Shown in pieces: positions 1 to 64,000 of a DNA stretch of 64,000 bases. The stretch's first letter is position 1, and every line of letters begins with the position of its first letter. The notes beneath the pieces were generated by a model, which was not told where the DNA came from, made no database searches, and was given only the letters and a program-made list of their open reading frames with translations. The translations under genes and the position numbers were made by a program. Location: NCBI GenBank assembly GCA_964016885.1, contig OZ024742.1:295988001-296052000 (forward strand), in the 5' to 3' direction. Source of the DNA: Eledone cirrhosa (taxonomy: Eukaryota).

Positions 1-571
1 CCACCAAACCTGAAGTGCCCAAGGTCTCAATCCAGCCCTGCTCAGAAACAGCTTGACTTGAACAATCCCCCCCACCCCCACCCACACACACGCACATATA
101 TGATGGGCTTTTGCACTGTTTCTGTCTACCAAAATTCACTTCCAAAGTATTGGTTAAGCCAAATGGGATTGAACCTAAAACTATATGGTTATGAAACAAA
201 CTACTTAATGAAACAGGCATGCCTGTGCCAAGGTATACAAAAAGAAATATTGAGAAAAGTTGACTAAAAGAACAAAGACATCTGTTAAGCTGTTCTATTT
301 AATTTATATAAGATTAGACCAAATAATTTATTGTTATGTTTATGTGTGTCTTTGATAAACATCTATAGGTTCCTGTCAGGCAGCCACACTGTGTGATATA
401 GTGAAATGGCATCTACTTTACAGTTTCCCATTTATCCTCCTCCTCTTCCTTCCCTTTATATTTTTACAGCTTCATGCTTAATTAGGAAATTTTTCAGTTT
501 CCAAGTTACTGCAAGAATAAATGAACTAAGATAAATATTTTCCAGTGACAACATTGAAATCTATTGGTTTA

Positions 572-712
572 GGACATAGCTGTATGGTTTAGAACTTTGC
601 TTTGCAGATGTGTGATTCTAAGGTCAGTCTGACTGTATTGCACCTTTGGCAAGTGTCTTTAATTATAACCTTGGGCTGATCAATGCCTTGGGGTTGAAAT
701 TTGGTAGACTGT
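572..712 (+). mobile_element. Degenerate tRNA-derived SINE with CORE-like central motif (related copies ~6486-6640, 14806-14960, 22473-22620, 53093-53232, 56297-56415)
   Basis: tRNA-like head followed by 'ccttgggcaagtgtcttc...ccttgtgagtgaatttggtagac'-like sequence, recurring with divergence across the window. Confidence 0.6.
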
Positions 713-3700
713 AACATCATAGTTTAGTGTCTCCTATTTTGAAGTTCAAATCTTGCCAGGTTTAATATACTCACTGATTTTTTTTAGGGAATAAAGTAAG
801 AATCGGTACTGTACTAGAATTAAACTGCTTTTAACTACAGTTGAGCTGATATACTAGCCATACTTAGAAGATATATTAGACCTAGCTTTACGATTTGTTA
901 AATAAAATTCAAGTTAAAGAGAAAACATCTGTATAGTAGCCTGAGCTGCTACAGATAGCAGCCAACTGAAAAACAGGAAAGGCAAGTTAGATAATGAACT
1001 AGTCTAAGATTTGATCTAAGGTTTTGACCAATATCATTTGTTTCTTTAGCAGCATTCATTGTGTTTCATGCATTTGGACCAGAATGCTAGAAATAGCAAC
1101 CAACTCTTCCTCAAATCTACCATTTCAAAAATAAGATAGGATGACCACAGTTCACTTTTCTGGAAGTGTTCAGACTAGACTGAACATTAAACTACCATAA
1201 TGGCATCAATGTTGGAGGGACTGCTGAGTGGTGTACATTGGTATATTGCTATTCATGTTGTTTTCTATAAACAGTCATTAGAGCATCAGATTGTGATATT
1301 TTTTTATATTTGTTCTGGCTATCTGAGCTGTAAATTCAAATTCCACAGAATTTAAGTTAGCTTTTCATCTCTTCAGGGCAGATAGATAAATACCAGTTTA
1401 GATTGGCAGAATTTTTAGAGCACCTGATGAGATGGAACACAGTACGTGTTCTGGCTTTGTGCATTCAGCGTTTAAACCTCTTACCACAGGAAATATAGTA
1501 ACATAACAAGACATGACAAGTCCCTATCATTAAAACAAAAAGAGACCTCTTATGAGATGTAACCTAATAGGTGGCCCACAAAACCTACACATGTGTGAAT
1601 TGTAACAGCAACAAATAAAATACGATCTCATTATTTACACTTTATAATAATTGTTATGTCAATAGTGGTTGAATTGATCAGTGAAATGTTCTATTCCTGA
1701 TCATTCCTATCTTTAGTAACAACCCTAAAATTCTTTCAATCAATATTCTGTGTGTAACTTACCTTTATATTTACTACCATCTTTATCTGCCATTCCAGAA
1801 AATGCCTAAACCTCCCCTCTTTTTACTTGCTGATCTTTTCAGCTACACATTGAATTTAAGTGGTTTCTCATCCATTATTAATTGACATATGGTTCATTAA
1901 ATGAAAGCCTGTAGATCACCTTTATATATGGTTCATTTGTTCTATAATTTTTAGCCACTAATGTAAGCAGACTGTCTTAGACCAAAGGATAATATTGAGT
2001 TGGAACTGATAATAAGTCGGCCTTGACCAGCTCTGGTTTCATGAAACTAACTACCGATTTTAAAGGTTTCCTATTTAACGCATTCAATACCATATTTTAG
2101 ATGAACAACACTGCCTATGATTTTTATAATTTGAAAATGATTAAAAATTTGGAGGCAGAATCATTATAACATCGGATAAATACTTTGTGGTATTTGTTCT
2201 GAATCTTTATAGCTCTGAGTTCAATTCCTGCCAGGCCCACTTTGCCTTTCATCCTTCTGGGGTCGATAAAATAAAGTGCCAGTCAAGTACTGATTTAAAT
2301 AAACTTTCCCCTTTCCACAAATTGCTGGCCTAAATTAGAAGTCATGATGAAGCTGATGTTTGGAACATAAGTTAACAAAATTTCTTACATAAAATAAGGT
2401 TTTTAGATAAATATGAAAGCTTTAAAATATAGATCTTAGTGTCATAGAACGAGGACTGATTTCAGATAGTTTGGTATCAAACGGCTTAGAGGCTGGATAA
2501 GGTAGGAAAGTTATGGTGGCATTCAGAGTATTAGGAAGTCTTTTACCATAACTTAAGGTTGACCCATATGTTTGGGGGAAATTTGGTGGGCAGAAACTGT
2601 GTAGAATATTTTCAGATGAACCATAGTTATAATTCAAAGGGCCAACTTTGTTCCATACTGTCATTATCATCATCATCATCATCATCATCATCATTTTGTA
2701 TCCTCGTTCCTCACTAGCATGGGCTGTACAGGATGTCAGGGTTCAAAACCAGAGGGGTCAAAGCAACGAATCTTGCTTGTTACATTCCATGCTTGACATG
2801 GTTTCTCTGGTTAGATGCCCTTCCTTATGCCAACTACTGTTTTCCTGACACCACCACAACCACTTTACAGAGTGGGCTGGATACATTTTATCAAGGTATC
2901 AACACTAACAATGTGCAAGGTGTACTGGATGCATTTTATTGTAGCATAAACACAAAAAGTCCTGTCAAATCTGTCTCCATTCGATTTTGATTGCCAAACT
3001 CTGTAGTCTTCAGTCTGTCATAACATTTACTTTACACTATGTCACACCTAATCTCGGAATACTCAGCTTCTTAACCACATCTGACCCTTTTGATACCAAA
3101 TCACCTGAAATCACCCTTGGTTCTACCATGCAAAGCTTTTTGTTTTATCATATTTATATATAAACCTTCCATCATCTTTGTTTAAGTCATACTACAAACA
3201 CCAACTTGATAATGAGAAAGTTATATAACTAAATCCATCCAAATTCTTGATTTTTAAAATTATTTGAAAATCATAGGCAGTGTCTTTCATTAGAAATTTG
3301 GTAATAAAAGGATTAAATGAATAGGCCATGTCATTAACCAAACAACTGGAATACTTATTGTTCCCCTTATCTCCTCCTCTCTCTGCCTGTAACTCTTTAA
3401 GTCTCTTTCTTTATCTCCCTTTGTCTCTATGGCTCCATTCTGTCACTGTCCCTCTCTCTGTTCTCCCTTATCTCCCACCCCACCCCCTGGGCCTTCTATC
3501 TCCTAAGTGTGTCTATTTCCATTTACATCAATATTGTTGCATTATTGTTGTGTATATGCATAAAAATAAAACCATTGTTATGCAAATACCTAATTTTAAT
3601 ATTCGGCCATTGAAGGAATATATAATTGCTATTCAAAACTCACTTCTTTGATTCCAAATACATTTTATTTAACTTTTAACATTTTCTAATGGTTTAGCTG

Positions 3701-4269
3701 AAAATATCTAACAAGTTTGTTAATTCAAATATTTGTATTATCTTTACTAATATAGAAATTGCTCTATTGGAGTAAAGATGTTATTTCTTAATTCCCTGTC
3801 ATAAATGGGAGCTGCATCACACATACATACATTCACATTCTCCCAAAAGGGAAAGAGGTAGATAGATTTATATATATATAGAGAGAGAGAGAGAGGGGGG
3901 GGGAGAGAGCAGAGTACATTTTCTTGGCACCAGCACTAAGGAGCTAGCCACAACTGAAGAGCTCTTTGTATATTGCTGTTCCTTAAAAAAGTATAAATGA
4001 TATTATTACTTCCTAGCCTCATGTGTATTAAGATATAAATAGTTCCATGTTATTGCCATTATTGTTGCTGAGGTTGTGACCTCTTTGCTTTTGTACCAAG
4101 CTTCCACTAAATGTAGACTGTAACCCCAATTAAATTTAACTATAATTGGAACAAGTTTGTTTGTCATGCTAATCTTGTTGAATTAAAATCCAAGGATGTT
4201 ATAATTTCCAATTACCTCAGCCCCCATAATTCTAATATTTTATACCTTCTTAAAATATTATTTTAATTA

Positions 4270-4690
4270 CTTCTGGTAGTGGTGATAGTGGGGGTGCCAG
4301 CAGTTGTTGTTGGTAGTGCCGGTGGTGACTTTTGAGATTGTTGATGGTGGTGGTGGTAGAGGAGGTTGTCATGGCATTAATGGTGGTACTGGTGGTGATA
4401 ATGGTGTGATGGTGTTAGTGTTGGTAGTGGTAGTTGCATTTGGTGGTGCTGATGATGGCTGTTGTGGTGGTTGTTGTTGATGGCTGTGGTGCTCTTGGTG
4501 TGATGGCAGTAGTGTTGGTGGTCATTATGGTGGTTGTGATGGTGGCATTGGATGTGGTGGTGTAGCTGTTGGTCACAGTGGTGTTGGTGGAGATTGTGTT
4601 GGTGTTTGTGATATTTGTGATGATCATGGCAGCTGTGGTGATGGTTTTGACAGAACTAGTAGCAATAATAATAATAGCAGCAGCAGCAGT
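4270..4690. repeat. Degenerate (GGT/TGA/GTT)n trinucleotide low-complexity tract
   Basis: Visible trinucleotide periodicity; yields a spurious Thr-rich ORF. Confidence 0.85.
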
Positions 4691-6282
4691 AACATTGCCT
4701 GAAGTTGTATAGTGGCATGAACAGAAATTTTTTACTGGGCTTTAAATAGAGATGTAGTAAAATCCTTATTACTACTATTCTGTGTATGCATATGGTGCAT
4801 ATATGTGTATGCATGAATGACTGTTTGTGAATAAGAGAGAAAGTCTGTGTGTGTGCATGTACATGTCTCTATGTGCATGCACATGTCTCTGTGTGTACCT
4901 GTCTGTGTGTGTGAGTGTGATGGGCAGTACTGGTTGAAAGCAAATTAAATTGCTTCTCTTGGATTAAGTGGTTGCTAAAAATTAGAATCCTGACAAAAGT
5001 TTAATGAGATTGCTGTGTGGTGGCCTAATGTCACACTTTTGCTATTTATTAAAGAATGTCTCAGCAATGATGTTGGTAGGGTAATGATAGTGATTATGGT
5101 GGCGGTGGTGATGATGATGGGTTATCTGTCTGTTTTGACAAGGAGCATTCAGTTTGTTAATCAACTGAATGGCCATCTCATTAAATAAACTTGTAAATGA
5201 GAGTGTCCCATGAATACTAGTACCCTTAACATAATTCTCAGGCTGCATTAATGTGAAACAATGTGACAAGGCTTGACATTCTGAATTACAGGTACAAGTG
5301 GAGACTGCTGGTGTCCTTGGCCCTAGGACTACCTCCCTGCTTGCCACCATTGGCTACCTACAGGTATGATACTCACGAGCTCGAATGGCTCTTCCAACGT
5401 GCCTCCCTCACCATCCTCCAGGGAAACATCTCTATTCTGACTGCTGGGGCTGTAGGGTGGCCAGTGACTGGGCTCCCATTTGCTTATAATAGTGAGAGAT
5501 TGGGAGAGCAAGAGAGATGGAGGCAGTGAGTGAAAGAGAGAGAACATCAATGCGCACGTACTCTTGATAAGATGATAGGTGTTTATTTTGAAGTATAAAT
5601 ATATTTAATCCCATATAACAGAAAACTATGAACAGCTGACGTTCCATCTGACAGGCTCCAAATAGTTTTCATTTACTCCATTTCACTCACTCACAAGGTT
5701 TTGAACAATCTAAGGCAAGATACTTACTTAAGATCCTATGCAGTAGGATCAAACTTCATTCTTTATGATTGTGAAGCTAACTTTTTAACCACTCAGCCAT
5801 ACCAGTGTCCAATAATGATACCATCCTAAACAAAATATTTCCCAAAATAGATAAAGTCTCTGTTATATTAGCTGTTTTGTTACCAAACTGCCATTGTAAT
5901 TTTATGTTAGGCTTTTGATAAATTATGTTCCAAACACTGCCCTTAATAACGTGAACAGTAGTTATATTAAAAAATCTTTCCAAATTCTTGATTAATTTCA
6001 GAATTATGTGAAAGCGTCTTTCATTAGAAATATGGTAATGAAACGATTCTATGTACAACTAGTCAACAGGTTTGGTCTCACTACTGCCCAACATAGAGAT
6101 TCTTTTACATACTGGAGTTCTATCTTGTGATGTGTTACTACTCTTTAGTCAACCTGTTTCTCTAGATCTCCCTCACCAGCCTCATATTAAGGTTGAGCTC
6201 TTGATAGAAGGGGATAGAAGACTGTCTACTAGTACTCCCACTAGTCTCTCATTGCAGTAGTATCTTACATCATCCAACAGTG

Positions 6283-6465
6283 GATTGGCAGTATCGGTAG
6301 AGGGTCGGATGTCATGCTTTCTAGCATAGAGTTATGTCCCTTTATGGACTGAGTTCAAATCCCACCGAGGTTAACTTTGCCTTTCATCCTTATGGAGTCG
6401 ATAAAATAAAGTACCAGTAATGTACTGGGTAATTGCTGGCCTTGTGCCAAAAGTAGAAACAATTA
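6283..6465 (+). mobile_element. tRNA-derived SINE with Deu/Nin-like domain (related copies ~1280-1400, 2140-2340, 7580-7720 on +)
   Basis: B-box 'gagttcaaatccc' then 'gcctttcatccttatggagtcgataaaataaagtaccag', resembling the Deu/Nin-SINE core. Confidence 0.75.
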
Positions 6466-9400
6466 TATTAAATGTGTGGAATAAACATGGCCAAATGTTT
6501 AAGAAGCCTGCTTCATAATCATTAGATCCCCAGTTCAATCTCATTGTGTGGTATCTTGGGCAAGTGGCATATACTAGTCTTGTATCAACCCATGTCTTGT
6601 GAGTGAAATTGGGTAGTCAGAAACTCTTTTAAAGCCAGTTTATTTATTGTCGATGGCCTTGTAACTGTCAGGCTGAATCTCCCTTAGAATTATGTTAAGA
6701 TTGCATATGTATGGAATAAACAGCCACTTACATGTTAATTCTGTTAATGAAACAACTAAAGAACTTATCATCAAAACTGCCAGAGGTCCAGTCCATATTA
6801 AATGTTCTCCCTGCTGTTAAACTGGCTACTAATCACAGTAGTAGGCTACAACTGACAAGAGTACACTGTACCATCTTAAAAAATAATGACACAATTCTTT
6901 TCAGTGCACTCTACAAAGGAACAACAAGTGCCTTAAGGCCATTTTCCTTACTAAAGTTAGGGTTAGCATTGTGAACCACATGATAGATGTCATATTGATC
7001 ACATGTAATGTTTTACAGCCAGATACTCTTGGTGATAACTCTTTTAGTCCCCTTTTATGACAGATTGGATGGTCATGGTTGAAATGTTTTCTCTTTGGAC
7101 AAGACTGATTTGGGGTTAAAGAACAACAAATCTTTTCCATAAACTAACTACTACTAAGACATGAAAATTTCTTTAGACCAGAAGTAGACATGGTCAATGG
7201 TAATTGCTGGGAACTTTTTCTCTTTAAATAAATAATGTTAAATAATGGTTTATTTTTATACTCAGTTCCATAGGACCAACTTAGGATAGTTATGTAATTT
7301 ATAATTTCATAAAGACTCCTCTGTAATTTCATTCTGGCTAAGTGTAATTTATATATATAATTTTCGTTTTAATGTATCTTCAGTATATTTTAAACTGGTT
7401 TTCGTATTCGGGATAAGGATATTATCTGAAAGACTGTCAAGAATCTAACACAATATCTTAATTAAATCTACTTGAATTATCACCTCGCTAGCTTTAAGTA
7501 GCAAAACGTCTTACTTAAAACTTATTAATTACCTGGAGTCTTCTTTATAAAATAATAAGGTAAATTCACCACAAATGTTGGTGGTAAATTGGAAAAGTTG
7601 TTAGTGTCAAACAAAATGTTTAGATCAGTATTTATTAAGTCCTTGCATACTGAGTTCAAATCCTAATGAAGTCCACATTACCTTTCATTCCAGGTTTGTT
7701 TAAATAAAGCACCAGTTCAGGGTGGAGTAACAGAATCATTAAGGCATTGGATGGAAAAACTTGTGGTATTTGTTCCAGCTCTTTGCATTCTGAGTTCAAA
7801 TACAACATTTTACTACGGGGAGATGTGGGTAGGGGCTGATTGATCAATGGACCTCAGTCAGTTTTTTACGATGAGTGTTCTAGTTGTTTGATCACTGGAA
7901 CAGCTTGCCCATGAAATTAATGTACAAGTGGCTAAGTATTCCACATATAATTCTCAGGAAAATTCAGCATGTCACAGTGTGCAACAAGGCTGCCCCTTGG
8001 AATTACATCACAGTCCATGCAGGGGTTATGGTAAATGACACTTGGTTATTTGGGATTTAATGATGGTGAACTAAATATGTAAATCATTTGGCCATGCTGC
8101 ACTCATTTGGGTGGTAAACTTAGTTCATTGACTGGTTTGACACCGCCACATTGATCATGGGTGTCTTTAGAGGTTTATAATCTGTTGCAAGCATTCAAGC
8201 CAGATTTCTGATTTTAGTATACCATCCTCTATCATTACCATAAACCATAAATGCCCCGAAAAAGGTTATGAGCCCTACTCTTCCATTTCTAACTAATTCA
8301 GACATAATATATTCTAGACTACAGTGCACAGTATGTCCTTCCTCATTTTTTTAAAGATTGCAAGGTTTTGAGAGAGATTTGTCTGTTGCTATTTCTAACA
8401 TGTTAAGCAATGCCTATACCAATCATTGTAAACTCTGTAACCCTCAAAGTATTGACTTGCACTAAGGTGAACAGAATCCTTTGTTAAAGAAATGAAAGTA
8501 TTACTTTAAACTATCTGATACCAACATGCATGAAACAGCCTTTGATTCTGTGATACAAAACAATTTATTTTAAAGTGTTTTAGATTTATCTAAATGCCTT
8601 CCATCATAAAGTTTTATATGAAGCTTTGTTAAGTTACACTCCAAACACTAGCTGACCTTTGAGTGGCTTAAGCAAAGTCCACTGTCTTATTGTAATATAA
8701 GAACTCAATGTTTTGCTGTATTGGAGAATCTGCCATAAAGAATCATGGACACTAAAAATAGAAAAATAGAATAAAAAAATAATCAATTTTCATTAAAAGT
8801 AGGGAGAAGGGCAATGGAAATATTAGTGGTAATAATGATGATGATGATTAAATATATTCCATGTTTTTCTGCTTTTAAATTTGGTGCATCAAAGTTCTAT
8901 TGGTGGCGTTGATAGAGAGGTGGAGGAAAGTGTAAAAACTAGTTTAGCTTTTATAGAACACAATGAAAAAAATGATTATTTTGTTCTCTCTTGAAAATCT
9001 GTTCCTTTTTTTTTATGCTGCACGAGCAAATTCATTTCTGCAGAATAATGAATGTTTCTTGTGTGTACATGGTAATATTATCATAATGATTGGTGATTGA
9101 TCTATTGATCAGTATAGAGAGAATTGTTTTTCGTTTTAGTTCCGTCTCCACACATATATTATCAATATTTAACACATAGCAAATGTTTTCACAAAAGTCG
9201 CCTTCTCCACAAAAAACGATTGTAAATAAGTGAAATTATATGGAAAAATATAAAGTATTCTTGTTTACCATTTGGTGTAAAAAAACCTAATGTTATTCTA
9301 TTCCTTTATTCTTTTATTCCTGATCACTTATTCGTTTTTTAAATCCTTTATTATAAATAGTTGATGGATCTCATTGCATTAGAATTTTAATAATAAAAGA

Positions 9401-9657
9401 ATGTGGGATGCTACTTTATATTAATTTTATTTCTTCATCATCATGTATTGCCAACTTCCCTTTCATATTTTACTTCTAAATTTCTATTGATTGTCTTTCC
9501 TTTCTTTTCTTTTTGGCTTAAAACCTTTTGTAAAAATACCTTCTTTTCCCTTTTATATGGTTTGTTTATTCTGGTTTATTTACTCGGTTTTGTAGCTCAA
9601 ATTTATTCTCAATTTTTGTATTACTAATCATAATGTTTTCTAATAATTTAAATAATA

Positions 9658-9878
9658 ATGGTGTCTGATTTAGGCAGAAGCCCAACAATTTTGGGGAGAG
9701 GGGAAAGTCGATTAAATTGACTCCAGTACATTACTGATGCTTTATTTTATCAACCCCGTAAGGATGAAAGGCAAAGCTAACCATGGCAGGATTTGAACTC
9801 AGAACGTAAATGGCCATAACTCTATACCACAAAGCATGCTGTCCGACGCTTGACTGACTCTGCTAATCCACTACCCTA
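9658..9878 (-). mobile_element. Deu/Nin-domain SINE, near full length (another minus copy ~19325-19455)
   Basis: Reverse complement of the 6283 family: 'aggatgaaaggcaaagc...atttgaactcag'. Confidence 0.75.
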
Positions 9879-10193
9879 ATGATTTAAATAATAATGTTTT
9901 CTAAAATTGTATTGTATTGACTTCATCAAATCTGTGAGTTTTATATTATAAAAGTATAGAGTAAACATTTTAAAGCCATTTTCTCTGCTAAATTAGTTAG
10001 CTTTACTATTCCCATAACGAGCGTTTCCATTTTTCCCAATACTCTGAATCTTGCCCCTCCTCATACCCTTGACTTTCATTTCTTCCCCCACTATTTTTCA
10101 TCATGTCTTTCTTGGTCTTCCTCTATCTCTATTACCTTCCACATTCGTTTCCATCAAAATCTCATCAAAATCTGTCATCTTTCATAAATATTG

Positions 10194-10370
10194 GAGGAGG
10201 AGGGGCTGAAAAGTACCTGGCTTTAAGGGTATCACAAAATGGTAGAGCTGTTATCTTCATAGGGGGCGGTGTAAGGCTGCTACAATAAGTGTGGAAATCT
10301 GAATATGTTGAATAAAATCATAATTAACTGATCCTCCTGTATTTTCTTTTACCCAAAATCAAACTTTTTG
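10194..10370. mobile_element. Degenerate mariner-type MITE remnant
   Basis: Left end 'gaggggctgaaaagtacctggcttt' resembles a mariner TIR; right end is decayed. Confidence 0.35.
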
Positions 10371-11345
10371 TACATGACCCAACCATCTCATCTCACTTAC
10401 AATATTCATCACTGAATATTCCCAGTTCTCTCTCACTTTCATCCTTCTTCATAACATAACCTAACCATCTCATTGCATTTCTCTTCACAACATTGACATC
10501 CACCAAAACATTCCAATATCTCTTCTATCCAATCTTCTCTGCTGCTTCATGTTCATGAGCCATGTCTCATTCCATAAATCATAGTACTTCTCATACATAC
10601 AGAAATGAAAACAAAGTGAATAAAACATTATTTCTGTTACTCCATCATGTGTGTGAGTTTTATTTTTATAGAGTTATATTTTTACTTTTCAAATATAACA
10701 GACTAAAAACAAAGCCTACTCCATACTCTCAGTTGAGCAGTATATCTTAGCTAAACCCCACAAACAAGATGGCAACTGGGTTGCAGTGGAGGGGAAGGTA
10801 ATTCAGAAACTCAAGATGTCAGATGTTTTCACCACTATGGGATAAACCAATCAGAGAGCAGTCAGTACTTAGTCAGCTTCAGCTGGATCAAAATATTACA
10901 CACAATACTGATGAGGATATTATCAAATACTTGATATATTCATGTGCATGTGTTTTACTACATTAAAATATCTTCTTCACTCACCATTAAAACTATATTT
11001 GCTTTATTCCACAACATAAACTAATCAACATATAATTATTATAGCATTTCATTTTAAAAGAACTTAGTAAATTTATGCAGAATCATGATAGCTTGGTTTC
11101 CATTTTCTCTTTGGCTTTACAGTCATTATCAATATAGACTGAATAAAAGTGTTCAGAGTAATTTCAATGTTTGTATGTAGTCTATATTGTGAGAGTAGAT
11201 TTATATTTTAAGTATGTAGTCATCAATATTCATCATTAAGCAAGTTTTATTGCTTGTAGTTGATGTAAATGTCCCATTCATTAGATTCTTTAAAGGATAT
11301 TAGATATAACATTTTCTGAATATGAAATATACATGTTGCAGCAAT

Positions 11346-11390
<45 letters not shown>

Positions 11391-11391
<1 letters not shown>

Positions 11392-11595
11392 TTCCTAATT
11401 TTATTTTAAATACATACATATATATACATATATAAATATATATAAGCAAGTATTGTACCAAGAAAAATAAAACGTTGGCATGAAGAGATTGTAGGTCACT
11501 ACAATCTCTTCACGCAACGTTTTATTTTTCTTGGTGCAATACTTGCTTATATATATATATTTATATATGTATGTATATAAAATGAAATTAGGAAA
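11391..11595. repeat. Long inverted repeat (fold-back), ~100-bp arms, 4-nt loop at 11495-11498, next to a (TA)n tract
   Basis: 'aagcaagtattgtaccaagaaaaataaaacgttggcatgaagagattgtag' mirrored by 'ctacaatctcttcacgcaacgttttatttttcttggtgcaatacttgctt'; outer arms 'tttcctaatttt'/'gaaattaggaaa'. Confidence 0.9.
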
Positions 11596-11904
11596 ATTAA
11601 CAAAGAGAAGACAACAAACAAAAATAAAGCAAAACAAAAAGTGTTTTTTGAAGGGGAAGCATCGAAAAATTTTTTGAAAATAAAAAGACAAACGAAAGAC
11701 ACAGAACTCCAAGGTCTTCAGCTATCGAGATAAAAATACCTGCCCTTCTGCAGAGCAACACTAAAAGTAAATGTAGAGAGTCACCAAATATTACAAATTT
11801 GGTGATGGATATATAATGGTGATGGACAATATAAGGTTTGAGTGGACCCTTTACTCTGAATAAACATGTGGCAAACATGCTATTGCTAGTGCCTAAAAAA
11901 AAAG

Positions 11905-12098
11905 GCTCCCACACTGTAAAGTGGTCATGTAGGCACCACGGTAAAAAAGCACCCAGTACTCACTGTAAATGAGGTTAGTGTTAGGAAGGACATCCAGCTG
12001 TAGAAATCAGTTCCTGTATGAGAAAAACATGGTCACCCGACCTGGCATTGCCCACAACAGAACAACCCGTCTAACCCATGCTAGCGTGGTAGAATGGA
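11905..12098 (+). mobile_element. RTE 3'UTR-like fragment
   Basis: 'gttaggaaggacatccagctgtagaaatcagttcctgtatgag...cccgtctaacccatgctagcgtgg' matches the RTE-A 3' end at 45370-45588. Confidence 0.8.
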
Positions 12099-12136
12099 TA
12101 ATATTCATATTCATTTTATTAATGCTAAATATTGAG

Positions 12137-12185
12137 TCTTGTTACTCTGGAGTTTCACCTGTTTATCACAGAGCAATGAGACAAA
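12137..12185 (-). ncRNA. Decayed hammerhead ribozyme, same family as 15184-15233
   Basis: Homologous flanks; GAAA-ctc-ca-gag-UA-acaaga retained but the CUGAUGA core reads CUCAUUG. Confidence 0.55.
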
Positions 12186-15183
12186 CACACACATACACAG
12201 ACATGCATACACACACACGTATGTATCCACACACGTGTGTGTGAGGATGAGGGAAATGTCTATGTATAGATATCTCTATAGACAATTTAATTTTACAGCT
12301 ATCCATCTTGGAATGATATTACTGTCTTCTCCATCATCAATAACTTAAGAGAAAGATGTAAACATACCCTATATAAATACAAATTCACATATACTGTCCA
12401 TTCAAAATGTATTATATTCTATTTATACTACTCTCAGTGGTATGGAGATACACCATGTGTCCATGTGTATGCCAGTTTTAGAGTTGGTGAACTATATCAA
12501 CATGTCTTGTTAGGCGTGACTAAATTGTGTGTACCAGGAAGATTATCAAGGTCATAAAACACTGAAACAAAACGTTTCATCTTACCAATGCAAACATAAA
12601 AAGGTAGATGTAAAACAATGATGATGATGATGGTTGGTGTTAAGATATAAATATATTGTATAATATAGATAGATGCATTGTGGTTTTATTTGGTAAAAAT
12701 ATCCTTCTTGGGAATCCTGTGTGTTTTAGTAGTGGTGGTGGTGGTGGTGGCAGAGGCAATGAATGCAGCAGCAACAGCAGTGGCTGTAAATTAGCTTAAC
12801 TCTTAATACCTTGTACTACATGAAACTGCCTTAGCAAAACATTCCTGAAAGTACAACATCAAATTAAAAATTAAAAGCTTTAGATTACTGCAACAATCTG
12901 TCCATTAGTAAATATACTATAAACATTTCAATTAAATCTGGTTTTAGATATTTACTGCTAAATCTTTGCAGGATATTAAACTAAATGTTCATGAATTATC
13001 ACAAAATTCATAGGAATCTCAAACACAGAAGTAGCTGTAAAAACAGCTAGCTGCTATTATGCATAGCAAAAGTCGGGTTAAAATATAACCTCATGGAAGA
13101 CCGGGCAGAGAAGGAGGAAGAGAGGGAGAGAATGAAAGAAAGAGAGTCTAAAACATATGTTAACATAAATGCTTATAATTTATTCTCGACAGTTTCAAAT
13201 ATTACTGTTTATTGTAACTTAAGGTATTTGTTCGTTTATTTTTATGTTTTTAGTTCTTTTCTATTCTATTTATCTTAACTTTATCTTTTTTTGTGATAAT
13301 GATTGTGCATCTGTGCTGATTGATAGATGTGGTTTAGCCCCAGGTCAGACCTGATTGAGCTGACTTATTATGAAAAGTTATTCTAGCTGTCATCATCATC
13401 CTGTATGTTTTGTATATCTTTAACTACATCTTCCAATAAATCATTCTTTATTTGAAATAGTTGTATGAAATTAGGGTGATACCTAGTTGATATTTCTAGC
13501 AGATCAAGCAACTTTGAAGAAACTCCTTTGGTGTCAAGAGGAAAATATACTGTACTTTTTTACATAATAGTGGTTGGTTGGTTGGTAGGTAGGTAGTGTT
13601 AATTTTTGAATTTGTAAAAAAATAAATATTAAAAATAAAATAAAATATGAATATTTTGATCAAATTTGCCTTAGTTATTTTATCTGGACCTGTTTTCACC
13701 AACTAAACTAAATCATATCTGTATATTTTTGACATGAGGGCTGTGGGTGTTAAAATACGTAACAGTATGTATTTGGTACACAATGGGTGGGAGGTAAAAG
13801 ATATACCAGTATGTCTTTGGCACACAAGGTTTAGAAGAAAAAAAAAAACTATGACATTTTTGACACTGAAAGTGTTAAATATAGCTAATTTCATATTCAG
13901 CAAATACAAAGTATGTGAGAATAAATTGCTGATAGTTATTCATATTTGATAGATATAAGAAAACTTTCTTGATAAAAAATACAAGCTAGATATGTGAGTT
14001 ATGTGTTTATACAAATGGTAACGACATCTTTGAATATCCATATCAAAATACTTATGACCTCTATTTACCTTATTTTTCAGATATCTTTTATTTATGTTGA
14101 TAAATGTTGTATTATGTTAGTTATTCTTTGATTTTTTTTTTTTTTTTGGGGGGGGGGTCCTGTTTTTCTTTGATCAAAAGTCAACCAGCACTACCAAACT
14201 CTCACTTTTGATTCTAAATCTTTATCGATATATCCCTATTGCACTAAATATTCACTCAGTATTCATTGAATATAATAAATATGTTTGAGTTTCACAAAAA
14301 GAATTTCCTTTGCAATAGTAGTCAGTCAAAAAAAAAAAGAATTGCCACTGCATACACCTACCCACATAGACCTACCCAAATAAGATTTATTTTTAAAGAA
14401 AAGATCAAAGTGACATTCCATATCAGTTAATATTTTTTTCATCTCATCAACATTGAGATCAGTTTACATTAATAGGCAAACGTTTTTAAAAGCCACCCCA
14501 CCTGGCTTTGCTGTACTCTGCCCCACCTCTGCCATGTCTACAGATCTTTATCATCTGGCCATTTCTATAAATCAACTAGATGATTTATATCTATATATCT
14601 ATTAGTGCTATACCCTACGCTATTGGAGAAAATACATTTTTTTTCTTTTTAATTTCTGTCTTTGCTTTTGTTTTCTCTTTCTCCTATACTCTCTCCTTAC
14701 CTCTTTACAATATTCATTCAGTTTATTGAGAAGATAAAGAATTTCAGAAGATATTCATTCTATTTGAAAAAGCTTTTTAAATATATATTATGTGTGTGAA
14801 TGTAAGCATGGTTGTGTGGTTTAAGAGTTTACTTTGCAATCACATAGTACTGCATTCAATCTCACAGCACGGTACCTTAAACAAAAATATTCTTCTATAG
14901 CCAAAGGTTGATCAGGGCCTTATGAGGGAATTTTGGTAGACAGAAACTATGCATAACCTTGTGGTATATATATATATAATTATATATAACATCATCATCA
15001 TTTAACGTCTATTTTCCATGGTTGCATGGGTTAGACAAGTTGTCACATTATAAGACAATTCAGGTCACATGCCTTATCCTGCTCATATAGGTCTGTATTT
15101 TGGCTTGGTTTCTACAGCTGGATACCCTATCTAACGCCAACCATATTATATATATATTCATTTTATTAAGGCTAAATAGTGAA

Positions 15184-15233
15184 TCTTGTTACTCAGAAGT
15201 TTCAACTGTTTATCACAGTGTCATCAGACAAGA
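15184..15233 (-). ncRNA. Type I hammerhead ribozyme
   Basis: Minus strand: tcttgt-CTGATGA-c-actgt(gataa)acagt-t-GAAA-ct(tctg)a-GTA-acaaga; perfect 6-bp stem I, 5-bp stem II, short stem III, GUA cleavage triplet. Confidence 0.8.
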
Positions 15234-17544
15234 ATGGATAGATGGTTGCTTCAGATAGGATCTGCTGCAAGGAGTGTCTGAGGACTCTGCTCTAATAACC
15301 CTCACAGGAATAAGTGAGTGAAGAAAAAAGACATATATATGTGTGTGTGTGTGTGTGTGAGAAATTTATATCTGTATAGAACTATTGTCTAACCGAGACT
15401 GCACCAACGTGTATAAATATATACACATATCTAATATTTAGTCATGTAAACATGCCAGAAAATATGAATTTCCCTGTAAATAGAAAAAAAGGATTAACAT
15501 CTTTAATCGATTTCCATATTAGATATGTACCATAATTATATGGTTTAATGATTAAAAAATTTGCTTTGAAAGTTTGAGAGTAATTGGGTACAGAGAATCT
15601 GTGTGGACGCTATCATATGAATTGTGCTTATACTTCAAATAACCATATACTCTCAGATTGATCCAAGCCTTGTGATAAAAATTGGGTAGACAGATATTGT
15701 GTGGAAGCTTGTCAGATTATATCTGTAATTCAAACGGTCCAGCCTTGTCACAAATTGTATCATGTTGATTCTGCCTGAGAATTATGTTACGGGTACATTT
15801 TTGTGAAATATTCAGCCACTTGGATAGAGGATGTCTGTGGGATCAAGGCTTGGACTGGCCCAAGTGAAACCGGCAAACCATGTAGCGAGACACTAAGGAG
15901 TGCTGTCAGGCAGGACCCCCCGCTACTTAGGGATTGTGTCCTGCATAATCAAAAATGATGATGATGATTGCATATTAATTCATGGGTCAGACATTCAGTT
16001 CATTGAACAATTGAATACTAATTATTGAAACTAATGTAGTATTCATCACGTGTGTGGTGAAGGAGAAGGTAGAGAAGTGACAGAGGTGATGGGCAAACTA
16101 GAAATGAGGAGAAAAGTTTCTAAAATTGTTTTAAATTAAATTGTTAAACTCATTATAAATAATTAATTTAATGTCAAATTAATTGAAGTCAGTTATAAAA
16201 AAATGGTATTAAAAACTAATTTGTTTTTTGTAACATTTTAATATTTTATATCTTTTTGATAATTGAATCTATAATAAAAAATATTTTTTCTGATTTTGCA
16301 TTCACTCTCTTTCACATACATACGCACATGCACACACACATAGCAAATGTATCACATAGGGTGAATGAACAAAACCATTTTCCTTTCTCTTAGAAATGTA
16401 ATTTCGTGCATAAGCATAGTATGGCATAATATTGAGCCCAAATTGTTTGTGGTTTGAAGGGTAGGAAATCCCAAATCATGGTGATGCTCAATGCATATTA
16501 TGTTGCAGGGTAGGTATAGAGAAGCCCTCCATTGTGAGTATGCCTATATGAATCTTTTTCTATATATATAAACCAGGAAGTATATAACTGTGATCTCAGC
16601 TCTCTGTAGCCATTGTATGTTTTTCATGTGCTTTTGTTAGCAGCTCCTCAATTTTAGGCAGTGGACACAGAGCAACAAACCAGTCTAAAGTTTCTGGTCC
16701 GACTAATCACAAATTTGCCAAACAAAAGGTTGTGAGGACTTAATAGATAGTTTGACCATACCAAGTGAGATGCAGACCCCAGCCTACTGTCTGGAAGGTC
16801 AGTAGCCCTGCTTCAGTACTGATTTGGTCGATATAGACCCATCCAAACCTTGCTAATAAGGAAAGCAGACATTAAATGATGATGATGATTTTGCTCTGAT
16901 GGTAAAAAAATTATCAAAATACATTATCATGTTTCATTTTAGAATCTTTTGTTGTTAGTACAAATCCAACTGCGGTCACTTTTTAAATTTACCCTCTTCA
17001 CCATTTCATTGCCATGTTTCAAATGAAAGACAGTCTCTATTAATTTTGAATAATTTTGAAAATATCAAAACCAATTTAAAACGATTTAGTAATACAACTG
17101 ATTTTTTCATTATGTAGTATCTTGTTAAGAATGTAACTTAACTGAAATATTGTTTCATGAAATGATAATGGAAGGATTTTAGTTATCCCTTTTGATACCA
17201 GCTTGGCTGAGACCACATCTAGTTTTACAATGCAAGACTATCCATTTAAAAGTCTTTATGCATATATAAAAATTTGACTACCCACATCCTTGAGGGATGA
17301 ATACAAAGTAAAGGGCTAGGGGACAGCAGAAAAGGAGATGGACAGATGATATTAAAGAATGAACAGGAAGGAGTTTGGTGGAATGTATGGCAATGGCAAG
17401 AGAGAGGAAAAGATGGAGAGTGTTGGTCCATAAGTCCATGACCCCTGACTCTCAGATATGAGGATGGGATGAGGCTACTAGACTATACATATATTAAAAC
17501 ATTCCATTAATCTTAGGTGAGAACTTTTTAAAAAGTTATGTTAA

Positions 17545-17754
17545 CCCTTTAGTGTTCAAACCGACCAAAACCGGCCAGAATTCTCTACCTTTTTCTGTTG
17601 AAACTGACTGTAACTGGTTAAGGTATTGTTCTCAAAATAATGTTAAGGTATTGTTCTCAAAATAAATACTTTCAAAATCTCATAGATTCGATATTATGTG
17701 AGATATTATGTGAAAATACAATAGTATATAGGGAGCAATGTGAATGCTAAAGGG
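17545..17754. mobile_element. piggyBac-like MITE, apparently nested in an older TTAA-type element (~17187-17977)
   Basis: TTAA|CCCTTTAG...CTAAAGGG|TTAA termini. Confidence 0.7.
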
Positions 17755-18144
17755 TTAAACATTGGCTTAGTAGCAAAATATATATTTTACTAAATTCCTC
17801 CAAATCTTATATTTTCAAAATTAATTGAAACATATTGTCAGTGTCAGGCATGGTAAATAGAAGTTACATGGTGAGGATGATGATGATTTCATTAGAAATT
17901 TGGTAACAGAAGTGTTAAAACAAGAGCTTAGTATCATAGAAACAGGAGCAGTTTCATGTGGTTTTGTATCAAAAGGGTTAACTTAGTTATGCCAGCATCA
18001 AAATGCTGAGAAATTTTTTACAAAGATTACAGTGAAATTCCGTTGAAACAAAATTCACGGGATATAAAAAAAAATTTGTTGTAACGAAAAATTCTTTAAA
18101 ACGATATTGACTGAACCAAATCGAGCATTTGTTTGTTATTACCT

Positions 18145-18245
18145 CAGGGATTGAAAAAAATGTATACATACTTTGATTACATATACAGGCAATATTTATT
18201 AGAATGCTGTTGAAGTATGTATACATTTTTGAGGGACACTCTGTA
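18145..18245. mobile_element. ~100-bp Tc1/mariner-type MITE, degenerate copy of 53246-53346
   Basis: Reverse-complement similarity to the 53246 element, ending 'gggacactctgta'. Confidence 0.6.
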
Positions 18246-18576
18246 TTTAGTAGCTGCAATGAGGCTTAAAATAGGCTTATCAGAATATGAAGCAATCCAG
18301 TTTTCGTGGAAATTTATCACAAATGTTGGATGTCCAAATTCAAAATTTTTAAAGTAAAAACAAAAATATTTTCTTGGTCAAAAAGATATTTTTAGGAATA
18401 GTTAGAACAGATAATTATTCTCTAATAATTATTAGTTATGTTCTAGAATGATGAAGCTCTAACTTTAATTAAACTTAGCTTTTATTTCTCGTTTCTCTTG
18501 AGAGGGTTTAATTTTCACAAAGAACATCCAATTGCCTTAATAATAGAGTTCTCTCTCTCTCTCTCTCTCTCTCCTT

Positions 18577-18642
18577 ATAAGCCTTTATATTCATGGACCT
18601 CACCGACTTATAAGCCTTTATATTCATGGACCTCACCGACTT
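18577..18642. repeat. Perfect ~32-bp tandem duplication
   Basis: 'tataagcctttatattcatggacctcaccgact' present twice. Confidence 0.9.
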
Positions 18643-18884
18643 TCAAGCCAACAAAGCAGCCTCTACATAGTTGATTAGTTTGCTTGAAATAGCAACAAGA
18701 TCTCTCTTAAATGATACCCTTGAAAAAAGAAAGGACACGTTGAAATCATGTCTATAGAAAAGAAAATGGTAGAATACATTAGCTTATATGTCAACTCAAT
18801 CAGGATTGACATAGAATTAAAAGCAACTGCTTCATAGTCCTCAGCATATAAAATCTTTTAATATACCTTATGTATATCAATGTG

Positions 18885-19170
18885 AAGGTACATGGCTTTG
18901 TGTTTAGGGAATTTGGCTCATGATTGTAAGGTTGTGAGTTTGATTCCTGACGGCACGCTGTGTTCTTGAGCAAAACTTTATTTCACATAACTCCTGTAAT
19001 TCGAAGGGTCTGCCTTGTCACATTCTGTGTCATACTGAATCTCCCTGAAGACTACGTTAAAGGTATGCATGTTTGTGGAATGCTCGGCCACTTGCACGTT
19101 AATTTCATGAGCAGGCTGTTCCATTGATCGAATCAACTGGAACACTCATTGTCATAACTGACAGAGTGCC
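18885..19170 (+). mobile_element. tRNA-derived SINE with Meta-like domain and a distinct tail (tail fragments also ~6660-6790, 7860-8005, 15725-16030, 19515-19700, 48650-48960)
   Basis: tRNA-like head, 'ttcttgagcaaaactttatttcacat', tail 'ccacttgcacgttaatttcatgagcaggctgttcc' recurring. Confidence 0.65.
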
Positions 19171-19851
19171 TTCCATATCAACATTTGCAATATATAAAGT
19201 ATTTAGATATATCTTCACTGTAACACCATTTACACCAGGTAACATTTCTAGATATACCTTCTCTATATTACAATTTCCAGCATATAACACACGACCAGCA
19301 ATTTTCAAAAATCAATCTAGTACTTGTTAGTACTTTACTGACCCCAGAAAGATGAAAGGAAATGTTGTCCGCCATGAGATTCAAACCGTAGAGAGTTGAT
19401 TCAAATGACAGAAAGCATTTTGTCTGATGTTCCAACAATTCTGTAAATCCAACACCCTTTAACATGTCTTTAAATTCATTCTGTACATGACCATTTCCAA
19501 CATAGAATGGACCTCTCTCAGTTTTGATGATGAGCGTTCCTGCTGTTTAATCAATAGGATGGTCTGCTCATTAAATTAATGCGTAAGTGGTTGAGTATTC
19601 CATAGACACATGTACCCTTAATTTTTAATTTTAATATAATTCAGCTTGACTCGGTGTGTCTGTGTGATAAAGCTGGACCTTTTGAATTATAGGTACAGCC
19701 CATCTGACAGGCTTCCCAGCAGTTTCTGTCAACCCAATTTTATTTACTAAGCAGGAGTCAACCTGAAGCTATAGTAAATGATGCATACTCAAGATGCCAT
19801 GCAGTGGGATCAAATATGGGACCTAATAATTACAACACTTAATATCTTTAA

Positions 19852-20043
19852 CTCTTTAGCATTTACTACTATTATATGTTCATGGTAACGGCTTTACCTC
19901 ACGTAATATCGAATCTATGAGATTTTGATATTTATTTTGAGAACAATTCCTTAACATCAGTATGAGATGCCAGTTACAGTCAGTTTGAAGTGAAAGAGGT
20001 GAGAGAATTCTGACCGGATACATCTGGTTTCAATGCTAAAGGG
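19852..20043. mobile_element. piggyBac-like MITE
   Basis: TTAA|ctctttagcatt...aatgctaaaggg|TTAA. Confidence 0.65.
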
Positions 20044-20779
20044 TTAAATATCATCTGTATATCAGTATTTACAACATATAGCATCATTAGTTATCTTCTG
20101 TGTATTATTATTTACAACACAATGTCTTTACTCTAAACATCCCGTAATGATTTATAGAAAATATATTTATATTTTTACTTATTGCCAAACCACTGTGAAA
20201 ATTTGCAGTATTAGAGTAAAAACTAATTTTTATTGGGATGTAATTTTGTATTTTTCAAAAATGTCTTGCTAATGCGGTTTCATGTGGTACAGGATATTAA
20301 GGGTTATATACCTTCTATAACATCTTTAGATATATTCTGTTTACCACCATTTGCATCATCGCAATTTTCAATATATATAGTCTTTAGATACCTACTGTAT
20401 CTCATCATTTACAAAATATAATGTATTTTTTAGAGGTATACTTTTATATCACCATTTACAATTTATATCTATATATATTAATACCTTCCATATGTTACAA
20501 TTTATAGCATCTTTAATCATCATTATTTTATGTCTCTCTATTCTTGCATTAGCTGGACATATTTGGCACATGTACTGTTAGTTGAGCTGTTCAAAATGTT
20601 CTTATCATCAACAACTTTACAGCATCCTGGGTGTATTTTATTATGCCACAGCACTAAAGAAATAGTCTCATAGGACTTAGGATTTATCTCTACCCTGTAT
20701 CAGTTTTTATTCAGTGTGACTGCTCTCTATGGAAGGTTGCCTGAATTAACATCTACCTTTAATATCTTCTGCATATCAC

Positions 20780-21072
20780 CAGAGGCATAACTAGGGAAAA
20801 TAGTGCCTATGGCAAGCAGTGAAATTGTACCCCTACCCAGCACTGTATGTTTACCTATGGGTCTAATAATTTATATAAATGGTTTAATGATCCAGCCACC
20901 ATAGTGATCTCACCCATGATAATCAGAGACAGATCATATTTCTGAAGGAGTTTCTTTTCCACTCTCCGACGAGGCTTATTTGACTTTAATAGAATGTGCT
21001 CCAAGTCCAAGTGCCCCCTCTCCTTCATGTGGCGCCATGTGCCATGCTTGCCATACCTTAGTTAAGCCTCCG
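20780..21072. mobile_element. hAT-like MITE
   Basis: Imperfect TIRs 'cagaggcataacta'/'tagttaagcctccg'; 8-bp TSD catatcac/tatatcac with one mismatch. Confidence 0.7.
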
Positions 21073-21944
21073 TATATCACCATTTACAATATATATTTTG
21101 ATTCTTACCAATAATTTTGTTTATATTCAGCAATTATTGATATTTATGTCTGACACTGCCATGTAGGTTACAGATAATTCCCACTTAACCAGGTTATAAG
21201 GTGTGATGTGATTGGCTCCACGTTTGGTTTCTGTGTCAGTTTTCAATTACACAACAGGTTCACCTTAATTAGAATTGATGTATGTAATGTTTTCAATATT
21301 CCATTATGAAGATAATAATAACAGATATGGGTAAAATCATTTGTGATGTGATGTGATGATAAATTTACACCAGTGGCAAGAATATCTTCTTCCAATTGAC
21401 ATTGTACCTTTGATATCGAAATTACAGACCTCTAATTAACCTTTCTAGTTTAAAGAGAACTTTATGTGATCATATTTATTTTGATAGATCAATATAGAAT
21501 GAATATATTTATTAACAGCTAAATGTAACATCTTCATACGTGTCACCTTTTGTTTATATCACTTCATAGAATTTTAAAATATGTGTAACATGTATGGATT
21601 TATTTCTAAGTTTCTATATGCTTGTATATGCAAAGTCTCTCAAAATAGTATCCAGCCTCAGACTGGGGAAACAAATTATGTACTTAGTGGGGTTCAATAG
21701 CTAATCTTTTTTGAAGTAGTCCCCTTGTTCCTCCACTCACTGTTGGCATAATTGAGTGAAATGAAAATGTAACAAGAAAGTGATACAGCACTTTACACAC
21801 AGGCTGCCTGAGAGTGATATGACTCCACTTTAGTGTTCCTAATGTCATTACCTCCCACAGAAAAAAATATATAGTGGATGCTTTTTCTACTGACCTCATG
21901 TATATAAAGACACAATACTATACATCAAAGTACACTTCTGCATA

Positions 21945-21947
<3 letters not shown>

Positions 21948-22022
<75 letters not shown>
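21948..22022. repeat. Pure (TA)n microsatellite
   Basis: Uninterrupted TA run. Confidence 0.95.
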
Positions 22023-22024
<2 letters not shown>

Positions 22025-23709
22025 CAGGTTTGTTTGTAATGTCTACCAAAATATGTGTAGGATTCTAGTGGGTTTAAAGAGCTGCTGTTTAAAATATGAT
22101 TCTCTATAATAGTCAGTGATAGTCTTCAAGAGATAGGAGAGGACAGCCATCATATATGTTTATTTTTAATTCATCATTTTCATATTCTTCCTCATCATCA
22201 TCGTTTTTGTAGTTATATATTAGTATTAGCAATTTTATTTTTGTTTTGTTTTTGTTCGTTTCAGTTTTTGGACTGTAGCCATGATAAAGAAGAGTTACGT
22301 GAAGAGTTTTAGTCAATCATATCCACCCCAGCACTTATTTTTGTTTACTACTTATTTTATCGATCAGTATTTTATTGAATCATTAAGTTACATTTTTTTG
22401 TCATGAAACCAATTTTACCCTGGTGAAACACAGATACAGACACACACATAGGCAAATCTGTGTGTGTATAGATATGGCTTTATGGGTAAGGATTTCACTT
22501 CACAACCACATGGTTTCAGGTTTAAGTTCACTGTGTATAACCTAGGCCATAGTCTCAGATTTATTACCGGTACCTTGTGAGTGAATTTTGTGAACAGACA
22601 TTATACAGCAATCCATTGTATGTGTGTGTAAGAGTGTATATGTAGTATCTCCATATGGTTTAAATACACAGCAAGGCTCTGATATCCAAATGGTTAAATG
22701 TTAGCAGTAGAGCACCCAGGAGTCATAACCTGGATGTGGCCCAGTCCCCTTAGAGTGTAAGAAGTTAAGGGCCAAAACACTACCTTGAGTGGGATTTCTT
22801 CTCTGAAGACCTTTTGCTCTCCAGCTCTCTTGAGAGTTTCTTACCACATGTATATATATGTGTGTATGTGTATTTGTGTCGCCATGTTTGTTTCTGTCCA
22901 GTAACATGGTACTTCAATAAAAAGCGATCAATCAAATAAGCAACAAACTTCAAAAAAGTAACTGGGGTTGATAAGATGAAGCTAATCCCTAGCATCGCTG
23001 CAGTCTAATGACTTAAATCAGTAAAAGATTAACTATTATACAATACTTAACCACATGACCATGCTTGTGTATACGATAGAACATTTTAATCAATATGATG
23101 AATCTTTGTCTTAGTAGCTGAGTCTGTGAACCATTATATAAGTAAATATTTCAGTTATCTCTAAATCCTTGTTTAATTACCACAACTAAAGTCTCCTATC
23201 AGTTGTATCATTCTCTACTGTATGTATTCTATGACCAATTCGAAGCAAATACTCTTCTTAATGTGCATTCACCATTTATATTCAATATCATAGCAATTTA
23301 AGTCATTTCATTTTGATACATCAACCAATAAGACTATGGCTCTTATCATTAAAATACCCAAGAAACCTTTTATAAGATGCTATTATATATGAGGTCAGCT
23401 AAACCTATGTAATTGTAAGTGATTATTAATGTTCCCTGTAATTTTTCCAAACCACTGAACAAGATGTTTGATAATATGAGCAAAAATATTTTAAATTCAA
23501 AGCTACCCCTTTTCAACATTTTGATGTATGTGACACCAATGCAGGGACTACATGGCCACACAGCTTAGAGGAACTGTTGGCTATAACCAACACAACAATA
23601 TACAAAAAAAAAAACGATGTCGATACTCTGTTGCAACATATATTAACATTTCTGCTGGTATGATGTGGATGCAAGAACAAGACGAACGGAGTATATGAAC
23701 AGACAGATG

Positions 23710-23739
<30 letters not shown>

Positions 23740-23743
<4 letters not shown>

Positions 23744-24085
23744 CGTTTTTGAATTTGCTTTGCGAGATTTCTTATCTGAAAACGTGTGTTGAAACAGATA
23801 TTGCTATACTTTGAGAGGGTCATGGTGCCAATAAAAACTAAGCACACAACATACAAAAAACAACATGGTGTAGGACAGAACAAAGGAAAGACACAAAATA
23901 AAAATCTAGTCACTGAGGAGGTCACAGAATGTGTGACGAAAGAACTTTGACAATATATAAACAACCTTCCAGTTATCGAACCAAACAACCAACCAACCAA
24001 CCAGAAACCTATAATAAATTGAAGTGAAAACCAACAGATGCATGTGTTTTTATTGGCAGCATGACCCTCCCAAAGTATAACAATA
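23740..24085. mobile_element. Penelope-like terminal-repeat remnant with inverted architecture, flanked by (TA)n
   Basis: Both ends carry the motif 'atgaccctc..aagtata.caata' in opposite orientations, shared with the GIY-YIG element end at 60620-60645; the left end also matches its extra tail at 60646-60690. Confidence 0.75.
23909..23951 (+). ncRNA. Minimal type I hammerhead ribozyme
   Basis: gtca-CTGAGGA-g-gtcaca(gaatg)tgtgac-GAAA-g(aa)CTT-tgac; 4-bp stem I, 6-bp stem II, vestigial stem III. Confidence 0.7.
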
Positions 24086-24087
24086 TA

Positions 24088-24120
<33 letters not shown>

Positions 24121-24159
24121 GCCAAACAAAGGGTTGAGAGAATCATCAGTTGTGTCAAA

Positions 24160-24265
24160 GACACCTACTCCTTTTATACATATTGAGCAGGGCCCCCTCC
24201 CTGAGGGAATCGGGATCCTATCTTCTATCCTACTTAAGAACACTACAGTCTTGGTTAAGTTTACT
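24160..24265 (-). pseudogene. Short internal fragment of a diverged RTE ORF
   Basis: Translates to FLSRIEDRIPIPSGRGPCSICIKGVG, versus [26 protein letters not shown] in RTE-A. Confidence 0.75.
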
Positions 24266-24571
24266 CTCTTGATTCCAAATTCTGCTCACACATACATATA
24301 TGTATATATTAGTATATATACATGTGTGTGAATGTATATACATAAATATATACACATAGATGCATGTATAAATGTTTTATATGTGTTTTAATGTTTTATA
24401 AATATATATATATGTGTGTATGTATACACATACATGTTTGTATATATATATATGCATGTGTGTATATACACACACATCATCATCATCACCTTTTTTACAT
24501 CCGTTCTTCCACGCTAGCATGGGTTAGACGGGTTGTCATATTGTTAGACATATTGTGTGTATATATATAAT

Positions 24572-24897
24572 GGAGGCACATGGCTTAGTGGTTAGAGCAT
24601 TGGCCTTTCAATCGAAAGGTTGTGAGTTCAATTCTCAGACCGGGTGATGTGTTGTTTCCTTGAGCAAGACACTTTATTTCACATTGCTCCAGTTTACTCA
24701 GCTGTAGAAATGAGATGATAGGGACTGGGGTCCACATCATTCCACTGCAAAGTGGTCGTGCAGGTGCCATGCAAAAAATCACCCAGCACTGACTGTAAAT
24801 GAGGTTGGTGTTAGGAAGGGCATCCAGCAGTAGAAATCAAGCCAGAATCAGTTCCCATCCCACCCTTGCAAGCAGGGAAAAGCGGACGTAAAATGAA
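24572..24897 (+). mobile_element. Young tRNA-derived SINE (Meta-like core) with RTE-derived 3' tail
   Basis: A box 'tggcttagtggtt', B box 'gagttcaattc', core 'ccttgagcaagacactttatttcacattgctccag', tail matches RTE 3'UTR. Confidence 0.85.
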
Positions 24898-26244
24898 AAA
24901 AAATGAAAAACTATATACCAACAAACAATAGTATTAATATTTCCAAGTACATCTGTTTTTAACATGAATTTCTTTTTCCCCATTATATAGTTGCCATATT
25001 ACTTTATCTCATCAATAATGTTATATCTATTTCTTTTCTTATTAACATCTATCAGATGATTATAGATACAAAAAAAAAAACTTCTAACATCTACTCATTC
25101 TATTTTTATATTTATTACTGCCACCTATCATCATATATTTATTCTTCTTTTTACATAAGCTCTGAAGGAAAACTTTCACAAAACTCTTTAATTGAAAAAA
25201 GTACAATAATTGTTTGTAATAAATTTCATGAATATATATATTTCAATGTATATTCTTTAAATTATTTTGGCACCTGTGTTATTAGCAGCATTTTCTCTTC
25301 TTTATATCTTTTAAAATTTACTTAGGAGAATCTGATTGATGTGTCTGCATCTTGTTGCACTGTGGTAATACTAGGTTATCCTCTAGGCAACTTGGAGACA
25401 ATATATGACAAAAAAAAGTCTCTTCAGTTTTGTGAAGTACATGATAACCTCTCTAGTGCTGGTACCTAGTATTCTATCTAAGGTGGTAGAATCGGTGCGA
25501 TAATAAAATGCACACAATAGATTCTGTAAAATGGTAGTGCTAGTGCAAGGATAAATACACCCAGTCAATTCTGTAAATTGGAAATGTTAGTGCCAAATGT
25601 AAAGTGATTGGTGTTATGAAAGGTATCTAACTGCAAGAACTATAGGAGGAATACGTAACATAGGAGGAAGGCACAATTCTCTGAATTATTCAATCTTGGA
25701 CTGTGACAACCCATCCAGACACGAAAGCATAGAAAGCAGGCATGAAAGGATGATAACGATGATGATCTGAAAATATATGTGTTATTGAATTAGAATCTGA
25801 TTAGTTCTTCAGTTGAGCTTCAATTAAATGAAGTCCAGTCATGATATAACAATTCCATCCATCTTTGTTTAGTTTGTCCTGACACAGTATACTTAGGATC
25901 TTATTATCCAATGTACTCTTCCCATTTTTAAAATGGTAAGGAGATTTAACTCTGTGTTTATAACCTATAAACTGGTGTTATATATGTTAAATGGGTGGTG
26001 GATTATTGGAATTTATAAGGAATTGTATGGGATGTTTGGAGATATCTATCCTGGTAGTGTGCAATTTGAATTCAAATCGTGCTTCTTCCTGTCAGAGGTT
26101 GTGACCAGCAGATAGTATCAGCAATGGAGAGACCAATGGAAACATAATTTCCTTTGTCTGATGATAGTTGGTTCCTTTCCTTTATTTATTATTGTCACAG
26201 AAATGATAGACTTGAATAACACACTTTACAATCTGTAGTATCAT

Positions 26245-43617: not shown

Positions 43618-43931
43618 TCATCATCATCACCGTTTTACGTCCGTTCTTCCACGCTAGCATGGGTTAGACGGGTTGTCCTGTTGTGGGCAGTGTCTGGTCG
43701 GCTGACCATGCCTTGCTCATACAGGAACTGATCTGGCTTGATTTCTACAGCTGGATGCCCTTCCTAACACCAACCTCATTTACAGTGAGTGCTGGGTGCT
43801 TTTTCGTGGCGCCTACACGTCCACTTTACAGTGTGGGCTGGGTGCTTTTTTGCCGTGGCACCTCCACGACCACCTTGCGGTGGGGGGGGGGGGGGGGGCA
43901 TATCGTTTATATGCTTCAGCATGTACCCATG
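43618..43931 (-). mobile_element. RTE family A, copy A3: essentially 3'UTR only
   Basis: Near-identical to 39624-39942. Confidence 0.93.
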
Positions 43932-44371
<440 letters not shown>

Positions 44372-44373
<2 letters not shown>

Positions 44374-45588
44374 TAGAGAATAAATTCCAAACCTGGAAGC
44401 AGGGACTAGAGAGAAAGGGCCTCAAAGTCAACATGACAAAGACTAAGGTCCTTATAAGTAGACGAGAAAACAGAACCCAGATCCCCTCAGGGAAATGGCC
44501 TTGCTCAGTATGTAGGAAAGGTGTAGGTAGGAACTCCATTCTTTGCCCCAAATGCAAACAATGGGTACACAAGAGATGTAGCGGGATCTCAGGAAGCTTA
44601 ATTAAGAATGTAGGATTCACATGCAGCAGCTGTGCTGAAACAGCAAGCAAACAGCCACAGGAAACAAGTACCACCAATCTCTGGGAGGGCCCTGTAGAAA
44701 CAGTAGACAGCTTCTGCTACCTAGGTGACCGAATTAGCAACGGAGGTGGGTGCTCAGAAAGTACAATAACTAGGGTAAGAACGGGATGGAAGAAGTTTAG
44801 GGAACTACTACCACTGCTAGCTGCAAAAGGCTTCTCCCTCAGAATGAAAGGCAGACTGTATGATGCGTGTATCCGAACAGCGATGCTGCATGGTAGTGAG
44901 ACCTGGGCGCTGAAGGTGGAAGACTTACGTAGATTAGAGAGAAACGAAGCCTGCATGCTCCGATGGATGTGTAACAGTAATATACGTGAACGACAAAGCA
45001 TAAATGAATTGAGAGAGAGACTGAGCATAAGAGGAATCAAATGCTGCGTGCAGGAGAGGCGGTTACGCTGGTATGGACATGTGATGCGTATAAAGGATGA
45101 CAGCTGCATTAAAAGGTGCAGAGCACTAGAAGTTGATGGAAACCGCGGAGTGGGGAGACCCAAGATGACTTGGGATGAGGTGATAAAAGCCGACCTTACC
45201 CAACTACACCTCTCAAAGTCAATGACACACGACCGTGACTTCTGGCGTCACGCAGTAATACAGGGTACCCGACCTCCCATGGGTACATGCTGAAGCATAT
45301 AAACGATATGCCCCCCCCCCCCCCACCGCAAGGTGGTCGTGGAGGTGCCACGGCAAAAAAGCACCCAGCCCACACTGTAAAGTGGACGTGTAGGCGCCAC
45401 GAAAAAGCACCCAGCACTCACTGTAAATGAGGTTGGTGTTAGGAAGGGCATCCAGCTGTAGAAATCAAGCCAGATCAGTTCCTGTATGAGCAAGGCATGG
45501 TCAGCCGACCAGACACTGCCCACAACAGGACAACCCGTCTAACCCATGCTAGCGTGGAAGAACGGACGTAAAACGGTGATGATGATGA
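44372..45588 (+). mobile_element. RTE family A, copy A4: 5'-truncated, opposite orientation
   Basis: Open frame LENKFQTW...PPMGTC, then 3'UTR and (ATG)n tail. Confidence 0.95.
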
Positions 45589-47410
<1,822 letters not shown>

Positions 47411-48493
47411 ATCATCATCATCAACGTTTAACGTCCGTGTTCCACGCTTGCATGGGTTTGGACGGGGGGTTTTCCCACTTGAGGCAAGAGTGATTGTCTT
47501 GGTCGCATAGGACTGTCTGGCAGGTTTTCTACAGTTGGATGCCCTTCCTAACACCAACCACATTTACAGTGTGGGTCTGGGAGGTTTTTACCGTGTTGCC
47601 TACATGGCCACATTACAGCGTGGACTGTGTGTTTTTTTGTCGTGACACCTACACGATCTCATTTGTTTCGGCCTGGATGTTGTGGCACCAACATAACTTT
47701 ACATAGAAGGGGGCGGTGTGGATGGGGTGGGGGTGGTGGGACGGGGGTGTATTTTGTTGGAGATGCCTACTGACTGTAGTAGGTTTTACTTTGTATTTAG
47801 GTAAGGCGGGTCTTCTCTATTACTGAGTACCGCCAAAGGTCTCGGTCCAGTAACATTGTCTTGGTGAGGTGTAAGTGTGTGAGGTCGGAGTTTATCAGCT
47901 CGTCCCAGGTTTTTCTGGGTCTGCCTATTCCGTGGCTACCATCTATCTTTATTGCCCTGCACTTTGTTATACAGCTATCGTCCTTCATGCGCATCACGTG
48001 ACCATACCAACGTAGCCTTCTCTCTAGTAAACAACATCTGATCCCTCTTATTTCTAATTTTTTCCTTAGTTCGTTTATGCTTTGCCGTTCACGTATATTA
48101 CTATTACACATCCAGCGGAGCATGCAAGCTTCGTTTCTCTCTAGTCTGCGTATATCCTCTGCACACAATGCCCAGGTCTCACTGCCATGCAACATTGCTG
48201 TTCGTATGCAGGCATCGTACAACCTGCCTTTCATTTTTAGGGAGAACCCTTTAGCGGCTAATAGTGGTATAAGCTCTCTGAACTTTTTCCACCCAGTTCT
48301 GACTCTAGCTACTGTACTTTCAGAGCACCCTCCCCCACTGCTGATTTTGTCACCCAGGTAACGGAAGCTGTCCACTATTTCTATAGAACCCTCTGCGCAG
48401 TTGAAAGAGCTAGTATTTTGTGGGCACTTGCTGCTACTTATTGCCCCAGAACACCGGCCACATGTAAAATCTATGTTCTTAGTTAGCTTACCT
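47411..48493 (-). mobile_element. RTE family B, copy B3: 5'-truncated
   Basis: C-terminal ORF 47797-48375 plus 3'UTR matching B2. Confidence 0.95.
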
Positions 48494-49415
48494 ATATATA
48501 TATATATATATATATAGGTATGTATTTATATACCTATATATATACCTATATATATATATATATATATACATATAGGTATGTATATATATATATAGGTATG
48601 TATATAATATATATAATATATAATATATATATATATATACATAGGTATGTGAAGGGGGTGGATTAGTGGTTTGGGCATTTGTTTTATGATCAAAAGATCC
48701 TGAACTGGGGGATACATTATGTCCTTGAGAAAGACTTCATTTAATAATTCTCCAGTTCACTCAGCTGGCAAAACTTGAGGTTTTTTCTGTAATTCCAGGG
48801 GCCAGTCTTGTTGTGTATGTCATACAAACCCCCTCTGAGAAACACTTCATGGGTGCATGTGTCTTTGGAATGTTCAGCCACTTACATATTAACTTCACAA
48901 ACTTCACAAACAGGCAGTTGATATTAGACACAAAATGTATCATCTTTATCATCATCCCCATCTTTGTTTTACATCAGGCTAGTAAAACAAGAATATATGT
49001 AAGTCAAATGTGGTTACCTGCTCATTTAGGAGGAAAGTAGCTGACTTTATTTGTTTCATCCCATCCAACCCCCGCCAGCATTGGAAAACAAATGTTAAAA
49101 GTGAATATCATGATGATGAAGAGGAAAAGGATGAAAGACAAAGTTGAACATGGCAGACTGACCATCACAAAACATTGTACTCAGTAAAATAGGTAGAATC
49201 ATGTGCTAACGCCATATTTGACAAAATAAAATTATTCTGTTAAAAAACCCTCAGAATGGAAAAAGTATGAGTATTGACATACATGGGACATGAACCCACA
49301 TCTTTGGTTTGCCGGACCATTGTGCTTCCATTACACCCTGCTTTGTCTCTCTCTATATTCTACTCAATGTTTTAACAACTCTGCTAATCATCCACCTATC
49401 TTTATATAAAATAGT

Positions 49416-51933
49416 GATCCTTGAGCCTAAGCAGATGTGCGAGGCTTTTCAAAAGCACTTTGCCAGATTGTTCGGAAGGGGCGGGGAGCCGTTTGGGGAA
49501 GTGGACTTCGGTCCATACCTCGACGGCCTGCCACGTCTCTCGAACAAGGAGGCGAAGTCCTGCGAGGAGCCGATTTCAGCCGCTGAGATAGAGGACGTGC
49601 TGAGCCAATGCGGCAAACGCAAATCCTCGGGTCTCGATGTTCTTCCATACAAACTATATCTAGCTATGCCGGACTTGTTCCCCGATCTCCTCGAGGCGGT
49701 CTACTGCAACTGGCAACAGAACGGGAGAATTCCCTGTGCTGTGACCAAGGGCGTAGTCACGCTAGTGAGGAAGGATGAGAACAAGGGGGGCGATATAAAT
49801 AATTTCAGGCCCATAACTCTGCCAAATACAGAGTTACAGATTTTGGCCAAGGTGCTAGCAAAGAAGTTGGCGCTTGTCATGGGCAACCTGGTGGGAGATG
49901 CGCAGACATGTGCTATCCCATCCAGGTCCATCCACGACAACCTCCACATCATGTGATACATCATAGAGAGGGTTTGGAATGAACCCGACTTGGATCAATC
50001 TAAGGCGTTCGATAGGGTCGACCTTGGTTACCTGGATGCGGTGCTAGCGGTGGCAGGCTTCGGACCCGTTTCAGGGGCTGGATCAATGCCATGCACAGCA
50101 GCCGCATCTGCTCTAGGGTCAAGGTGAATGGCTACCTCTCGGAGCCGTTCAAAATCGCGCGGTCCATCCGACAAGGGTGCCCTCTCACCTCCCTTCTGTA
50201 TGTAATGACTCTAGAGTCACTGTTGCAGAAGTTGGAGTTGTTGCAGGGCATCCCATTGGAACCGGGATTGCACAAAGCGGTATCAGCCTACGCCGATGAC
50301 GTAACAGTAATGGTGTCGACGGCCTCGGAAATCAGGGCGATTGGCACCTTACTGGAGGAGTACGAAAGGTTTACAGGGGCTAAGCTGAACCGGGACAAGT
50401 CGATCGGTCTGCAACTCGGCACGTGGAGGGGCAGATCGATGCCCTCCGATGGCGTCGTCGGGCGCTGGACAGAGGGCCCGGTGAAGTTGCTTGGAGTCTG
50501 GTTCGGACCAGACCTCCAGGTGGAGAAGAACTGGGGTGAGGTAACAAACAGGGTGTTTGCACTGACCCAGAAGTGGGCCGAGTGCAAACTGTCCCTGAGA
50601 GGTCGGGCGGAGGTGGCGAACACTTATATAAAGTCTGTCATCTACTACCTCCTGACTGTTGTGCCTTGCCCAAGGGAAACGCTCGCCAAAATGGAGCTCG
50701 CACTCTTTCAATTCCTTTGGAAGAAGCGGGCTCCTATGGTGAGGAGATCCATCTGCTGTCAACACCCTTCGAAAGGAGGGCTGGGGATGCTGTGGCTAAT
50801 GATACGTAAACACGCATTAAGGCTACGGCACCTCCAGGTATTCCTCACCGGTAAACCGGTGTGGGCCCCATTTGTGAGACGAGCCTTTCCCAGACTTGTC
50901 TCACTCATCGAGCTGCAATCCTGGGTCAAGCAAAGACCGAGAAAACTGGGCGCCTGGCACACCGAGTGTGTCCAGGTGCTCACGGCTCTCTGGCAGGCGG
51001 ACCCGGCTGTCAGTGGAGACTCCACCTCGTCATTCTATAGAGGGCTGGTGGTTAGTAGGTGCGACGATGCCCTCGGAGAAGCCCTAGGCATGGAGGAAGA
51101 CGAACTGGCCAACCTGTTCGGTAGGACATTCAGCCCGGCACCCATGGATAACTTCCAGAGGTCCCTGGCCTGGCAATGCTACCGAGGAGCTCTGCCCATT
51201 CGAGAAAGGCTCTATAGACACGGGCGCCCGGGTAGGGACCCCTCGAAAAAGATCTGTCCCAGATGCGTGTGCAAGGAAACCATTGCACACACATTGGTAC
51301 ACTGCTCGGGCATTGCCGACCTGTGGGGCTATGTCGAACAACTGCTGTCAAGGGTGGGACCGATCCGGTTGACCACCGAGTCTATTGTAACAATCAAGCC
51401 GCCTCCCCTCTTCAAAAACGAAGGAGAGGTGGTGTTTCTGTGCGTAATAGCCATGGCAAAAGAGGTTGTATGGTGGATGCGTCTGAAAGGACTGAGGTCA
51501 GACACCTTTCTCTCTGGCCAACAACTGGTCTGTTTCTTCCGATATCATTTCGGAAGAAGGATCAGGATGGAGCGGGAGGTGCTGCACCCCAGCTGTTTTT
51601 ATGAGAGATGGGTGAGGGTGGCGGGAGTGGCCCGTGTGAATGGGCCTTCACTCTACATCAGACTATAGGTGAGGAAGATGAAAGATCAAGGGAGCACACC
51701 CTCTCTGTGCTCCTGAGGAGAAGGGTTGCGCACTTTTTTTCGGGGATGTGTGCGACCCCCCAAGTCGTCTCCTCCCTATTGAGGATTTTGTTATTAAATT
51801 TATTTTGTTATATTTTATTTTATTTTTATATCTTGTTATTGCCTCCTCCTTATTGAGGACGCCTTTTTATGTAAACTCCCCCCATTGTACTTGTCCGACT
51901 TTTTGATGCCCTGGTGGCAAATAAAAAGAAAGT
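49416..51933 (+). mobile_element. 5'-truncated Tx1/L1-clade LINE, disrupted ORF2 (RT plus C-terminal Cys/His motif), 19-bp TSD
   Basis: NFRPITL, LDQSKAFDRV, IRQGCPL, AYADDV, CPRC..ETIAHTLVHC; TSD tatctttatataaaatagt at 49397-49415 and 51934-51952; stop at 49954 and frameshift near 50070. Confidence 0.92.
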
Positions 51934-52599
51934 TATCTTTATATAAAATAGTCAATAATAACTGTAATATAACTTTGTTATTAACTATAGATTATTTTAT
52001 GGAGAAGATATTACTTAAAAATTTGATTAACATTTAGTAACGTTTAGTAGTTTTTGTTATTTTTTCTAACTGAATACTTCCTAATTGTAAATTACTTAAA
52101 CCAATATAATTCAGTCTTTCAGAATAGCATTTTGAAATGAGCTAGAGAGCTTTAATTTCTGTGGAACTTGATATTTTGATTAAAGATACTTATCTGAAAC
52201 ACATAATCAATACAGTAATAATACTAGACATTGGAAATTGTTCTTATTAAATAATTTTCCATGAAAGCTTATTCAATAGATCTTAATAGACTTTAATGAT
52301 TGGTTGACTAATTCACTTTTCAAATGGAGAGCTTCTAATAAAATCTTCTGGTGATGATAATCTTATTCTTAAATTATATCCTCAAATTATTTGTTGAGAA
52401 CAGAGATAGTTATCAATTGCATGAAATATTATTCAATCTTTTCTTCTTGAAAATATGTTACTTTTATTCATTAATCATCATCTTTTTTATGTCTATTTTT
52501 GAATGTTGGTAAACTGCAGTGAATCAACCTGTCTATGGGAGTGGTAACTCCAAATGAATACTGACACATTGGACTATCATTTAGGACAGTAATAACTCC

Positions 52600-52970
52600 A
52601 TATAAAAATTGTATGAACTGGGTGCTTTTTGCTTTGTCACCAATATGACCACGTTATAGTGTGGACTGGATGCTTTCTGTTGTGGCACCAACACAACCAC
52701 ATTACAGTGTGTGCTGGGAGCTTTTTGTCCTGTCACCAACGCATCCACTTTACAGTGTGGGCTGAGCAGCTTTTGTTGTGCTACTAAGATGACCACTTTA
52801 CAGTGTGGACTGGACACTTTTTGTCATGTCACCAAACAACCACTTTACAGAGTTGATTGGGCACTTTTGCTGTGATACTATGATGACCACTTCACAGATC
52901 GGGCTAAGAGTTTTTGTCATGTTGCCAACATGCCTACTTTAGGGAGTGGACTAAGTGGTTATTGTCGTGT
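52600..52970. repeat. Degenerate ~45-bp minisatellite related to the RTE 3'UTR internal repeat
   Basis: About 7-8 units of 'ccactttacagtgtgg.ctgg..gctttttgt..tg.cacc'. Confidence 0.8.
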
Positions 52971-53245
52971 CTCTTCAATTAACTACCTAATAATATACTT
53001 ATAAAATGTAGTTTGATTTAGTTTATAATTAAAACATATTTTTTAATAGTAACAGTACTGCATCTTTAAGGTTTATATCTAAAGTAGATCCAGACATAGC
53101 TGTGTGGTTAAGAATTTCTCTTTACAGTCCCTTGGTTTCATATTCAATCCTACTGCATGGCACCATGAGCAAGTATCTTCTGTAATACCTGTGTGTCGAT
53201 TAATGCCTGGTGAGTGACTTTGTGGAAGCCCATTATATATATATA

Positions 53246-53346
53246 TAGGGTGTCCCCATAAAATGCATACACACTTCAACAGCATTCTAATAAATATTGC
53301 TTGCACAGGTAATCAAAGTATGTATACATTTTTAAGGGACACCCTG
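53246..53346. mobile_element. ~100-bp Tc1/mariner-type MITE
   Basis: TIRs 'agggtgtccccataaaatgcatac'/'gtatacatttttaagggacaccctg', TA-flanked. Confidence 0.75.
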
Positions 53347-53742
53347 TATATGTGCTTGTGTGTGTGTGTGTGTGTCTCTCTGTGTGTCTTCTGCACATCT
53401 TCACACTGACTCCCTCTAAGCAATTAATGATTTTTTTTTTTATACCCTGTAATTTTTATATTTTAACATAAATCATTGGTATACACCTTTTTGAAAAATA
53501 AAGTATGGGATGGCATCAAAAAGGAACCCCAGATATCAAATACTGCCCAATAAATATTGTCTAAACCATGCCAACATGGAAAAGTGGGTGTAAAAATGAC
53601 AATGATGATGATGATAAACTAAAATACATTTTTAATGTCAGTAGTACTGTATCTTAAAAATAGAATCTCTATTTTATGCATATGCTGCAATTTGTATTTC
53701 ATGCAGAAATTATATTAACAAGAAAGACATTCTGCTAAATTT

Positions 53743-53798
<56 letters not shown>

Positions 53799-54984
53799 TT
53801 TTTTTTTTTTGCAAAGATATTCAATTAAGAAAGATTCTTTTGCACAAGGTCTGTGCTAATTATTTTGATATAATTGAAGGTTTACAAAAATATTTAATGA
53901 CAATAAAATTTGAATTGAAAATAAAGGTTTGTTCCTAATTATAACTTGGCAGGAGCAAGACAGGCCACTTGTACAGAATGTACACTACACCTAATTATCA
54001 CATGATATTTATATTAAAAAAAACATGTGTATATATATTTACTCAGAATACACAAAAACATACTTTTTAAGTTACCAAACACCATGGTCACATACTCATG
54101 CATACATACATTTACAAACATTCACACACAAACACACACACATTCACACATGTACATTTAAACGCATTCACACACATACACCCACACATTTATACACATG
54201 CACACACTTCAATAATAGTTTCCATGTGATCATGTATTGCATTGTAACAAATTACACAGCTGCCATATTTAAACATTTTTAAAGTGTTTATATTTATTTT
54301 AAAAAACCTGATTTTATGTAAAACTCTTAAAATATGCTACAAACACCAGATAAATCGTGAGAAAGTTAGTTATATTACTAAATCCCTTCAGAATTTTGAA
54401 TATTTTCACAATTAATTAAAACACCGGGGCTATATATTTTGCTAGAAATATGGTAATGAAAGGATTAAATGAAATGTATAACAATAATACAGAAAGGAAA
54501 TTCAAAATAAATCAATACAGTGCAATGTTTATAGACATTTAATACTTTCAAATGCCATAACAAAATATGATACATCCCATTCCATAACCTAATCAGATGG
54601 TTCATGCAAGAGTCTGTATGTGTGCACTATTTTGGTTAAGTGTTTAATCTCTAACTTAGAAAGAAGGCTTAATTGTGAACTAATGCTTGTTATTTGTTGA
54701 GCAGATAAGCTTGTTGTTGAGCCAGTAGCTAGCTTAAATCAGTACACTACCTGCAAATAACAGCTTTAACAGTCTTGACTAATAGAAGTTACCATTGTCA
54801 AAGGGCTGAACCAGGGAATATTTTATCCCTAAAACAATACTTTGCAAATATAGATACTTCTTCCAGTTGTCAAGGTTTCCTCCCTTCCGTGTCTCAGAAT
54901 TTACATACACACTACTCTATTGTAGTGGTCACAGATAGTGTTCTCCCTAAACTGTAGAAGTGCACAGCTGCTGTATAGGTCCAA

Positions 54985-55322
54985 CACACACAAAAATGTT
55001 GCTACACATAAAAATAGTATCCCATAGTAACTTTGCAATATTGCTACACACTTCAAAATGTCTCTGCTCAGTTACTTTGAAATGTTACAGTATACATCAG
55101 TGTTGCTGCTTAGTAGCTTTGAAATTTTGCCACACACAACAAAATATTGCTGCTCAGTAGCTTTGAAATTTTGCCACACACAACAAAATATTGCTGCTCA
55201 GTAGCTTTGAAATGTTGCCATACATATAAAAATGTTGCCACACATATCAAAATATTGCTGCTCAATAGCTTTGAAATGTTGCCACAGGCATCAAAATATT
55301 GTTGCCATACAGTAGCTTTGAA
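54985..55322. repeat. ~43-bp degenerate minisatellite
   Basis: 'tgctcagtagctttgaaattttgccacacacaacaaaatattgc' units. Confidence 0.85.
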
Positions 55323-56909
55323 TTAAAAATATTTTTGTTGAAAGTATCAAAAATTTCGCTCAGAGGTTGAGAAAAGTTTGAAGGAAAGTTGCTCAACTAT
55401 ATTGAAAAAAAGCCATGTGTCTTATAGACAAGTTTATTTATTTCACAGGCAACAAACACTAGTTTACAATGAAGCTTCATTTCTAAAGCAGTGTTTGAAC
55501 AATTAACCACTCTTTTACAGATAAATATAGTGCTCTAACCCTTTTGCTATCAAATCAGTTCTGGATCTATAAAATAAAATCACCCATTTTAAAGGTTTCC
55601 AATTTAAATTAAAATCTCCCAACATAATTTTATATCAGAACCTTACATTATATTACTATCTTAGTGAGGAAATAATTAATAATTTAACTAAATTCCTCAA
55701 AATTCTTCATTAATTATTTTAACTAGAGTGTTTTTCATTAGAAATGCAATCATGAAAGGATAGTTTCAATCAGTTAGGTGTCTTTACCAATCTGTTATTA
55801 AACATGGCTAGGGCCAGTAAAAGCAAAAATCTATCAGATCTATGCTAATATTAGTTTTTGTCTTATAAAGATTATTTTACTTGATTTTTGTTGGATCTTA
55901 TGTAGCAGTGTGGTGAATAAGATTATGAACTGTACTGGGCTGCACAGTAATGCAGCCCAAAATCTCAATTGCAACTAATAATTGTTTCTACTTTTGGCAC
56001 CTAATAATGTGGAATGGTTCATCACTAAATATTTGATTGTCAGCTATTTTAGTGGTCTTTTATTACTTTACTAGTTTAAATCATTAGGCTGTGTTTATAC
56101 TGGAGCACCACACTCAAGGATTTTAGTCAATCATATTGACCCCAGTATAAAATTCAGTCTGGCATTTATTACTGGTTGCTATTCATCAGGTGACTGAGTT
56201 ATCTTTTGAAGTAAAGTGATGCAATTTGACATACTATATGATATAAAAAAATACAGACAGGTACACACATATATACATATATATATATTCCAGAGTGCAG
56301 GTATAGCTGAGTGGTTAAGAGGTTTGCTTCACAATCACATGGTTTCAGGTTCTATTCCACTCTGTGGCATTTTGAATGAGTGTCTTCTATTATATAATAA
56401 CCTAGAGCCAACCAATGTATTCTGTAAATGTGGGTGGCATTAGGAAGGACATCCAGCCATAGAAACCAAGCCAGAAATAGTTCTGTATGAGCATGTCTCG
56501 GGCACCCGACCTACCTTCTCTCACTACAGGATAGCTCATCTAACCCATTCTAGCATGGATGTTAAACAGTACTGATGGTGATGATATGTTTATAGTATCT
56601 TTACTAGTTGACAGATCATAGTGAAAATTAACAGTATTAAAGTAAAGACAAGAATTTAGAATGTGCTGTTATCATAGTGCTCGGGTAATGCGGTTTCATG
56701 TGGTAGAGAACATTGAGTAACATTTTGTTACTTAAAGTACTATTACTTAGGTTGCCATTCTCTATTAAACAAGTGTAGCATTCATTGTACAAAGATGTCA
56801 ATTTTATACTGTTAACATTCCATGCAGTGCTTTCTTCTCAATGTTTTTCTGACATTTACATCCATATCAATTTGCCTGAAGTGTCTGTTAAGAACCCCTA
56901 ATGTTGTTT

Positions 56910-56959
<50 letters not shown>

Positions 56960-56998
56960 GCGCATGTGAGTGTATATATACACATATATATATATATA

Positions 56999-57029
<31 letters not shown>

Positions 57030-57171
57030 GTAAATCATGCATTCAATTGGGGTAATCACAGTTAGTCAGGTACTCAATACATAGCAGAGTATAAATTTTA
57101 ATATAGAAATGGCTTCTACATATATGCATATGCATGGAATATGGACGTTAAACGATGAAGATGATGATGAT

Positions 57172-57392
57172 GATATTGTTATACTTTGGGAGGGTCATGT
57201 TGCAATAAGAAACACACGCACCACTCGCTTTCACTCCAATTTATTATTTTTTTTCTTTAAATTTCCGGTTGATTGGTTGGTTGGTTCCACAACCGGACGG
57301 TTGTTCATATATTGTCAGTTCTTTCGTCACTCATTCTGTGACCTCTTCAGTGACTGGGGATTCTTTTCTTTGTTCTGTGGTACACCATCTTC
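57172..57392 (-). mobile_element. Penelope-like terminal-repeat remnant, same family as 23850-24085, with defective hammerhead at 57314-57354
   Basis: Colinear similarity; gtca-CTGAAGA-g-gtcac..gtgac-GAAA-gaac-tgac lacks the UH dinucleotide. Confidence 0.75.
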
Positions 57393-57412
57393 TTATATAT
57401 ATATATATATAT

Positions 57413-57760
57413 GGAGGCACATGGCTTAGTGGTTAGAGCATTGGCCCTGCAATCGAAAGGTTGTGAGTTCAATTCTCAGATCGGGCAATGTGTTGTTTCC
57501 TTGAGCAAGGCACTTTATTTCACATTGCTCCAGTTTACTCAGCTGTAGAAATGAGATGATAGGGACAGGGGTCCATATCATTCCACTGTAAAGTGGACGT
57601 GTAGGTGCCACGGCAAAAAAGCACCCAGCACTCACTGCAAATGAGGTTGGTGTTAGGAAGGGCATCCAGCTGTAGAAATCGAGCCAGAATCAGTTCCCGT
57701 CCCACCCTTGCAAGCAGGGAAAAAGCGGACGTAAAATGAAATGATGATGATGATGATGAT
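57413..57760 (+). mobile_element. SINE of the 24572 family with (ATG)n tail
   Basis: High similarity to 24572-24897. Confidence 0.88.
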
Positions 57761-57795
57761 ATATAGTTATGTAATAAACAACATAAGATAATTAT

Positions 57796-57856
57796 TTCAT
57801 TAACCACTGGTTTCAAGAAGGCAGATGTTATGTTTGTCTTCAGTCGTCAGAATGAA
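57796..57856 (-). ncRNA. Type I hammerhead, partly decayed stem II; same family as 58498-58557
   Basis: ttcatt-CTGACGA-ct-gaagac...gccttc-tt-GAAA-cc(agt)g-GTT-aatgaa; shared downstream 'ataatt..cttatgttgtttattacataa'. Confidence 0.65.
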
Positions 57857-58497
57857 TAAATAACATGGTGTTTTTATTAAATATCGATTTGAAAACCAGT
57901 GTATATATGTATATACACATATATATATACACATATATATATGTATATACATATATGTATATACATATATGTGTATATACATATATGTATATATGTATAT
58001 GTATATATATACATATGTGTATATACATATATGTGACTTTGGATATCCTGCAGGAATAAAAACAAAACCTGTCAAAGAGCAAAGGAGCTCTTAAGAGTCA
58101 ATAGCCATCCAAAATCACGGGGAGAGATGACCAAGGCAGAATTCTAGGAGAAGGAAAACTCTGATATAACACCTGCAACTCTGATGGTATCCAATGATGT
58201 TGACTTGTTCTTCTTTTTGGGTAATATCATCTTGGTTAAGAGAGTGGGACTGGCTTTGTGCATGTGTATGTATATATATATGTGTATATATATATATATA
58301 TATCTATATATATATATATATGTATATATCTATATATATGTGTATATATATAATGTATATATCTATATTTTTCTATATATATATATATACATAAATGAAG
58401 TAATTCCATCAGAAAAGTCCAGGAAAAAAGAGTGCTCTATGTAGGCAACAGAGCTTAATTATTATGTAATCCAAATTCAATAAACAAACCAGGATTT

Positions 58498-58557
58498 TTC
58501 CGTTCTGAGGATTGAAAGCAAAACCTTTTGCTTTTAAGAAACCACTAGTAAATGGAA
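58498..58557 (+). ncRNA. Type I hammerhead ribozyme
   Basis: ttccgtt-CTGAGGA-ttgaaagcaaaa(cc)ttttgcttttaa-GAAA-c(cacta)GTA-aatggaa; 7-bp stem I, ~11-bp stem II, minimal stem III. Confidence 0.85.
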
Positions 58558-59191
58558 TAATTGCCTTATGTTGTTTATTACATAATAATATATATATACA
58601 TATATATTTATATATATATGTATATATATATATGTGTATGTATATATATATATATATGTGTATGTATATATATATGTGTATGTATATATATATATATGTG
58701 TATGTATATATATATATGTGTATGAATATATATATATGTGTATGTATATATATATGTGTATATATATATATATGTGTATATATATATATATGTGTATGTA
58801 TATATATATGTGTATATATATATATGTGTGTATATATGTATATATATATGTGTGTGTATATAACTTGTTATAATGTCATAATAGTTTCTTTGTTCTTTTT
58901 CATTAATATATGTATATATATGTATATATATGTATATATATATAGGCTTCTCTGATGATATATATATGTATATATATGTATATATATTGTTATACTTGGG
59001 GAGGGTCATATTTGTGTAATATTGCCAGAATTAATAACAGAACACACTCACTGTTTGGTTGGTTTTCGCTTCTCGCTTCTGTGTCTTTTATATCGGTAAT
59101 CTAACTTACTCGGTCCTCAATGTTGCCATTGACTGACCGACGGTCAAAAACAATACAGATACAATATAGACACAAACACATATATGTAGTT

Positions 59192-59235
59192 TATCATAAA
59201 TCTTTCGTTGCACATCTGCAACATCGTCAGTGGTG
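59192..59235 (-). ncRNA. Minimal hammerhead in inverted pLTR
   Basis: Reverse complement of 60394-60437. Confidence 0.55.
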
Positions 59236-59506
59236 TTATATTTTCCTCCTGTTGTATTGTATGTCTACGCCATTTTTATTCAGTCTGTCTATATATTTAT
59301 TTGCTTGTTTGTTTATTTTATTTTGTCTTCTTTGCGCATGCGTGTGTGTATAGTGTTTTGTTTGCTGTGTGATGGGTGACTAGTGTGTGTTTATGTGCTT
59401 GTTGTTATTGTGCTTGTGTATGTATTTATTTATTTATTTATTTTATTTTATTTACTTATTTATTTATTTATTTATACTTCTCTTAGGTCAGTGTTGTTTG
59501 TTTGGG

Positions 59507-60128
59507 CTTAGATAGGGCTAGACATAAGATAGGGAAAGCCACCTCATGGTACACCAACCAGAGATACCAGAGTGTCATGTTTGTGGACGCCACCCCTGGA
59601 GGGAAATTAGCTAACCAGTGTAGAAAGGCCCTGAGAAAGACCCACTTAAAAATAAAGGTGGTAGAAAAGCCAGGAACCACCATAAAATCCCTGATCAGCA
59701 AAACCTACCCTTTTAAGAAAACCCACTGTACCAATAGGAAATGTATCATATGTAAGGTGGACCCCCGGATAAACTGTAAAACTAGAAACGTAGTCTATAG
59801 CATAAGATGTACAGAGGGTACTTGCAGAAACATGACAACAACATACATAGGTGAGACAGCTCGTAGCATAGGTGAAAGGATAGACCAACACTGGGGGGAA
59901 CTAAAAGGACGAAAAAACGGGTCAGTACTATACGAACATGCTAGACAACAACATGACGGCAACATAGACAACATAGAAATTAGAATAATATCTAAACATA
60001 GAAATGACCCAGCAGATAGTCAAATCAGAGAGGCCAGTGAAATAGAAATTAGAAGACCAAGGCTAAACAGAAAGAATGAATGGAATAACAACAACACCCA
60101 AACAAACAACACTGACCTAAGAGAAGTA

Positions 60129-60131
<3 letters not shown>
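59507..60131 (+). CDS. C-terminal fragment of Penelope-like ORF: Cys-rich linker plus GIY-YIG endonuclease
   Basis: CTNRKCIIC linker, CKTRNVVYSIRC..C..YIGETARSIGERIDQH, LYEH, IREASEI, LNRKNE; no genuine start (truncated at the inversion). Confidence 0.88.
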
Positions 60132-60163
<32 letters not shown>

Positions 60164-60393
60164 GTAAATAAAATAAAATAAATAAATAAATAAATACATA
60201 CACAAGCACAATAACAACAAGCACATAAACACACACTAGTCACCCATCACACGGCAAACAAAACACTATACACACACGCAAACTCATGCGCAAAGAAGAC
60301 AAAATAAAATAAACAAACAAGCAAATAAATAAATATATAGACAGACTGAATAAAAATGGCGTAGACATACAATACAACAGGAGGAAAATATAA

Positions 60394-60437
60394 CACCACT
60401 GACGATGTTGCAGATGTGCAACGAAAGATTTATGATA
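60394..60437 (+). ncRNA. Minimal hammerhead in pLTR, weak stem I
   Basis: cacca-CTGACGA-t-gttgca(gatg)tgcaac-GAAA-g(at)TTA-tgata; same layout as 23909-23951. Confidence 0.55.
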
Positions 60438-60703
60438 AACTATATATATGTGTTTGTGTCTATATTGTATCTGTATTGTTTTTGACCGTCGGTCAGTCAA
60501 TGGCAACATTGAGGACCGAGTAAGTTAGATTACCGATATAAAAGACACAGAAGCGAGAAGCGAAAACCAACCAAACAGTGAGTGTGTTCTGTTATTAATT
60601 CTGGCAATATTACACAAATATGACCCTCCCCAAGTATAACAATATTTGTTTCGACACACAATTTCATATAAAAAACCTCGCAAAACTAATATGTATATAT
60701 ATG

Positions 60704-60743
<40 letters not shown>

Positions 60744-60837
60744 TACTATCAATAATAATGAGTTCAAAACTCAGGCAGTCTTTTACAATGAAATAGCTCA
60801 AAGAAAGAAGTATTTCTGAGCCGTGTAATACATATAT

Positions 60838-60915
<78 letters not shown>

Positions 60916-61272
60916 GTATATATATGTATATATATATGTGTATATATATATGTATATATATATATACATATACATATATATATATATGTGTATATATATA
61001 TATATACATATACATATCACGATAAATTAACGGAGGCATAGGCCGTCGTTATTCCCTGTAAATAATGTGCTCAAAGGGGAAGAGATCCTGAGCCCTTTAA
61101 AATATAATATGTTGAGAAGGCAACACACCAGAGAGAGATATATAGTGCGTTATCAATAATACAGGGAAAAAACCACCAGTGTATGGAATCTATAACCTAT
61201 GAAAGGCAGACTATAGACACGATAATTAAAAATATAAATTAAAGCGTAAATAAATACCTCTATAACTATATA

Positions 61273-61352
61273 ACACACGTACAAATCCAAAGATATGTTT
61301 CACCAGAAATTTGTTGAAAGAAATGGTCTAGTCTCGGTTCATCAGCGTGTGT
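61273..61352 (-). ncRNA. Type I hammerhead ribozyme
   Basis: Reverse complement of 62041-62120. Confidence 0.85.
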
Positions 61353-62040
61353 AAGGCCATACATTTCAGACAACACTAAGAGAATTTTACAATTGACTGT
61401 CCAGCTACATGTGGGAGAGAGAAGTCACAGCGTGTTTAAGGGCAGTGAACCAGTGGCCTCTGAGAGACGAACTGCTAGAAAGGGCAGCCCAAAGCCACTC
61501 AGAGAAGTGTGCTCAACCAAACAGAGATAGGAAAGACTGTTGTTAGGAGCGAAATATCACGATAAATTAACGGAGGCATAGGCCGTCGTTATTCCCTGTA
61601 AATAATGTGCTCAAAGGGGAAGAGATCCTGAGCCCTTTATAGTCTGCCTTTCACAGGTTATAGATTCCATACACTGGTGGTTTTTTCCCTGTATTATTGA
61701 TAACGCACTATATATCTCTCTCTGGTGTGTTACCTTCTCAACATATTATATTTTAAAGGGCTCAGGATCTCTTCCCCTTTGAGCACATTATTTACAGGGA
61801 ATAACGACGGCCTATGCCTCCGTTAATTTATCGTGATATTTCGCTCCTAACAACAGTCTTTCCCATCTCTGTTTGGTTGAGCACACTTCTCTGAGTGGCT
61901 TTGGGCTGCCCTTTCTAGCAGTTCGTCTCTCAGAGGCCACTGGTTCACTGCCCTTAAACACGCTGTGACTTCTCTCTCCCACATGTAGCTGGACAGTCAA
62001 TTGTAAAATTCTCTTAGTGTTGTCTGAAATGTATGGCCTT

Positions 62041-62120
62041 ACACACGCTGATGAACCGAGACTAGACCATTTCTTTCAACAAATTTCTGGTGAAACATAT
62101 CTTTGGATTTGTACGTGTGT
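62041..62120 (+). ncRNA. Type I hammerhead ribozyme
   Basis: acacacg-CTGATGA-acc...ggt-GAAA-catatc(tttg)gattt-GTA-cgtgtgt; perfect 7-bp stem I, 7-position stem III with one U-U, GUA triplet at 62111-62113. Confidence 0.88.
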
Positions 62121-62296
62121 TATATAGTTATAGAGGTATTTATTTACGCTTTAATTTATATTTTTAATTATCGTGTCTATAGTCTGCCTTTCATAGGTTA
62201 TAGATTCCATACACTGGTGGTTTTTTCCCTGTATTATTGATAACGCACTATATATCTCTCTCTGGTGTGTTTCCTTCTCAACATATTATATTTTAC

Positions 62297-62356
<60 letters not shown>

Positions 62357-62367
62357 GTATATATATG

Positions 62368-62398
<31 letters not shown>

Positions 62399-62427
62399 GT
62401 ATATATATAGGTGTATATATATAGGTA

Positions 62428-62470
<43 letters not shown>

Positions 62471-62471
62471 G

Positions 62472-62528
<57 letters not shown>

Positions 62529-62568
62529 GTATATATATATATGTATATATATATGTATATATATATAT

Positions 62569-63168
62569 ATTTGGAGATAATAATAAAGAATTCATATCTA
62601 GTAACATATATATACATACAGATGCATATCAATGCTAGCAAATATATAGGTTTTGTCTTAATAACAGTGTGGTTCAATGCATGGGGTTGCAGAACAATAA
62701 TATAAGAGACGGAAAATAAGAAAATTATAAAATTAACTTACTTACTAAAATATCACTTCCAACTAATTAGTTTCTGGAATGGAGTAAATATATTTTCCGA
62801 AGAAGATATAGAGAAGCATTCCGTCGTCAGGAAAGTCTATTCCCATGTAAGTTTCCAGGCAAAGTGAGGACACTGGAAACTTATTAAAAAATAATTCAGT
62901 GGATAGGAAATAGCAAAGCGTGGACTGAATTCCAAGCCATTGAGAAAATCACTGCCTCTACGTCTGTGGCAAATTCAAAAAGAATCGAACACGTGACATC
63001 GAGGTCAATCAGTGGAAAGTGGTTTGCTAATAAGACAGCGGCCTGCCTACAACCGTAGCAGCAGTCATGGCCAATATTGCTCGACAAATAATTTGGAGAT
63101 AATAATAAAGAATTCATATCTAGTAACATATATACATACAGATGCATATCAATGCTAGCAAATATATA
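62569..63168 (-). mobile_element. Non-coding hammerhead-bearing ~520-bp unit plus ~80-bp terminal redundancy
   Basis: 62569-62648 is repeated directly at 63091-63168; internal hammerhead; TA arrays on both sides. Confidence 0.8.
62755..62836 (-). ncRNA. Type I hammerhead with palindromic stem III and long loop II
   Basis: actttc-CTGACGA-c-ggaatg...cattcc-a-GAAA-ctaatta-GTT-ggaagt; ACTAATTAGT is self-complementary. Confidence 0.78.
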
Positions 63169-63177
63169 ACGTCTCTT

Positions 63178-63236
63178 ATATACATATATATATGTATATA
63201 TATATATGTGTATATATACATATACATATATATTTG

Positions 63237-63267
<31 letters not shown>

Positions 63268-63320
63268 GTATACATATATATATATATATATGATTTATAT
63301 ATATATGTATATATACATAT

Positions 63321-63354
<34 letters not shown>

Positions 63355-63360
63355 ATATGT

Positions 63361-63427
<67 letters not shown>

Positions 63428-64000
63428 TGTATACATATATATATATATGTATACATATATATATATATGTATATATATATGTATATATACATATATATAT
63501 ATGTATATATATATATGTATATATACATATATATATATGTATATATATATATGTATATATACATATATATATATTATATATATGTATATGTATATGTATA
63601 TATACATATACGTGTATATATATATGTATATATACATATATATATATGTATATATATATGTATATATACATATATATATATATGTATATATACGTGTATA
63701 TATATATATATGTATATATACATATATATATATGTATGTATATGTATATGTATATATACATATACGTGTATATATATATATATATATATATGTATATAAA
63801 CATATATGTGTATATATATATATGTATATATACATATACGTGTATGTATATATATGTATATAAACATATATGTGTATATATATGTATATATACATATACA
63901 TATATATATGTATATATATATATATGTATATATACATATATATATATATGTATATATACATATACATATATATATATATGTATATATATATATGTATATA
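63178..64000. repeat. Degenerate (TA)n/TG/CA array running to the window end
   Basis: Direct reading. Confidence 0.95.

Follow-up and report, generated by a model that had tools for sequence, protein, structure and literature searches.

A young inverted copy of a dispersed hammerhead repeat in Eledone cirrhosa, likely inserted by Penelope-type machinery and probably copied from a circular RNA

In the 64,000 nt of Eledone cirrhosa DNA analysed here (the window; contig OZ024742.1), positions 61014-62295 hold two arms of one non-coding repeat, joined head to head between (TA)n-rich tracts (Table 1). Self-comparison of the window defines the repeat unit as 61014-61553 (540 nt, 39% GC, minus strand). 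The left arm, arm A, runs from unit position 1 to 540 and then again from 1 to 86, with no mismatches in the duplicated 86 nt; the right arm, arm B, runs from unit 202 to 1 and then from 540 to 85, with four mismatches relative to the unit. The RNA-sense 3' ends of both arms face outward. An earlier note on this DNA had described a 540-nt unit with both arms longer than one unit, and its coordinates were right (626 and 658 nt). It had also described a concatemer of more than two units, which was not borne out, since the longest run in the same orientation is 1.22 units with one hammerhead per arm. The locus therefore has fewer than two consecutive complete hammerheads, the criterion for an ‘active’ copy in bioRxiv 10.64898/2026.07.22.740005. 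Because there is one hammerhead per arm, this copy is a product and not a source, and it is unable to release a monomer unaided. The unit has no recognisable ORF, as the note had stated; the longest stop-free frame has 70 codons and the longest one starting with ATG has 45. The note had further pointed to TA microhomology at both breakpoints, of which the inner overlap is real and the outer TA is trivial inside a (TA)n tract.

Table 1. Coordinates of the features discussed (positions in the window unless a fetched locus, L, is named)
Feature	Position	Strand	Remarks
Arm A (left arm)	61014..61639	- (RNA sense)	626 nt, 1.16 units
Arm B (right arm, inverted)	61638..62295	+ (RNA sense)	658 nt, 1.22 units
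RNA-sense 3' end of arm A	61014	-	fixed site A
RNA-sense 3' end of arm B	62291-62295 (unit 89-85)	+	fixed site B
Arm junction, head to head (5' to 5')	61638..61639	.	2-nt TA overlap
88-nt ‘tail’, site B (unit 89) to site A (unit 1)	61014..61101	-	outer end of arm A only
Left (TA)n-rich target tract	60828..61013	.	
Right (TA)n-rich target tract	62296..62570	.	target-site duplication unreadable within (TA)n
Type I hammerhead, arm B	62041..62120	+	stem I 62041-47/62114-20, CTGATGA 62048-54, GAAA 62092-95, GTA 62111-13; predicted cut after 62113
Type I hammerhead, arm A	61273..61352	-	mirrored copy; predicted cut between 61280 and 61279
5'-truncated Penelope-like element	58985-60690		0.3 kb left of 61014; inverted arms, one-sided tail
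Sister family members	L273:2560-3030 and L354-L383		

Other repeats are present in the window. A block at 62569-63180 lies between TA tracts, and its borders are formed by a direct repeat of ~80 nt at 62569 and 63091. A nest of young LINEs, in which frames for endonuclease and RT are present and (TA)n forms the borders, covers 28772-48650 and includes a 490-nt tandem duplication at 36039-37047. A weak tRNA-like Rfam match (31.4 bits) at 49283-49337 on the minus strand adjoins LINE-like frames at 49294-51668.

The earlier note had credited each unit with one well-formed hammerhead. This holds for the motif, which is present once per arm, and not for its calling: Rfam at gathering thresholds calls no hammerhead at the locus, and the minimum-energy fold of the isolated 96-mer is not a hammerhead (z -0.13). 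In a separate calculation, the hammerhead fold with a partial stem II has -11.1 kcal/mol against a predicted minimum of -15.7 kcal/mol. Of 48 distinct copies that were extracted, 35 have both core motifs. In an alignment of 31 rows of related copies (the L131 row, on the wrong strand, was kept in the counts), stem I is 95% paired and contains an A-U/G-C swap (14 versus 15 rows), 19 cells are changed on both sides versus 8.7 in shuffles, and 19 of the 31 rows have a mismatch at the first stem II pair. In a sister family of the repeat, another swap in stem I, from C-G to U-A, can be read from the alignment, and 18 of 29 extracts, which include several truncated ones, keep CTGATGA. The covariation represents few independent events among related copies. 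As read from the aligned copies, the covariation of stem I and the sister-family core point to selection on the fold and not to activity. A subfamily with a duplication within hammerhead stem III is also present (L149, L166, L216, and L218).

Arm starts show no clear enrichment at the predicted cleavage site. The pattern of such a start had 226 matches; of the first 100 listed, most belong to an older subfamily carrying a 2-nt insertion, in which true cut-site arm starts were 0 of 2; the six others comprise two true arm starts (L119 and L144) and four point variants. A control position gave six matches genome-wide. A tandem variant at L057:900-1597, which lacks unit 267-416 and hence the hammerhead, contains an 18-nt reiteration that starts exactly at the predicted cut site, twice; as it starts at the cut site and yet is tandem without a hammerhead, it cuts both ways.

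A family search of the 3.0-Gb genome with the 540-nt unit gave 2711 candidates, of which 40 were scored, and full units among these were 97-100% identical. The family has two fixed outer ends 88 nt apart, site A at unit 1 and site B at about unit 84-91. Site A joined to TA has 1004 exact-pattern matches in the genome (control, 0) and site B joined to TA has 957 (control, 48), so that the repeat is present in about a thousand copies or more. Two samples were drawn with exact-match anchors, both within the initial 260 Mb of a single contig. The A-anchored sample took 90 of the first 100 listed sites and, after L165 (the same insertion as L164) was dropped, consists of 89 loci. The B-anchored sample took 76 of 100 listed sites, three of them without an arm, leaving 73 loci; the 24 listed sites left out were chiefly those beside A-anchored loci. 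Sixty of the A-anchored loci are two-armed, with B as the partner end in 49 and A in 3, while 45 of the B-anchored loci are two-armed, with A as the partner end in 39 and B in none. Overall, 105 of the 162 sampled loci are two-armed, and 88 of these 105 pair A with B. The circularly permuted ends that had been anticipated were not seen at the outer ends, both being fixed family sites. The inner arm ends are variable, with an overlap of 1-24 nt at 38 of 60 sampled junctions (A-anchored). TA repeats start the far flank, on the side away from the anchor, in 69 of the 89 A-anchored loci. Arms with two hammerheads are rare (6 of 261 sampled), and the longest family array is 2359 nt, or 4.4 units.

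The arrangement is also kept in more distant copies. Older subfamilies, 77-90% identical, retain both ends and the tandem junction, as does the sister family, which is 65-67% identical, has a 526-nt period, and gave 663 candidates. A further diverged relative of the unit lies at L242:2360-2710. Short SINE-like or other insertions are found within the unit at L024, L119, L126, L147, L161, and L352, several of them near unit 37-64 or 138-147.

The truncated Penelope-like element (PLE) beside the repeat has arms at 59000-59323 and 60306-60629, a frame of the endonuclease end at 59487-60131, a tail of ~45 nt on the right only, and hammerhead cores at 60399 (+) and 59230 (-). It is an internal control, a PLE with the architecture of the 540-nt repeat. 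Its family (38,037 candidates) has frames of 1217-1218 aa with an asparagine-rich insert, and its CxxC motif suggests that it is Neptune-like. A second PLE family (~820 aa; 61,933 candidates) is represented by a copy, L085:753-3100, that starts 0.7 kb past the window end; close to its 3' end it carries a hammerhead core with a long stem, and it is flanked by TA. Both protein families are presumably PLEs, given their YVDD, YIGET, and upstream CxxC motifs and their architecture; no Pfam domains were found in the PLE proteins.

The arms of a locus appear to come from one template. Among 63 young loci there are 13, the locus at 61014-62295 being one of them, in which a rare variant occupies all copies of its position. 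In these 63 loci, haplotypes at shared family polymorphisms differ in 6/110 comparisons within arms and 4/58 between arms, versus 3623/9024 between loci. Two arms from different subfamilies, that is, from two unrelated RNAs, were looked for and none was seen; the divergence between arms (366/14644) is about that within arms (408/19676). Arms run past the cleavage site in 34/89 and 26/60 cases in the A-anchored sample. Arm survival per 180 nt, considered post hoc, was 70/149, 45/70, and 23/45, and then 2/23 beyond 540 nt. In a replicate set beforehand it was 65/112, 40/65, and 27/40, and then 8/27 (p 0.002), a weaker drop than the first. At matched unit positions, 124/252 survived in the first lap versus 8/42 in the second, and this was so for both arm types. 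Collapse after insertion was considered as a cause of the length drop and rejected, as there is no age effect (2/15 young versus 8/35 older arms survive), with identity to the 61014-61553 unit as a rough proxy of age.

Since each locus carries one haplotype, the cut site is crossed, and survival drops past one unit, a circular template is favoured, and we consider it somewhat more probable than not. Both the circle and the self-cleavage of the repeat are putative and are deduced from DNA. Folded as a circle, the 540-nt unit is 59% paired (z -2.2, a value reached by one of 40 shuffles; for the antisense, z -1.4), and its predicted stability is modest. Several points stand against the circle. 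The drop after one lap is not a wall, as arrays reach 4.4 units; the tandem variant L057 is unexplained by a circle made by a hammerhead; and two polymerases making more than one lap each on one circle, as in the present copy, would require sequential use or strand displacement, which is not known to have been demonstrated.

Overall, the copy at 61014-62295 seems best described, with some reservation, as a young copy of a dispersed non-coding hammerhead repeat that was likely inserted by a Penelope-type RT-endonuclease acting in trans, the template probably being a circular monomer RNA. That the machinery was of the Penelope type is very probable. One possible scheme is as follows. Rare copies with two hammerheads would be transcribed, self-cleaved, and ligated to form a 540-nt circle, and both strands within a (TA)n tract would be cut by a Penelope-type protein. 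Priming may then take place at site A from one DNA end and, from the other, at site B, which lies 88 nt further upstream in the RNA; the end pattern behind this step, A at one end and B at the other, is observed directly. Each cDNA would circle the template past the cleavage site and stop variably, at the observed lengths, with a tendency to stall shortly past one lap, on meeting its own start. Finally, the two cDNA ends would be joined, mostly by short microhomology, to form the inverted structure. Arm A of the present copy would by chance have stopped at unit 86, which makes it look like twin priming. For the fullest form of this scheme, in which a Penelope-type enzyme copies a circular RNA made by the ribozyme through rolling-circle reverse transcription, with a fixed site of its own for each strand on the same circle and a stall after one lap, our belief and our doubt are about equal.

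The main alternative keeps the same Penelope-type insertion and dispenses with the circle: a homogeneous tandem master would be transcribed into a linear multimer, for the most part uncleaved, to serve as template, or two RNAs of one locus would do so. Such a master also accounts for the crossing of the cut site and for one haplotype per locus. Multi-unit loci of up to 4.4 units and the few two-hammerhead arms are known in this family, the tandem L057 lacks a hammerhead, the main substrate in vitro is unprocessed RNA (PMC11167929), and head-to-tail non-autonomous PLEs without canonical hammerheads are described in the available portion of PMC8557442. Against it, the survival drop tracks arm length near 540 nt in both arm types, and there is no pile-up at the lengths set by a cleavage-defined 5' end (806 for A and 717 for B). 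In addition, 5' truncation should erode the masters, yet the tandem junction is kept in subfamilies of 77-100% identity and in the 66% sister family. We therefore regard the linear multimer as possible but unlikely.

If the inverted arm were instead a fold-back copy of the first cDNA, made by self-priming and ending at site B, one haplotype per locus would also be accounted for; near-symmetrical junctions are seen at 8 of 60 loci, and self-priming has been proposed for Penelope inverted junctions in the part of PMC3846280 at hand. However, the inverted arm exceeds what the first arm could have templated at 34 of 60 loci, and at 61014-62295 itself unit 87-202 occurs twice in arm B and once in arm A. 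Fold-back is thus contradicted as a general route and is improbable here; the symmetrical minority may have been so made.

The earlier note had taken the geometry of the locus as the twin-priming signature of TPRT, with a continuous array of ~2.4 units restored by flipping the arm. This corresponds to L1-type priming on one linear RNA of 2.4 units. The outer end at 62295 does fall beside the inner end of the left arm (unit 85 versus 86, with the TA overlap), and the same adjacency is seen in a few other loci (L021, L206, L152, L279, and L351). The continuity that is restored by flipping an arm is nevertheless found in just 2 of 60 A-anchored loci (3 of 60 if L152, judged by eye, is counted) and 2 of 45 B-anchored loci, or 4-5 of the 105 sampled two-armed loci. 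It is not a property of the family, since a fixed terminus (unit 84-91) forms the right outer end. Two single-arm copies, L174 and L225, also stop at unit 86 against TA, an AT-rich spot, and the match in the present copy is most likely due to chance, a variable inner end having come to lie next to a fixed outer one. A poly(A) tail is absent. Since the B end, the second priming site, is fixed and not variable, twin priming is refuted as the mechanism of the family and is very improbable for this copy; two fixed outer ends with variable inner ends are instead the published pattern of PLEs. What stood of the note's interpretation is that a young hammerhead repeat was reverse-transcribed into (TA)n, from a template either longer than one unit or circular.

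Another reading takes the copies as plain truncated pLTR fragments of an unseen autonomous PLE. Their terminal architecture is that of PLE fragments, and the comparison covers part of the 540-nt family and two PLE proteins. BLAST and nhmmer comparisons of the unit with the two PLE families, their ends included, showed no homology. Units run on into units and not into an ORF: a tblastn search with the two PLE proteins against the 222 fetched loci (duplicates included) found no ORF running into the unit at its 5' end, the closest hits having been compared by coordinates, in accord with the absence of linked Penelope ORFs that the note had expected. The repeat has no ORF with RT plus GIY-YIG, and the inner flanks of 29 single-arm loci have no common extension. 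A profile of 47-52 units returned diverged sister units only and no parent. This reading is as hard to accept as twin priming. Among the listed contig pieces (a minority of all) of runs X1, X2, X3, and X5, none bridges 61638-61639, which speaks for neither side. A read fold-back or assembly artefact has a negligible chance, given that the two arms differ at four sites and end at different family-fixed sites, that the architecture recurs at 105 of 162 sampled loci, and that 15 direct-to-inverted joints are listed elsewhere in short-read contigs of run X1.

If copying from a circle is true, the repeat would represent a circular RNA parasite that is long-lived and without a surviving autonomous parent, and arm-length statistics would offer a DNA-only test for circular templates. 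The copying of retrozymes from circles by Penelope-like elements has so far been proposed in print and not demonstrated. In the 540-nt family, about a thousand copies carry the marks of Penelope insertion, and two constraints that can be measured are added, namely that A is at one end and B at the other, and that copying falters past one unit length. Young copies and candidate helper proteins occur together in this genome, which makes the idea testable in the in vitro system already published. As a class, the element is known, and the family may already be recorded in repeat databases or supplements; the literature searched, with most subscription journals outside its scope, gave no account of fixed two-site arms or of a one-lap drop for retrozymes.

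Animal non-LTR retrozymes are head-to-tail non-coding repeats with type I hammerheads and a GC content below 50%, and they co-exist with PLEs, according to the available parts of PMC7229834 and bioRxiv 10.64898/2026.07.22.740005. The 540-nt repeat is likewise non-coding, head-to-tail, and below 50% GC, with a type I hammerhead and with PLEs in the genome; by these features of its sequence it belongs to this class. It is likely mobilised by Penelope. In the same two texts, as far as they were accessible, mobilisation of retrozymes by PLEs is proposed, with RT acting on a circle to give tandem cDNA, and circles and cleavage are shown, whereas the present repeat is known from its sequence alone; of nine frog retrozyme dimers, one was cleaved (bioRxiv 10.64898/2026.07.22.740005). 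The unit of 540 nt is above the range of 150-450 bp given in the excerpted PMC7229834 and inside that of 51-972 bp in the excerpted bioRxiv 10.64898/2026.07.22.740005. The family is mostly dispersed as short copies, and those parts of the sources give no description, for retrozymes, of two-armed insertions whose two ends are fixed.

PLE insertions have an inverted arm, a one-sided tail, and (TA)n targeting in the passages available of PMC8557442 and PMC3846280. With EN+ PLEs, the repeat shares 5'-truncated arms, a head-to-head partner, a tail at one end, (TA)n, and a hammerhead near the end, as far as PMC8557442, PMC3846280, PMC11167929, and PMC4209133 could be consulted. Unlike them, it has no RT/GIY-YIG ORF and its unit repeats into itself; it also has no homology to the PLE pLTR in the two families compared, and its tail is 88 nt versus the 30-40 nt reported for PLEs. 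In vitro, two RT start sites bound the PLE tail, both strands are extended, the start sites are used alike on both strands, and hammerhead cleavage is dispensable (PMC11167929). The pairing of A with B is near-strict in the 540-nt repeat, in contrast to these strand-indifferent start sites.

In L1 twin or dual priming, both DNA ends prime RT to give two inverted fragments head to head (PMC2837659, in the part available), and the 540-nt repeat is alike in having two inverted fragments with a head-to-head joint. In contrast to L1 as described there, it has no poly(A), its second site is fixed, and its arms overlap in sequence; the twin-priming fragments of L1 are complementary parts of one linear RNA, whereas the arms of the 540-nt repeat are not.
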